Positions 1 through 64,000 of a stretch of 64,000 nucleotides of DNA are shown piece after piece. The stretch spans positions 32,001 through 96,000 of the forward strand of contig CBDCLE010000011.1 in the NCBI GenBank assembly GCA_965218585.1, in the 5' to 3' direction. The stretch is from Terriglobia bacterium (lineage in GTDB: Bacteria; Acidobacteriota; Terriglobia; 20CM-2-55-15). The notes under the pieces are model-generated. The model searched no databases and had not been told where the DNA came from. It was given only the letters and a program-made list of their open reading frames with translations. The stretch's first letter is position 1. Each line of letters begins with the position of its first letter. The position numbers and the translations under genes were made by a program.

Positions 1-29
1 GAAACGCTTAGTCGACTCAGGTAGCTCAT
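1..29 (-). CDS. 5' end of a gene running off the left edge (MSYLSRLSV...)
   Basis: ATG at 29 on the minus strand preceded by a GAGGAGAGG RBS; only 9 codons visible. Confidence 0.4.
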
Positions 30-127
30 CGAAATCCTCTCCTCGAATTGCGGTATTGGTGTGTTTAACGGCTGCGGTGAGTCTACAGAAGCGAAAGTGT
101 GGGATCAATCGGAGTCTACAGGGAAGG

Positions 128-154
128 GCGCCGGCCGGATTTCCGAGCCGGCGC
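128..154 (-). terminator. GC-rich hairpin downstream of the FAH gene
   Basis: Stem GCGCCGGC/GCCGGCGC with inner CGGA/TCCG, 13 bp after the stop at 168; weak U-tract. Confidence 0.4.
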
Positions 155-167
155 TTCTAAAACGGGC

Positions 168-1302
168 TCAATCCTCCACCGGGGGGAGGCGGGCGCCACT
201 GCCCGGTTCGGGGGCTTCTTCGGACACTACAGGTAGACGCAACGTCCCGATCCCGTCAATGCTGGCCGTGATCTCTTCTCCGGGTTGCAGGAATCGCTGC
301 TCACCGCGGACCGCTGTGCCGACGCCGGTCCCCCCGGACGTCCCGTTGTTGATCACGTCGCCCGGAAAGAGCGTCACGATCGAGGACGCATACTCCACCA
401 GTTCCCAAAGGGAGTGGATCATGTCGCCCCCGGTAGCTTCCTGCATCGGAGTGTCGCCGATGCTCAACGTCTGCCGGAGAATCTCCATGGGATTGCCGTA
501 GAATTCCTTCGGAATGATCCACGGCCCCATCGGGGCGAAGGTGTCGTGTCCCTTGGAGACGAACCAGTCCGACCGCAGCGGGTTTCCTCCCGGCGGCCGC
601 CCCCCCCCTGTCGGATATGTCGAGTGAGACCGTGTATCCGAATATATGGTCTTCGGCTTCGTCTGCGGGGACATACTTCGAGGCGCGCCCGATCACTGCT
701 GCGAGCTCGACTTCCCAATCGATTCGGGTGCGACCGTAGGGCAGAACAACAGAGTCGCCGTTGCCGATGACGGCGCCCTCGGGAGGTTTCAGGAAAAGAT
801 AAGGCACGCCGCGGTTTTCTCTGCGTCCGCGCCTGGCTTCGGCGCGTTCTTCCGGCGCCCCTTGTTCGTCCACGTGGCTGTAAAAATTCACGGCGGCGTT
901 AAGGATTTTCCCTGGATAGATAATCGGCGGCAGCGTCCGAAGAGAATCAACATCGTGTACATAGTCCGGTCGATTGCTGCCCGTGAGCTGTGTGTTCAAG
1001 ACCAGGTTGTTGACGATCTCGTAGAGGCGGGCCTTCAGACCATACTCATACCTGCTGATCAATTCCTTCATGTCGGCGGGCATAGGGAGCACCGGATACA
1101 TCCGGTTCGACTCCAGCGCCGCGTTCGCTTCATTGAGATCGACGATCAGGCTGTCGCGCAGGACGATCCCGATGCGCGGTGCTCCCTCGATTTCAAACGT
1201 TCCAAGTTTGAAGATCTCCGTTACATCCTCGGGCCCTTGGGCCCAGAGCGGGTCGGGAATGAGAAGAGCTACAAACAGAGTGAGAGTTAAAGTAAGTCGC
1301 AT
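168..1302 (-). CDS. Fumarylacetoacetate hydrolase family protein with N-terminal signal peptide (frameshift at the C9 run, 600-608)
   Basis: Motifs KILNAAVNF, PYLFLKP, DWEVELAAVIG, FGYTVSLDISDR in ORF 301..1302 continue as WFVSKGHDTFAPMGPWI, TLFPGDVINNGT in ORF 168..674; the frame switch falls in a homopolymer. Confidence 0.85.
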
Positions 1303-1432
1303 GTTGCTCCTTGTAGGTCACCGCCTTTCGGGCGGTACCATTCGAACACATCCGGAATTTGAATCGCTGTTTCTTCCGGGTTGTACTCCTCGAGAACCGG
1401 GCTGTCAAGACATTGGTGTGGTGGGCTCGGGG

Positions 1433-1510
1433 GACGCGTGGTCGAGAGACGGGAGTGAGTTGTTCTACATCGAACCCGGGAATCCGCCACCGAGACTGAA
1501 GTCAGTCCAG
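1433..1510 (+). pseudogene. Short remnant of a PD40/TolB-like propeller repeat
   Basis: Translates as DAWSRDGSELFYIEPGNPPPRLKSVQ, resembling the PLWGPDGRDLFY repeat of the kinase at 42138; no start or context. Confidence 0.4.
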
Positions 1511-1565
1511 GGCTGGGCAATATTGGCGGCAAGGAGGGTCCCGACCTCCTGGGCCCAGCCTCAGT

Positions 1566-2590
1566 TCAATACCGCTCCAGGCACTCGTAAGGGTGGACGA
1601 TGTTCTCGGGGCGCCACACGAAGTACCGAGTCAGGTCGAACGATTCTGTGAAGTATTCAGGATCGGTAACGGTTATTCGATAATCCAGGCGATCGTAGGT
1701 TTCATTCGGGATGAAGCGTTCGACCACGGAAAGGCTCTCGCTCTGCGGTACACCATCAGGATCAAAATACCCTGCGGCGATGTGATCGGTTCGAACCACC
1801 AGCGTATTGCCTTGCCATCGCCCCCGTGAGAAGCCAAACAGCGTGTGTTCTTCAGGTGGCACCGCGTCGGGATTCATATGAATGCGCCGGCGGCCATCGT
1901 ACTCTTCGATCCGCATTAATATGTCTTCATTCTGCCTTACAAATTCGATCGGAAACGGCGTGATCATCAGAAGCGGCGTTCCTTTCGTACCGCAGCGAAG
2001 CAACGAATTGTCGAGCGGGTCCCACTCGGCAACGACTGCTTCGGCGGCGGCAGTTAGCGGATAGCCACCCTTGAACATCGGAAACGCGGCTGGATCGCTC
2101 ATGACCGTGCTCCAAACACGGAAGATTCCATCGGCCGCGGCGATCGCCGCTGCCGCGTTCGATTCATCGAACTCGCGGCCGACGAGATTGCCGCTCTTTC
2201 CCGCAGGGAAATAGGGATTGCGGGGGTTAAACGCCAGCTCGTAACCGCTTCCTAACAGGATATTGCGGCCATTCATGGCTGTAGGGTCTCTGCGCGATGG
2301 AGCACCGGCAACACTGATTCGGTCGCCGACAGCGATTAGCTCCGTGCTGAGTCCCCGATTACGCATGATGCTTACCGTAGGAGTCTCGATCGTCCATTCC
2401 AACGTTTCCCCGGATTCCTCGTCAACTTCCACCACGATTCGCCCGTGGGGATTACGCCATGACACGTCACTGACGACGCCGACAATCTCGACGGTCTTGC
2501 TGGCATCGAATATCGCGACAGTACTGTGGTGGCCATAGACGCTCCCTGCCAATACTACAGATCCTATTTAAGAGTGGCTACTTTCGACAT
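1566..2590 (-). CDS. DUF6152-like secreted protein fused to the unnamed Cys-bracketed domain (probable true start 2590, 1-bp frameshift near 2568)
   Basis: HHS...FD...GVV..V.W.NPH..I N-terminus typical of DUF6152; GGAGG RBS and ATG at 2590 give a signal peptide one base out of frame with ORF 1566..2552. Confidence 0.75.
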
Positions 2591-2736
2591 GTCGGTCCTC
2601 CCCCGGCTCGGTTATCCGTCTGGCTTAAGGCCGCAAGATAACAGAAATGGGCCGAAGAACAGCGGAAATCCTGTAGTTCGCCCTTTGGCACTCCCGCCTT
2701 TGCTTTGTACTCTTTGACGACGGGTCGGCGAGTTTC

Positions 2737-2759
2737 GTGCGGTCATAGACCGCACCTAC
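2737..2759 (-). repeat. GTAG-type REP element (GTAG-GTGCGGTC-TAT-GACCGCAC)
   Basis: Perfect 8-bp palindrome preceded by GTAG; identical copy at 46127-46149. Confidence 0.8.
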
Positions 2760-2761
2760 AG

Positions 2762-2810
2762 AAGAAGGCCCGAAGCACATCCGCTCCGGGCCCTTTCTGA
2801 AGATCATCCG
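2762..2810 (-). terminator. Intrinsic terminator-like hairpin, copy 1 of a 49-bp direct repeat
   Basis: Minus strand AAGGGCCCGGAGC-loop-GCTTCGGGCCTTCTT downstream of the 2835..3638 stop; 48/49 identical to 4663-4711. Confidence 0.7.
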
Positions 2811-2834
2811 AGATTCTGAATCCTGGCTGTCGAT

Positions 2835-3638
2835 TTACAGCGGAGTATCCGGATTCGCGATCGAACGCCACATATGCGCCGACGGGCTGTTGTCATAGCC
2901 CAAACCCTCCGCCGGCTGTCTGAACTGGCGCCCCACGATATCCACAAACGGATCCAAGGTTACTTCCACCCCCTCTTCGAAGGAGTACAGGTCGTTGACC
3001 GTGACCTGACGTGGCAGCATATACCACTCATGGTTGCGAACAAACGCGTAGTTCGCCTGGAGCTGCGGTGTGGGTTCGTAGTCGTGTCCAAAAAGTCTGT
3101 GGTACAAGTCAGGGTAGAAATATCCAGCTTCCTCGTCGGTGTAGAACCGCAGTACCTGATGGTTCCGGAGTGCGAAAGCCACTTGTTCGGAAACATAGGG
3201 TGCGTACAGGTCCGCTCCCCAAAAACCATGGTCCACGCGCATCAGGCACTGGACGGTATCGTGGATGAGACAGGCGAAGACGACTTCTTCCGGCATACCT
3301 TCTTTCAGTGCCAGATTGGCGCTCTGCAGGCAGTGGTCTTGCGCTGCAAGCCGGTGTTCAAAGAAGTCAAAGAAGGTTGGTTTTTCAGGTAATGGCTCCA
3401 GTCTTTCAACCTTCGAGCCATCAGGGGTAACGAACAGGCGACCGACTCCCCTGCGATAGTGCCGCGTTGTGATCTGTGCCTCGATTTCCGCGACAGTCGG
3501 AAACTCGGCCTGCGTGCCGGCTTCCAGATTCTCGATCATGTACGTTTCCAGCGCTTCCGCCTTTGCTTCGTGGCTCATAAGGCTGACCGCCGTCGTGCCT
3601 CCGAGGCTGGCGATAAAATGTCGTCGATTGATCTCCAT
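2835..3638 (-). CDS. HD-domain metalloenzyme (PhnZ/MIOX-like ligand pattern) with a Tat-like signal
   Basis: DHCLQSA, LIHD, DHGFWGA, LRNH, VNDLY; N-terminus NRRHFIASLGG...AKA. Confidence 0.7.
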   Translation of the reverse strand: MEINRRHFIASLGGTTAVSLMSHEAKAEALETYMIENLEAGTQAEFPTVAEIEAQITTRHYRRGVGRLFVTPDGSKVERLEPLPEKPTFFDFFEHRLAAQDHCLQSANLALKEGMPEEVVFACLIHDTVQCLMRVDHGFWGADLYAPYVSEQVAFALRNHQVLRFYTDEEAGYFYPDLYHRLFGHDYEPTPQLQANYAFVRNHEWYMLPRQVTVNDLYSFEEGVEVTLDPFVDIVGRQFRQPAEGLGYDNSPSAHMWRSIANPDTPL

Positions 3639-3778
3639 GTTGTTCTCCGTCGATGAGGTTTCGTCCTACCCTGTTCGTATCCGAGTTCGCCCCATTCTGC
3701 CAGTCTCGGGTGGGTTCTTCAACGATTCTGATAAAGATACGGAGGATCTTCCCGAGGTCAGCATTGGTTTGCCGCAGC

Positions 3779-4609
3779 TCATCTTTCCCGAGCCACAGCA
3801 ATAGCCTGATTGAGGGCAGCATAGAACTCTTCCGGCGCGACGAACGGATGGGGTTCACCAGGCTGCCGCTGGGCCAGAGCGTCGGCACGGGCAAAGAGAT
3901 CGTCAATAAAAGGATGATTCGAAAGCCGAACTTCTATGCCTTCCATCGCCGAAATACGCTCCAGATCGTCGATATACCGCTCGACAGCGGCTGGTTCATC
4001 CGTCCGCAAGTTCATTCCGCCATGAAGATAAGCCGTGTGCCCTCTGCCCTGATCCATTACCGGGAACTCTATCGACACGACGCCGGGGGTGTGACCGGGA
4101 GTCACGTCAAACCGGAGTGTCGCATCACCCAGAGTCAGGGTTTCATCCTGTCCAATAACCCAGTCCCGCCGAGGCGCACGATCGCCCTGTTCGTTTTCGA
4201 TCAGGGTCCAATCTGGGGCTGTGGCACCGATAGTGGCACCCGTACGATCCTGCAGCTCTCGTCCCAGCCCGTAATGGTCACGGTGGCCGTGGGTAATGAT
4301 CACGTACTTGAGATCGGCGGGATCAAAGCCGAGTTGGCGAACGTTGCCCAGCAGGTACTCGGGATAACCGGCCATATCGAAAAGTGCGTCGATGAGGATC
4401 AGACCATCGCTTGTGGTCAGCAGGTAGCTGGAAACGAACTCGGTCCTCACGAAATAGAAATTGTCGAAAATCTTGAAGGGTTGGCGTCCCTGGTCATCAA
4501 GATCGAAGCTGTCAGGTATGCCACGCTGCGGCTGTGCGGTTAGGTTGCCGCTGATCAATAACGTACTGAAAATCGTCACGACGACGATACGCTTCATTCG
4601 GCTCGACAT
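3779..4609 (-). CDS. Secreted MBL-fold metallohydrolase, subclass B3-like
   Basis: PFKIFDNFYFV, HGHRDH, TPGHTPG, SNHP motifs; signal peptide; AGGAGG RBS before ATG 4609. Confidence 0.85.
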   Translation of the reverse strand: MSSRMKRIVVVTIFSTLLISGNLTAQPQRGIPDSFDLDDQGRQPFKIFDNFYFVRTEFVSSYLLTTSDGLILIDALFDMAGYPEYLLGNVRQLGFDPADLKYVIITHGHRDHYGLGRELQDRTGATIGATAPDWTLIENEQGDRAPRRDWVIGQDETLTLGDATLRFDVTPGHTPGVVSIEFPVMDQGRGHTAYLHGGMNLRTDEPAAVERYIDDLERISAMEGIEVRLSNHPFIDDLFARADALAQRQPGEPHPFVAPEEFYAALNQAIAVARER

Positions 4610-4662
4610 GTCATCCTCCTTCTCGTATCCATGTTGAGTTTTGCATAAAGACTCAGCGCACA

Positions 4663-4711
4663 AAGAAGGCCCGAAGCACATTCGCTCCGGGCCCTTTCTG
4701 AAGATCATCCG
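4663..4711 (-). terminator. Intrinsic terminator-like hairpin, copy 2 of the 49-bp direct repeat
   Basis: Immediately after the stop of 4716..5570; one mismatch to 2762-2810. Confidence 0.7.
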
Positions 4712-4715
4712 GAAT

Positions 4716-5570
4716 TTAACGTTCCGGCATCAGCTCCTTGATCCGTGCCTTGAACTCCGGATACATGGTTGCCGGTCCGCCCTCGGTCGCCTCCAGAGGC
4801 AATGAGTAAACCCCAGCCGCTTCCAGTTCGTACGGATTCTCGCCTGGAAAATAATGCGGCACGAAACCCGGTTCCCGGTCGACTTCCGTCACTACGGTAC
4901 ATGGATACGGCGGCACCTGCTGATTCCGTTCCCAGAGGAACTCGCCTGTTCTGAAGAGAGGCTCCTCAAGGTAGATTGGATCGTAAGTGATCGTCGTCCA
5001 CGTGATGACGTCGTTGTTGCGGATCAGGTACTCGACAACCTCGGCGCGATCGCTTCGCGGGAGACCGTTTCGACGGATATAGTCTTCTTTGAGATGTGTC
5101 GTATGGATCCGCAACACATCGCCCACCCAGGTGCCGGTTGAGAAACCGGACCACGTGTGCGGTTCGTTCGGGCCCGGATGCGGGCGGCCGTCCATGTAGA
5201 TAGGACGGTCGACCGACCGCAGCCATTCCATGTGGTACGCCGTGATATTCCGGGTCACCGGATCGATTTCCGCAGTGATGTAAGGATCCGAAGGCCCGCG
5301 GGTGATGTAGTCCACGCCGTGGGGGCGGCACTGCCATTCCGGCAGGGACTGGATCGAGGAATCCCAGAGTTCGGCTCGGGCACGGGACGAATCATTGATG
5401 GGCATCCCCATAAACTCACCGAGTTCCGGCCCGCTGGCCCGTTCGTCCCGGTCCTCGTCAAAGACGGGTCCCCATTGGCCTGAAAGGTCCATCTGGGCAA
5501 ATGCCGGCACGCCTGCAAGTAGCGTGATAGCCAACAACATGCCGAGATTCCTGACTGACGTAATATTCAT
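4716..5570 (-). CDS. Secreted hypothetical protein (unnamed Cys-bracketed domain), paralog A
   Basis: Signal peptide ending AFA-Q; motifs QCRPHG, RPIYMDGRPHP, WSGFSTGTWVGD, RRNGLPRS, DPIYLEEP, PYPC; GGAGG RBS. Confidence 0.85.
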   Translation of the reverse strand: MNITSVRNLGMLLAITLLAGVPAFAQMDLSGQWGPVFDEDRDERASGPELGEFMGMPINDSSRARAELWDSSIQSLPEWQCRPHGVDYITRGPSDPYITAEIDPVTRNITAYHMEWLRSVDRPIYMDGRPHPGPNEPHTWSGFSTGTWVGDVLRIHTTHLKEDYIRRNGLPRSDRAEVVEYLIRNNDVITWTTITYDPIYLEEPLFRTGEFLWERNQQVPPYPCTVVTEVDREPGFVPHYFPGENPYELEAAGVYSLPLEATEGGPATMYPEFKARIKELMPER

Positions 5571-5595
5571 CTAGTCCTCCTGTGCAATGTTGTTT

Positions 5596-6393
5596 TTACT
5601 CGTAGGCTGAACACGGAGTCGGATTCCAGTTCGAATCATCCGGTTCCTTCTTATAGTGGGTACTCTGCATGTATCGTCGGGTCAGGTAGAGAGGATCCTC
5701 ATAGAATGCCGTCAGCACCAGCCACGAATCGGGGTCGAAACCTGCGACGCTGGGCTCATCAAACGTAAAGAGAAACTCCGTCATCTCTGTCTGATTACTG
5801 TATGGAACGCCGTTGCGACGGAGATAGCCCATACGCATGTGGTCGGTAACGACTCTCAACCGGCCGGCCGGTACCGAACCGGGCTCCCGGCCTCCCCGAG
5901 CGCGCAACCATTCCGCTCGGGAGAAGCCCTGCCAGGAATCATCATCGGGGGCGGCCATCGAGTCGTCGAAGTGGAGGAGCCGCGTCTGCGTTCCGGCATC
6001 GGTGTCGATCCGAAGTGTGTTTTCGTCTTCCCACGTGATATTGAGCCGTCCAGGAATCCGCATGACGCCGCCAGCGCCGTAATACCGGCACTCTTCGCCG
6101 GCCGCCAGGTCGTCATCCGGGTCCCACGCATCGGCAATCTCCCGCGCCGCCGGTGTCATGGCGGTGCTCTCATAGTCACCCTTAGAGGGAACGACCATCC
6201 GGTGCCGCCAGCCTTCGGTGACGACCGACACCCAGGTGCCGGTGATGTCGATCGGCGGGTCTTCCATGGCCGGCCCCGGAGGCGGGCCACCCCTTTGGGC
6301 AAGCACGTCAGTGGGAACAGTAAGCAGGAGTCCTATAACGAGCGTCAAGGCAAAGTGACTCCCATGGAGAGTTCTGGAATTCATATTATTCAC
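5596..6393 (-). CDS. Secreted hypothetical protein, divergent member of the same family
   Basis: Signal peptide ending VLA-Q; ECRYYG, WQGFSRAEW, LRRNGVPYS, EDPLYL, PTPC; overlaps the upstream gene. Confidence 0.8.
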   Translation of the reverse strand: MNNMNSRTLHGSHFALTLVIGLLLTVPTDVLAQRGGPPPGPAMEDPPIDITGTWVSVVTEGWRHRMVVPSKGDYESTAMTPAAREIADAWDPDDDLAAGEECRYYGAGGVMRIPGRLNITWEDENTLRIDTDAGTQTRLLHFDDSMAAPDDDSWQGFSRAEWLRARGGREPGSVPAGRLRVVTDHMRMGYLRRNGVPYSNQTEMTEFLFTFDEPSVAGFDPDSWLVLTAFYEDPLYLTRRYMQSTHYKKEPDDSNWNPTPCSAYE

Positions 6394-7489
6394 CTCTCCC
6401 TTCGACGAGGCTTCGATATACTGCTGTCACGAAATCCGTTGTCGTCCACTGGCCACTATCGGCACCATAAAGACCGTCGTAAGCCTTGGTGGGCCGTTCT
6501 TCGAGAACCTGGTCCAGGGACCAGCCCCGATTGATCATCTCCTGGATGTTGTTGCGAATGATCGTCACCATGTCCCGGTAATAACCCACGTCTGCGGAAT
6601 CGCTGAGCCGGCCGCTACCTGGAATGACCGACGTACCCCCTTCGGTACGGAATTCGGGAATGGCAGTTTCAAGGACCCAGTTGAGCGCATCAAGGACACC
6701 ATCGATGCTGCCACCGTTCGCCAGATCGATGATGGGATACGACGTCTGCCTGAAGAAATCCCCCGTCACGATCACGTCCGACCGGGGTATGTAGACCAGG
6801 GTATGACCGCCGGTGGTTGCCTGAGGCATATGGATCATGCGGACGCCGTCGCCGTTGAAGAAATGGCTGATCTTGTAGCTTGTCCCGTAATACGTGTCGG
6901 TCGGAAACATCAGGTAGTTCAGACCGTCCTCGGCCATGTCGAAGAGGACTTCTTCATGGGCGTAAATACTTGCTCCCTGGCCCGCATCCCGGATACTGCC
7001 GGTGACATTACCGCCGACGAATGTCTGTCCGGATTCCCGTATGACCTGATTGCCACCGACATGACTGGGTTGCGAAGTCGTGTTGATGATGTAGCGGACT
7101 GGCTTCGGAGGGGAGTAGCCGTCCCGATAGGCCAGAATGGCCAGTCGTCCCTCGGCACCCCAGTTGTCGATGCCCGCCCAGGCATGGGTCTGGGCCTGGT
7201 TCTGCATGTGGTGGATTGCGGATATCGTTTCCAGGACTTCATCGGCCATCGCGGCCGTCCCGGAGTCGACGAGCAGGACGCCGTCGGGGCCGATCGAAGC
7301 CGTGATGTTGCTGCCGGCGCCGGCGAGCATGTAAATCGGTCCCCGGACCCAGACGACGTCGATCGGCGACTCCTGAGCCTGGACGACCCTGATGAAGGGG
7401 AGGACGCCCAGAACGACGGCCAGCAATACCGGCAAAGGCCTCCCGAGCCGTTTGGACTGTGAGTGTTGGTTTTTCATTCCTGTCTCCAA
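6386..7489 (-). CDS. Secreted MBL-fold (cyclase-like) protein with a degenerate metal site
   Basis: GAGSNI..SIGPDGVLLVDSG, INTTSQPSHVGGN (for THxHxDH), TGD, NGGSIDG, VIPGSG (for PGHG). Confidence 0.8.
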   Translation of the reverse strand: METGMKNQHSQSKRLGRPLPVLLAVVLGVLPFIRVVQAQESPIDVVWVRGPIYMLAGAGSNITASIGPDGVLLVDSGTAAMADEVLETISAIHHMQNQAQTHAWAGIDNWGAEGRLAILAYRDGYSPPKPVRYIINTTSQPSHVGGNQVIRESGQTFVGGNVTGSIRDAGQGASIYAHEEVLFDMAEDGLNYLMFPTDTYYGTSYKISHFFNGDGVRMIHMPQATTGGHTLVYIPRSDVIVTGDFFRQTSYPIIDLANGGSIDGVLDALNWVLETAIPEFRTEGGTSVIPGSGRLSDSADVGYYRDMVTIIRNNIQEMINRGWSLDQVLEERPTKAYDGLYGADSGQWTTTDFVTAVYRSLVEGRGE

Positions 7490-7516
7490 ATTGTTCTCAA
7501 AATATCTAAGCGGTAT

Positions 7517-7536
7517 CCCGGTGGAATGCGGGCTAC
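7517..7536 (-). repeat. Short GTAG-type REP-like hairpin (GTAG-CCCG-CATTCCAC-CGGG)
   Basis: GTAG followed by a 4-bp stem in an intergenic spacer; single copy in the window. Confidence 0.3.
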
Positions 7537-7574
7537 GATTCGTTCAATAGATCATTGCAGAATTCAAGTTGGCC

Positions 7575-8432
7575 TTATCGCTCCGGCATCAATTCCTTGA
7601 CCCGCGCTTTGAACTCCGGATACATCGTTTCCAGGCCACCCTGGGTCGCTTCGAGCGGCAGCGAGTAGACACCGGCGGCTTCGAGGGCGTACGGATTCTC
7701 TCCAGGAAAATAGTGCGGCACAAACCCCGGCTCCCGGTCGACTTCCGTGACCACAGTGCATGGATACGGCGGCACCTGCTGGTTTCGCTCCCAAAGGAAC
7801 TCGCCCGTTCGGATCAAGGGTTCTTCCAGGTAAATCGGGTCGTAAGTGACCGTCGTCCATGTGATGACGTCGTCGTTGCGAATCAGGTATTCAACCACTT
7901 CGGCGCGATCGCTTCGCGGCAGACCGTTTCTTCGGATGTAGTCTTCCTTGATGTGCGTTGTATGGATCCGGAGAACGTCGCCCACCCAGGTGCCGGTCGA
8001 AAAGCCCGACCACGTGTGAGGCTCGTTCGGACCCGGATGCGGACGCCCATCCATATAAATGGGCCGGTCTACCGAGCGTAACCATTCCATGTGATACGCG
8101 GTGATATTCCGGGTCACCGGATCGATTTCTGCCGTGATATAGGGATCGGAAGGCCCGCGGGTGATGTAGTCCACGCCATGGGGCCGGCACTGCCATTCCG
8201 ACAGCGACTGAATCGAGGAATCCCAGAGGTCGGCCCTGGCGCGTGACGCATCGTTGATGGGCATCCCCATGTACTCGCCCAGTTCGGGGCCTCCAACGCG
8301 TTCGTCGAGGTCTTCGTCCCCGACCACCGGCCCCCACTGGCCTGAAAGATCCATCTGCGCGAATGATGGGATTGCGGTCAGGGCGATCGTGGTGAGGCAG
8401 AAGACGAGTACTCTAAAAGGACTAAATCTCAT
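7575..8432 (-). CDS. Secreted hypothetical protein, paralog B (near-identical to 4716..5570)
   Basis: Mature part differs from paralog A at roughly 18 of 260 residues; different signal peptide; AAGGAG RBS. Confidence 0.85.
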   Translation of the reverse strand: MRFSPFRVLVFCLTTIALTAIPSFAQMDLSGQWGPVVGDEDLDERVGGPELGEYMGMPINDASRARADLWDSSIQSLSEWQCRPHGVDYITRGPSDPYITAEIDPVTRNITAYHMEWLRSVDRPIYMDGRPHPGPNEPHTWSGFSTGTWVGDVLRIHTTHIKEDYIRRNGLPRSDRAEVVEYLIRNDDVITWTTVTYDPIYLEEPLIRTGEFLWERNQQVPPYPCTVVTEVDREPGFVPHYFPGENPYALEAAGVYSLPLEATQGGLETMYPEFKARVKELMPER

Positions 8433-8639
8433 ATCTCCTTCCCAAAAAGAAAGACGGGCTCTCTCATCGAGATACAGACTGAGGAAGCCCGCGAATGATT
8501 TGAGAGGCTCCGCAGCCCCTTTATTTCATAGCATCTTATCACCCTTGGCGGGTTTTATTCCAAGTCCAAATCAGGTGCCTCCGAGCCTCCCCAGCCCTCA
8601 CGAATTGACTCCTGACACAACGGGTGCTAGGTTCCGCCC

Positions 8640-9977
8640 ATGGGCACCGAGAATCGGAACGAAGCTGTGCAACTTGAAGCACCGCCGGCCGACTGGACGT
8701 TGGCGATGCGCGTTCTCTTCCGTTTCTGTCTTGTGTATTTCGCTCTGTTTACACTTGCAACGAAAATTTCAGGGGGCCTCGTTCTTCTTCCTGATCGTTC
8801 GATCACGAGCGTGGGCATCCTATGGCCGCTACGGGGAGTCACTTTCTGGGTAGGGACCCACATCTTCGGCATCACCGAACCTCTCGAGTACACGGGAAAT
8901 AGCTGGGACACGAACTTCTACTGGGTACAGGCGGCGTGGGTGCTCTTCGTTGCCGTGCTGGGGGCCGGTGCCTGGTGCGCTCTGGACACCCGACGCCGAA
9001 ACTACGTGACGCTGCACAAGTGGATGCGGGTTTTCGTTCGGCTCGCGATCGCCTCACAGATGTTCGAGTACGGAATAACCAAGGTGATACCGGCACAGTT
9101 TCCGGCGCCTTCGCTGATTACGCTGGTGACGCCGGTGGGAGGTATCTCGCTGCAGGGACTGCTATGGACTTTCGTCGGGTCTTCTTTGTTGTACCAGATT
9201 CTGACGGGAGTCATTGAAGTGGCGGGCGGACTCCTGCTGCTCCACCATCGCACGACGCTGGTCGGCAGTTTTGTCGTCCTTGCGAGCATGATGCAGATCT
9301 TAGCGTTCAACATGCTGTATGACGTGGGAGTGAAGATGGTTACCTTCCACCTGATCCTGATGACGCTCTTCCTGATGGCTCCGGAGTGGACACGGCTTCG
9401 GGATTTCTTCTTCGGAAATCGTTCGGCCCCGCCGCCGGGGGAAGGGCGCTTGTTTCGCACCCACCGGGCCAACCGCGTTGCGGTGGCCGCCCAGATCCTG
9501 TTTGGTCTCTATGCGGTGGGTGTCTACACAAACATCACCTGGCTCTTCTGGAATGAAGGCGGCGGAGGAAGCCCCCGGTCAGTTCTCTACGGGATCTGGG
9601 ATGTCGAGCAGCTTGCCATAAACGGGGAAGTGGGCCCCGCAATCTTCAACGACTACGATCGCCAGTGGCGGCGCGTCATTTTTGACGAACCCGATGAAAT
9701 GGTGTTTCAACGCACCGACGATTCGTTTTCCCGGTATGGGGTTTCAATCGACGATAACAGCAATATCCTTGTGCTGAACAAGGGGGAGAGTCGGACCTGG
9801 CGTTCCGGTTTCATCTTCCAGCGCCCGGCCGAGGATCAACTGATTCTCGAAGGAGACATGGACAACTACAGTATCCGCATGGAACTCAGGCTGATTCAGC
9901 CCGACACGTTCCAACTTCTCAACAGCCATTTCCGTTGGGTTCGCCCCCCCGATCCTGGAACCGAGTCAACCCGCTAG
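8640..9977 (+). CDS. DoxX-like multi-pass membrane protein
   Basis: Many TM segments; YGITKVIPAQFP, GLLWTFVGSS..YQ..TG..E, FNMLYDVGVK motifs; soluble C-terminal domain. Confidence 0.7.
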   Translation: MGTENRNEAVQLEAPPADWTLAMRVLFRFCLVYFALFTLATKISGGLVLLPDRSITSVGILWPLRGVTFWVGTHIFGITEPLEYTGNSWDTNFYWVQAAWVLFVAVLGAGAWCALDTRRRNYVTLHKWMRVFVRLAIASQMFEYGITKVIPAQFPAPSLITLVTPVGGISLQGLLWTFVGSSLLYQILTGVIEVAGGLLLLHHRTTLVGSFVVLASMMQILAFNMLYDVGVKMVTFHLILMTLFLMAPEWTRLRDFFFGNRSAPPPGEGRLFRTHRANRVAVAAQILFGLYAVGVYTNITWLFWNEGGGGSPRSVLYGIWDVEQLAINGEVGPAIFNDYDRQWRRVIFDEPDEMVFQRTDDSFSRYGVSIDDNSNILVLNKGESRTWRSGFIFQRPAEDQLILEGDMDNYSIRMELRLIQPDTFQLLNSHFRWVRPPDPGTESTR

Positions 9978-9993
9978 GATCCCTCGATCCAGA

Positions 9994-10470
9994 CTATTGC
10001 CTCTCATACACCACCGTGCTCTCAATTTCTTCTCCGGCCGCGTTCCTTTCGGCGGTGACTGTTGTCAGCGTCTGCCCATCCGAAGAGACCGTGGTCCGCG
10101 CTTGGGCAACCTGGCCGCCATCGACCTTTATGACGACGTCGTAGGTATAGTCGTCGATCCTGGTGTAAGCATTGGTGAGCACATAGTCGACACCCTGGAC
10201 CGCGTAGTCTCTCCCATCGAACTGACCGGCCCATTCCAGGTGAATCACGCCGCCCCGTTCTCCAACGATGTCGTAGATGACCTTGAGACCATCTCCCGAG
10301 GGCTCGATCCAGCAGGTCGTTCTCTTAAAGCGAGTGGAATTCTGTTGAGACTTCTCCGTGTTGAGCTCCCAGGTTCCGAACAAGGGGACAGGCACTTGAC
10401 CCTCCAGAGCGGAAGGCAGCATCATTGTGGCTAGGATTATCAGAAAGGCAGGAGTACGCCAGGTCGACAT
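9994..10470 (-). CDS. Secreted lipocalin-like hypothetical protein
   Basis: Signal peptide; GTWELNTEKS, FDGRDYAV, VSSDGQTLT, VYERQ pattern. Confidence 0.7.
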   Translation of the reverse strand: MSTWRTPAFLIILATMMLPSALEGQVPVPLFGTWELNTEKSQQNSTRFKRTTCWIEPSGDGLKVIYDIVGERGGVIHLEWAGQFDGRDYAVQGVDYVLTNAYTRIDDYTYDVVIKVDGGQVAQARTTVSSDGQTLTTVTAERNAAGEEIESTVVYERQ

Positions 10471-10542
10471 GAGGCAAAGGATCACACTCTCTCCCTGGCC
10501 TGTCAACAGGTGCCTCTCCCAGAGAAACTGTCTGTTATCAAC

Positions 10543-10971
10543 ATGAGGACCGACCCATCAAACCTGACGAGGGAAGCCCCCCACCCCATCGTCTTCTTCG
10601 ACGGGGTCTGCGGCCTCTGCAACGGTTTCGTGGACTTCATCCTGGCCTGGGACCCGGGAGGAAGGTTTCGTTTCGCAGCCCTACAGGGCGAGACTTTCAG
10701 GGGCGTCGATCTTGGGGAGGCACGAGCTGGGCAACCGACGAGCATAGTCCTCTGGGACAACCACCGGGCTTACATAAAATCCGATGCCGTCCTGCGAATA
10801 TTCGAGGGGCTCGGTGGCGGATGGGCTCTGCTGACCCTGCTACGCCTCGTTCCAGCCTCCGGCCGGGACTTCGTCTACGATCTCGTCGCCAGCAACCGCT
10901 ACCGTTGGTTCGGCAAGCGGGACACCTGCCGTCTGCCGTCCCCCGAAGAGCGGGACCGCTTCCTGTCCTAA
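10543..10971 (+). CDS. DCC1-like thiol-disulfide oxidoreductase (DUF393)
   Basis: FFDGVCGLCN, FRFAALQ, RDFVYDLVASNRYRWFGK. Confidence 0.9.
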   Translation: MRTDPSNLTREAPHPIVFFDGVCGLCNGFVDFILAWDPGGRFRFAALQGETFRGVDLGEARAGQPTSIVLWDNHRAYIKSDAVLRIFEGLGGGWALLTLLRLVPASGRDFVYDLVASNRYRWFGKRDTCRLPSPEERDRFLS

Positions 10972-11074
10972 GGGCAGAGACCGGACTCCCCTCGCATTTC
11001 CCCCAACCGTGCGCTTCTGGGATTCCCCGGGTTTTCCAATCAAGATCGAAAAATTCGCCTCTGACGCAATCCTC

Positions 11075-11105
11075 TTGACTTACGGCCTGTCATAAATCTA
11101 ATAAT
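11075..11105 (+). promoter_or_regulatory. Putative sigma70 promoter for the EAL/HDOD gene
   Basis: TTGACT followed about 18 bp later by AT-rich TAATAAT. Confidence 0.35.
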
Positions 11106-11182
11106 TATAGGAATTATTGGTATGCGGGCCGTGATCGAATGATCCGGTTGCCCAGAATCAGATCAAAGAGCAGGGAAACGAC

Positions 11183-12385
11183 ATGGAAAAGACCTACGTT
11201 AGTCGAAAGCCGATATACGAGTCCAACGTCCGGCTGCACGCGTATGAACTCGTCTCACAACCCCGTGAGGGTGTAAATTCATTCCCGACCGTCGCGGACC
11301 TTGAAACGGTCCGTGCAGACCTGGGAACCTTTTCTGAAGTAGGGCTGGATCAGATCGTCGGAGATCAACAGGCCTTTGTAGACCTCTCCCGTGAGGCAGT
11401 TCTGGCGGGATACTGCCTTTCACTCTCAAAAAACCGCGTCATCCTGGAAATCCTCGACGACATCGTTTCCGACCCCGAGCTCCGGGACGAGCTTCGGGAC
11501 TTGTCTCAGATGGGATACAAGATCGCGGTCGGAAACACGACCCCGGAGGCCCTGAATAGAAACGGCCGGTCAGTGGCAGACATCGTTCGCATAGACGTCC
11601 AGGGTCTGGATGAGGACGAGGTTGCCGAACAGGTGGGCGCGTTTTCCCGTCTCAGCGTCCGTCTTCTGGCGGACAAAGTCGACACATACGAACAGTTCGA
11701 GTTGTGCAAGAGACAGAAGTTCGATATGTACCAGGGACATTTCTTCTGCACGCCACGACGCAGGGGCACCGAAATACCCGTCAACCGCCTCGCCGCGGTA
11801 CGCATCCTCGGAAAACTCCAGAACCCCGATCTCGGCCTCGACGAGTTGGAGTCCGCAATCAGCACAGACTTGGCACTCAGCTATAAGCTGTTGCGTTTCG
11901 CCAACTCTGCGTTTATCGGCCTCAACAGGACTGTTGAGTCAATCAACCACGCGGCCAAGATGGTAGGAATCGAACGGATTCGCATGTGGGCAAGCCTTCT
12001 CATGTTCTCAAAGATGGAAGACAAGCCGCGTGAACTGATGATTACAGCGATCGTGCGCGCTGCGATGTGTGAACGGCTGGCTTCTTCAGCGGACGAAGGT
12101 CCGAGAGAGACATTCTTCACAGTGGGCCTGCTCTCGGTTCTCGATGCATTGATGGACCGGCCCATGGGGGAGGCGCTCGAGGAGTTGCCGGTTTCAGACG
12201 AAATCAGGTCGGCACTGATAGACCGGGAGGGATCTCGTGGCGAGGCGCTTCGGTGTGCTCTCGCTCAGGAACGTGGGGACTGGGACCAGGTCCAGTATAG
12301 AGATCTTCGCCCGATGACGATCCGGAGCCACTATTTGGATTCTCTCGGTTGGGCGCGGCGGATTAGTGAGGGGTTGAATATTTAA
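11183..12385 (+). CDS. EAL + HDOD domain protein (YuxH/PdeH-like; EAL motifs partly degenerate)
   Basis: YVSRKPIY...AYELV, ILEILD, LLADKVDT, YQGHFF; HDOD motif DLALSYKLLRFANSA. Confidence 0.85.
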   Translation: MEKTYVSRKPIYESNVRLHAYELVSQPREGVNSFPTVADLETVRADLGTFSEVGLDQIVGDQQAFVDLSREAVLAGYCLSLSKNRVILEILDDIVSDPELRDELRDLSQMGYKIAVGNTTPEALNRNGRSVADIVRIDVQGLDEDEVAEQVGAFSRLSVRLLADKVDTYEQFELCKRQKFDMYQGHFFCTPRRRGTEIPVNRLAAVRILGKLQNPDLGLDELESAISTDLALSYKLLRFANSAFIGLNRTVESINHAAKMVGIERIRMWASLLMFSKMEDKPRELMITAIVRAAMCERLASSADEGPRETFFTVGLLSVLDALMDRPMGEALEELPVSDEIRSALIDREGSRGEALRCALAQERGDWDQVQYRDLRPMTIRSHYLDSLGWARRISEGLNI

Positions 12386-12700
12386 GGGGCACCCGCACGG
12401 TCTGATGCCTGCCGGATCGTGTGACCGGTACTTCAGAAGATTTCGCTCGGTCGTTCATTCAGACATCCTGTCTGAACGACCGGCGACGCTCGCAATCATC
12501 CTGATTGCAAGCCCTCTTTGGACTCAACGATACTTTTCGGTAAGTGCTGACGGGCCCGCAGTCAGGAGACTGCGGGCTGCAAAGGTCGTTCGGCCAGGAT
12601 GGCCGTCTGAACGACCGCCGCAGGTCTTCTCGTTCACAATCGAGCGAAACCAGCCGTCGCCAGAAAATGCTGATGACCTGCAACGAAATGGGCAAGCAAC

Positions 12701-14134
12701 CTATTCATCAAAATACGCATCCTTAAACCTCTGATACCTTTCCCGCACTCCTTCATCCCGGTCCGGTTCGATCGTTCGCCCCTCGTCCAGCAACAATTCC
12801 ATCGCCTCCCGGGTCTCGGTCCCGAGCGCGGCGAAACCACACCGTGCGGCGCCGCGGAGAGTGGCCAGTCCGGCTGAGGCCGGCTCGAGGACAGGGCCGG
12901 GAATAACAGCGGCCAATATGGGTACCAGCTCCTCGGTGTGGAATGCGTTCCCCGAAAGAACGCTGCGCTCGGAAGCCTGGCCTAATACCTCCCCGACCCA
13001 TTCGAAATACATTCCAAGCTGGAACGCCACTCCTTCAACAACAGAGCGTCCCCGCCGGTTGAGGTCTCGATCCTTCCCCCTTTGTCCGGGGAAGCGCCAG
13101 CGTGCTTCCTTTCCCGAATCCCAGAACGGGGTGCGTTCTCCTCGAATGTGAGGGAAGAACAGTCCCGGCTGATCTTCGGTCGTATCTCTGTTGAAGCTCG
13201 TTACACCCAGTTCCCGGCGTGCCCAGTCGAGAACATTCCCACCGTTGTTACTTGCGGCTCCCACCAGAAACGAATCCGGACCGTAGCGATAACAGAAGAT
13301 CCCTCGATGGTTGTCACCCGAAGCGATCGGGTTGAAACGGCGCACGCTGGCCGTAGTTCCGACGGTGATCGCCGTCCTGCCTGGGGTTTCACATCCCGAA
13401 CCCAGGGTCGCCAGAAATCCATCTCCCCCGCCGGCGATGACTCGAATACCTGCCTGAAGGTGAAGCAACTCGGCAGCCGCTTCCGACAGTGGGCCGATCA
13501 AATCTGTTGTTTCGAGCACTTCGGGCAAAATTGATTCGTGGATCCTCAGGGCTTTGAGCGTTTCCTGATCCCATTCTCTCGTATGGAGGTTGAGCAGACC
13601 CGATGCGGACGCCGTTGAGACGTCTTCGGCCCAGTTTTCGGTCAGCTGAGCACCGACGTACGCCTTGACCGAAACCGCTCGTTTCGCTCTGCCGAAAAGC
13701 CCCGGGCTCTCCTTGCCTAAGCGTGCGAGCTTGTACGCAGGGAATGAGGGGTGAAAATAGGCTCCCGTCCGCTGCCGGTAGTCTTCGCCGAAAACCCGGT
13801 CGGCGTCATCAAGCTCAGGGCTTTCCGTATCCATCCACGTGTAGACAGGGGACTCGGGGACGCCTTCCGAGTCTGTGAGTAAAAGCGTATGCATCATCGA
13901 AGAGAGGGCAATGGCGTCAGGCGGGTCCATTCCCGAGACGCACCGCCGGATGGATTCGCTCGTCTGCTCCCATATGAAGGATGCCGAAAGGGTTTCCCTC
14001 CCCTTATCGTCAGGAATAAATTGCCACGGAACTTCGGCGGTATGCAGCGGGCTGAGGTTGGAGTCTACAAGGCTGGCCGAAACACCTCCCGAGGCGATGT
14101 CCACGGCCAGGACTCGGTGGCCACGTGTGCCCAT
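12701..14134 (-). CDS. gntK: Gluconokinase (FGGY family)
   Basis: SSMMHTL, YTWMD, RTGAYFHPSFP, STASASGL, GGGDG, GAASNNGG, GERTPFW; coupled to gnd by a TGATG overlap. Confidence 0.8.
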   Translation of the reverse strand: MGTRGHRVLAVDIASGGVSASLVDSNLSPLHTAEVPWQFIPDDKGRETLSASFIWEQTSESIRRCVSGMDPPDAIALSSMMHTLLLTDSEGVPESPVYTWMDTESPELDDADRVFGEDYRQRTGAYFHPSFPAYKLARLGKESPGLFGRAKRAVSVKAYVGAQLTENWAEDVSTASASGLLNLHTREWDQETLKALRIHESILPEVLETTDLIGPLSEAAAELLHLQAGIRVIAGGGDGFLATLGSGCETPGRTAITVGTTASVRRFNPIASGDNHRGIFCYRYGPDSFLVGAASNNGGNVLDWARRELGVTSFNRDTTEDQPGLFFPHIRGERTPFWDSGKEARWRFPGQRGKDRDLNRRGRSVVEGVAFQLGMYFEWVGEVLGQASERSVLSGNAFHTEELVPILAAVIPGPVLEPASAGLATLRGAARCGFAALGTETREAMELLLDEGRTIEPDRDEGVRERYQRFKDAYFDE

Positions 14135-15042
14135 CAATCGCCGGGAGAAAACCCGTGGCCCCCGAACTCGTGACGGAGCGCCGCAAGAAGCCTGCTGGAA
14201 AAAGCATCCCCGTCACGGGACTGGAGCCTCGAGAGCAGGGCGAGAGTGATGACCGGAGCCGGAACGTCGAGATCGATCGCTTCAGCAACCGTCCAGCGTC
14301 CCTCTCCGGAATCCTCTACGCCCGAGCCGATGCCTTCAAGCGAGGGGTTCTCCTCGAGAGCTTTGCCGGTCAACTCCAACAGCCAGGAACGAATGACGCT
14401 GCCACTGTTCCAGATATCGGCAATTCCGCCCAGGTCGAGGTTGAGATCTTCTTTCTTTTCGAGCAAGGCGAAGCCTTCTGCATAGGCCTGCATGAGCCCG
14501 TACTCGATTCCGTTGTGGATCATCTTCACGAAGTGCCCCGCACCGGAAGTTCCGACCCGTCCCCACCCTTTGGCCTCATCGGGAGCGAGCGCTCTGAATA
14601 TCGGGTCCATGCGATCTACGGTGTCTGGATCGCCACCGATCATCAGACAATATCCGTCGTCCTCACCCCGTATGCCCCCGCTGGTTCCCACGTCGAGATA
14701 TCGGACTCCGCGCCCGTTGAGACTCTTGCTTCGGCGAACGCTGTCCTTGTAATTCGAATTGCCTCCGTCGATCAGGACAGCATCCTTTCCCAACGCGGGC
14801 ACGATCTCTTCGATCGTTTCGTCGACGCTGTTTCCGGCAGGCACCATGAGCCATAATGCGCGGGGCTCGTCCAGCTTTTCGACCAGCTCGGCAATGGAGG
14901 ACACCGTATCGAGTCCGCTGCCGGTGAGCCGGGCGCGAGGGTCCGGGTCAGAATCGAACCCGACCACCTGATGTCCTTTCCCCCCCAGACGCCGGGCTAT
15001 TCCCGCCCCCATCCGTCCCAGGCCAACGATCCCGAGCTGCAT
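14134..15042 (-). CDS. gnd: 6-phosphogluconate dehydrogenase, decarboxylating (short YqeC type)
   Basis: GLGRMG, WLMVPAG, IDGGNS, DVGTSGG, GHFVKMIHNGIEYG, DSGEGRW, LRHEFGGH. Confidence 0.95.
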   Translation of the reverse strand: MQLGIVGLGRMGAGIARRLGGKGHQVVGFDSDPDPRARLTGSGLDTVSSIAELVEKLDEPRALWLMVPAGNSVDETIEEIVPALGKDAVLIDGGNSNYKDSVRRSKSLNGRGVRYLDVGTSGGIRGEDDGYCLMIGGDPDTVDRMDPIFRALAPDEAKGWGRVGTSGAGHFVKMIHNGIEYGLMQAYAEGFALLEKKEDLNLDLGGIADIWNSGSVIRSWLLELTGKALEENPSLEGIGSGVEDSGEGRWTVAEAIDLDVPAPVITLALLSRLQSRDGDAFSSRLLAALRHEFGGHGFSPGD

Positions 15043-15091
15043 CCTTTAGATCTCCTTCGTCCACTTGGTGTTCTGCATGATACGTCAGGAA

Positions 15092-17602
15092 TCACGCCAT
15101 TGCTCGAAGAGTGGCTTCGAGCCGGCGCGTGAAGGAGGTATACGATTCGTCTTCGATGGCCCGGACCGGCGCCCCGATCTTCAGACGGACGGGGCCCGGG
15201 TGCGGCCTGGCCGCACCCGGAGGAAGGGCTTCGAACGTGCCTCCCAGGTGCAGCGGCACAACCGGAATCTGAAGACGGACGGCCATGAAACCCACACCGG
15301 GTTGAAAGGGGCCAATGGCACCATCCTCGGTCCGTCTGCCTTCAGGGAAGACCAGCGGACAGTATCCCGAGCTGACCAGGTTTCCCGTGTATCGCAGAGA
15401 TTCGCGCACACGTCCCAATTGTTGCGGCAGAGGGTAGGCATTGAATGCCAGCGCAACCAGGAAGTATTCCAAACGGCTGACAAGTGGGCGCCGTTTCAGC
15501 TGGAAATACTCCGACCGAACGGCCGGTGCGATCCTCCGGCGCCAGCTGCGGGGGAGGCCCTCGAGAATCACCGGGGTATCGAGATGACTGGCGTGGTTGG
15601 ATACAAACAACACCGGACCCGGGACTGAGGCCAGGTTTTCGACCCCTTCAACTCTGGGCCGGACGAAACACCGCAACAACGGGTAGATCAGAACCGTCTG
15701 AAGAACGCTGCGGGCCACTCGCACGGGCAGGTAACGAGACCACCGCTGGGGAGACAGTTCGTGGCCGACCCGAACGCCTCCGGCCTGATCCGGGGACAGC
15801 CATCTTTCGCGGGCGGCCCCAACCTGAGCGTTGAGTTCGGCGACGGTCGTCGCTTCCGAGAAATCGGTCTCCTCCAGCTCAATCCCGTATCGGGACTCCA
15901 GCCCTGCAAGCAGATCGATGCGTTCGAGAGACGAAAGTCCCAGTTCTTCTGTGAGACGCGTATCGGGCGTCAGCTCTCGCCCGCGTGGGCCGATCAGTCC
16001 CGTGAGGGTGTCGAGGAACGTGGAAGGTCCTCTCTCTGGGTCTTCTCCTCGATCGCCGGTCTGGGTGTTCACCGACTCGGCGACAAGACGGCGCTGTATC
16101 TTGTGTGTCGAAGCGGTGCGCGGAAAGTCCTCTCCGGTCCAGATCGACCAGCTCCGAATGCGCTGCCCGGGTTCAAGCAGCCGATTACCGGCCGCGATCA
16201 GGGCCTCGGGGCTTTCGGCCCTCGCTTCCAGAATCAGGACGGCATGGGGCAGTTCGCCATGGGCGCCCCGAACGGGTATGACGACGCTGTCACGAATACC
16301 CTCAGCCTCATTGAGAATCTGCTCGATGTCGTCAGGATAGACATTGATGCCGTCCGCGGTAACGATGATGTCCCTCTTTCGTCCCCGGTAAACCAGGTTC
16401 CCCTCCGAGTCGAGTTCGCCGATGTCTCCGGTGTGAAACCAACCCTCGGCGTCAGTCGCCGGACGGACTTCGGACCGGCCCTGGGTGTACTCCTCGACGA
16501 CACTGGGGCCGCGCACCCACACTTCGCCGCCGGCTGCGATTCTGATCTCCTGGTCACCGATCGTTTTGCCGACGGTGCCACGGCGCACCCGGAAGGGGTG
16601 ATTCAGCGTGACGATGGGGCTGGCTTCGGTCAAACCGTAACCCTGGACGACCAGCATCCCGATTCGAGACCAGAATCTTTCAATGGAAGGATTGAGCTCG
16701 GCTCCCCCGACGACAAGCGACCAGAACTTCCATCCGAATTCCCGATGGATCCTTCGGTAACGCCAACACCGCTTGAAGACACCCTCACCCTCCGGCAGGG
16801 CAAATCCGGTTTCCGGATGTCGCCTCCGGATGTCCGTTCCCAGGGTCTCCAGGACATGCGGAACGGTGACAAGCACCGAGACCCGTTCGGTTCGGATCGT
16901 CCGACGGATGGCCGAGGGATGAAGGTCGGACTGAAAGACAACAGAACCCCCGAGAAGCACGGGGATGAATACACCCATCGACTGACCGAACATGTGGCTC
17001 AACGGAACCATGTCTAGAAGTCGGACCGGCTGGAAGGGACGGGCCCAGTGCCGGTACCGGTCGATCTCCCGGTCAATGGGAGTGAGGTTTGAACAGATAT
17101 TGCGGTGCCGGTGAATAACGCCCTTGGGATCGGCCGTCGTCCCGGACGTGTAAAGGATCTCTACGATCCCGTCAGCGTCCACCGCCCCTTCGCCGTGGTC
17201 CACAGGCAGGGGAAGCTCTCCGAGGTCCTCGATCCGAAAGACCGGGTCCTCGGGCCTGAAGTCCGATGGACTGGATCCACGGACGAGGAGCCTGGTCCCC
17301 GCTTCGGCCCTGATCCCGGCCACGCGACGCGGAGTTGAATGGGCATCGAGAGGAACCACGACGACACCACGGCTGAGGCAAGCCCAGAAGACGGCGATCC
17401 ATTCGGGTCTGTTTTCACTCCAGAGAAGAAGCCGGTCTCCGGGCGCGAACCCCTGCTGATCCAGGTAAGCCGCAAACCGCGTGATTCCGTCGCCGAGATC
17501 CTGATAGGACCAGTTCCAGGTCCGGATTCCGTTCGAGAATCGGATGGCCTCCCTGGAACCGAAAGATCGGATTCGTGGGAGGAGTTCAAGCAGGGTTTCC
17601 AT
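15092..17602 (-). CDS. Acyl-CoA/acyl-ACP synthetase + ACP + PlsC-type acyltransferase fusion
   Basis: YTSGTT..PKG, QGYGLTE, WFHTGD; carrier motif LGLSSL; NHASHLD and FPEGRR acyltransferase motifs. Confidence 0.9.
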   Translation of the reverse strand: METLLELLPRIRSFGSREAIRFSNGIRTWNWSYQDLGDGITRFAAYLDQQGFAPGDRLLLWSENRPEWIAVFWACLSRGVVVVPLDAHSTPRRVAGIRAEAGTRLLVRGSSPSDFRPEDPVFRIEDLGELPLPVDHGEGAVDADGIVEILYTSGTTADPKGVIHRHRNICSNLTPIDREIDRYRHWARPFQPVRLLDMVPLSHMFGQSMGVFIPVLLGGSVVFQSDLHPSAIRRTIRTERVSVLVTVPHVLETLGTDIRRRHPETGFALPEGEGVFKRCWRYRRIHREFGWKFWSLVVGGAELNPSIERFWSRIGMLVVQGYGLTEASPIVTLNHPFRVRRGTVGKTIGDQEIRIAAGGEVWVRGPSVVEEYTQGRSEVRPATDAEGWFHTGDIGELDSEGNLVYRGRKRDIIVTADGINVYPDDIEQILNEAEGIRDSVVIPVRGAHGELPHAVLILEARAESPEALIAAGNRLLEPGQRIRSWSIWTGEDFPRTASTHKIQRRLVAESVNTQTGDRGEDPERGPSTFLDTLTGLIGPRGRELTPDTRLTEELGLSSLERIDLLAGLESRYGIELEETDFSEATTVAELNAQVGAARERWLSPDQAGGVRVGHELSPQRWSRYLPVRVARSVLQTVLIYPLLRCFVRPRVEGVENLASVPGPVLFVSNHASHLDTPVILEGLPRSWRRRIAPAVRSEYFQLKRRPLVSRLEYFLVALAFNAYPLPQQLGRVRESLRYTGNLVSSGYCPLVFPEGRRTEDGAIGPFQPGVGFMAVRLQIPVVPLHLGGTFEALPPGAARPHPGPVRLKIGAPVRAIEDESYTSFTRRLEATLRAMA

Positions 17603-17940
17603 TGCGCAGCCTCAGCCTGCAGTTCGAGGGCGGATTATATAGTGAATGCTATACATAAGATATATATATTTAAAATACTTATATTAGGTGCTTTATGTTG
17701 TCTAAATTTGTGTGCCGTCGCGCACCCTAACTTCAGGTTGCCCGTCACCCCCTTTCGTATCATAGCGCGAGGGAAGAATCTCTCCTTCCTGTGAAGACGC
17801 GGTGGTAGGCTGGGATTGGCGGATGCGCCCCTGACCTGGTCCGGGCCGGTGATGAACTGTGGGTGTCGGACGGGTCGAATTCATCCGTCGCGATGCTGAC
17901 CTTAGCAGACCGCATCAGTCCAACAGGTAAGGTGCCCATT

Positions 17941-19329
17941 ATGAGGAGACCAGCCGCGACCCCGAGATTTCGAACTTCCGGATTGACCACCTGCCTCCTT
18001 TTCTTGGCCCTGGCCCCTGCTTCGGCCGCGGCTCAGCGGACCCAACTCGAGCCCGGCTTCAACATCATCTCGATCGAGGAAGAGATTGCGATGGGGCGCC
18101 AGGTTGCCGCCGAAGCCGAACAGGAGCTCACACTCATCGATGACACGCTCCTGGGCGAATACATCAACCGCCTCGGACAACAGCTTGCAACCGTGGCCCC
18201 GTTTGAGGCTTACGCCTACGAGTTCACCCTCGTCAACGATTCCGGCATCAACGCGTTCGCTCTACCCGGGGGCTTCATCTATATCAATCGGGGAATCATC
18301 GAGGCCGCCGATCGGGAAGCCGAAGTAGCGGGTGTCCTTGCCCACGAAATCGGACACGTCGCACTACGCCACGGCACGAGTCAGGCATCCAAAGCCTCTA
18401 TCGCCCAGGCACCTCTGACGATCCTGGGCGGTATCTTTGGAGGCGGCAACGGCGTAGGGTCGATACTGACCCAGTTGGGGATCGGTTTCGGAGCCAATTC
18501 TGTGTTCCTTAAGTTCTCTCGCGATGCAGAGCGCGAGGCCGACCTCATAGGTGCGCAGATACTCTACGATGCCGGTTACGACCCGACTGGAATGACGGAG
18601 TTCTTCGAGAAATTGGCAGCGGACGGCGGGAGTCGGGGAACTGAGTTCTTCAGCAGCCACCCCAATCCGGACAACCGCCTGGACGACGTGGCCGGGGAGA
18701 TTGATCGGCTCGGGGAGCCACCGGCCACGTACTTCAGTAATTTTTCTGAATTCCGGCGCATCAAGGAACGGCTGGCCGACATCCCTGAAGAAGAGAGGTC
18801 CCGAACCGATGACGTGACCGAGGAGCGCCCTCGGACGCGTCCTCCGGAACTGCCCTCGAGGCGGTATCAGAACTATCAGACCAGCAGTCTTCGCATGGTT
18901 CATCCTGTGAACTGGCGGGCTTACGAAACAGCGGACTCGGTGACCTTCGCACCTGATCGCGGAATCGCTCCGGATAATGGCGGCCTCGGTTACGGGTTGC
19001 TTGTATCAACATTCGAACCCACGCCGGACAGAAGAGGGCGCCTGACGCTGGAAGACGCCACCGACCAGCTGATTCGAAGCCTCCGGGGGAGGAATCCTTC
19101 AATGCGCATCGGTCAGGGATACCGCAGGGAACTCTTGGATGGCTGGAACGCCTTGTCGGTCGGTATCGATTCGGAGTCCCCCTTTGGAGGCCCGGAAAGG
19201 GATTGGCTGGTTACGGCTTTTGGGCCTAACGGAAGGTTCTACTACTTCATCGCAGTGGCTCCGGACCAAGCGTTTGACGACTACGAGCCCACCTTCGGAA
19301 CAATCTTCGATTCCCTGCGTTTCAGATAG
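17941..19329 (+). CDS. M48 family metallopeptidase with C-terminal extension
   Basis: Signal peptide; INAFALPGG, AHEIGH, FSRDAEREAD, SHP. Confidence 0.9.
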   Translation: MRRPAATPRFRTSGLTTCLLFLALAPASAAAQRTQLEPGFNIISIEEEIAMGRQVAAEAEQELTLIDDTLLGEYINRLGQQLATVAPFEAYAYEFTLVNDSGINAFALPGGFIYINRGIIEAADREAEVAGVLAHEIGHVALRHGTSQASKASIAQAPLTILGGIFGGGNGVGSILTQLGIGFGANSVFLKFSRDAEREADLIGAQILYDAGYDPTGMTEFFEKLAADGGSRGTEFFSSHPNPDNRLDDVAGEIDRLGEPPATYFSNFSEFRRIKERLADIPEEERSRTDDVTEERPRTRPPELPSRRYQNYQTSSLRMVHPVNWRAYETADSVTFAPDRGIAPDNGGLGYGLLVSTFEPTPDRRGRLTLEDATDQLIRSLRGRNPSMRIGQGYRRELLDGWNALSVGIDSESPFGGPERDWLVTAFGPNGRFYYFIAVAPDQAFDDYEPTFGTIFDSLRFR

Positions 19330-19350
19330 CGCGCGAAGCTCTGGTCCGGG

Positions 19351-19899
19351 TCAACCCTGGGTCCCGAAAACAAAATCCCACAGAGGAGAAGTGACCCCAA
19401 AATTCTTCGTGTCCTCGACGAAGTGATGACGGAAGTGCCGGATTCGATGATTCCTGAGGCCTAGTGTGGATCTGCTGGTGTGCACTCGGTAATGGACCCA
19501 CTCGTAATATAGAAAGCCAACCCAGACGCCAATAGCGATCCCCGCCGACGTCATCACGCTCCCGGTCAACCCGTAGGTGATCCCCAGGATTATCGCCGAC
19601 AGCGGCAGGGTCGTCCGCGCCCGTGCCAGGATGCACCGCGGATCGCGAGGGCGCCCATGATGAACGAGATGAAAACCCGAGACGATGCCCTCGAGTGTGG
19701 AGTTACGCGCCCGCCAGTGAAAAAAGAAGCGATGGAGCAGGTATTCGATCAGAGTCCAGAACAAGATGCCCATGGGAATCAGCAGGACGTAAGAAACGGA
19801 TGAACGTCCCGCCTCGCTCGCGCTCGCCAGAGAAATCAAGAACAGAGAAGCGGGTGGGTAGATCCAGAAGGAACTGAAACGCATCAGGCGAGCGGCCAT
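19351..19899 (-). CDS. Fatty acid hydroxylase / sterol desaturase family protein
   Basis: His boxes EYLLHRFFFH, HLVHH, YEWVHYRVH, HFRHHF; NFGVTSPLWDFVFGT. Confidence 0.9.
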   Translation of the reverse strand: MAARLMRFSSFWIYPPASLFLISLASASEAGRSSVSYVLLIPMGILFWTLIEYLLHRFFFHWRARNSTLEGIVSGFHLVHHGRPRDPRCILARARTTLPLSAIILGITYGLTGSVMTSAGIAIGVWVGFLYYEWVHYRVHTSRSTLGLRNHRIRHFRHHFVEDTKNFGVTSPLWDFVFGTQG

Positions 19900-19911
19900 C
19901 GTCCCTCGAGG

Positions 19912-20610
19912 TTAACCTGTTTCTTCTGGTTGAGGCATCCGCAACCGCCAGATTGCCAGAGCAGCCAGGACCGCATAGAGCACGCACCCCACGACGAGAG
20001 GCCATATCAGCCACGGAAAGACGGTAAAGAGTTCCATAGAGAGGTAGGACTGGATATAGCAGAGCGGGGCCATGCCGAAGAGCGTCCCGATCATCACGCT
20101 GGAATTAGAAATCGGCGTGAGGCCGGCGGCATAAGACACGATGTCGGACGAGGTAAGGGGGTTCACCCGCAGCAAGGCGACGCTCAGGATGCCGTGTTTC
20201 AGGATGAGCTTCTTAAGGTTCAGGAGTCGGCCTTCGGAAAAGAAGTCCCTCGTCCACGTGCGGCCGACAATCGTCCGCATGAGCCCGCAGCACACGCCGG
20301 CAGCGACCACATTACCGATCAGCGAGAACGTACCGCCCCAGAACCCACCGAATATCACCCCACCGGGAAGATAGAGAATGGCCCCCGGGATGGGAGCGAT
20401 GACGGTTTCGATGATTACGAGAAAGATGTAGGCAAGCGGCGCCATCGGCCCCCAGGCGCTGAAGAACGCCCGCATGGCTTCGACTTTGTCGGCCGAACTC
20501 GAACCCGAATCAAACAGAACCCCAATAACACCATCGGTCCAGTACGACCATCCGGCAAGCACAGCAAAGGCCAGGAGTATCGCTATCGCAATGAGACGTT
20601 CCTTGTTCAT
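19912..20610 (-). CDS. TVP38/TMEM64 (DedA/VTT) membrane protein
   Basis: APIPG....PGGVIFG, LRVNPL..SDIVSYAAGLT. Confidence 0.9.
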   Translation of the reverse strand: MNKERLIAIAILLAFAVLAGWSYWTDGVIGVLFDSGSSSADKVEAMRAFFSAWGPMAPLAYIFLVIIETVIAPIPGAILYLPGGVIFGGFWGGTFSLIGNVVAAGVCCGLMRTIVGRTWTRDFFSEGRLLNLKKLILKHGILSVALLRVNPLTSSDIVSYAAGLTPISNSSVMIGTLFGMAPLCYIQSYLSMELFTVFPWLIWPLVVGCVLYAVLAALAIWRLRMPQPEETG

Positions 20611-21350
20611 TATTGAAGGCCGCCTGGCGGCCGGTCCGAGGTGCCCAGAATGACACGGGCAGCTTGCTCGCTGGGCACGAAAGACTGCAACTCCTCAACT
20701 CTATCACCGCCAGGAGGAGGAATTCTTCCTGGATTAAACCAGACAGGACGGATGCCGGCTGACTGCGCTCCCAGGATGTCCACGTCCCAGGAATCGCCGA
20801 TCATGACCGCTTCTCCTGGTTCGGCACTACCTCTCTCCAGTGCCGCCTCAAATATCTCGGCCGCAGGCTTGGCAACCCCGACCTCCTCGGAGGTCACCAT
20901 GAAGTCAACGAGCTCCCTCAAGCCACACTCTTCCAACTTGGATTCCTGCTGGTTGATGAAGTTGTTTGTGACGATGCCGACTTTTCGGCTCTCTCCTATC
21001 GAGGCAAGGAGCTCGGCGGCGCCATCGAATGCCCGTCAGGCGGTCCGGTAGAGCTGGACGTGCCGCTGGGCAATCACAGTCAAGCGGTCCGGTTTGACGG
21101 TTTCACCACACCATTCGAACAGGTCACGGAGGCGTTCGATACGAGCCTGGATCGGAGTCAACAAACCAGCCAGCACCTTCGCATGGGTGCGGTTCAAGAT
21201 TTGGAACGCCGCCTCATCCAGGTCGGCAATCGACACCGCCCCGAGTGCGGGATGTTCCTTCTGGAGCGCAGCCAGAGCCGACCGGCTGGCACCCCGATGA
21301 TCGAACAGAGTCTGATCCAGGTCGAACAGAACAAGAGAAGGCCTTCCCAT
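20610..21350 (-). pseudogene. HAD-family hydrolase interrupted by an in-frame TGA at 21036-21038
   Basis: LFDLDQTL ... YRTA*RAFDGAAELL...GIVTNN ... SEEVGVAKP, MIGDSWDVDILGA all in one frame. Confidence 0.8.
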
Positions 21351-21426
21351 AAACTGATTATAGCGACGGGGGAACTACCTCGTTGCGCCTGCGGAAGAAA
21401 AATGCGACCCTCTTCGTCTATCGCTT

Positions 21427-22671
21427 ATGCCCCGAAAAGACTCCATTGACAACATCCGTAAATCGTTAGACCTGGCGAGCCAGGAACTGCGGATACTCCA
21501 TGAGATCAGCCAGTCGATCAGCTGTAATCTGGACCTGGACCAGGTACTTAACGAGATCATCGACCTCGTGGTCGATGTCACGCGCTGCGATTCCTGCCTG
21601 CTCTACCTCGTGGACGAATCTGAACCGTATCTTTTCCTGAGAGCCTCGAAGAACCCCCACCCCCGACTGATCGGACGGATCTCCCTCAAGGTTGGAGAGG
21701 GGATTACCGGATGGGTCGCCGAGAACGCAGAAGTCGTCGTGATCGACCGCAACGCGAGCAAGGATCCGCGCTTCAAGGTCTTTAACAATCTTCCTGAAGA
21801 CCGTTACGATGCATTTCTGTCGGTTCCGATAATCGTGCCTCCGGAACGTGTGATCGGCGTCATCAACGTACAGCACCGAAAGTCCCACCGGCACGCAGAT
21901 CGCGAGCGCATGGTGATGTCGATTATCGGCCATCAGGTGGGCGGGGCCATTGAAAATGCGCGTCTTTACGAAGAAACGAAGCGGCACAACATACAGCTCT
22001 CGACACTGTCTCAGGTCAGCCAGATTGCCGCTTCGGGTCAGTATCTGGACGAGATGCTCCAGCTGATCGTGAACATGCTGGGCGAGACGATGCCTGCCCG
22101 GGTCTGTTCCATCATGCTGGTGGATCAAAAGAAGAACGAACTCGTCCTGAAGGCCGCCAAGTGTTCGAGCCAGGATTACTGGCAAAAACCGAACCTGAAG
22201 ATCGGCAAGAGCTTGATATCCCGCGTGGTCAAACAGCGCAAACCGCTCATGGTCAAGGACGTCACAAAAGAAGCGGACTACCTTTACCCTGAGTTGGCGA
22301 AGAAGGAAGGAGTTCGCTCTCTTGTGTCCGTCCCGATGATCGCCAAGGGAAAGGTGATTGGCTTGGTCAACGTCTATTCCGACGAAGAACGCGTCTTTTC
22401 AGAAGACGACATGCGGGTCCTCTCAACGGTTTCCGGACAGGCTGCGCTGGCCATCGAAAACACAAATCTCGCAGTCAAGATCGAGGAGCGGGAGGCGGCC
22501 CTGGAAGCCAGAAAGGTCGTGGAGCGAGCCAAGAGCGTTCTCCAGCAACAACTGTCGCTCTCTGAGGATGAGGCTTACCGCAGGTTGCGGCAGCAAAGCA
22601 TGAAGACGCGGCGTACGATGCGAGAGATCGCAGAGGCGGTTATTCTTTCCAGCGAGGTGGCGTCAAACTGA
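21427..22671 (+). CDS. GAF-GAF-ANTAR domain RNA-binding regulator
   Basis: Two GAF domains (GEGITGWVA; SLVSVPM); C-terminal ARKVVERAK..L...LSEDEAYRRLRQQSM..RR.MREIAE. Confidence 0.9.
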   Translation: MPRKDSIDNIRKSLDLASQELRILHEISQSISCNLDLDQVLNEIIDLVVDVTRCDSCLLYLVDESEPYLFLRASKNPHPRLIGRISLKVGEGITGWVAENAEVVVIDRNASKDPRFKVFNNLPEDRYDAFLSVPIIVPPERVIGVINVQHRKSHRHADRERMVMSIIGHQVGGAIENARLYEETKRHNIQLSTLSQVSQIAASGQYLDEMLQLIVNMLGETMPARVCSIMLVDQKKNELVLKAAKCSSQDYWQKPNLKIGKSLISRVVKQRKPLMVKDVTKEADYLYPELAKKEGVRSLVSVPMIAKGKVIGLVNVYSDEERVFSEDDMRVLSTVSGQAALAIENTNLAVKIEEREAALEARKVVERAKSVLQQQLSLSEDEAYRRLRQQSMKTRRTMREIAEAVILSSEVASN

Positions 22672-22962
22672 ATCGGGGCGGGCGGTCGCTCCGGTAAGGT
22701 TCTGAAGCTCTTCTTCGTAGTACTTTCGATAGAGAATGTCCCACTCCTCGCTCCCTTGAGGGATCGGACGACTCTGTGATTCGATCTTCTGGCGGGCGAC
22801 CTGGTTCATCTCATCTTCTTTCTTCAGCCACTTGGTGAGAACCTCCAGGGCGGCCAGGCGTATGGTGTTCCGGTCTTCCCTGAAGGTCACCTCGTCGATT
22901 TCAGCGAGCGTGTCGGCAACACAATGCGAGAGGACGTTGATCTTGTCCCGCGAAAATCTCAC
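22663..22962 (-). CDS. DUF507 family protein
   Basis: MRFSRDKINVLSH ... ARQKIESQSR.I.QGSEEWDILYRKYYEEE. Confidence 0.8.
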   Translation of the reverse strand: MRFSRDKINVLSHCVADTLAEIDEVTFREDRNTIRLAALEVLTKWLKKEDEMNQVARQKIESQSRPIPQGSEEWDILYRKYYEEELQNLTGATARPDSV

Positions 22963-23237
22963 AGAATTACCTTTCTTTCCCGCACAAGCTTCTTCTTGAT
23001 GAGCTTGAACATCTCCTGATACGAAGCGCCGCTTTCCCGTATTTGATTGCCGTATTCGTTCAGGAGTGTACGCACCTCGTCATTGATGCGATCTTCGAGC
23101 GTGATTTCTTCGTTCAAAACTTCAAAAATGGCGTCTGTTATCGAAAACTCCTTCGGGAGTTCGATGACCTCACGCTCAACGAGTTCTTCAGAGACCTTTT
23201 CGGCCAGGAGTTCGACGAATTCAGTTCGAAGTGCCAT
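22959..23237 (-). CDS. DUF507 family protein
   Basis: EDRINDEVR.LL ... SYQEMFK.IKKKL.RERKVIL; 4-bp overlap with the next gene. Confidence 0.8.
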   Translation of the reverse strand: MALRTEFVELLAEKVSEELVEREVIELPKEFSITDAIFEVLNEEITLEDRINDEVRTLLNEYGNQIRESGASYQEMFKLIKKKLVRERKVIL

Positions 23238-23333
23238 ACGGTAGTTAGGAACCTACAAACGAGTGCAATTGACTAATGTCCCACAACTGGATTTCTTTTT
23301 CAACCGGCAGTCCTGTCGGTGACAAACTCAAGG

Positions 23334-23383
23334 TGTGAAGGATGTCCTGGCGCAAACTGTAAAGGAACTACTGGCGCTTGACA
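23334..23383 (+). mobile_element. Orphan IS end, IS481-like
   Basis: Two 20-nt imperfect direct repeats (TGTGAAGGATGTCCTGGCGC / TGTAAAGGAACTACTGGCGC) ending in ...TTGACA; abuts a truncated REP. Confidence 0.5.
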
Positions 23384-23431
23384 CTATGACCGCACAACTG
23401 ATGAATTCGTGCGCTCCGAGAGCGCACCTAC
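23384..23431. repeat. Inverted REP doublet (REPIN-like), left REP truncated
   Basis: CTATGACCGCAC (3' half of the REP on +), 13-bp spacer, then a full REP on - (GTAG-GTGCGCTC-TCG-GAGCGCAC). Confidence 0.7.
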
Positions 23432-23460
23432 AGTCGGAGTGGGGAAGACAAGTTCGAACG

Positions 23461-24756
23461 TCACGCGACGCCTTCCCGAGGGCTGACACGTCCCGGCAGA
23501 ATGTCGGTCTCGCCCTCGGTTCGAGCGATGATCACCGCACCACAGGAGTCGCTGAAGACGTTTATGGAGGTTCGGATCATGTCCAGAATCCGATCCGTGA
23601 CCAGGATTAATCCCACGGCCTCGACCGGCAGTCCAATTGTTGAAAGGATGATGGTTATCGCGACGAGGCTGGCGGCAGGGATTCCCGCGACGCCGATCGA
23701 GGTGATCAGGGCGACAAAGACCACCGTGAACTGATCGACAAGCCCGAGCTGGAGGCCGTAGGCCTGGGCCAGGAACATGGCGGCCACGCATTCATAGAGC
23801 GCCGTCCCATCCATGTTCACCGTCGCACCCAACGGCAGAACAAAACTGGTCGTGCGGTTGGAGACGCCGGCATTCTTTTCGACGCACTCCATCGTAAGCG
23901 GCAGCGTGGCCGAAGAGGACGCGGTAGAAAACGCCGTCAGCATGGCCGGGGACATCGCGCGGTAGTGCCGCCACGGGTTGACACCGGCGATGAGCCAGAG
24001 GAGCAGTGGAAGAGTGATCAACGCATGTCCCAGAAGGCTGAGGAGTGCCGTGAAAAAGAATGCCAGCAGGGGCACGAACGCATCGAAACCCGTTTGTGTG
24101 ACTTCGGCCGCAACGAGCCCGAACACGCCTATTGGTGTGAATCGCATGACCCACATCGTGATGCGCATCATCGTTTCGAAGACGCCGTTGGCAAACCCCT
24201 GCATCGTTGCTGCAAATTCACTGGGGATCAAGTTCAGGAAGTAGCCGAAAAGGATGCTGAAGAATATGAGGCCCAGCATCTCGCCGTCGGCCGCCGCCCC
24301 GACGATATTGATCGGAATCATCCGAAGAAAGAGTTCCGCAAGATCCCCGGTTCCCCGGCCCTCCACCTGGGCCACGATCTCCGCTGTATTTTCCTCCAGA
24401 CCCAGAATTTCTCCTGCAGGTTGCCCGTCGACGATTCCTGGCGCCACCAGATTCACGAGCAGTAACCCAAAGAAAATTGCCAGCAGGCTCGAGGCAATGT
24501 AGTAGGAGGCAGTTTTAAGGCCGAGCCGTCCCAGATCGCTTCCCGAACCCAGTCCGGCCACGCCGCTGATGATGGACGACATGATGAGGGGCACGATCAG
24601 CATCCGCAGGGCATTCAGGAACATCGTTCCCATGAAGTCGTAAACACCGGTGACGGTTACGCCCAGAAAGGCCGTTTCGGGAGTTGTCAGAAGTCCGGCC
24701 AAAATAGCCAGGAAGATCGCGATCAGAATCTGCCAGTGCAGCTTGAGTTTGCCCAC
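23461..24756 (-). CDS. Dicarboxylate/amino acid:cation symporter (GltP/DAACS)
   Basis: FLNALRMLIVPL, AFSTASSSATLP, PLGATVNMDGTALYE, GVAGIP, DRILDMIRTSINV. Confidence 0.95.
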   Translation of the reverse strand: MGKLKLHWQILIAIFLAILAGLLTTPETAFLGVTVTGVYDFMGTMFLNALRMLIVPLIMSSIISGVAGLGSGSDLGRLGLKTASYYIASSLLAIFFGLLLVNLVAPGIVDGQPAGEILGLEENTAEIVAQVEGRGTGDLAELFLRMIPINIVGAAADGEMLGLIFFSILFGYFLNLIPSEFAATMQGFANGVFETMMRITMWVMRFTPIGVFGLVAAEVTQTGFDAFVPLLAFFFTALLSLLGHALITLPLLLWLIAGVNPWRHYRAMSPAMLTAFSTASSSATLPLTMECVEKNAGVSNRTTSFVLPLGATVNMDGTALYECVAAMFLAQAYGLQLGLVDQFTVVFVALITSIGVAGIPAASLVAITIILSTIGLPVEAVGLILVTDRILDMIRTSINVFSDSCGAVIIARTEGETDILPGRVSPREGVA

Positions 24757-24804
24757 GCTAACGGTATCTCCCGAATTCAGTTTCTTTGAGAAGAGGGTTG
24801 GATC

Positions 24805-26738
24805 TTATAGGAGATGCAGTGATGGGTCAATCTGCGCCTGAAGGCGTGGGGCCTCTCTATTTCGGTCCAGGAGCTCTCTCACTTTTTGGGCGAGAGTCTC
24901 CCGGCGGAAAGGTTTTTCAAGCAGCTGGACGTCAGGGTCCAGGCGACCCTGATGCACGATGGCGTTTTCGCTATAGCCGGACGAAAAAAGCACCGGGACA
25001 TCCGGCCAGACCTCACCGAGGCGACTTGCCAGATCCCTGCCTGTGATACCTCCGGGCAAGACGACGTCGGTCAGAATCAGATCCACTTTTTCAAGGTGTT
25101 CCGCAGCGCTCAACGTCGAAGGGCCATCATGGAAACTGACGACTTCATAGCCGAGCGTGCGCAGGGACAGACCGAGGAACTCTCTGACTTCCGCGTCGTC
25201 TTCGACCACGAGAATGCGTTCGCTACCTGACGGCATAAACCCCGGTTCTCTGGAGACTCTCCGTTGCGCTTCGTCCTCCCCCGACAGGGAGCGGGGCAGG
25301 TAAAGCTTTACGGTCGTGCCCGTCCCTACTTCAGAATAGATCGAAACATGCCCGCCGGATTGTTTTACAAACCCATACACCATACTGAGGCCGAGGCCGC
25401 TTCCTTTTCCCGGCCCTTTAGTCGTAAAAAAAGGTTCGAATGCCTGGGTCGCGATGTCGGGAGGCATTCCAAGTCCTGTGTCACTGACAGCCACCATGAC
25501 GTATTGGCCAGGTTTCACGTCTTCGCGAGATTCGGCGTAGTCGCTGCCGAGCCGAACGTTGGCGGTCTCTATCGTCAACTTGCCGCCCGAGGGCATGGCG
25601 TCTCTGGCGTTGAGCGCCAGGTTCAGGATAGAGTTTTCGAGTTGGTTCTCGTCAACCACTGCGGTCCAGAGCCCACCGGCACGCACGGCCTCTAGTTTGA
25701 CGTCTTCGCCCAAAGTCCGCTGGAGCAAGGAGGCTGTGCTGGAGAGAAGCTCGTTCAGGTCCAGGGATTTGGGCTTGAGCGCCTGTTTTCGTGAAAAGGC
25801 AAGCAACTGGCGGGTCAGGTCGGCAGCCCGATTCGATGCTCTCAAGCCCGCTTCGATGAAACGCGTGTCGGTATCGTGGCCTTTGCGCGAATCCTTGAGG
25901 AGATCGAGATAGCCGATGATGCTTGTCAGAATGTTGTTGAAGTCGTGAGCAACGCCGCCTGTCATTTGCCCGACCACTTCCATCTTTTGAGCCTGCTGCA
26001 GCTCGGCTTCTCTCCCCTTCCGTTCCTGAATGTTCCGGACCGATCCTACGACAAGGCGTGTCAGCCCGATCGAGACCTCATCGAAGGCAGTTTCCAGTTG
26101 CAGGGGTCTTCCGTCATTGTGCCGGCCCTCGTGCTCTCTATACCCATGGCCGATCGGCGTCTCTGCCGAACCGCCGGGAACATTACCGGCCATCCCTCTC
26201 CGCAAGCGAAGCGTCGGCATGAGCAAAGACACCGGTCTTCCGATGAGTTCATCCTGGAGATATCTGAATATGTCTTCGATGGCCTTGTTGGCCGACTCGA
26301 TTCGATCCAATTCGTCGACGGTCAGGATGCCATCCGAAGTACTCTCTGTGACCGCCCGTAAACGGATCTCATTCTCTCTGATTTCCTGTTCGGCGTTTAC
26401 CCGGTCAGTGACGTCTTGAATGGTCCCGCGGACCCGAATCGGGTGGCCGGCTTCATCGTAGATAATTTCAGCGCGGTCTTCCGCGATCCGAACTGAGCCG
26501 TCAGGTAAGAGTATCCTGCAGTCGAAGGAGTAGGACGGAGCCCGGTTGGCAAGAGCGGCTGTCATTCGCTCATGAGCGCGCTCGCGATCTTCCGGATGGA
26601 CCTTTTCGAAAAAAGCTTCCCGGCTGGGAGAGATCTCGTTGACTTCAAAGCCCAGAATGCGGAAGAGTTCGCCCGACCAGGACACCAAATCCTCTGCAAA
26701 ATCGTGCTCCCAGTTACCGATATATGCAATGCGTTGGG
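24805..26738 (-). pseudogene. PAS-PAS-histidine kinase-receiver hybrid sensor, C-terminal part (split by IS21)
   Basis: QAQKMEVVGQMTGGVAHDFNN, LNLALNARDAM, FEPFFTTK..GKGSGLGL, receiver ILVVEDD/LTDVVLP; rejoins 29133..29621 in frame. Confidence 0.9.
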
Positions 26739-26846
26739 TTGTTGATTTGCACCCAAAACTGATCCACTTAAAGCGGGTATTTGCATCGAAATTTGACCCA
26801 CGTGTATACCCATTCCTGCCGATTAACAGAGCAGGAGGGCAAAGGA

Positions 26847-28296
26847 GTGATAGACGTGGCGATATTGAGTGTGATCAGACGCTGGCATGTACGAGAGGGC
26901 GTATCGATTCGAGAGATCAGCAGGCGAACGAAGCTGTCGCGCAATACGATCCGGAAGCACTTGGCGAGCGGCGCTCTGGAGGCGGTCTATCCGAAGCGCA
27001 GGAGCCGGAGCAAAGTGGACGGCTACGCCGAGTTGCTGGCGTCGTGGCTGAAGCGGGAATCGGCCCGGGGTCGCAAGGAGCTGCGTAATCTCAAGCAGCT
27101 GCACGGCGAGTTGATGAAGCTTGGCTACACGGGGTCCTATGACCGTGGTGTTTGCGCCCGGCGAAGCGTTCCAGTTCGACTGGAGCGAGGACTGGGTGGT
27201 CATCGGCGGTGAACGCACGAAGCTGATGGTGGCGCAGTTCAAACTCTGCCACAGCCGGGCGTTCATGCTGCGGGCTTATCCGCTACAGTCCCACGAGATG
27301 CTGTTCGACGCCCACAACTATTGTCTGGCGGCGTTGGGCGGTGTGCCCCGGCGGGGCATCTACGACAACATGAAGACAGCGGTGGACCGAGTGGGCCGAG
27401 GGAAGGCCCGGGTGGTCAACGCCCGGTTCAAGGCGATGGTGAGCCATTTCCTGTTCGAAGCGGAGTTCTGCACGCCTGGCGCCGGATGGGAGAAAGGCCA
27501 GATCGAGAAGAACGTCCGGGACGCGCGGCCCCGTCTGTTCCATGACGCGCCTGAGTTTGCTGGCTTCCGTGACGTGAACGTGTGGCTTGAGCGGCGATGC
27601 CGGGGTCTCTGGGACGAGATCCATCACCCGGAGCAGCCCCAGCGTACAGTCGCCGAGGTCTGGGCCGATGAGCACGCGCATCTGATGCGCATGCCGACGC
27701 CGTTCGATGGCTTTGTCGAGCACACCAAGCGTGTTTCTCCGGCCTGCCTTATCGCCTTCGCGCGTAATCGCTACAGCGTGCCGGCCGCGTTTGCCAACCG
27801 GCCGGTCAGTGTCCGCGTCTACGCCGAACGCATCGTGATTGCCGCCGAAGGCCAGGTCATCGCTGAGCATCCGCGGGTGATCGCGCGCGGGCGCGACTGC
27901 CGGTCAGGGCGAACCGTCTACGACTGGCGCCACTACCTGAGCGTCCTCCAACGAAAACCGGGCGCGTTGAGGAACGGCGCTCCCTTCGCCGAGCTTCCCC
28001 AACCTTTCAAGCGCCTCCAGGCGGCGCGGCTCAAGCGACCTGGCGGGGACCGGGAGATGGTGGAGATCCTGGCGCTGGTGCTGCACCACGATGAGCCGGC
28101 GGTGCTGCGTGCCGCCGAGATCGCACTCGCAGCCGGGGCCGCCTCCAAGCAACATGTGCTCAATATCCTGAGCCGGTTACTGGAAGCCTCGCCGCCCAGC
28201 CTCATCGATATACCCGATGCGTTGACACTGCTCAATGAACCGAAGGCCGATGTTCATCGCTACGACCGCTTGAGAGGAGATGGCCATGTCATCTGA
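26847..28296 (+). pseudogene. istA: IS21 transposase IstA, frameshifted near 27145 (apparent internal deletion)
   Basis: N-terminal HTH (SIREISRRTKLSRNTIRK...YTGSYDR) jumps frame directly to VFAPGEAFQFDW, YDNMKTAV, GWEKGQIE. Confidence 0.85.
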
Positions 28297-29059
28297 ATCT
28301 CTGGTCAGCGCGCTGAGGTCGCTCAAACTCCATGGCATGGCGCAAGCGGTCGATGAACTCGCGCGGCAAGGCGCTCCGGCTTTCTCAAACATAGAGCCCA
28401 TGCTCCACACCTTAACCGAGGCCGAGGTCGCCGAGCGCGAGGTCCGCTCCATCAACTACCAGATGAGGACCGCCCGCTTCCCAGCCTATCGCGACCTCTC
28501 CAACTTCGACTTCAATGAAAGCCCCGTTGATGAGGCACTGCTCAGCTCACTGTATCGATGTGACTTCGTCGCCGACGCTCACAACATCGTGATGATCGGC
28601 GGACCGGGCACCGGCAAGACCCATCTCGCCACGGCCGTCGGCGTGCAGGCCATCACTCACCATCGCCTCAGAGTCCGGTTCTTCTCCACTATCGAACTCG
28701 TCAACACGCTGGAACAGGAGAAAGCCAAGGGTAAGACTGGGCAGATCGCCAACCGGCTCCTGCAAGTCGATTTGGTCATTCTCGATGAACTCGGCTATCT
28801 GCCGTTCTCGCAGGCCGGCGGCGCCTTGCTGTTCCACCTGCTGAGCAAACTCTACGAGCGCACCCGCAGGGTCCTCACCACCAACCTTGCCTTCGGTGAA
28901 TGGCCCCGGGTCTTCAACGACACGAAGATGACCGCCGCGCTGCTCGACCGCCTCACCCACCATTGCCACATCGTCGAAACCGGCAATGACAGTTACCGTT
29001 TTAGAAACAGTTCCACACACACAAAGGAGACTAAACCCCGGAAAAACCCCAACCCATGA
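28286..29059 (+). CDS. istB: IS21 helper ATPase IstB
   Basis: [35 protein letters not shown]. Confidence 0.95.
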
Positions 29060-29132
29060 GCCATAATCCGGCTCTCTAACCCGGGTCAATTTTCAATGCA
29101 AAACCCGGATCACTTTTCCGTGCAAATTAACA

Positions 29133-29621
29133 GCGTTGGGCGTTATCAAGGATGGCGGTCTTCGACTGGAGAGAATCTGCCAATTGTTTCTCGGTCGCTT
29201 GGTATTCCCGTACTCGCGTTGTGGCGCTATCGAGTTCTCCGGAGAGCCCGAAAAATCTCCGGCTGACCGACAGGATTCCGAAAGCGATGCTCCCCACCGA
29301 AAAGAGCGTCACGACCCACCGGGCGTTGAGGTGAAGGTCTTCCATCATTGTCATGGCACGGACAGGGCCGATGACCAGAGGAGCAGCGTGCATCACGGCA
29401 AGATCGATCAGGTAGAAGATACCGACGACGAAAAGCCCGAAGGAGACCGCAACCAGCCCCGTACCGCCTCCAAATGCGGCGATCCGGCGCCGATAGCAGA
29501 ACAGCCAATAGAGTGCCGCCGACACGATTCCGACGATCAGAACGTCGAAGGCGGGGCAGTATATCAGGGGCTGAGATATATCAAACAGCTCCTCGATTAA
29601 GACCAAGCCAAAACAGGCCAT
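29133..29621 (-). pseudogene. N-terminal membrane part of the IS21-split hybrid kinase
   Basis: Three or more TM helices ending ILDNAQR; removing the IS gives AQRIAYIGNWE, a canonical PAS start. Confidence 0.85.
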
Positions 29622-29682
29622 TGTGCCTACGTCCAGTGATAGGATGAGTCAGACCGAAGCCCCTATTGTTTGAATCGTTGGC

Positions 29683-30273
29683 ATGTCAGCACAAGGACAG
29701 CCTCAGGGTGATCTCTCCCACACAGTCGACCGATTGAATCGTATCGTTCGTGTCACCAAGGAACTCAATTCCACGCTTGATCTCTCCGAACTCGCACGGA
29801 TCATCTTGAGGATCATTCGTGAAGAAGTTGGGATTGAACGCGGAACTGTCTTCGTGATGTCTCCATCAGGTGACCATCTGACTTCGCTGGCAGCTCAGGA
29901 CGTCGACGAGGAGATTCAGGTCCGCCTGGGCTCGGGAATCGCGGGCAGTGTCGGAGAAAGTGGAGACATTATCGACATTCCGGACGCCTATGCCGACGAC
30001 CGATTCGACCACAGTTTCGACGCTAAACTCGGCTTTCGCACACGAGACATCTATTGCATGCCGGTGCGAAACCCCGGAAAAACCATCGTGGGCGTTCTTC
30101 AACTGTTGAACCGCAGTCGGGAACTGACCACCGACGACAGTGACTTCCTTCGAGACATCTCCGTTCACATCGGTCTCGCTATAGAAAACGCGGCGCGGCA
30201 CATGAAGATTCTGGAAGAAGAAAGGATCGAGCAGCAACTGCAGCTGGCGCGAGAAATCATTCTGGTCAGGAGC
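29683..30273 (+). CDS. GAF domain protein; looks like a GAF-SpoIIE/PP2C phosphatase lacking the phosphatase domain
   Basis: GAF (GIAGSVGESG..I.IPDAYADDRF..SFD...GFRTR) then EEERIEQQLQLAREI, running in frame into the next CxxC protein. Confidence 0.65.
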
Positions 30274-30688
30274 GTGCGCAAATACCGGCTTGTCCTCGGC
30301 GTTCTCAGGCTGCGGTGTCCGATCTGCCTGGGGGGGGCGGGTCTTCAAAGGGCTGATCCTCGGACGGAGAAAGTGTGAGGATTGCGGTTACCGCTTCTGG
30401 CCCCAGGGCAGGAGCTTTCTGGGATCGGCTCTGGCCTCCGGTGTCGTGGCTATCGCCGTTACGGCGTCCATCTGGGGAGCGATGTCCTTTTTTATCGGGG
30501 TACCGCCAGATCCGGTGACTCTTGGGGTTCTCGGGGTGCTCTACGTGATCTTCGCCGGCTGGCTTTTCAGGGTGTGGCGAATGGGTTGGATTGCGTGGGA
30601 TTTATACCGCACACCGCCTGTGGACTCAGATTTCGAGGTCCACGAGCACCACGATACGCATGATACGAACAAGCGAAATCGTTCTTGA
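30274..30688 (+). CDS. DUF983-like CxxC zinc-ribbon membrane protein (frameshift at the G8 run, 30330-30337)
   Basis: LRLRCPICLGG|RVFKG....KCEDCGYRF then two TM helices; one G fewer restores the frame. Confidence 0.6.
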
Positions 30689-31082
30689 AACCGAAGGACA
30701 CTGTGACGTCCAGGACATCACCGCTCGACTGAGCGGCGAAGTGAATGAGTGCGGCCTCTGGGAAGGACAGGTCCTGGTTTTTGTAGCCGGTTCAACGGCC
30801 GGAGTTACGACGGTCGAGTTCGAGCCCGGACTCGTCCGGGATATCGGAGAGTTCTTCGAAAAGCTCATACCCGAGGGCCCGGACTACCATCACCATGCGA
30901 CCTGGGGGGATGACAACGGATCGAGTCACGTGCGCGCAGCGCTGCTGAAGCCCTCCTTAAACGATTCCGTTTCATCAGGGCAAACTGTTTTGCTGGGCAC
31001 CTGGCAGCAGGTTGTCGTTGTAGATTTCGATACGCGTCCGAGACGTAGAAGCGTGGTTGTGCAGATAACGGGAGAGTCGTAA
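30660..31082 (+). CDS. YjbQ/UPF0047 (secondary thiamine-phosphate synthase) family protein
   Basis: DIT, GSTAGVTTVEFEPG, YHH...DDNGSSHVRA, LGTWQQ, DFDTRPR. Confidence 0.9.
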   Translation: MIRTSEIVLETEGHCDVQDITARLSGEVNECGLWEGQVLVFVAGSTAGVTTVEFEPGLVRDIGEFFEKLIPEGPDYHHHATWGDDNGSSHVRAALLKPSLNDSVSSGQTVLLGTWQQVVVVDFDTRPRRRSVVVQITGES

Positions 31083-31089
31083 TCGTGTG

Positions 31090-31962
31090 TCAGTGCGTCA
31101 TCGCGTAAATGACGTAGTTCACGCCGAGACGATAGGCAAGCCCGGTCATGGGGGCAGGGTAGAAGGCATCGTCGGCATGCTCCCAGGCATCGCCCATATC
31201 TATGTTGAAGCTGATCGCGACGACCAGACGGCCACGGTCGTCGTATATGCCTCTCCAGTGCGGCTGACCCTGCATGGCCGCAAAGATCTGCCCGCCTCCT
31301 CCCATCCTGAGGTGTCTCTGCCCCGGAATCTGGATGCGGTCGCCCAGATCAAAGAAGATGTTCATGAGGACATCGTCATCGGGAATCTCCACGATCTCCC
31401 TCTTGGGAAAGACCCTCTTCATAGCCGTGTAAAAGACGTACCAGTCGTACTCGCCGTGAAAGTCATCAACGAGGAGGAAACCGCCCCGGTCCAGATATTC
31501 TCTGAGGCGCTCGACTTCCTCGTTGCTGGGATTCCAGCCGCCCTGACCCGGCTGTTGCATGAACACAAAGGGGTACTGAAAGATCCTGTCGTCGGTTATC
31601 TGGAGATGACGGCTGTCGTCAGCAACCGTCAGGTTCGTCAGACGGCTCAAAGCGGGCAGGAAGTGAATCTCTGCGTATGGGTAGTCGATCGCCCACCACG
31701 GATTACTGAACCCGCGAGATCCCGCCCGGCCAAACGAACCACCGTAGACGAGGCGAACCATATGGAATTCCGCGTCGGGGGAATCCCCGTTCGTACTTGT
31801 GAGAAGAGCCCCGGTTTGACTGGAAGCGGCTCCGGCCAAAAGGCAGAAAACCATGCCCACGGCTGCCAGTGAAAGCCCCATCTTCCACAGGGGGCGGGAG
31901 GGTCTTCCTTGCGATGAGGCATCGCTATCCTGTTCTGGGACTTTGGCGAGTTCGGATTCCAT
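31090..31962 (-). CDS. DUF4159 domain protein
   Basis: WAIDYP.AE, LREYLDRGGFLLVDDFHG, WRGIYDD.GRL.V, NIDMGDAWE, GVNYVIYAMTH. Confidence 0.85.
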   Translation of the reverse strand: MESELAKVPEQDSDASSQGRPSRPLWKMGLSLAAVGMVFCLLAGAASSQTGALLTSTNGDSPDAEFHMVRLVYGGSFGRAGSRGFSNPWWAIDYPYAEIHFLPALSRLTNLTVADDSRHLQITDDRIFQYPFVFMQQPGQGGWNPSNEEVERLREYLDRGGFLLVDDFHGEYDWYVFYTAMKRVFPKREIVEIPDDDVLMNIFFDLGDRIQIPGQRHLRMGGGGQIFAAMQGQPHWRGIYDDRGRLVVAISFNIDMGDAWEHADDAFYPAPMTGLAYRLGVNYVIYAMTH

Positions 31963-32061
31963 TGCCCTAATAGTACGCTAGAAAAGCGGGCTGGAGATGC
32001 GGAGAATATCTATTAACCAGGAAGGGAACGATCCACAGTTGAAATGAGCCAAAACAGCGAA

Positions 32062-32081
32062 GCCCGGGATCGCTCCCGGGC
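32062..32081 (-). terminator. Hairpin downstream of tRNA-Asp
   Basis: GCCCGGGA-4 nt-TCCCGGGC followed on the minus strand by TTCGCTGTTTT. Confidence 0.55.
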
Positions 32082-32099
32082 CAAATTGCTGCATTGAAA

Positions 32100-32173
32100 C
32101 GGGGCCGACGAGATTCGAACTCGCGACCTCCGGCGTGACAGGCCGGCGTTCTAACCAGCTGAACTACGACCCC
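32100..32173 (-). tRNA. tRNA-Asp (GTC), CCA not encoded
   Basis: GGGGTCG acceptor; D-arm AGTTCAGCTGGTTAGAAC; anticodon arm CCGGC-CTGTCAC-GCCGG; TTCGAAT. Confidence 0.97.
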
Positions 32174-32187
32174 GTGGACAATTGGTG

Positions 32188-32217
32188 ATGATACCCGCTG
32201 CGCGGCCCCGGTATCAA
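32188..32217 (-). promoter_or_regulatory. Sigma70-like promoter of tRNA-Asp
   Basis: TTGATA-N18-TATCAT ending 14 bp before the tRNA. Confidence 0.55.
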
Positions 32218-32252
32218 TAGCCATTCCGGCTGGGTGAATCGCAGGAAACCAC

Positions 32253-32283
32253 AAAAAAAGGTGGTCCGGAGGGGCCACCTTTT
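32253..32283 (-). terminator. Intrinsic terminator after the M48 gene
   Basis: AAAAGGTGGCC...GACCACCTTTTTTT hairpin with a T7 tail on the minus strand. Confidence 0.8.
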
Positions 32284-32308
32284 GGATCCTGTTTGATCTC
32301 GAAAGTGC

Positions 32309-33376
32309 TTAACCGCCCGAGCGCCGTCTCAGTACCGGCCGGTCGTCCTCTAACGGCTCCCGATCCGGATCGTCGTCACGGCGTTCCAGGCGAGGTCTTT
32401 CGTCTTCCTCAACCTGAACCTCTTCGGCGTTGCCCTCGTCGGTCGAAGCAGTTGTCCGCCGTCTCAGGCTGGGGCGGGAGTCGTCCTCTTCTTCTTGCGG
32501 CCGGCGGTTCTCGTAGTCGATCAACCGCTGCTGGACATCGAGAAATTCTGAAGTCGTCAGAACGTACTGATCGCGCTCCGGCAACACGAGCGCGATGTTC
32601 CGCTGAGTCTTTTCGATCCGATCCCCGGTGGCCGGATGCGAAGCAAACAGCGACGATATTGTTCCGGGCTTTGCCGTCTCACGGGCCTGGATCTTTTCAA
32701 AGAAGGTCACGGCCGCATTGGGATCGTATCCGGTCTTGTATGCGTACTGGCTGCCCAGGTAATCGGCTTCTTCTTCAGCTCCGCGGCTGAAACTCATGAA
32801 CTGCGCCGGGATGGCAAACCCTGCTGCCTGGCGAATACCGAACCCTGCAACGCCCCCAAGGAAAATCAGAGGGATCGAAGCCCAGTTGATGATCTGCCCC
32901 TTGGTCGCGTTCTCGGTACCGTGCCGGGCCGTGACGTGAGCGATCTCGTGAGCCATCACACCGGCCAACTCAGCTTCTTCGTCCGAGGTCAGAATGACGC
33001 CGGTATTGATGAAGACAAAACCACCCGGCAGGGCCAGCGCATTGATACTGTCGTCTTCGATGACACGGAAGGTGAACGGAACCTGCGCATCCGAATTGCG
33101 AACCAGATTCTGGCCAACGCGATTGACGAACTCGTTGACTACCGGATCATCGACAAGCCGAACCTGACGTTCCAGCTCAGCCGCCATCTGGCGTCCCATC
33201 GCCATCTCGCTCTCGAGCGAGGTGAAGTTCCAGCTAAAGAACCCGGAATTAATGTCTCGGTTTCCAATATTGTCGATGTCCGCATTCTTCGGCTTGTCCT
33301 GAGCAAGTGCCGGACTGGCAGTTGTCACAGTCAGCAGAACTGCGGCCAGCGTCAACCGGATCAGCTTGTCGATCAT
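32309..33376 (-). CDS. M48 family metallopeptidase
   Basis: Signal peptide; INALALPGG, AHEIAH, FSRGAEEEAD, SHP; acidic C-tail with RPxLxRR repeats. Confidence 0.9.
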   Translation of the reverse strand: MIDKLIRLTLAAVLLTVTTASPALAQDKPKNADIDNIGNRDINSGFFSWNFTSLESEMAMGRQMAAELERQVRLVDDPVVNEFVNRVGQNLVRNSDAQVPFTFRVIEDDSINALALPGGFVFINTGVILTSDEEAELAGVMAHEIAHVTARHGTENATKGQIINWASIPLIFLGGVAGFGIRQAAGFAIPAQFMSFSRGAEEEADYLGSQYAYKTGYDPNAAVTFFEKIQARETAKPGTISSLFASHPATGDRIEKTQRNIALVLPERDQYVLTTSEFLDVQQRLIDYENRRPQEEEDDSRPSLRRRTTASTDEGNAEEVQVEEDERPRLERRDDDPDREPLEDDRPVLRRRSGG

Positions 33377-33407
33377 AGTGAGATTCTCCAAGAATCTAGG
33401 TTAACTC

Positions 33408-33437
33408 ATCGTAATGACTGCGCTTCCACGGTGTCAA
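33408..33437 (-). promoter_or_regulatory. Sigma70-like promoter of the M48 gene
   Basis: TTGACA-N18-TACGAT. Confidence 0.55.
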
Positions 33438-33570
33438 GGTATTTGGACGAAGGAAACTCGAGTTAGGAAGAAGCTTAATTATGTTCTTCTTATCTCACCC
33501 CCTATCTGGTGCAGACAGAATTTGGCATCGAGAGGTTTAAAACCCTCAAAATATTTATCCGGAGAGGGCT

Positions 33571-34287
33571 TCAGACTGAGGGCACAGGCATTGCCACGAC
33601 GTCATCGATCGCCATAAGCTCCTTAACAACAAAGGGTTCTGCGTACTCGACACCCAGCTGATGCCCGTAGAAACGGCACTGGGTTCGAATCCGATCGACG
33701 AGTCTGGCCCAGGCTGGGAAGAGTTTCTCGATTTCCGTCATATCACCATGGAATTGAGAGGCGAAACAGTTGATCGACTCGAGCTTTCTTTCGAAGTAGG
33801 GACTGATGTCAACGGCAAAAGAGGGATCGACGTCCCAGTAGATCGTCGAATACAGGATCTTGTGGGGACGGTGGGGCTCTCCTCGGAGGTGCGCCTTTTT
33901 GAGGCCGGCTGCATAGCAGGCTTCATATCCCAGATGCGCCGTCGTGTAGTGATCGGGATGACGGCCGTCCCAGTAGGGAAGAATGACCGTCCGGGGTCGC
34001 CGGTCCCGAATCTGCTGTGCCACGACCATCCTGTTTTCGATGGAGTTCGTCAGCTGGAAATCCCCTAGATCCAGTCGAGTCCTGAACTGCGCCCCGAGAA
34101 CCTTTCTTGCGGCTTCGGCCTCAGCCGCTCTGACTTCCGGCGTACCCCGGGTTCCCATTTCGCCTTCGGTCAGATCCAGGATGCCGACCGTGTACCCCTG
34201 ATCCACCATCTTGAGGAGGGTGCCTCCACACGTCAGCTCCACGTCGTCGGAGTGGGCCGCGAGGGCCAGGATGTCTACGGTTTCCAC
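33571..34287 (-). CDS. bshB1: Bacillithiol biosynthesis deacetylase BshB1 (PIG-L family)
   Basis: AHSDDVEL.CGGT, DLTEGEMGTRG, RHPDH, GVEYAEPF. Confidence 0.85.
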   Translation of the reverse strand: METVDILALAAHSDDVELTCGGTLLKMVDQGYTVGILDLTEGEMGTRGTPEVRAAEAEAARKVLGAQFRTRLDLGDFQLTNSIENRMVVAQQIRDRRPRTVILPYWDGRHPDHYTTAHLGYEACYAAGLKKAHLRGEPHRPHKILYSTIYWDVDPSFAVDISPYFERKLESINCFASQFHGDMTEIEKLFPAWARLVDRIRTQCRFYGHQLGVEYAEPFVVKELMAIDDVVAMPVPSV

Positions 34288-34532
34288 AGTCGGTCTAACT
34301 CTCTTTCGAGGTCCGCGGGTTCGATCGGGTATTCGAACGTCTTGTTGCCGCCAATCCGGACAACCGGCACATGGGCACCGTACTTCTCTTCAAGCTCGGG
34401 GTCTTCTTCGACGTTGGTCACCTTGAGTGTCAGCTGATAGCGTCCTTGAAGGTTTTCGATCACCTTCAAGGCGATATCACACAGGTGACAATCGGGGCGG
34501 GAAAACATTTCGATCTGAATGTCGCGACTCAT
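34275..34532 (-). CDS. Glutaredoxin-like protein (DUF836)
   Basis: FSRPDCHLCD, EKYGAHVPVV. Confidence 0.85.
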   Translation of the reverse strand: MSRDIQIEMFSRPDCHLCDIALKVIENLQGRYQLTLKVTNVEEDPELEEKYGAHVPVVRIGGNKTFEYPIEPADLERELDRLWKP

Positions 34533-35509
34533 GCCGAATCCTGGGACGCACACTCGGGCGCGTCATCGCTCCAAACTTCCCGGATAGTATCGAACCTGCG
34601 GAAGAATCGTTCGGCCCGGGACCTGTCTTCCTGAATCTGCTCCTTCAGTGCATCGGCGCTGGGAAACCGCCGCTCATCGCGCAGACGGCCGATAAAGCGA
34701 AGGCGCGCGCGCATGGCACCTGCCGGCGGAGCACGATCGAGCAGATGGCTTTCTACGGTACGTTCTGTTTCGGGAAACGTCGGGCGAACTCCGATGTTGG
34801 TCAGGGAAGGGGACCAAGTCTCGTCATCGACTGCAGTCCGTGTTAAATAGACGCCGTCGGCAGGGAGCAACTCGTTAGTCGGCTCGATGTTGAGTGTGGG
34901 TACGGTTAACTTTTCGCCGCGCCCCTGGCCGGGGACAATCCTGCCTCCGATTTCGTAACAGCGACCCAGCAGACGGCGGGCTTCACGAGTCCGTCCCCGA
35001 GCGATCTGCCCCCTGATCCGAGAGCTGCTGACGGGAATGTCTCCCACCATTACGGCAGACACCTCGAATACCTCAAATTTGGATTTCCACGCGCCGAGCG
35101 TATGGATGTCCCCCCGGTGCTGGTGTCCAAAACGAAAGTTGTGGCCCACACACAAGGTTTCCGTCTGAAAACCATTCACCAGGTATTGCCCGATGAATTC
35201 TCCAGCGGTGAGGCTGGAAAACTCTTTTGTGAATTCCTGAATCAGGAGGACGTCGATACCGGATTTTTCGATGAGGTGTATTTTTTGATCGATTGTCGAA
35301 ATTGGAGTCGGGGCCCGTTCTGGAGCAATCCGCGCGAGCGGATGAGGTTCGAATGTAATGGCGACAGAGGGGAGGCCCGATTTGAGAGCGCGGTCTCTCA
35401 CCACCGACAAAATTGCCTCGTGGCCGAGATGAACACCGTCGAAATTCCCCACCGTGACAACGCTCGGCGACGGTGCTCCCACTTCGTCCAATGAACGGAT
35501 GATTTTCAT
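34529..35509 (-). CDS. ribF: Bifunctional riboflavin kinase/FAD synthetase
   Basis: GNFDGVHLGH, TFEPHP, VSSSRIR, PTLN, NIGVRPTF, RLRDERRF. Confidence 0.95.
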   Translation of the reverse strand: MKIIRSLDEVGAPSPSVVTVGNFDGVHLGHEAILSVVRDRALKSGLPSVAITFEPHPLARIAPERAPTPISTIDQKIHLIEKSGIDVLLIQEFTKEFSSLTAGEFIGQYLVNGFQTETLCVGHNFRFGHQHRGDIHTLGAWKSKFEVFEVSAVMVGDIPVSSSRIRGQIARGRTREARRLLGRCYEIGGRIVPGQGRGEKLTVPTLNIEPTNELLPADGVYLTRTAVDDETWSPSLTNIGVRPTFPETERTVESHLLDRAPPAGAMRARLRFIGRLRDERRFPSADALKEQIQEDRSRAERFFRRFDTIREVWSDDAPECASQDSA

Positions 35510-35836
35510 CAGTAGTACACTCTCCCAGGCCACGAAATCTCAATGGGCCGGAACGTGTAAACCGCAGGCCGTCAGGCCAAACCGTTATAATAACCAATTC
35601 TTTCCGAACGTGCTTGGCTCCAATGGCTTACGTTGCCGGCGGGCGAGGTCATCCCTCACGACCACCTCAAGATGGCCCATTCCGCACACTGATCGAATGG
35701 ATTGAAGCTCGGCCAGGCAAGTTCACCAAGTAGGTGACAACAGAACGGAAAAGGCAACCGCCAGTAGCATCACAACTGTTGCTGACGTGTTACCATCGCG
35801 CCGCACTGATACAGATCGATGCCGGAGGTTAAAAAA

Positions 35837-36977
35837 ATGAAGAGAATACTTGCGTATCCGCTGCTCGCATCCCTCCTGGGTCTTGGAGCTGTGGGGCTCC
35901 TCGCCCCGAGCCTCGTAGCGGCCCAGGATGCGGCAATCACCAATGTGCGCGTGATCGTGGGCGACGGCGAGGTCATCGACGCGGGCACGATCATCATACG
36001 TGACGGCCGGATTGCCTCCGTTTCCACGGGCCGGACCAACACCCAGGGCTTGGAAACGATCGACGCCGACGGCATGACCGCCATGGCTGGATTCATCGAC
36101 GCGCACAAGCACATCGGCACCAACGACAACGAGGCGGCCCAGATGCAAGCGCTCCTCGAGTCCGGAGTCACGACGATTCTGGCGGGGGGAGGCCGGCCCG
36201 AGGGCAGCCTCATGCTACGGGACCACATCGAAAGCGGCCAGATCAACGGTCCGCGGATCCTTCCCTCGGGAAGTGTCGGGCTCGGCAATAACACGCCTGA
36301 AATGGCGCGGGCCCAGGTTCGCGAGTTGGCGGCGTTGGGAGTTCGGTACACCGGCGAAATCGGCCTGAATCCCGACGGGCCGAGCGAGGAGGAACTCGAG
36401 GTTCTCCGGGCCATCGTGGACGAGGCGGAGAACGCGGGTGTCACCGTCAATGTCCATGCCACGGGCCCCTTGGCCATGGTGGCCGCCATCGACGCCGGCG
36501 TGCGGCGCCTAGTTCACACGCCCAACAAGGGCTGGGTGACCCAGGCCCAGGCGCGAAGAGTCGCCGAGACAGGCACAATGATCCTGGGGACCGTCGGCTT
36601 CGGCTTCCCGGTCTTTGATGTATTCGCGGATGACAACGAACCGAGATTCCGAGACGGCCAACCCTGGCCGGAAAACATCCTGCAGGGGACCGAGATCGAC
36701 GGCGCCCGAGTCGGCACCGAAGCCGGTATCACGGCTGTGAACGCGCGCACGATCTGGGATCAGGGCGGCATCCTTGGCTACTGCACCGATTCGAACTACG
36801 ACCCGCTGGGGCTGCTCCAGCATGAGTTACAGATCCACGCCACCATGTTCTCGGTGGAAGACATCATCCAGCTGATGGGACCGAATACCGCAGCCTACGT
36901 CAACATGGAAGACGATCTCGGAACACTGGAGGCGGGCAAGCTGGCCGACATCATCCTGCTGAACGGCAACCCCCTAG
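35837..36977 (+). pseudogene. Secreted amidohydrolase, main part (C-terminus cut by IS1182)
   Basis: Signal peptide; GFIDAHKH, VHA, LVH, GTLEAGKLADIILLNGNPL; continues in frame at 38532. Confidence 0.85.
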
Positions 36978-38527
36978 GAGCCTGCGCCGTAGGACGATTT
37001 TCGACTCGGCGAATTTCGCGATATGGCGATTGATCGGTATCGGTGACCGGGGAATGGGCGTTTTGGACGACGAGGCGCCGATGGGTGCGCCACGGGTGCT
37101 TGAATCGACCCTCGTTCGGCCTGATTTGCGGGCGGTATCCCTGTCATCAGGCTGCCTGAAGCCCCTGCATCCGCTTGACGTTCAATGCCAGACACACCAA
37201 GTTCCACTCGCCCTGGACCTTGTTCAGGCCGCGCAGGCTGAATCGGCGGAAGCCGAGCACCTCCTTGATCCACCCGTTGGGCGCCTCCGACAGCCATTTG
37301 CGCTGGGCGTACTGCACCCGTCCCGCCTCCATCGACAGCTTCTCGGCCATGCGGGCCTTCGCCGGATGCCTGGCGGCGTCTACCGCGACCGCGCGCCGGC
37401 CCTCCCGGCCCAAGGCCACATAGCCGTCCACGCCGCGCGCCTCCAGCGCCTCCAGGTCGTCCTCGTTGCAGTAGCCCGCATCCGCCAGCACCGTCTCGGG
37501 CCGTTCCCCATGGGTGGCCTCCACCTCGTCCACCAACGGGACCAGCCGACCCTGGTCGCTGGCGTTCGACGACACCTCGGTGGCGACGATCAACTGCTTC
37601 TCTCCCTCCACCGCCACCTGCGCGTTGTAGCACTGCTGAAAACCCTCCGATGAGGTCTTCATGATCCGGCTTTCGGGATCGGTGAAGTTGTCCTGCGCCT
37701 TCTCGTCCGGCTCGCCGTATTCCCGCTTGTAGGGCCGCCCGCTCTTCCGGTTGCGCTTCGAACCGGGCTCGCGTCCCCGCGCCTCGTCGGCCTCCCGTTG
37801 CCTGGCCTCCAATCGCGCCCTGGCCGCCCGGATCGCCGCCAGCCGATCCTCCCGGCGGCGCAACTCCTCGGGTAACTCATCGCCGCGATGCGCCTCCCCG
37901 AAACGCGCGTCCTCCGCCGCATCGGTCTCCCGCGCGCGCGACAGCAACGCTTCGATCTCGCCCTCCAGGCGCCGCTCCTCCTCCTGCATCCGACCGTAAC
38001 TCATCGCCTTGCGCTTGCTGGCATTGGCTCGAACCTTCGTCCCGTCGATCGACAACTTGCCGAAGTTCCCAACCCCGGTCTCGCGCGCCAGACCGACCAC
38101 CTCCACAAACAGCGCCTTGAAATCCGACAAATGACGCCGGCGAAACTCGCAAATCGTCCGATGGCTCGGAAAATTCCCCGCCGCCAACACCCGAAATGCC
38201 ACGTCCTCCTCCAGCTTCCGCGCCAGCCCTCGGGACGAAAACACCCCCGTCGCGTACCCGTAGATCAGCACCTTCGCCATCATCCGCGGCTCATACGGCG
38301 ACTTGCGACGACCGTCCCCCTCGTAAGGCGCGTAAAACGCCGTCAAGTCCAATCCGTCCACCAGATCGCTCACATGGTGTGCCAAGTGCCCCTCCGGCAA
38401 CCAATCCCGTATATCCGGCGCCAGCAGCAACCCCTGCTCCGGCTGGTACGGGCGAAACGTCGTCGGCATCGCATTCTCCTCCTAACTGCGACACTATTAT
38501 CTCATTCACTTCCTACGGCGCAGGCTC
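36978..38527 (-). mobile_element. IS1182 family insertion sequence
   Basis: Perfect 17-bp IRs GAGCCTGCGCCGTAGGA; CTAG duplicated at 36974-36977 and 38528-38531. Confidence 0.95.
37147..38469 (-). CDS. IS1182 family transposase
   Basis: DUF772-like N-terminus (PYEPRMMAKVLIYGY..G.FSSR); IDGTKVRANASK, TDPESRIM, LADAGY, GFRRFSLRG. Confidence 0.95.
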   Translation of the reverse strand: MPTTFRPYQPEQGLLLAPDIRDWLPEGHLAHHVSDLVDGLDLTAFYAPYEGDGRRKSPYEPRMMAKVLIYGYATGVFSSRGLARKLEEDVAFRVLAAGNFPSHRTICEFRRRHLSDFKALFVEVVGLARETGVGNFGKLSIDGTKVRANASKRKAMSYGRMQEEERRLEGEIEALLSRARETDAAEDARFGEAHRGDELPEELRRREDRLAAIRAARARLEARQREADEARGREPGSKRNRKSGRPYKREYGEPDEKAQDNFTDPESRIMKTSSEGFQQCYNAQVAVEGEKQLIVATEVSSNASDQGRLVPLVDEVEATHGERPETVLADAGYCNEDDLEALEARGVDGYVALGREGRRAVAVDAARHPAKARMAEKLSMEAGRVQYAQRKWLSEAPNGWIKEVLGFRRFSLRGLNKVQGEWNLVCLALNVKRMQGLQAA

Positions 38528-38531
38528 CTAG

Positions 38532-38602
38532 AGGGCTTTTGGAACATGCTCAACACCCAGGTGGTCCTTAAGGAGGGTGTGGTCGTGGTGGACAAACGCT
38601 GA
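38532..38602 (+). pseudogene. Displaced C-terminus of the amidohydrolase
   Basis: Joins as GNPL-EGFWNMLNTQVVLKEGVVVVDKR* after removing the IS and one CTAG. Confidence 0.85.
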
Positions 38603-38715
38603 ATCCTCAAGGCGAGAAAACTGCGGGTTCCCATCTCATGGAGCGTCTCGATGTCCGGGAAGGGGATTGATCAGGACTTGACCTAGTTTTTTCCCCATCG
38701 ACCTAACTAGGCACC

Positions 38716-39237
38716 ATGGCCAGAGCATTTACCAAAGAATCCGATAACGAAGATGTCGACGATCCGATGCGCGACCCGATCGAGGTTTTACCTCTCGGTG
38801 CAAAGAACTACATCACTCCGAGCGGCGCTGCCCGTGTGAAGGAACGCCTGGACGACCTCATCCACAAGGAACGGCCTGCGGCGCTGAAAGCGGCTGGGCC
38901 TCGGGGCGATCCGGCCCGGAAGAAAAAACAGCGCCAGATCGACCGCCAGATTCGACTCCTCGGGGAGCGCATTGCCAATTTCGAGGTGATTGATCCCGCC
39001 AAACAGAGTGCCGACCGCGTGTCTTTCGGCGCGAGGGTCACGGTGTGCGACGAAGAAGGACGTGAAAAAACCTACCAGATCTGCGGTGTCGACGAAACGG
39101 ATCCGGATAACGGGAAGATCAGCTGGATCTCGCCGATAGCCAGGGCCTTAAGGTCGCGGGAAGTCGGGGACGAGATCACTCTTCAGTTGCCTCGAAGAAA
39201 AGTCCTGATGGAAATCGTCAAGATTGACAGCCGGTAA
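38716..39237 (+). CDS. GreA/GreB family elongation factor
   Basis: MARAFTKE, NYITPSG, VSFGARVT, GVDETD...ISWISPIARAL...VGDE. Confidence 0.9.
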   Translation: MARAFTKESDNEDVDDPMRDPIEVLPLGAKNYITPSGAARVKERLDDLIHKERPAALKAAGPRGDPARKKKQRQIDRQIRLLGERIANFEVIDPAKQSADRVSFGARVTVCDEEGREKTYQICGVDETDPDNGKISWISPIARALRSREVGDEITLQLPRRKVLMEIVKIDSR

Positions 39238-39386
39238 ACCTTTGGTCCGGAACACTATACTTCGCTAGCGGGAAAACTGCCGAGGCTGGTGAGCCTCGGC
39301 CTGACATCCGGCCTTCGCCCGGCCTGACTACGCTATAATCCGGCCTGACCATTGAAGGGTTTCACATCACACGGAGGGACTATGCC

Positions 39387-40982
39387 ATGAAGCGCCTCGT
39401 CGCTGTACTCGGATTGCTGACCGCCGCCATGCTGGCCGTGAACGTGCCTGTCGCCGCACAGACGTTTCCGACCCACGACCCCGTCCTGCGGCAGATGTGG
39501 GAGGAGGGGATGGAGAGGTCTCAGACCTACCCTCTGGCTCAAGAGCTGTTCGACCTGGTCGGACCGCGTCTGACAGCCAGCCCCGGACACGAAGCGGGCA
39601 ACGACTGGCTCGTCGGCAAGTACGCGAGCTGGGGCATCGACGCCAAGAAGGAGCAGTACGGGACCTGGATGCGGTGGCAGCGTGGCCGTACACACGTCGA
39701 TCTGGTAGAGCCGCGCGTGCGCACGCTGGAAGCAACCCTGCTGGCCTGGAGTCCGGGCACCGAGGGGCAAACGATCCGTGGCGAAGTGGTGATCATTCCG
39801 GAGGTCGCCAGCCTCGCGGAGTTCGAGGCCTGGCTGCCGAGTGTCCAGGGGAAGTTCGTCGCCATCGCGTTCGCCCAGCCCACGTGCCGACCCGACGCCG
39901 ACTGGGAGCAGTGGGCGACCGAGGCGTCGTTCGATCAGATGCGGGAGGAGAGAAGCGCGGCGGAGCAGGCCTGGAAGGATTCGATGGCCCGGGCCGGACT
40001 CGAGATCACTGGGCGGGGCTCGGAGACGGCCATTGCCCGCCGTCTCGAGAGTGCGGGCGCGGCCGGTGTGATTGCGTCGCGCTGGTCAGGTGGCTGGGGT
40101 GCCCACCAGATGTTTGCTGCCGGCACCGAGCGGATCCCCGCGTTGACGGCTGGTTGTGAGGATTACGGGTTGCTTTATCGTCTTGCCGAGAATGGACAGC
40201 ATCCCGTGATCGAGGTCATGGCCGATTCCGAGTTCCTCGGCGAGGGTCCGGTGTTCAACACGATTGCCCGGATTCCGGGTACGGAGCTGCCGAACGAGTA
40301 CATCGTGCTCTCGGCGCACTTCGATTCGTGGGACGCGGCCTCAGGCGCGACGGACGATGGGACCGGCGCAATGACGATGCTCGAAGCCATGCGGATCTTG
40401 CAGGCGGCCTATCCCAACCCACGCCGCACGATCATCGCGGGACACTGGGGTGGAGAGGAGCAGGGCCTCAACGGCTCCCGAGGCTTTGCCGCCGACAATC
40501 CCGAGGTCGTGGAGAATCTCCAGGCTCTCTTCAATCAGGACAACGGAACGGGGCGGATCGTGAACGTGTCCTACCAGGGCCTGATCGGAGCATCCGGCTA
40601 TCTCTCGCGCTGGTTCTCCGGGCTTCCGGCCGAATTCTCCGCGGACGTGAAGTTCGACTTTCCAGGGATGCCCGGAAGTGGTGGCAGTGACTACGCTTCG
40701 TTCGTCTGCTACGGCGCGCCGTCGTTCAGCCTCAGGTCGCTCAACTGGAGCTACAGCCCCTACACCTGGCACACGAATCGCGACACCTTCGACAAGGTGA
40801 TATTCGCCGATCTCAAGCACAACGCCACTCTGTACGCGATGCTCGCATACATGGCATCGGAGGAGGAAGATCGCCTGCCACGAGACCGCCGGACCGAGTT
40901 TCCCGTGGACCCGGATACGGGTGAGGCAGGATCATGGCCGGAGTGCCAGCCAGCGCGTCGCAGCTGGTCAGAGCGCCAGTAG
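39387..40982 (+). CDS. Secreted M28 peptidase (carboxypeptidase Q-like)
   Basis: GPRLTASPG, SAHFDSWD, GATDDGTG, GEEQGLNGS, NQDNGTG, GSDYASF, WHTNRDTFD. Confidence 0.92.
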   Translation: MKRLVAVLGLLTAAMLAVNVPVAAQTFPTHDPVLRQMWEEGMERSQTYPLAQELFDLVGPRLTASPGHEAGNDWLVGKYASWGIDAKKEQYGTWMRWQRGRTHVDLVEPRVRTLEATLLAWSPGTEGQTIRGEVVIIPEVASLAEFEAWLPSVQGKFVAIAFAQPTCRPDADWEQWATEASFDQMREERSAAEQAWKDSMARAGLEITGRGSETAIARRLESAGAAGVIASRWSGGWGAHQMFAAGTERIPALTAGCEDYGLLYRLAENGQHPVIEVMADSEFLGEGPVFNTIARIPGTELPNEYIVLSAHFDSWDAASGATDDGTGAMTMLEAMRILQAAYPNPRRTIIAGHWGGEEQGLNGSRGFAADNPEVVENLQALFNQDNGTGRIVNVSYQGLIGASGYLSRWFSGLPAEFSADVKFDFPGMPGSGGSDYASFVCYGAPSFSLRSLNWSYSPYTWHTNRDTFDKVIFADLKHNATLYAMLAYMASEEEDRLPRDRRTEFPVDPDTGEAGSWPECQPARRSWSERQ

Positions 40983-41115
40983 CTCGCGAGACAAAAGCCA
41001 AGATGGCATACACTTCACCGCTCCTTTCATGTGAAGTGTTGCATCGACCGGTTGAGCCGGGGTGATTTATCGGGCGTTGAGAATCATTTTCATGGTCGTT
41101 TAGGGCAACAGCACT

Positions 41116-42069
41116 TTAGTTTGTAGTGGGAGCTGGAACCTCCCGCAGTGCCTCTGCGACAGGGTCATTCCCGAAGATTCCGTCCAACATAACGTTTGCG
41201 ACAATTGGACCTTCCTCCGTTAGCGTTATCCATGCAATATGATCGAAACCGCCGACGCCCGGTCCCGTAAGGTCGCTTCCTCCTCCCGTCGTCGCCAGTT
41301 CGTAGTACCAATTGCCGCTCACATTCGATCTCGAATACCTGGTGTGGTGATGACCTCCAAATACGTTTCGAGGTCGAGTGCCTAAAATCTCTTCAATTTC
41401 AGCCCAGTTCGAATCGTCACCGTACAGCCACATGGGCCGATGAAGGAACATCATCGTCCATCGAACGTCCTCGTTCGCGTCTATTGTCTCCTGAAGCCAG
41501 GCAAACTGCGCTTCTCCGATATGTCCGAACGGTGTCATCTCGAGTCCCGGCGGTCCCGCTGGGTCCTCGATACCTCCCGCAGGTCGATCCTCGCTGTTCA
41601 AGGCAACGAACAGCACGTCTTGATATCGGAAACTGTAGTAAGGTGAACCGAATTGTTCGCGCCATACTGTTTCCAGTAAAGACCCGGCAAGATCATGGTT
41701 GCCGCCTACGAAGAAGAAAGGCATGTCCAATTGATCGACCAATCCCCTGAACTCACCCCACTGGCTTTCGAGTAATTCTCGACTGGCAAGTTCACTGTTA
41801 TCCGTCCCGTCGATCAGGTCTCCCACCGAAATTACAAACGTCGGTTTCAGTAAGTTCAGCTTCTGAACAGCCGCGCCAAACACACCCGGACGAAGTCCTC
41901 CTGTACGATCACCTACGATGGCAAAGGAAAAGTCTGCCGGATCATCGTAAAACTCGAAGTGAGTCGATGCAGTCGTACCATCTTGTTCCTGGGCGGCGGC
42001 GGGCGGTTCAAACACCAGCTGCGAAGCAACCAGGCAAGTCAACAGAAACAAAGTCAATCGGCGAATCAT
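41116..42069 (-). CDS. Secreted calcineurin-like metallophosphoesterase
   Basis: GDRTGG, VGDLIDG, GNHD, FLHRP, FGGHHH; signal peptide. Confidence 0.9.
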   Translation of the reverse strand: MIRRLTLFLLTCLVASQLVFEPPAAAQEQDGTTASTHFEFYDDPADFSFAIVGDRTGGLRPGVFGAAVQKLNLLKPTFVISVGDLIDGTDNSELASRELLESQWGEFRGLVDQLDMPFFFVGGNHDLAGSLLETVWREQFGSPYYSFRYQDVLFVALNSEDRPAGGIEDPAGPPGLEMTPFGHIGEAQFAWLQETIDANEDVRWTMMFLHRPMWLYGDDSNWAEIEEILGTRPRNVFGGHHHTRYSRSNVSGNWYYELATTGGGSDLTGPGVGGFDHIAWITLTEEGPIVANVMLDGIFGNDPVAEALREVPAPTTN

Positions 42070-42137
42070 AAATGAACCTCCACAGGCGGGTGTCTTTCAA
42101 TGTTCAAGAAGATGCGGGCCGACTTGGATGTCGGTAC

Positions 42138-44580
42138 TCAATCCACCGGCACGCGCTCGCGCAGCTCTTCAAACCAGTTCAGGACAACCGAAATGTTGTT
42201 TCCTCCAGAGTAATCAGTTACCAGCTTTTTCATGAGGAATCTCCCGTCGATCGGTGACAGAGCGTAGGCGCGGGCCCCGACCGCGTTGGTCCGGTATCCT
42301 CTATTTGGAAAGAGTTCTATGCCCACTCCCAGCGTAAAGTCCGGTGCAAGCTGGACCGGGGCGGCCATCATGTCACCCGCCTGGTTCAGATAAAACAGGT
42401 CACGGCCGTCCGGTCCCCATAGCGGCTGTGCGCCGCCTGCGACTGATATCTTGATGCGTCGCTGGTTCGCTTCCGGAAACGGGCGCACCCAGACCTCCAT
42501 CTGACCTGTTTCGTTCGACTGATAGGCCATCCAGTTTCCGTCGGGAGATACTTCGGCGCCGAACTCATTGTATTCCGTCGCAAGCACCGGCGCGATCTCA
42601 CCAGTGGCGCCAACTGTGAGCCGAATGACGTCAAAGCCGGCGCCCGACCTCGCCTCTGCAATCATTAACCGTGAGCTGTCCGGAGTCAGGGAATTCGGCA
42701 TATGGACCCGGGGACTTTCAAAGACGAGTTCCGCTGGAGCCGCGCCATCAGCCGCCCTCGAAAATATGTTGAAAACGCCGTTCCTGTCAGACGAAAAAAA
42801 GATACGTTGACTGTCCCGGCTCCAAACCGCAAACAGGTCCTCTGTCGGATGATCGGTCAGACGTGTCATGTTCTCGCGCTCGAAATCCCAGATGTAGATA
42901 TCTCGGTTGCGGCCACCGACATCGACAGCCACACGAGTCCCATCGGGCGAAATCCGGGGATAGACGTAGGGCCGCGCCGGTGCTCCCACCTCTTCCTCGC
43001 GGCCCTCGCGGTCGACCCAGACAAAACTGGAGGTCCCTTCGGGCTCCGTTGGCACGTAGGCGAGTGTTCCGGTCGCCGAAATGTCGAATTCCGCTCTTCC
43101 ATCCCGAGCCGAGGCAAGCGCTTCAACTCCCATTGTCATCGGCGCCCCCGCGACCTCTAACGAGCCGATGTCGAACGGCACCGCCTGCAGTCGTCCCTCA
43201 TCCGCGTAGATCAGATGCCCGCTTGCGGCGTACTGGGCAGCGCTCCCGCCTCGCAGGAGGGTTCTAATTTCGAGCGTCTCCAGGTCGATGACAGCGATAT
43301 TGAAACCCGCACCCGGTTCCTCCGGGACGATCGTGAACAGAGCGGCGCGGTCTCCGGGAAGGATTTCAGGCCACGCGTAGAAAAGCTCACCTCGTTCCGG
43401 ACCCGGACGAACAAGCAGCTCCGGCTCTCCACCTTCAGCAGGAACCCGAAACAGGCCCACGTTGTTTGCGAAAACGATCGTGTCATCAGCACCCCAGCTC
43501 CCACCGAGCTCCCTGACAGGAACAGAGGTGACAAGACTCGGGCTTCCTCCACCGACGGGCACCCGCATCAGATTTCCGGACACCCCGCTGAAGAAAGCGA
43601 CCCACTGGCTGTCCGCTGAAAAGAACGGACTGGCTCCAGTGCTCAGTGACACCGTGTCCGAGCGTTCCAGGGAGCGGATCACGAGTGAAGCGTTCGTTGA
43701 ATACGCGATGTGTGCGCCGTCGGGTGAAATGGCGGTCAAGCGCATCAGGGCGTTGGATCTCAGCGGCGCGATCGGAGTGACGTCCAGGCGCACAACTTGA
43801 CGTGACGCATCTGGACCGGAACGAGTCGTCACCAACCACCCGACCAACGCGGCGACACAAACGATTCCACCGATGGCTGCCCACATGAACTTCAGGCGCG
43901 CGCTTGCGGCGCCCGGGCCCGGCGTTCGGCCGGCGACGTCCAGCGTGGGTCGTGCCAACGCATCCCGGACATCGATTCGCGCATCACCGATGTGCTGAAG
44001 CCGATCTCTGGTATTTTTTTCCAGACACCGGACGACCAGACGCCGGATCAGCGGAGACAGGGCGGGGAGCGCGGCCAGATCCGGATCACTCTCGAGCACC
44101 TTGGCCAGAGTTTCGTTCAGCGTTGGGCGGGCGAATGCCTTTCGTCCTGTCAGCATCTCGAAAAAGACGCAACCGAACGCCCAGATGTCGGCCCTCCTGT
44201 TGGCCGTCTCTCCCCGGGCCTGCTCAGGCGACATGTACGCTGCCGTCCCAAAAATCGTGCCCGGCTTCGTCGCCAATGCACTCAACGTCGGAACGTTCGA
44301 CAGGGAATCACGCTCATCAGCGGCAAATGCCTTCGCCAAACCAAAGTCGAGCACCTTCACCTTTCCATCAGGCGTAACTTTGATGTTCGACGGTTTCAGA
44401 TCACGGTGGATGACACCTTTGTCATGGGCCGCTTCTAACGCCTCGGCGATTTGGAGGGCCAGCTTGAGTGATTCCTCCACGGGAATAGCACCACTCTTTA
44501 ACCGATCAGCGAGCGTGTTCCCTTCGACGAGTTCCAAAACAAGGAAGTGCGTTCCGTTGTCTTCTTCAAACCCGTGAATG
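42138..44580 (-). pseudogene. Ser/Thr protein kinase + TM + PD40/TolB-like propeller, C-terminal part (split by IS3)
   Basis: HRDLKPSN, DFGLAK, GTAAYMSPEQ; SPDG repeats; VVLNWFEELRERVP end. Confidence 0.92.
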
Positions 44581-44634
44581 TGAACCGCCCCGGGTTTTCC
44601 GGAGACTCCATTTCTTGAGAGGATGGGAGTCATC

Positions 44635-45863
<1,229 letters not shown>

Positions 45864-45893
45864 AACGGTCTCCGGGATTCCCGGGGCGGTTCA

Positions 45894-46111
45894 ATGACTG
45901 CAATGTTGGGATGGTTCAGAGAAGCGAGTAGTTTGGCTTCACGTTCAAACCGTGCAAGACGATCCGCGTCTTTCGCATACTCTTCCGGCAGCGTCTTAAT
46001 AGCGACTTCACGGCCAAGTTTCGTATCACGGGCTCGCCACACTTCTCCCATGCCACCCTTACCGAGGAGTGTGCTGATCTCATAATGGCCGAGTTTGGTG
46101 CCGGATTCCAT
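45894..46111 (-). pseudogene. N-terminal part of the IS3-split kinase
   Basis: LGKGGMGEVWRA, VAIK, RFEREA, LNHPNIAVI; rejoins HGFEE in frame. Confidence 0.92.
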
Positions 46112-46126
46112 CGTTTTGGCAGTGTT

Positions 46127-46149
46127 GTGCGGTCATAGACCGCACCTAC
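46127..46149 (-). repeat. GTAG-type REP element
   Basis: Identical to 2737-2759. Confidence 0.8.
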
Positions 46150-46349
46150 AGTAAATTTGGCTAAACGATACAAGAGGTGAGGGTTATTGGCAAGAAAAGG
46201 GTCAAGTCCTCGCAAACGATCTTCTCGGACGCTGAGAATTACTTTTTGTTCGTTCCCCGCAGCCTCACTGCCAACCCGGCGATAACCCCAGTAGTATCAG
46301 CAGAAAACAAGAGCGCCTGTATAATAACTAATTTTTGAGGGGAGGACCG

Positions 46350-47147
46350 ATGACGGGCACCAAGTTTGAAGAGCTTGTCCAGATCATGGCTAGGTTGAGG
46401 GGGCCCGATGGATGCCCGTGGGACAAGGAACAGGACTTCAGGTCTCTGAAGCCGATGCTCGTCGAGGAGGTCTACGAAGTCCTCGAAGCCATCGATAGAG
46501 AGGATCACCACGGATTGGCCGAAGAACTGGGAGATCTCCTTCTGCATGTTGTCTTCCATGCCCGCCTCGGGGAAGAGCTGGGCGAATTTGGGATCGACGA
46601 TGTAATCGACGGCATCTCGGAAAAACTCATCCGCCGGCACCCTCACGTATTCGGCGAGGAAAAAGCGTCCTCGGCCAGTGACGTTGTCGACAACTGGGAG
46701 GCAATCAAGAGCCAGGAGAAAGCAGACGGAGGAGAGGCTCCTCCGAATGTGCTCGACGGCATTCCCAGAAAACTTCCCGCGTTACACGAGGCACACAAGA
46801 TTTCCTCTCGTGTGGCTCGCGTCGGTTTCGATTGGCCAAAGATCGACGCCGTCTTCGAAAAGCTTCAGGAAGAGATTCCCGAGTTGCGCGAAGCGATCGC
46901 GGAGTCGGGGAGCCGGACTCATCGCGACGAAATCGAAAGCGAGCTCGGAGACATGTTCTTTGTCCTGGTCAACATCGCGCGTTTCCTGGAAATCGACAGC
47001 GAGTCTGCACTCAAGAGCGCGAACCGGAAGTTCCGGTCTCGCTTTGATTACGTGGAACAGGAACTACTCCGTGCCGGCAAACCGAGTTCCGAATGGACCC
47101 TTGAGGAAATGGAATCGCTTTGGCAAGAGGCGAAGAAGAAGGTGTGA
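46350..47147 (+). CDS. mazG: Nucleoside triphosphate pyrophosphohydrolase MazG
   Basis: LRGPDGCPWD, EEVYEV, EELGDLL, RRHPHVF, GFDW, ELGD, ANRKF..RF. Confidence 0.95.
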   Translation: MTGTKFEELVQIMARLRGPDGCPWDKEQDFRSLKPMLVEEVYEVLEAIDREDHHGLAEELGDLLLHVVFHARLGEELGEFGIDDVIDGISEKLIRRHPHVFGEEKASSASDVVDNWEAIKSQEKADGGEAPPNVLDGIPRKLPALHEAHKISSRVARVGFDWPKIDAVFEKLQEEIPELREAIAESGSRTHRDEIESELGDMFFVLVNIARFLEIDSESALKSANRKFRSRFDYVEQELLRAGKPSSEWTLEEMESLWQEAKKKV

Positions 47148-48463
47148 GCCGTGCCAAAGCAATTCGCGCAGATTGGATCTGTCCGGTTTCAACCCCGCCG
47201 GTCAAAGATGGAGTCATTCTGATCGAAGATGGGCGGATCGTTGAAATCGGACAGGGGGCTCCCGACGGTGTGCCTGTCGAGTTCTTCGACGGTTGCGCGA
47301 TTATCCCCGGTTTCGTCAACACGCACGTCCACCTCGAGTTTACCGTTCTTCGGGGATTTCTTGAGAACCTTCCGTTTTTCGAATGGATCCGCGCTCTGAC
47401 GCGAACCAAGTACAAACACTTAACATCGGAAGATCTTCTGTGTTCGGCGCGACTCGGCGCGATCGAGTGTCTTGAAGCCGGCGTGACTGCCGTTGGCGAA
47501 GTGACGGATCTGGGAGCTGGCTGGTCGGCAATGAACGAATTCGGCTTGCGGGGAGTTGCCTATCAAGAAGTCTTCGGCCCGTCTGAAGACGTGGCACCGG
47601 ACGCCCTGAGGGCGTTGATCGATAAAGTGGACGCGATGCGCGGGAACGAGTCACCCACCTGCCGGGTCGGAGTGTCTCCTCATGCGCCCTACTCGGTTTC
47701 GGCAAACTTGTACCGCGAGGTCTGTGGGTATGCGGACAAGGCGAACCTCCCGATCGCAGTCCATCTGGCGGAGTCATCCGAGGAAGGGAATTTCGTTCGA
47801 GACGGGACCGGGCCCTTCGCCGAATTCTTGAAAGGTCGCGATATCCCTGTCACTGCTTACGGAATCACGCCTATCGCCTATCTCGACAGTTTGGGAATTC
47901 TTCGCCCACAGACCCTGGCTATCCACACCATCGACTGTGATGCCCAGGATGTAGAACTTCTCAAAAAGTCTGGGACTGCCATCGCTCACTGCCCGAAATC
48001 GAACCTGAAGCTGGGGCATGGAATCGCACCGGTCAGCGAGTTTCTGGAGGCTCGAATCGAGGTCGGTCTCGGCACCGACAGCGTCGCAAGCAACAACGTC
48101 GTCGACATGTTCGAGGAAATGCGCACCGCGGCCTTTCTTCAGAGAACCCGATCGGAAAGCTCTACGGCGATTACCGCGACTGAGGCGCTCGGTATGGCAA
48201 CGCTCGGCGGGGCTCGTGCGCTCGGCTTGGGAAAATATCTCGGCAGCATCGAAACAGGCAAACTGGCCGACCTTGCGGTTGTCGATCTGGGAGACGTCGC
48301 ACTCCAACCTGTTTACGATCCCGTCGAGACGATGGTGTACTCTGCGAGCCGGAAAAGCGTTTTAGCTACTTTTTTGGGCGGGGAACGGGTGAGGGTCGAT
48401 TCTTCCGCGCTTCTCTCCGAAGCAAAGGAAATCGCCGACCGTCTCCAATTAGCTGAACTCTGA
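47144..48463 (+). CDS. Amidohydrolase/deaminase (MtaD-like)
   Basis: PGFVNTHVH, SPHAPYS, HLAES, HCPKSNLKL, GTDSVASNN, GKLAD. Confidence 0.85.
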   Translation: MSRAKAIRADWICPVSTPPVKDGVILIEDGRIVEIGQGAPDGVPVEFFDGCAIIPGFVNTHVHLEFTVLRGFLENLPFFEWIRALTRTKYKHLTSEDLLCSARLGAIECLEAGVTAVGEVTDLGAGWSAMNEFGLRGVAYQEVFGPSEDVAPDALRALIDKVDAMRGNESPTCRVGVSPHAPYSVSANLYREVCGYADKANLPIAVHLAESSEEGNFVRDGTGPFAEFLKGRDIPVTAYGITPIAYLDSLGILRPQTLAIHTIDCDAQDVELLKKSGTAIAHCPKSNLKLGHGIAPVSEFLEARIEVGLGTDSVASNNVVDMFEEMRTAAFLQRTRSESSTAITATEALGMATLGGARALGLGKYLGSIETGKLADLAVVDLGDVALQPVYDPVETMVYSASRKSVLATFLGGERVRVDSSALLSEAKEIADRLQLAEL

Positions 48464-48476
48464 CGACTCCAGAGGC

Positions 48477-49070
48477 TCAGACTTTTCGCAAGAGGTGGCC
48501 GAGCTTGTCTTTTTTCGTCCGCAGATAATGTTCGGTGGTGTTGGAGGGCGGAATCTCGATGGGGACACGTTCAATCTCGTCGATACCGGCTTCTTCAAGA
48601 GCAGCAAGCTTTTGCGGGTTATTCGACATGAGCCGGACTCGCCGGACAGCAAACTCATTCAGAACTGCCCCGCACAGTGTATAGGTTCGCTGATCGGCTT
48701 CGAATCCGAGCTGATGATTGGCCTCAACGGTATCGTGACCGGAATCCTGAAGTTCGTAAGCCAGCAGCTTGTTCATGAGACCGATACCGCGGCCTTCGGC
48801 TAACTGATAGATCAGGATGCCCTCGCCTTCTTCGGATATCTTTTGAAGGGCGAGTTCCAACTGATCGCCGCAGTCGCAACGGGACGAAGAAAAAGTCTCT
48901 CCGGTAAGACACTGGGAGTGAATCCGCACCAGCGCAGACGGCTCATTCCAGGGAGTGCCCATCACCAGAGCGATGATGCTCTCGTTGCCGGACTTTTCCT
49001 CGAAACTGAAAATCCGGAAAGTCCCGAACTTCGTAGGAAGCGCGGCCTCGGCCACTTTGCGAATATCCAT
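48477..49070 (-). CDS. ribA: GTP cyclohydrolase II
   Basis: RIHSQCLTG, RCDCG.QL, EGRGIGL.NK..AY.LQD, SNNPQK, YLRTKKDKLGH. Confidence 0.95.
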   Translation of the reverse strand: MDIRKVAEAALPTKFGTFRIFSFEEKSGNESIIALVMGTPWNEPSALVRIHSQCLTGETFSSSRCDCGDQLELALQKISEEGEGILIYQLAEGRGIGLMNKLLAYELQDSGHDTVEANHQLGFEADQRTYTLCGAVLNEFAVRRVRLMSNNPQKLAALEEAGIDEIERVPIEIPPSNTTEHYLRTKKDKLGHLLRKV

Positions 49071-49112
49071 ACGCAGGCAATTCTAACACGTTGTAGAGGG
49101 TCGTTTTAGAGC

Positions 49113-49697
49113 TCAGTTGGCTGTGGGACTGACGACGATGTCGTCGGGACTGCCCACCACGCGGTCGGGCCCGGAAGACCTGAGGCTGTAACTCCCATCG
49201 CCGGATTCATAACCAATAGGGCTACCCCATGCATCGTCCCGAATCAATTCCGATATGAACAAGGGATGCAAGATGTCCGATAGGTAGCCATCCGGGCTGA
49301 TTTCCGGAAGGGCCCCGTTTTCGTCTCGATATGCATTCACCCCAAACGCGAGTTGTTGCATTGCGACGGTGGTCTGTTCGTTGTTCTGCGCTTCCAGAGC
49401 CCTGAGGAACATACCGACATCGACCCACTGCCGATCACCCAGGCGGGCTGAAACGATCATCCAGTCTCCGTCCGGTCCCCTCTCGAACTGGAACGCCATC
49501 TTGACGCTCGTTTCGGCAATCATCCGGTCTCCGCTCTCGGTGACAATCCTTTCGATAGCAACGTCGGAAGGAACCAGCTCGGAGTCTCCAAGGCTTGCAA
49601 TCTGAGACCTCGCGTTGCGCGCTGACAGGCCCGAACCACAGCCGCTCGGTGCGACCAGGAGAAGGAGTCCCAGTGCCGACAAAACCGCGTATCTCAT
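49113..49697 (-). CDS. Lipoprotein with C-terminal T2SS GspG-like domain
   Basis: Lipobox-like ...APSGC; DAWGSPIGY...YSLRSSGPD...SPDDI. Confidence 0.65.
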   Translation of the reverse strand: MRYAVLSALGLLLLVAPSGCGSGLSARNARSQIASLGDSELVPSDVAIERIVTESGDRMIAETSVKMAFQFERGPDGDWMIVSARLGDRQWVDVGMFLRALEAQNNEQTTVAMQQLAFGVNAYRDENGALPEISPDGYLSDILHPLFISELIRDDAWGSPIGYESGDGSYSLRSSGPDRVVGSPDDIVVSPTAN

Positions 49698-49833
49698 AGG
49701 GAATATGAGTCTATCACGTTGTGATATGATCCAATCCAATTCGAGAGTAGCGTATTCGATGGCTGCGGCGAATGCGCTTTTTGTCGTCACATCCAGACTG
49801 TTTTCAGCATCTACTCAAATAGCGGGGGATCGA

Positions 49834-50529
49834 GTGCGGGTCAACGTTCTTTTCTTTGCGTCGCTGAAAGATATTGTCGGATCGCGGGATCTTACCCTTG
49901 ATGTCAGCCTCAACTCGACAGTGGCGGAGGTTCTCGAACAACTCGAATCGAACCATCCCGGCCTGAAACCGTATAGGCCAATCCTCCTGACAGCCGTAAA
50001 CGAAGAATACGTAGAACAAACCCACACGGTCGAGGAGGGAGACGAAATCGCCGTTTTCCCCCCTGTAAGTGGAGGAGAAGTGTCCGGCCATTCTTTGAGA
50101 CGAAACCGCCCCCATGAGTTTTACGAAATCACGCAGGAACCGATCGATTCGGTAAAGATTTCCCGAGAACTGCTGCAAGACGAGGACGGGGCGATCTGTG
50201 TATTCGAAGGCGTCGTTCGAAATCATTCGAAAGGGAAGGCGACCCGATACCTGATCTACGAAGCCTACGAAGGAATGGCCCTGAAAAAATGCGAAGAAAT
50301 CGGCCAACTTGTCCGCAAGACATGGGAAATCGATTCCATCGGCATTGTCCATCGTCTGGGTCGACTCGAGATTGGTGAAGCTTCGGTGGCGGTCATCGTA
50401 ACGTCACCTCATCGTCGTGCTGCATTTGATGCCTGTCACTACGCAATTGACCGACTGAAGAAGATCGTCCCTATCTGGAAGAAGGAATATTTCGAAGACG
50501 GGGAAGTCTGGGTCGAGGGACAGAATTAA
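49834..50529 (+). CDS. moaE: Fused molybdopterin synthase MoaD-MoaE
   Basis: VLFFASLKD...AVNEEY...PPVSGG followed by FEGVVRN, YEAY..MA, HRLGRL, PIWKKE. Confidence 0.92.
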   Translation: MRVNVLFFASLKDIVGSRDLTLDVSLNSTVAEVLEQLESNHPGLKPYRPILLTAVNEEYVEQTHTVEEGDEIAVFPPVSGGEVSGHSLRRNRPHEFYEITQEPIDSVKISRELLQDEDGAICVFEGVVRNHSKGKATRYLIYEAYEGMALKKCEEIGQLVRKTWEIDSIGIVHRLGRLEIGEASVAVIVTSPHRRAAFDACHYAIDRLKKIVPIWKKEYFEDGEVWVEGQN

Positions 50530-50532
50530 ATT

Positions 50533-50563
50533 GGGGACAGTGAGCAATTTCGGAGCGCTCACT
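50533..50563. repeat. Truncated GGGGACAGTGAGC palindrome
   Basis: 19 bp identical to an arm of the 62357-62438 palindrome; right arm (GCTCACT...) cut at the IS701 end. Confidence 0.65.
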
Positions 50564-52036
50564 AGTACTACTGTGTTACAAACGGTCTATTTTATGTTAG
50601 CATCCGGTCATGAGCGCCAAATCGAAGGCGCCAGGCACTCAGGAAAAACGTTTTGCGGCCTATTTGGAACGCCTGGCGTCGGCCGCAGGACACGCCGATC
50701 GTCATGAACCGTTGAAGTCGTACTGCACCGGGTTGTTGCTGCCGATCAAACGTAAGAGTGTGGAGCCGATGGCTGCACGATTGGCTCCGGATAATGTACG
50801 CCGAATGCACCAGTCGCTACATCATCTGGTCGCGGATGCGCCCTGGGACGATGCGGCTCTGTTGGCAGAAGTTCGACAGTACGCGCTGGGGGCGATGGAA
50901 GCCAACGGTCCGATTGAAGCCTGGATTGTCGACGACACCGGATTCGTGAAAAAGGGGACCCACTCGGTGGGTGTGGCCCGGCAATACTGTGGACAGGTCG
51001 GCAAACCTGAGAACTGCCGGGTGGCGGTGAGCCTGTCGGTGGCGACAGCGAAATCCAGCTTGCCGGTGGCATGGCGACTCTACCTCCCCGAGACCTGGGC
51101 GAAGGATCCGGAACGTCGAAGCAAAGCCGCTATTCCCGAAGACGTTCGATTTCAAACTAAACCTCAAATTGCTTTGGAACAAATCCGGCAGGCCGTCGAT
51201 GACGGCATTGCTCCGGCACCGGTTCTGGGCGATACGGCCTACGGCAACAACTACAAGTTCCGGCACGGCATCACCGAACTCGGACTTAGCTACGTCCTAG
51301 GGGTGCAAGGCACCACGACCGTGTGGAAACCGGGCCAGGGTCCCTTGCCGCCGAAATCCTTGACCGGCCGCGGACGGACACCGACCCGCATGCAGCGCAA
51401 CAAGAAACATCAACCGGTTTCGGTCAAGCAACTGGCCCTCTCGTTGTCTCCCCAGCGTTGGAAGAACGTCTCCTGGCGCGAAGGCACCTCCGAGACCCTG
51501 CGTTCCCGTTTCGCCGCAGTTCGCATTCGTCCCGCTCATCTGGATCACGAGCGCCACTCGCCGCATCCGAAAGAGTGGTTGTTGGTCGAGTGGCCCAAGA
51601 CCGCATCCGAACCGATCCGGTACTGGCTCTCCACTCTTGGGGCCCATACCTCGCTTTCCGATCTGGCCGGTCAGGCCAAACAGCGCTGGATCATCGAACG
51701 CGACTATCAGGAACTCAAGCAGGAACTCGGTCTGGGACACTACGAAGGTCGCGGCTGGCGTGGATTTCACCATCATGGCACCTTATGTATTGCCTCTTAT
51801 GGGTTCCTGGTCGCCGAGCGGAGCCGTTTTTCCCCCTCTGCATTTGTCGAGCATGTTGGACTATCCGTCCCCAAACTCCCCAAACACTTCAAACCCCGCG
51901 GAACCCCGGATCCGGCCCGAACGACATAACCCCTGCTCGATTGCCACGCTTCGCATTCGCATCGCCCGCTTCCTGATTCAGCAGCTTCCTCGTTGTCCGT
52001 TCTGTGGACCGCTTCGTTTGTAACACAGTAGTACTA
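50563..52036 (+). mobile_element. IS701 family insertion sequence
   Basis: Perfect 22-bp inverted repeat TAGTACTACTGTGTTACAAACG (the outer bases may be target sequence); flanks CTAG vs CTAC do not form a clean duplication. Confidence 0.9.
50610..51929 (+). CDS. IS701 family transposase
   Basis: RKSVEPMA, IVDDTGFVKKG.HSVGVARQYCG, RLYLP..W, GDTAYG, RWIIE..YQELKQELGLGHYEGRGW. Confidence 0.95.
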   Translation: MSAKSKAPGTQEKRFAAYLERLASAAGHADRHEPLKSYCTGLLLPIKRKSVEPMAARLAPDNVRRMHQSLHHLVADAPWDDAALLAEVRQYALGAMEANGPIEAWIVDDTGFVKKGTHSVGVARQYCGQVGKPENCRVAVSLSVATAKSSLPVAWRLYLPETWAKDPERRSKAAIPEDVRFQTKPQIALEQIRQAVDDGIAPAPVLGDTAYGNNYKFRHGITELGLSYVLGVQGTTTVWKPGQGPLPPKSLTGRGRTPTRMQRNKKHQPVSVKQLALSLSPQRWKNVSWREGTSETLRSRFAAVRIRPAHLDHERHSPHPKEWLLVEWPKTASEPIRYWLSTLGAHTSLSDLAGQAKQRWIIERDYQELKQELGLGHYEGRGWRGFHHHGTLCIASYGFLVAERSRFSPSAFVEHVGLSVPKLPKHFKPRGTPDPARTT

Positions 52037-52192
52037 CTCGGTCATGCCGATATTCAGACCACAGCCAATATCTACACGGATGTTAACGACGACGATGTTC
52101 AGAAGGCCGCCGACGTGTTAGATGAGGCCCTGAAGATTTCTTGTGGTACATCTGTGGTACAAACGCCTTCCATCACCGAAGTGGTGCAGTAG
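52034..52192 (+). pseudogene. C-terminal remnant of a tyrosine integrase
   Basis: LLGHADIQTTANIYTDV (box II LGH...Y); TGTGGTACA direct repeats at 52142 and 52153; points toward the 3' end of tRNA-fMet. Confidence 0.8.
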
Positions 52193-52297
52193 GGCTCAAT
52201 CGTTCGTAGACGTGATGCTCAAAGGAAATCCCGCTAAGCCCAACAAAAAAAGCCACCTTCCGGTGACCTTAATCGTTCCCTTATGGGCTGCCTGTTA

Positions 52298-52369
<72 letters not shown>

Positions 52370-52380
52370 TCGTGGTTACC

Positions 52381-52409
52381 ATCTTAAGAACTCTGTTACG
52401 GATCGTCAA
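52381..52409 (-). promoter_or_regulatory. Sigma70-like promoter of tRNA-fMet
   Basis: TTGACG-N17-TAAGAT, 11 bp before the tRNA. Confidence 0.65.
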
Positions 52410-52446
52410 GCGGACGAGAGTGGGGGAGGGCAGTAACCCTTTAATC

Positions 52447-52776
52447 TCAACGAACGGATTCGGGTCGAGGGCCGTCGGAGGGTAAGACCAGAATGATTTC
52501 ACCGGGTCGGACCAGCCTCAGGTCTTCGCGCGCACGGCGCTCGATTTCGGACGGTTCGGTGCGCAGGTTACGGATTTCCTGTGCCAACTGTACGTTCTCG
52601 GTTTCCAGTGTCTGGATCTCGGCCTGGAGTTCGGCCAGTTCGGTGGTTTTTCGACGGACTTCCAGCAGGCCACGGTCGCTGATCAGGGTTAAGACGAGAG
52701 TGGCCAGAGTCAACAGGCCGAAAACGGCGAGACCCACTCGGACCATCATTCCCTGAGCTATGCTTCGGTTGTCCAT
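52447..52776 (-). CDS. ftsB: Septum formation initiator FtsB/DivIC
   Basis: TM helix, DRGLL, coiled coil, IERRAREDLRLVRPGE. Confidence 0.85.
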   Translation of the reverse strand: MDNRSIAQGMMVRVGLAVFGLLTLATLVLTLISDRGLLEVRRKTTELAELQAEIQTLETENVQLAQEIRNLRTEPSEIERRAREDLRLVRPGEIILVLPSDGPRPESVR

Positions 52777-54167
52777 CGTTCCCCGTATTCGAGGAGCTGC
52801 TCCAGTTCCCGGCGGCTCGTCGCTTCCGCGTAAAATCTGACGACCGGTTCTGTGCCCGAAGGCTTGGCCAGGACCCAGCTGCCGTCTCCAAATATCAGCT
52901 TCAGACCATCGGTTCGGTCTGTCTTCTCAACCTTCTTACCGAAGAAGTCTGAAACGTTGGATGCAATTTTTGCGTCCAACGCATTCCGAACAGATGGCTT
53001 AAGCCGAATGTTCAGACGACGATTATACACTGCACCGGTCCGTTCAAAAAGGTTTTTCAGTAGTGTGCTCAATGATTTCCCGCGCTCGGCGACCATTTCG
53101 GCGACCAGGAGGCAGGCCAAGATCCCGTCCTTTTCCGGCAGGTGTCCCTGAATCGCAAGGCCCGCACTTTCTTCGCCTCCCAGAATGATCCGGCCCTGTT
53201 CGATATATTCCCCGATGTATTTGAAACCGACGGGAGTTTCGAGTACCTCCAGACCGTGGAGCTCGGCGACGCGATCGATCAGGTGGGTTGTGGCCACGGT
53301 GCGGGCGACGGCCCCACCCCAACCCCGGCTCTCGACGAGGTAGTCCAGAAGCAGGGCGATGACTTCGTTCGGGTAGACGTAGTCGCCGTTCGAATCGAGT
53401 ATGCCGAAGCGGTCCGCATCGCCGTCGGTTCCGAATCCAAGTGTGAGTTCCTCATGCAGCACGGCATGCTTCAGGCCTCCAAGATTCTCCTCATCGGGTT
53501 CGGGGTGGTCGCCGCCAAAGTAGACGTCGCGTTCGGTGTGCAGGGTATAGGGGGTGATTCCTTCGGATTCCAAAAGATAGTCGAGATATCCCGCCCCGAC
53601 GCCGTGGAGCGGGTCGTAACCGATGCGAATTCCGGATCTGCGGATGGCTTCGAAGTCGATCTTTGTTGTGAGGCTTCTGAGGTATTCGTCCCGGATATCG
53701 ACGCCTTCGATGTTCTCTGGCGCCGGAACCGATTGAAATTGCCAATCACTCTTCTGAAGCTCGATGATGGCACGCTCGATACTTTCTGTCACATCAGGTA
53801 AGGCGGGCGAGCCATCGGCGCCGGAGAACTTCAGGCCGTTATATTCGCCAGGATTGTGACTGGCTGTTATGTTGATTGCTCCGTCGAGTTTTCGGTGGCG
53901 TACTGAGAAGGAAACAGCGGGAGTGGGCACAGGCTTGTCCGAGACGAGAGCGTGGATGCCGTCTGCGGAAAGGACGTTTGCAACCTGGGCGGCGAAGTGT
54001 TCAGAAGCGAATCGAGTGTCGTATCCTACCAGCAGCGTCGGTGAAGGTGATCGCTTAAGGATGTGTTGCGCGATTGCTTCGGTTGCCAGCCGTACGTTGG
54101 CAAAGGTGAAGTCCTCGGCGATGATCGCGCGCCATCCCGAGGTTCCAAACTTGATCGTAGCTGCCAT
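52758..54167 (-). CDS. Phosphoglucomutase/phosphomannomutase
   Basis: FGTSGWR, TASHNP, DGDADR, GEES, PSGTEP..R.YAE. Confidence 0.95.
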   Translation of the reverse strand: MAATIKFGTSGWRAIIAEDFTFANVRLATEAIAQHILKRSPSPTLLVGYDTRFASEHFAAQVANVLSADGIHALVSDKPVPTPAVSFSVRHRKLDGAINITASHNPGEYNGLKFSGADGSPALPDVTESIERAIIELQKSDWQFQSVPAPENIEGVDIRDEYLRSLTTKIDFEAIRRSGIRIGYDPLHGVGAGYLDYLLESEGITPYTLHTERDVYFGGDHPEPDEENLGGLKHAVLHEELTLGFGTDGDADRFGILDSNGDYVYPNEVIALLLDYLVESRGWGGAVARTVATTHLIDRVAELHGLEVLETPVGFKYIGEYIEQGRIILGGEESAGLAIQGHLPEKDGILACLLVAEMVAERGKSLSTLLKNLFERTGAVYNRRLNIRLKPSVRNALDAKIASNVSDFFGKKVEKTDRTDGLKLIFGDGSWVLAKPSGTEPVVRFYAEATSRRELEQLLEYGERWTTEA

Positions 54168-54225
54168 ACCCGTCGCTATCTTAACAGTCGTTTCTCAGTA
54201 AATGACGGGAAGGTATCCGCCCTTT

Positions 54226-54543
54226 ATGACTGAATCAATGATCGCCATGGTGACCTGCGGATCACGTGACGAAGCGGGAGCGATTGCCGAAGCACTCGTC
54301 TCCGAGAAGCTCGCCGCTTGTGTGAACGTGGTTTCTTCAGTTGAATCCTGCTATCGGTGGGAGGGCCGGTTGAATTGGGATGCCGAATGCCTGCTGGTAA
54401 TCAAGACTACTGCTGGCGGCGTCGATCGGGTCCGGCAGCGTGTTCTCGAGCTTCACAGCTACGATCTGCCGGAGTTCGTCGCCTTCAAGATCGACAACGG
54501 ATCCGAATCTTACTTGAAGTGGATTGAAGACTCAGTGGATTAG
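54226..54543 (+). CDS. cutA: Divalent-cation tolerance protein CutA
   Basis: LAACVN, S.YRWEG, KT, LHSYDLPE, YLKWI. Confidence 0.93.
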   Translation: MTESMIAMVTCGSRDEAGAIAEALVSEKLAACVNVVSSVESCYRWEGRLNWDAECLLVIKTTAGGVDRVRQRVLELHSYDLPEFVAFKIDNGSESYLKWIEDSVD

Positions 54544-54576
54544 GTGAAAGAAATACTAACCGAGAGACGCTGAGGG

Positions 54577-54617
54577 CGCAGAGGACGCAGATAAATAATT
54601 TGTCCGCGTCCTCTGCG
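54577..54617. terminator. Long hairpin between convergent genes (CGCAGAG-type repeat)
   Basis: CGCAGAGGACGCAGATAAA / TTTGTCCGCGTCCTCTGCG arms with flanking related octamers. Confidence 0.55.
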
Positions 54618-54631
54618 TTTCTGCGTTGTTC

Positions 54632-55771
54632 CTATTCTTCAAACGCATGTTCCAGATCCGCAATCAGGTCCTCGATGTCTTCTATTCCAACCGAAATTCG
54701 AACCAGACCGGCTGTGACGCCCAGGCGTTCTCTGTCTTCCTCCGGTACGGACGCGTGAGTCATTGTTGCGGGGTGTGAGATCAGCGTTTCTACGCCGCCC
54801 AGGCTTTCGCCGAGAGAACAGAGTCGAACGCGTTCGAGAAACCCCGAGGCCGCTTCCAGCGATCCGAGGTCGAACGCGATCATCGCTCCAAAACCGGACA
54901 TCTGCTGTTTCGCCAGTTGGTGTTGAGGGTGATCTGAAAGGCCCGGGTAGTACACGGTTTGAACCTGGCTTTTTGAATCCAGATACTGTGCAATCGCCAT
55001 TCCGTTGGAATTGTGGGCCTCCATCCGGATTGGAAGCGTCTTGACGCCGCGCAACACCAACCAGGAATCGAATGGTGACAGGATCGCGCCTGCGGCGTTC
55101 TGGATGAAGTGGAGTTGCTCTCCATCTTTTTGGTCCTTCAGGACGGCGACGCCTCCAACACTGTCGCTGTGTCCGTTGAGAAACTTCGTCGTACTGTGGA
55201 TGACAATGTCTGCGCCCAGCGCAATAGGTCGCTGGAAGTAGGGGGTCATGAACGTGTTGTCGACGACGAGCCGGCAGCCGGCGTCTCTGGTTACGCTTGA
55301 AATTCCTGCGATGTCGCCGATGGACATCAACGGATTTGTCGGTGTTTCTACGAAGACCATCTTGGTGTTCGGGCGAATCGCATTGCGTACATTGTCTGCG
55401 CTGGATGTGTCGACCCAAGTGAAGTCGACACCGTAGTTGCGTACGATGCTTTCGAAAAGACGAAAGGTTCCACCGTAAACGTTCTCCGTGCAGACGGCAT
55501 GATCGCCTTTCTCGAGCAAGAGCTGTGTGATCGCCGTTTCCGCAGCCATTCCAGAAGCGAATGCGCACGCGGAGGTGCCACCTTCCAGGGCAGCCATGTT
55601 CTGTTCGAGAGCGTTTCGTGTGGGATTTTCGGTCCGGGCATACTCGTAGCCTTTGTGCTTTCCCAGTCCTTCCTGAACGTAAGTAGATGTCTGGTATATC
55701 GGAACCGTAACCGCGCCTGTGGTCGGATCGGGTTCCTGACCTGCGTGTATTGCGTCAGTTCTAAAGCCCAT
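54632..55771 (-). CDS. Cystathionine gamma-synthase/gamma-lyase (PLP)
   Basis: PIYQTSTY, YAR..NPTR, FASGMAA, ETPTNP, DNTF, HSTTKFLNGHSD, ESLGGVETL. Confidence 0.93.
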   Translation of the reverse strand: MGFRTDAIHAGQEPDPTTGAVTVPIYQTSTYVQEGLGKHKGYEYARTENPTRNALEQNMAALEGGTSACAFASGMAAETAITQLLLEKGDHAVCTENVYGGTFRLFESIVRNYGVDFTWVDTSSADNVRNAIRPNTKMVFVETPTNPLMSIGDIAGISSVTRDAGCRLVVDNTFMTPYFQRPIALGADIVIHSTTKFLNGHSDSVGGVAVLKDQKDGEQLHFIQNAAGAILSPFDSWLVLRGVKTLPIRMEAHNSNGMAIAQYLDSKSQVQTVYYPGLSDHPQHQLAKQQMSGFGAMIAFDLGSLEAASGFLERVRLCSLGESLGGVETLISHPATMTHASVPEEDRERLGVTAGLVRISVGIEDIEDLIADLEHAFEE

Positions 55772-55821
55772 AGAGGCAGATCTTACTTTAATTTTGTGGA
55801 ATCTGAGTAATCCGGGTATCG

Positions 55822-58086
55822 CTATTGGTGATTATCGATCTCTTCGAAATAGTCACCCTTGACGAGGACTTCGCGCGGCCTGCTGCCTTCCGGTGGGCCG
55901 ACCATGCCGTCTGCTTCCATCGCGTCCAGTAGACTGGCTGCCCGGCCGTAGCCGATTCGCAGGCGACGCTGCAGGGCGGACGTGGACGCTTTCCCCCCAT
56001 TTCGACAACGAGGCGCAGGGCAGTGTCGTAAAGTTCGTCGGTGGCGCCGTCCGGTTCCATCCGTGCTCGCCGCTCTTCTGGAGAGTCGAGGATGTTTTCG
56101 TTGTATGAAGGCCTGCCCTGAGCTTTGAGATAGTCCGCTACACGTGTGACCTCTTCTTCGGTCACCATCGGGCCGTGTGCGCGCATGAGGCGCGGAAGAA
56201 CCCGGCGGCAGGAAAAGCATGTCACCGCGACCCAGGAGCGATTCGGCTCCGTTCGCATCGAGAATAGTTCGGGAGTCGATCTTGGTGGCAACACGGAAGG
56301 AAATACGAGCCGGGAAGTTAGCTTTGATCAGACCCGTGATGACATCCACAGAAGGTCGTTGCGTCGCCAGAATGAGATGGATTCCGACCGCGCGCGCCAT
56401 TTGCGCGAGGCGTGTTATCGATTCCTCGACCTCGCGGGAAGCGACCATCATCAGGTCGGCCAACTCGTCGATTACGATCACAATGTAGGGGAGCTGCTCG
56501 CGGTCCTCTTCTTCCTCTTCGCCAAAACCCGGAATCGGTAGCTGTTTGATGTGTTCGTTGTAGGCTTCGAGCGTCCGCACACCCCGTTTGGCCAATTTCT
56601 TGTAACGGCCTTCCATTTCCCCGACGGCCCACTTCAGCGCGTTTTGCGCAGCGACAGGTTCGGTCACTACGGGGACCAGGAGGTGGGGGATGTCCTGATA
56701 CAGCCCCAGCTCGAGCCGCTTGGGATCGATCATGATCAGTTTTACCCGATCCGGTTTCGACCGAAACAACAGCGACAGAATCAACGAGTTTATGGATACA
56801 GACTTTCCGGTTCCCGTAGATCCTGCAATCAGAAGGTGCGGCATCCTGTGAAGATCGGAGACGATGATGCGCCCTGTGATGTCCTTGCCCAAAGCCAGCG
56901 GCAGCAAGGCTTTAGATTTCAAGTATTCGGGTGATTCTATAAGTTCCCGAAGAGTGATCGTGGCGCGATCGGGATTCGGCACCTCGATGCCGACTGTCGA
57001 TTTTCCGGCAAGCCGGTCGATGCGAATCGATTCTGCTTCCAGTGCAAGGCAGAGGTCCTGATCCAGTCCCGTTACCTTGGAATACTTGATTCCGGGCTCG
57101 GGTTTGAATTCGAACGTCGTTACGACAGGCCCCGGATGAATCTGCTGGACCTGTCCTACGACTTCGAATTCCTTTGTCTTTTCTTCGATCTGGTCTGCGC
57201 GTTCCCGAAGTTCCTCTTCATCTACGGGTATCTGATCCTCCGGCGGCAGTAACAGTTCAGGGGAAGGGAAGTTGACGGTTTTCAGCGGGACTGGCTCCAT
57301 TTCCGTGACGACGGGCTCGTCGATAGGGATCAGGGAAGGCTGCTCGGCCACTCTCCGTTTGCTGGCCCGGGGCGGGGGCACATCTTTGGGTTTTTCCGCC
57401 TTGGGTTCGGGTTGTGTGACGAGGGCTGGAGCTTTCTTTCGCTCGATGCGTCGCCGCACTCGCTCTCTTGATTGTTCCTCCAGCCATCCGACGGCCTGCT
57501 GTTGCCACACGGCCACAAAGCGCAGGCGTGGCCGAAGAAAGTCGATCGTCCTCTGAAAAGAAAAAGTCGTCGCAAGAAGAAGCGAAACCAGAAAAGACGC
57601 GACCAGTACGATCACGGTGCCGAGCGGGTTGAGCGTAGCACTCAACCATTCGGCGAGGAGTTGACCGCCACCCCCGCCTGCCGGAATCTGTCCGCCGATC
57701 CGGGGAACAGCAGGGGAGAGCGCAAGGCCAGTCGCCAGTGTCAGGACCATCAGCGACATTCCGGCCAGTCGGGTCCCCACAGTGCCGACACTCCATGACG
57801 CCAGCCAATGGAACGCGTAGATGCCGAGGAAAACCGGCAGTAGAAGGCCTGCATAACCGATCGCCTGAAACAGCAAGTCGGAAGCATGTGAACCGACGAC
57901 GCCAATCAGGTTGGCCGGTTGATCTTCAAATCGGACGTTTCGGCTGATGTTGAACGAAGGGTCCGTCGCGTCGAAGGAGACGAGGCTGAGACTGATCAGT
58001 ACCGCGACCGTAACCAAGAGCAGACCGACGAATTCGTTGATCCGACGGTGCTCGGTGGGCGTGAGGTAAACCGTCCACTTCATCAC
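55822..58086 (-). CDS. ftsK: DNA translocase FtsK (two compensating frameshifts near 56195 and 55995)
   Basis: 4TM N-terminus; PHLLIAGSTGTGKS, IDELADLMM, ATQRPSVDVITG; the linker is in ORF 55788..56294; gamma domain STSALQRRLRIGYGRA. Confidence 0.93.
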   Translation of the reverse strand: MMKWTVYLTPTEHRRINEFVGLLLVTVAVLISLSLVSFDATDPSFNISRNVRFEDQPANLIGVVGSHASDLLFQAIGYAGLLLPVFLGIYAFHWLASWSVGTVGTRLAGMSLMVLTLATGLALSPAVPRIGGQIPAGGGGGQLLAEWLSATLNPLGTVIVLVASFLVSLLLATTFSFQRTIDFLRPRLRFVAVWQQQAVGWLEEQSRERVRRRIERKKAPALVTQPEPKAEKPKDVPPPRASKRRVAEQPSLIPIDEPVVTEMEPVPLKTVNFPSPELLLPPEDQIPVDEEELRERADQIEEKTKEFEVVGQVQQIHPGPVVTTFEFKPEPGIKYSKVTGLDQDLCLALEAESIRIDRLAGKSTVGIEVPNPDRATITLRELIESPEYLKSKALLPLALGKDITGRIIVSDLHRMPHLLIAGSTGTGKSVSINSLILSLLFRSKPDRVKLIMIDPKRLELGLYQDIPHLLVPVVTEPVAAQNALKWAVGEMEGRYKKLAKRGVRTLEAYNEHIKQLPIPGFGEEEEEDREQLPYIVIVIDELADLMMVASREVEESITRLAQMARAVGIHLILATQRPSVDVITGLIKANFPARISFRVATKIDSRTILDANGAESLLGRGDMLFLPPGSSAPHARTRPDGDRRRGHTCSGLSQSSGQAFIQRKHPRLSRRAASTDGTGRRHRRTLRHCPAPRCRNGGKASTSALQRRLRIGYGRAASLLDAMEADGMVGPPEGSRPREVLVKGDYFEEIDNHQ

Positions 58087-58094
58087 GTCGCATT

Positions 58095-58907
58095 CTATCT
58101 AAATCCTATAGAGAAAGCGAGTAAGACCACAATACCAAGCGTTATCCGATAATAAACGAACGCATATGTTGTGTGTGTTGCCAAATAGCGAAGAAGGAAG
58201 GCGATGGCTGCGTATCCGACTATTCCGGAGGTCAGTATGCCAACCAGTAGCACCCCCAGTTGGTCACTGCTCATCCCTTCGTTGAAGAGGTCGAACACCT
58301 GCTTGGCGCCCGCTCCCGCTATCAGCGGAGCTGAAAGCAGAAATGAAAAGCGGGCTGCCGCATCGCGTTCGAACCCCCGGAACAGGGCTGCTGTGATAGT
58401 GACACCCGACCGTGACACTCCGGGAATGATCGCCAGCGCCTGTGCAAAACCCACGATCAAGGCATCGGTCCAGGAGACACCTTCGAGGCGTTTTTCTCTC
58501 CGTCCTCTCCACTCGGCAGCGACGAGGACAAGTGCCAGACCGATGAGTGTAAACGCCACCACGAGAGGACTGCGCAGGTATGCTTCGACGAAATCCTCCG
58601 CCAGGAACCCGGTCACTCCTCCTGGCACGGTTGCCGCGGCAATAAGCAGGACCATGCGGGCGTCCGGTTCGGCCCAGTGCCCCCGGGCAATGCGAACCCC
58701 GGAGCGTGCGAGGGCTATCCACTCTCTTCGGAAGTACCAGAGCAGGGCAAACAGCGTGCCGATATGGAGCGCTACATCGAAAGCCAGGCCCTGTTCTTCC
58801 CAGCCCAGGAACCAGGGAACGAGGATCAGGTGGCCGGTACTGCTGATGGGCAGGAATTCTGTGACTCCCTGAACCACACCCAGAACGATTGCCTCGAGTA
58901 CGTCCAT
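58095..58907 (-). CDS. uppP: Undecaprenyl-diphosphate phosphatase
   Basis: QGVTEFLPISSTGH, PGVSRSG, AARFSFLLS. Confidence 0.96.
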   Translation of the reverse strand: MDVLEAIVLGVVQGVTEFLPISSTGHLILVPWFLGWEEQGLAFDVALHIGTLFALLWYFRREWIALARSGVRIARGHWAEPDARMVLLIAAATVPGGVTGFLAEDFVEAYLRSPLVVAFTLIGLALVLVAAEWRGRREKRLEGVSWTDALIVGFAQALAIIPGVSRSGVTITAALFRGFERDAAARFSFLLSAPLIAGAGAKQVFDLFNEGMSSDQLGVLLVGILTSGIVGYAAIAFLLRYLATHTTYAFVYYRITLGIVVLLAFSIGFR

Positions 58908-58917
58908 CAGTGTCGGT

Positions 58918-60579
58918 TCAGATTTCCATGATGACGGGCAGGATGAAGGGGCGCTTGGAAAGCTGTTTGGAAATATACCGCTTCAGCGCGCGTCGAATTT
59001 TCTCTTTGATCACAGCCCAATCCCCACGTTCTTCGAGTGACGAGTCTTCGATGGTTTCGATCACGAGATCCCGGCATTCTTCGACCAGTTCGTCGTCATC
59101 CGTGACTGTCATGCCTCGAAATACCACTTCCGGGGGACTTTCCAGTTCGCCCGTCTGTTTGTTGATCACGATAACCGGCAGAACGATACCGTCTTCGGAA
59201 ATGTGCCTCCGGTCGCGCACCACCAGATCGGCCACTTCTTCCAAGCTCCCCTGATCGATCAGAACACGCCCGACCGGCGCTTTCCCGACTATCGAAACGC
59301 TGTCGGCATCGAGTCGGATCACGTCGCCGGTTTCTGCGATCAAGACTTCACGTTCAACGACTCCGGTCTGTTCGGCTATTGCTGCGTGACGATGCAAGTG
59401 ACGGTAGTCGCCGTGAATCGGGACGAAGAATCGGGGTTTGACCAGCATCATCATGAGCTTGAGTTCTTCTGCGCTGGCATGGCCGCTGACATGGACGGGT
59501 GGGGTTGAACCGTCCTGATAAATGACGTCGGCCTGCCGGCGATAGAGATGGTCCATCATTCGGGAAATTGCCCGTTCGTTACCGGGGATCATTCTGGACG
59601 AGAGGACCACCGTGTCGCCTGCATCAAGATGAAGGTCCTTGTGTTGGTCCACCGCTACGCGCGCCATCGCAGACATCGGTTCTCCCTGACAGCCGCTGAC
59701 GACGACACAGACCCTGTCTCTAGGGTGGTTCTTGATCTCCTTTGGGCGTATCACCAGTCCAGGAGGAAGATCCAGCGATCCCAACTGCTGGGCCATGTCG
59801 CTGTTGGTCAGCATTCTCCGTCCGAGAAAAGCCAGGTGCCTGCCGTGTCTGTGGGCCGCGTCCGCAATGATCTGAATACGGTGGATCGCGGATGTGAAGC
59901 AGGAGACGATGATGCGGCCTTCGGCCTCCCCGAAAATGCTTTCGAAACGACCCTCGACAGCACGTTCCGACGGCGTATATCCCTCGCGTTCTGCGTTCGT
60001 GCTGTCAGAGAAAAGAGCCAGGACGCCCTCGCGTCCGTAAGCGGCGAATGCGGGCAGGTCGAAGTGGTGGCCGTCGATCGGAGAATGGTCGATTTTGAAA
60101 TCGCCTGTATGAATGATGAGTCCTGCCGGTGTTCGAATGGCCAGCGCGAGCGAATCGACGATGGAGTGTGTGACCGCGATGAATTCTACGCCAAACGGTC
60201 CCAACCGGATGGAATCCTCCGGATGAATCTCGATCAATGTTGATTCTGTCAGGAGGTCATGGTCTTCCAGTTTCCGGCGAACAAGTGCAAGCGTGAACGG
60301 GCTGCCGTAAACCGGAACATTAATGTAGGGAAGAATGAAGGGAAGCGCCCCGATATGGTCTTCGTGGCCGTGTGTCAGGACGATCGCACGGACTTTTTCA
60401 CGATTGTCGAGCAGGTAAGTGATATCCGGGACAACGATATCCACACCCAGCAATTCCTGTTCGGGAAACAGAACGCCGCAATCGACGACGATGATGGAAT
60501 CATCGGACGAAAACGCCATCATGTGCATGCCGAATTCGCCCAGTCCGCCGAGGGGGACAACTTCTAAAGTGTCAGTCAT
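58918..60579 (-). CDS. rnj: Ribonuclease J
   Basis: PLGGLGE, THGHEDHIG, HTGDFK, SDSTNA, QGEP, HVSGH, PIHG. Confidence 0.96.
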   Translation of the reverse strand: MTDTLEVVPLGGLGEFGMHMMAFSSDDSIIVVDCGVLFPEQELLGVDIVVPDITYLLDNREKVRAIVLTHGHEDHIGALPFILPYINVPVYGSPFTLALVRRKLEDHDLLTESTLIEIHPEDSIRLGPFGVEFIAVTHSIVDSLALAIRTPAGLIIHTGDFKIDHSPIDGHHFDLPAFAAYGREGVLALFSDSTNAEREGYTPSERAVEGRFESIFGEAEGRIIVSCFTSAIHRIQIIADAAHRHGRHLAFLGRRMLTNSDMAQQLGSLDLPPGLVIRPKEIKNHPRDRVCVVVSGCQGEPMSAMARVAVDQHKDLHLDAGDTVVLSSRMIPGNERAISRMMDHLYRRQADVIYQDGSTPPVHVSGHASAEELKLMMMLVKPRFFVPIHGDYRHLHRHAAIAEQTGVVEREVLIAETGDVIRLDADSVSIVGKAPVGRVLIDQGSLEEVADLVVRDRRHISEDGIVLPVIVINKQTGELESPPEVVFRGMTVTDDDELVEECRDLVIETIEDSSLEERGDWAVIKEKIRRALKRYISKQLSKRPFILPVIMEI

Positions 60580-61389
60580 GGGCCGAGATTATATACGAGC
60601 GCGTGGTGAAGCCGGACGAAGGTATCGACAGACAGGTCTTCGGCCCGGGCATCCGGGGGGACACCTTCGTGCTCGAATGTCTTGAGGAGCCCATCGCGTC
60701 CGTGGCCGGGAAACGAGGGCACAAGATTGTTTACGAGTTTCTTTCGCCGGGAGGAAAAAGCCTGTTTGACGAAAAGCATGAAGTTCGGGGAGTCAACGGT
60801 ATCGGCGCGCCATGTCATGCGAATCATGCGCGACCACACCTTGGGTTTGGGTGTGAAAGCGCCCGGTGGCACCCTGAATCCGCCTTCTGTCTCCGCGTAA
60901 TACTGTATGCCCACCGAAAGAACTCCGTACTGGCGGGACCCAGGATCTGCAAGTATCCGGTCTGCGACTTCCTTTTGAAGCATGACCGTGACGGATGCGA
61001 TTGACCCACGTGCCTGGGTAAATCGCTCGATCAAAGGAGTGGCGACGTTGTAGGGCAGATTCGCGACGATGTGGTACGGAGAGTCCGAAAGCCGAGTGAA
61101 GTCCATTTCAAGAGCGTCGCCCTCGATGATCTCGACGTTGGAGGAAACGCGGGTCCGAAGAGCCCTAACCAGATCAGAATCGACCTCAATCGTGACGACG
61201 CGTCTCACCCGCCCGGCCAGAGTCCGGGTCAGCGTGCCTTTCCCCGGGCCTATTTCGATGACTGTGTCCAGGCTTCCAACCCGGCGAGAAGTCGACGATC
61301 TTTCGAAGAATACGGGGATCAGAGAGGAAGTGTTGGCCGAGACGTTTCTTAGGCACTTGAGAGGGCTGCTGGTTCACTGTCTGGGACAA
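60576..61389 (-). CDS. rsmA: 16S rRNA dimethyltransferase RsmA/KsgA (frameshift near 61283)
   Basis: KKRLGQHFL.D in ORF 61186..61389; VIEIGPGKG, ANLPYN, MLQKEVA, F.P.PKV.S in the other frame. Confidence 0.9.
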
Positions 61390-61390
61390 A

Positions 61391-61466
<76 letters not shown>

Positions 61467-61693
61467 GTGCTACACGGCTCGAAACACGGATCGTAGCCGA
61501 ACCACCATTTGTACCATTGAAAGGTACCCAAAGCAAACCTGGTAGTCGGTCCCACTTTTGGGGCTATTTGTGTAATCCAGGCTACACACGTGTCGAAATA
61601 TCGCTTCCCCCCTTTGACACGCCCGGCAAAAATACGTGTAATTGTAAGCCCGCTTACGGGGTCTACTTATTTTCAAAGCATCAGGAGGACGTT

Positions 61694-62353
61694 ATGCCAC
61701 TTCGGTTGGGGGCCACCGCGCCCGATTTTACTGCGGACACGACGGAAGGATCGGTCCAATTCCATGATTGGATTGGGGATGGTTGGGCCGTGCTGTTTTC
61801 GCATCCTAAGGATTTCACACCTGTCTGTACGACCGAATTGGGGTACGTGGCCAAGCTCAAGCCTGAATTCGACAAGCGCAACACGAAGGTCATCGGACTC
61901 AGTGTCGACTCGGTTGAAGATCACATAGGCTGGTCGAAGGACATCGAGGAGACGCAGGGTGTCGCCCCGAACTATCCGATGATCGGTGACCCCGAACTCA
62001 AAGTCGCCAAGCTCTATGACATGCTGCCTGAAGACACCGAAGGTGGGGCCAAGGGCCGGACTGCGGCGGACAACATGACGGTTCGTAATGTCTATGTCAT
62101 TGGTCCGGACAAGCAGATCAAGCTCATCATCACCTATCCGATGGCAACGGGACGGAACTTCGACGAACTGCTTCGCGTCATCGACTCGCTTCAGCTGACC
62201 GCGAACCACAAGGTCGCGACACCGGCGAACTGGAAGGACGGTGACGACTGCATCATTGTCCCGGCCGTGTCCGACGAAGCCGCGAAAGAAAAATACCCTG
62301 ATGGATGGAAAACACTAAAGCCGTATCTGCGGATCGTGAAGCAACCGAAATAA
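61694..62353 (+). CDS. 1-Cys peroxiredoxin (Prx6)
   Basis: FSHPKDFTPVCTTE, GRNFDE, VATPANW; AGGAGG RBS. Confidence 0.95.
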   Translation: MPLRLGATAPDFTADTTEGSVQFHDWIGDGWAVLFSHPKDFTPVCTTELGYVAKLKPEFDKRNTKVIGLSVDSVEDHIGWSKDIEETQGVAPNYPMIGDPELKVAKLYDMLPEDTEGGAKGRTAADNMTVRNVYVIGPDKQIKLIITYPMATGRNFDELLRVIDSLQLTANHKVATPANWKDGDDCIIVPAVSDEAAKEKYPDGWKTLKPYLRIVKQPK

Positions 62354-62356
62354 GGT

Positions 62357-62438
62357 AAATAGGGGACAAATAAATAGGGGACAGTGAGCGATTTCAGTAT
62401 GAAGAAATTGCTCACTGTCCCCTATTTATCCCCTATTT
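62357..62438. repeat. Long nested palindrome (GGGGACAGTGAGC family)
   Basis: 26-bp arms (62370-62395 / 62404-62429, one mismatch) plus outer AAATAGGGGA/TCCCCTATTT. Confidence 0.8.
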
Positions 62439-62444
62439 GATTCT

Positions 62445-62804
62445 ATGCTCATATCAGAGGTCCTGGCGTCTCACAAAGAATGGCTGGAGTCCGACGGCTC
62501 GCGTGGCGAGCGCGCCCAACTTCAGAACACCGTACTGCAACAAGCCGACCTGCATGATGCGAACCTTGAGCGTGCCGACCTGAGCGGTGCGAAACTCAGC
62601 GTTGCGGATCTGATGCGGGCCAATCTGCGTGGAGCCAACCTTCAGGGTGCGGATCTCTGGATGTCGGACATGAAGGACACGATTCTGGACGGGACGGACC
62701 TGCGTGGGGCAAACCTCGCCGAAGTGACCGGCCTCAAGGCGAACCAGCTTGCCCAGGCTGTGGTCGACACCAAGACCCAACTTCCCGACACATTGGCCGA
62801 CTGA
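62445..62804 (+). CDS. Pentapeptide repeat protein
   Basis: H..WLESDG..GERA start; A(D/N)Lxx repeats. Confidence 0.9.
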   Translation: MLISEVLASHKEWLESDGSRGERAQLQNTVLQQADLHDANLERADLSGAKLSVADLMRANLRGANLQGADLWMSDMKDTILDGTDLRGANLAEVTGLKANQLAQAVVDTKTQLPDTLAD

Positions 62805-62825
62805 TTTCAAACTGCGGTCTCGGTT

Positions 62826-62847
62826 GTGCGCTCCAAGAGCCACCTAC
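62826..62847 (-). repeat. Degenerate GTAG-type REP element
   Basis: GTGCGCTC-CAA-GAGC(-)CAC-CTAC; one base shorter than 23409-23431. Confidence 0.6.
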
Positions 62848-62883
62848 AGCCCCCGCGGTGCCTCTGTGGTTCGCTTCTTCGAG

Positions 62884-64000
62884 TTAACGGTAGGCGGAGA
62901 TGCCCGTGATGGCTTCTCCAAGGATCAGCGTATGCATATGGTCGGTTCCTTCATACGTATAGACTGACTCGAGGTTGACCATGTGGCGAAAGACCGGATA
63001 CTCCAACGTCACGCCGTTGGCTCCCATCAGGTCCCGGGCGAGGCGTGCGGTCCGCAGGCCGACGCGAACGTTATTGCGCTTTGCGAGGGAAGTTCGTGCG
63101 TAGTTTGAAGTCCCTGCTTCTCTGAGCTTTCCCAGCCTCCAGGCCAGCAGCTGACCTTTCGTGATTTCACTCAGCATGTCGGCGAGCTTTTCCTGAACCA
63201 GTTGAAACGAGGCGATCGGACGGTCGAACTGCGTCCGTCCCTGCGTATAATCAGCCGCCCAGCCGTAGCAGTTCATTGCGGCACCGATGGCACCCCACGC
63301 AATGCCGTAACGTGCGTGGTCCAGGCAGCCGAGGGCGCTCTTAAGCCCGCTGGTTGCTGGAAGGCGGTTGTCCTCCGGTATCTCGACGTCGTCCAGGATC
63401 AGGTCCGAAGTGACAGATGCTCTGAGCGACAGTTTCTTTTTGATCTCCGGAGCCGCGAATCCCGGCCGATCCGTTTCGACAATGAATCCCTGTATGTTGC
63501 CGTCATCGTCCTTGGCCCAGACGATGGCAATGTCGGCAATGGACCCGTTGGTAATCCAACGTTTGGTTCCGTTGAGCGCCCACATTTCTCCGTTACGCCG
63601 CGCCCGGGTTTCCATGCCGCCAGGGTCGGAGCCATGGTCTGGTTCGGTCAAACCGAAGCAGCCGATCTTTTCTCCCTTTGCCAGGAGTGGAAGCCAAAGC
63701 CGCTTCTGCTCTTCGGAACCATAAGAATAGATGGGTTGCATAACCAGCGCGCCCTGGACGCTGACGAAACTTCTCAGGCCGCTGTCGCCGGCTTCCAGTT
63801 CCTGCATCATGAGGCCATAGGCCACGCTGTTCATGCCTGCGCATCCGTACTCTTCGGGCAAGTTGGCTCCGTAGAGGCCAAGTCCCGCCATCTGGGGAAT
63901 GAGTTCGGCTGGGAAGGTGGCTGCTTCGAAGTGGTCTTCGATGATGGGATCGACGTGGTCGTTGACGAATCCGCGGATCGTGTCGCGGACCATTCGTTCC
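62884..64000 (-). CDS. gcdH: Acyl-CoA dehydrogenase, glutaryl-CoA dehydrogenase-like (5' end beyond the window)
   Basis: ELEAGDSGLRSFVSVQ, GCFGLTEPDHGSDP, LSLRASVT, ARYGIAWG, NLESVYTYEGT. Confidence 0.85.
   Translation of the reverse strand, partial: ERMVRDTIRGFVNDHVDPIIEDHFEAATFPAELIPQMAGLGLYGANLPEEYGCAGMNSVAYGLMMQELEAGDSGLRSFVSVQGALVMQPIYSYGSEEQKRLWLPLLAKGEKIGCFGLTEPDHGSDPGGMETRARRNGEMWALNGTKRWITNGSIADIAIVWAKDDDGNIQGFIVETDRPGFAAPEIKKKLSLRASVTSDLILDDVEIPEDNRLPATSGLKSALGCLDHARYGIAWGAIGAAMNCYGWAADYTQGRTQFDRPIASFQLVQEKLADMLSEITKGQLLAWRLGKLREAGTSNYARTSLAKRNNVRVGLRTARLARDLMGANGVTLEYPVFRHMVNLESVYTYEGTDHMHTLILGEAITGISAYR

Follow-up and report, generated by a model that had tools for sequence, protein, structure and literature searches.

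A conserved cassette of barrel and metallo-beta-lactamase-fold genes within an array of probably exported genes of a Terriglobia bacterium

Introduction

The described protein closest in fold to the metallo-beta-lactamase (MBL)-fold subunit considered here is chlorothalonil dehalogenase (Chd). In the part of its description available to us, Chd binds one catalytic Zn via Asp116, His117, His257 and Asn216, and is a homodimer for which no barrel partner is mentioned (PMC12784990). By motif position, the Chd Zn ligands correspond to D120/H121/H263 of the MBL fold, and the cassette MBL is 24% identical to Chd.

Four other groups of described proteins resemble products of the locus. Calycin-type barrels (CRBP/FABP, nitrobindin, NanoLuc/nanoKAZ and avidins) share with its unnamed barrel protein an N-terminal GxW and, as modelled, an antiparallel barrel (residues 1-191). 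The FAH keto-acid hydrolases (L-2,4-diketo-3-deoxyrhamnonate hydrolase, PDB 8gsr; HpcE; FAHD1) share Pfam family PF01557 with its FAH protein, for which the best PDB match has E 1e-33. PhnZ and TmpB, which are mixed-valent diiron oxygenases, share six ligands with its HD protein, and subclass B3 metallo-beta-lactamases of the CAR family share HxHxDH and both downstream histidines with the product of 3779-4609. To our knowledge, characterised bacterial members of the FAH superfamily are cytoplasmic, and we know of FAH and HD diiron chemistries from inside the cell.

Results and discussion

Layout and reading frames of the array

The window, i.e. the whole stretch of 64,000 nucleotides that was analysed, carries eight genes at positions 168-8432, all on the minus strand in the ORF listing (Table 1). 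Pfam and NCBIfam matches were obtained for the FAH (PF01557), DUF6152, HD-like and two MBL-fold proteins, and three genes had no match in either collection. The unnamed barrel domain is present four times in the array, the fourth copy forming the C-terminal half of the DUF6152 fusion.

Table 1. Features of the array at positions 168-8432 of the window.
Feature	Position	Strand	Remarks
Barrel A, cassette gene 1	7575..8432	-	Sec-like leader; predicted calycin-like beta-barrel; Cys pair; helical C-terminal tail
Cassette MBL-fold subunit	6386..7489	-	Start TTG 7489 or ATG 7477; ligands left H121 and D221 (2/7)
Barrel B, last cassette gene	5596..6393	-	Start GTG 6393 or ATG 6384; distant paralogue of A (26-28%)
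Barrel A, extra copy	4716..5570	-	Mature part 93% identical to 7575-8432
Hairpin copy 1, 54 nt	4663..4716	-	Directly after the barrel A duplicate; terminator-like, short U tract
B3-like (CAR-like) MBL-fold protein, leader-bearing	3779..4609	-	HxHxDH and both further histidines; outside the cassette
HD-domain protein	2835..3638	-	Six PhnZ-type ligands; conserved twin-arginine N-terminus
Hairpin copy 2, 54 nt	2762..2815	-	94% identical to copy 1
DUF6152 (His-His start) fused to third barrel subtype	1566..2590	-	Frameshift near 2567 parts leader from ORF in the assembly
FAH promoter-like element	1380..1408	-	TTGACA-17 nt-TA(A/C)AA; kept before FAH orthologues in other contexts
FAH-superfamily gene with signal peptide	168..1302	-	Frameshifted at G-run near 600-609 in the assembly

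The genes at 7575-8432 and 4716-5570 arose by a recent duplication and share 88% identity. The duplicate was present in all three same-genus loci examined and absent in both other-genus loci; a tree of barrel A copies was mostly unresolved. The FAH gene, a single ORF in its orthologues, is broken in the assembly at the G-run into 301-1302 and 168-674; of two contigs of the same sample, one of low depth lacks the extra base and the other has it. The DUF6152-fusion ORF (from TTG 2552) has no leader, and the RBS-preceded ATG 2590 lies in another frame. Two bases at 2567 are missing in one low-depth contig, which brings ATG 2590 into frame, while another contig agrees with the window; the orthologue in genome G006 has a normal leader. 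A contig from a second study bridges the junction between the B3-like and barrel genes, so the array is no mis-assembly at that point. The GC3 of the middle genes is below that of the cassette yet inside the genome range (percentiles 0.09-0.35), and is thus not evidence of transfer. The 54-nt hairpin has two copies in the whole genome, and these bracket the B3-like and HD genes. A consensus promoter and terminator scan gave no yield above that from shuffled sequence, and both hairpins and the FAH element were missed by it.

A conserved cassette of barrel A, MBL and barrel B

A unit consisting of barrel A, an MBL-fold protein, optionally a DUF6152 protein, and barrel B recurs in many environmental bacteria. 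In the window (8432-5596), A, MBL and B are adjacent, co-oriented and in this order. Among 58 loci from outside, many of which are kin, the set of A, MBL and B is complete in 53, with four cut by contig ends and one holding the MBL alone; the order A-MBL-(DUF6152)-B is found in 51, and two loci read A-D-B-MBL. The first-pass annotation had cast the unnamed proteins as partners, and this is supported by the conserved linkage of barrel and MBL types in 53/58 loci. Its trio of 4716..5570, 5596..6393 and 6386..7489 has to be redrawn, as the conserved trio is 7575-8432, 6386-7489 and 5596-6393, with 4716-5570 being a duplicate of A at the level of the genus.

The genome itself encodes 20 paralogues of the MBL, with A within 4.5 kb of 19 and B within 4.5 kb of 18. 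All 18 of its B genes adjoin a cassette MBL, and 13 of the 20 cassettes show the exact order A-MBL-(DUF6152)-B. Pairwise identities of A, MBL and B are correlated across 16 triples (rho 0.57-0.72; Mantel p 0.0005), with tandem copies on one contig inflating the Mantel test. Fusions of A to MBL were found once in this genome and in 17/58 loci outside, and 119/120 of the listed homologues of the fusion cover at least 95% of its length. The AlphaFold2 model of a natural A-MBL fusion reached pTM 0.90 despite a low-confidence linker, consistent with a predicted packing of A on MBL. A complex prediction of A and MBL with B as partner scored 0.90 against 0.82 for a control with the MBL replaced, a difference that counts neither for nor against binding. 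As barrel B was detected in one of 120 other genomes of a phylum sample (at E up to 1e-40, with no more than 23 candidates per genome being scored), the cassette looks patchy in distribution. No paper on the cassette was found, including under Rariloculus, in a search short on subscription journals and without bioRxiv supplements.

Barrel fold

The sequence of barrel A gave no PDB match at E up to 10 and none in Pfam or NCBIfam, and an ESM Atlas search returned unnamed clusters only; barrel ORFs number 117 in this genome. The best structural matches of barrel A were nanoKAZ (Z 7.3), CRBP, FABP and nitrobindin. The calycin match (Z 7.3, rmsd 3.9, 112 residues aligned; Foldseek E 5e-3 or worse) has a Z below 8, which may reflect a common arrangement. 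G6 and W8 are invariant across 132 sequences of barrel A, as are G20 and W22 across 25 of barrel B; GxW on the first strand is what we take to be the motif of the calycin superfamily. As judged from these models, the barrels are predicted to be calycin-like. They differ from calycin-type barrels in that identity is about 10% and that barrel A adds inserts, a conserved Cys pair, a helical tail and the fusion or linkage to an MBL.

Metal ligands of the MBL-fold subunit

The canonical ligands H116, H118, D120, H121, H196, D221 and H263 were scored. The window MBL reads T,Q,S,H,T,D,S at these positions, the fewest ligands of any copy in the genome. Its earlier description as ligand-less is apt for this copy and not for the family, as all seven are kept in 9 of the 18 paralogues scored. 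The Chd-like site D120/H121/H263 is present in the orthologues of G001-G003 and G006, whereas D120 and H263 are absent from the window copy. Neither metal site is retained in 4/18 paralogues, 21/119 fusions and 29/56 outside copies (a set skewed by the use of a degenerate query), and both are kept in 73/119 fusions. Losing both sites this often would be unexpected if the role of the subunit were catalytic alone, and counts against a catalytic reading. In a paralogue model taken from the natural fusion, the best fold match of the MBL domain was Chd (6uxu; Z 27.2, rmsd 2.9, 263 residues aligned, helical C-terminal extension included), followed by the MBL-superfamily protein 8d2z (Z 26.1). PqsE was also among the matches. 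In the search with the window MBL, TIGR04559 (quinoprotein relay system zinc metallohydrolase) scored 44.4 bits, and its cut-off of 280 was not reached.

The low ligand count of the window MBL and the five cassette genes flagged as split genome-wide could also mean that amplification has been mostly neutral or is in decay and that the window copy has no function. This is very improbable, given that A, MBL and B are intact in the window and share 69-85% identity with their orthologues from two genera, and that the splits may be assembly indels (contig evidence is mixed).

DUF6152 proteins

DUF6152 (PF19649) is matched by the window fusion at 65.7 bits against a gathering cut-off of 27. The genome has an HH[SAG] motif at the domain start in 67/72 DUF6152 ORFs, immediately preceded by what looks like a leader in the 14 ORFs examined for it, and a PH motif in 66/72. 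A barrel lies within 900 bp of 55/71 and is fused to 13, and DUF6152 follows the MBL in 33/58 outside loci. We liken the His-His start to a His-brace, as an assumption of our own. Together with the often lost MBL ligands, these patterns raise an alternative in which the chemistry would reside on the DUF6152/barrel pair, where the His-His and the PH histidine might coordinate Cu or Ni close to a substrate held by the barrel; the MBL would then be mainly a scaffold that may lose its ligands. We consider it unlikely, since no DUF6152 lies between MBL and B in the window cassette or its orthologues, half of the scored paralogues retain a full set of MBL ligands, and the ESM Atlas gave a weak lead to MamS/MamX (0.77) and no more. 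No paper on DUF6152 was found in a search that mostly left subscription journals outside.

Neighbours of the cassette

Clustering of neighbours over 78 cassette loci brought out TonB-type receptors and lineage synteny and named no pathway. The commonest recurring neighbours are TonB-type outer-membrane genes (16 and 8 of 78 loci). These, with the calycin-like fold and the match to PqsE, whose MBL fold serves in protein binding, would suit a periplasmic system that binds or relays molecules without catalysis, for scavenging or sensing, and works with TonB-type outer-membrane importers. Against this, 3-4 of the 20 cassettes in this genome are near a TonB-type receptor (about 16 such genes; the enrichment is weak), and most fusions keep both metal sites. 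Such a system is quite unlikely.

The eight genes are probably not one pathway

It had been proposed that the eight genes together make up a single catabolic module outside the cytoplasm. They are all co-oriented and probably exported, the FAH gene adjoins the cassette in G000, G001 and G003, and the second-study contig supports the B3/barrel junction. However, conserved co-location was not found for the FAH, HD, B3-like or DUF6152-fusion genes when their neighbourhoods were checked. In G001-G003, which are of the same genus, the flanks are syntenic and the B3-like, HD and DUF6152-fusion genes are missing; in G001 and G003 the A duplicate runs straight to FAH. The 58 cassette loci hold no HD gene, no B3-like gene and two FAH genes, none of 86 HD loci holds any array partner, and a barrel lies within 1.5 kb in 2 of 19 other FAH loci. 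The orthologues are scattered over the single contig of G006 (cassette at 1.00, HD at 0.50, FAH at 3.88 and DUF6152 fusion at 4.59 Mb). FAH orthologues also occur in G007, G013 and G017, genomes without a strong cassette-MBL match. In favour of some linkage of FAH genes, unrelated FAHs flank three other cassettes. Hairpins within the array, a promoter-like element of the FAH gene's own and frameshifts in two of the eight genes in the assembly further argue against a single module, which we regard as very unlikely. The sequence comparisons instead point to a cassette with unrelated, putatively exported enzymes next to it in this genome.

Export signals were called by our own Sec/Tat rules, a heuristic distinct from SignalP, on crude gene calls. 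Sec-like leaders were found on six array genes and a Tat-like one on the HD protein, while that of the DUF6152 fusion appears only across the frameshift; the leader of the B3-like gene is read from ATG 4609 only, with none from 4708. The claim that all eight genes carry export signals thus stands for seven by this heuristic and, for the DUF6152 fusion, requires the frameshift to be crossed. The rule was positive for 111/120 barrel A homologues, 110/119 A-MBL fusions and 115/120 FAH homologues, against 0/480, 0/476 and 0/480 internal control segments, respectively, in support of the proposed extracytoplasmic location. Leader-positive soluble products account for 27% of 3905 crudely called genes. 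Co-oriented runs of at least six such genes occur eight times, two being runs of nine, and the longest run of leader-positive co-oriented genes in a shuffled genome averages 4.9. The exported-gene run in the window exceeds chance and is not unique in the genome.

Enzymes beside the cassette

The FAH gene scores above the PF01557 cut-off and has the metal-binding motifs, D[WY]ExE being present in 120/120 homologues and KGxDTF in 104/120. Unlike the FAH keto-acid hydrolases, its subfamily is about 382 aa long, has a Sec-like leader and falls under every equivalog cut-off. A widespread FAH subfamily predicted to bear signal peptides is a finding separate from the cassette; nothing relevant on a periplasmic FAH of Acidobacteria was found in the literature, subscription journals being mostly outside the search.

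The HD ligands H102, H126, D127, H137, H160 and D216 are conserved in most of 150 homologues. The best PDB matches are PhnZ and TmpB (E 0.009-0.05), from which the window protein differs by a twin-arginine N-terminal extension and by scores far under the NCBIfam cut-offs (20.4 vs 214.6 and 17.9 vs 300 bits). The twin arginine is present in 85/87 close and 21/27 distant orthologues, but residues 2-21 are 61% conserved against 45-52% for the core, unlike Sec leaders, in a set chosen for N-terminal match. HD genes stand alone elsewhere, with MacB/FtsX, PadR, two-component and PP2C genes as neighbours, which gave no functional lead. No paper on a twin-arginine HD diiron oxygenase was found in a search mostly outside subscription journals.

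The best model for the B3-like MBL was NF000469 (E 4e-43; 147.6 bits against a cut-off of 500), and it is under the generic B3 cut-off (NF033105; 128.9 vs 240 bits). Same-genus genomes hold 33-37 B3-like matches each, which suggests a role other than resistance.

Conclusions

With slightly better than an even chance, exported genes have accreted in this region around a single copy of a cassette that encodes a duplication-diversified periplasmic complex for ligand capture and hydrolysis. Gene order, fusion, co-divergence, the ligand pattern and the lack of linkage of the other four genes are observations held with high confidence. Ligand capture, hydrolysis and the nature of the substrate are tentative, at somewhat below even probability. 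The cassette most likely encodes a periplasmic complex in which barrel A would dock on the MBL domain. The barrels may capture a small hydrophobic or aromatic molecule, and the MBL would hydrolyse it at a one- or two-metal site, like chlorothalonil dehalogenase and alkylsulfatases. By raising the number of cassettes to about 20 per genome, duplication would broaden the set of substrates, and copies with a lost metal site, including that of the window, would only bind or act as scaffold. The FAH, HD, B3-like MBL and DUF6152-fusion genes would each stand apart from the cassette. Insertion in this lineage is probable for some of them, though the middle three may instead have been lost in relatives.

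A bolder reading, possible but on the unlikely side, is that barrel A, MBL, DUF6152 and barrel B represent an undescribed class of periplasmic multi-subunit metalloenzymes, in which barrels present substrate to MBL and His-His metal sites. About 5% of the genes of the genome (117 barrel ORFs, 72 DUF6152 ORFs and 20 MBLs) would then be a diversified family processing small organic molecules outside the cytoplasm, and the exported FAH and Tat-exported HD proteins would share this periplasmic catabolic lifestyle while being unlinked.

As such, the array of eight genes has little interest. Scores of genes in uncultured Acidobacteriota and in some Gammaproteobacteria go to the cassette, and Pfam has no model for its barrel. 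An MBL-fold enzyme that has an obligate barrel subunit and occurs in one genome both with its metal ligands and without them offers a target for direct testing, and the signal-peptide FAH and twin-arginine HD subfamilies would bring two intracellular chemistries into the periplasm.

Organisation and export signals of the 168-8432 gene array

Eight minus-strand genes occupy window positions 168-8432 (Table). Barrels A and B are homologous to each other and to the DUF6152 fusion's C-terminal half, and the two barrel A copies are 88% identical. In a separate comparison, these copies share 93% mutual identity in the window genome versus 91-92% in three same-genus genomes (G001-G003); the upstream copy clusters with the downstream-copy clade in a weakly supported tree, and gene conversion between the two is possible. 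A ninth co-oriented gene, starting at position 29 on the minus strand, encodes a signal-peptide-bearing peptidase of the M20 family and is split by a frameshift (window 1-29 and L028:10539-12030); this stretch has no match in G001 or G003. The right flank (8640-12385) encodes a membrane protein, a small exported protein, a DCC1-like oxidoreductase and a 400-aa protein, with synteny to the cassette kept in G001-G003 and partly in two other-genus genomes (G006 and G016). A palindromic intergenic repeat of 79 nt (12437-12515) has 40 matches genome-wide, and like copies are found in G001 and G003.

Table. Genes of the array, in window coordinates.
Feature	Position	Strand	Order from 5' end
Barrel A, unnamed	7575-8432	-	first
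MBL-fold protein	6386-7489	-	second
Barrel B, unnamed	5596-6393	-	third
Second barrel A copy	4716-5570	-	fourth
B3-like MBL	3779-4609	-	fifth
HD protein	2835-3638	-	sixth
DUF6152 fusion	1566-2590	-	seventh
FAH-family gene	168-1302	-	eighth

Export signals were called with our own heuristic Sec/Tat rules. Under these, both barrel A copies, the MBL-fold protein, barrel B, the FAH protein and the B3-like protein (from the ATG at 4609, not from 4708) are Sec-positive, and the HD protein is Tat-positive. By the same rules, leaders were found in 111/120 barrel A homologues, 110/119 barrel A-MBL fusions and 115/120 FAH homologues, and in 0/480, 0/476 and 0/480 of the respective internal control segments. 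The first-pass annotation described eight co-oriented genes that all carry export signals. Co-orientation and, by these rules, seven of the leaders held, but the DUF6152-fusion ORF is leaderless, with the RBS-bearing ATG at 2590 out of frame. The FAH gene is split at a G-run near position 600. For both frame breaks the contigs, at depth 2-3, disagree: one contig shows the break and another lacks it. A split was also flagged in five cassette genes at other sites in the genome.

The RR of the HD leader is retained in 85/87 close and 21/27 distant orthologues. As the leader is more conserved (61%) than the catalytic core (45-52%) in a set picked by N-terminal match, Tat export of the HD protein is plausible but unproven. 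As a genome-wide baseline, 27% of 3905 genes from a crude call are both soluble and leader-positive. Such genes form eight runs of at least six, two of them nine long; the mean longest run after shuffling was 4.9. Islands of exported genes are a feature of this genome.

Conservation of the eight-gene set

The cassette, consisting of barrel A, the MBL-fold protein, in some cases a DUF6152 protein, and barrel B, was compared at five orthologous loci. The order is A-MBL-B-A-FAH in G001 and G003, where FAH is intact, A-MBL-B-A in G002, and A-MBL-B in G006 and G016. Given the synteny on both flanks in G001-G003, the segment 1313-4715, carrying the B3-like, HD and DUF6152-fusion genes, is specific to the window genome within the set compared. 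The B3-like and HD genes lie between the two copies of a 54-nt hairpin that occurs nowhere else in the genome, and a hairpin with a T-run lies between barrel A and FAH in G001 and G003. The junction between the B3-like gene and barrel A is spanned by a contig from a second study and is therefore real.

Neither an HD nor a B3-like gene was found in any of 58 outside cassette loci, which include close kin of the window genome; FAH occurs in 2/58, both leaderless on frame inspection. At 86 HD loci (469 kb), no barrel, MBL, DUF6152, B3-like or FAH gene was found, and a barrel lies within 1.5-kb flanks of 2/19 other FAH loci, those of G001 and G003 only. In the single-contig genome G006, the orthologues are scattered at 1.00 (cassette), 0.50 (HD), 3.88 (FAH) and 4.59 Mb (DUF6152 fusion). 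The set of eight is not conserved as a unit, and the earlier reading of it as one catabolic module is not supported.

Bystander genes

The FAH, HD and B3-like genes are of interest in their own right. The FAH subfamily (~382 aa, at least 72% identity across the best 120 matches, which include records labelled Gemmatimonadaceae and Gammaproteobacteria) has intact metal motifs and is nearest to diketo-deoxyrhamnonate hydrolase. This signal-peptide-bearing subfamily (P0241-P0360) is widespread and stand-alone, with its own conserved promoter-like element; TTGACA-17-TA(A/C)AA was found at 9/20 FAH loci, the window's included, in mostly unrelated contexts. A second leader-bearing FAH paralogue lies at C11:18794 of the window genome.

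The HD protein retains six ligands of the PhnZ type and matches 972 cluster representatives (E up to 0.001). Its nearest relatives (76-77%) belong to other genera, a hint of lateral gain. A paralogue at C1:64889 of the window genome has no twin-arginine N-terminal segment, and many of the metagenome orthologues in the subfamily's loci (L126-L211) have MacB/FtsX, PadR, two-component and PP2C genes as neighbours. The B3-like protein scores under every B3 cut-off. B3-like MBLs are expanded in four same-genus genomes, at 33-37 matches per genome; a tblastn search, a different method, gave only 6 hits in the window genome.

Linkage and distribution of the cassette

At a threshold of at least 150 bits, the window genome encodes 20 cassette-type MBL, 29 barrel A and 18 barrel B paralogues. 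Barrel A lies within 4.5 kb of 19/20 MBL paralogues and barrel B within 4.5 kb of 18/20; every barrel B (18) is adjoined by an MBL, and the exact A-MBL-(DUF6152)-B order is seen for 13/20. The three genes also co-diverge, with co-varying pairwise identities in 16 A/MBL/B triples (rho 0.57-0.72, Mantel p 0.0005), to which tandem kin contribute. Barrel-family ORFs (117), DUF6152 ORFs (72) and MBLs make up ~5% of called genes.

All three genes are present in 53 of the outside loci, which derive from Acidobacteriota, Gammaproteobacteria and Rhodospirillales; four others are truncated by contig ends and one has the MBL alone. The nearest named loci (72-75% identity to the window MBL) carry Acidobacteria or Terriglobia labels. 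MBL is followed by DUF6152 in 33/58, and barrel A is fused to MBL in 17/58 and in one case in this genome, for which 119/120 homologues among the matches listed are also fused. Strong MBL matches fall only inside the family (30 relatives). Barrel B was found in 1/120 genomes of the phylum, and the cassette distribution is patchy.

Modelled structures, metal ligands and proposed function

Barrel A was modelled by AlphaFold2 (pLDDT 88.9, pTM 0.86) as an antiparallel barrel with a helical tail. The nearest fold is nanoKAZ (Z 7.3, rmsd 3.9, 112 aligned), with CRBP, FABP and nitrobindin also near; as the best Z is below 8, these calycin-like matches are only suggestive. Both barrels share a conserved Cys pair and, on strand one, a conserved GxW. 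The model of the natural A-MBL fusion has a pTM of 0.90 over 582 residues despite a linker pLDDT near 52, which points to defined A-MBL packing.

The MBL domain is nearest to Chd (Z 27.2), then 8d2z (Z 26.1), followed by B1 enzymes, alkylsulfatases and PqsE. In Chd, Asp116, His117, His257 and Asn216 are the ligands of the catalytic zinc (PMC12784990). Ligand loss in the cassette MBLs is variable. With two split copies left out, the 18 scored paralogues comprise 9 with both metal sites, 4 with the D120/H121/H263 site only, 1 with the other only and 4 with neither; for 119 fusions, the numbers are 73, 18, 7 and 21. One fully liganded cassette lies at C1:179.6-183.3 kb of the window genome. The window MBL keeps 2/7 ligands, the fewest in the genome, and its orthologues retain the Chd-like site.

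We infer that the cassette proteins would form a periplasmic complex in which the barrels bind a small molecule, hydrophobic or aromatic, for the MBL to hydrolyse. Different paralogues may cover different substrates, and ligand-poor copies, the window's among them, would be left with a binding or scaffold role. The chief competing reading would put a metal site on DUF6152, where HH[SAG] stands at the domain start in 67/72 ORFs and a barrel adjoins 55/71; this His-His start may resemble histidine-brace copper sites. Alternatively, the cassette may be a purely binding system supplied by TonB-type receptors, which are its commonest neighbours but are weakly enriched near it.

A search of titles and abstract starts, with most subscription journals outside its scope, found nothing on the cassette system. 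The trio itself is real: it is an undescribed variant of the MBL-fold hydrolases, partnered by barrels and strongly amplified, and would act as a periplasmic hydrolase.
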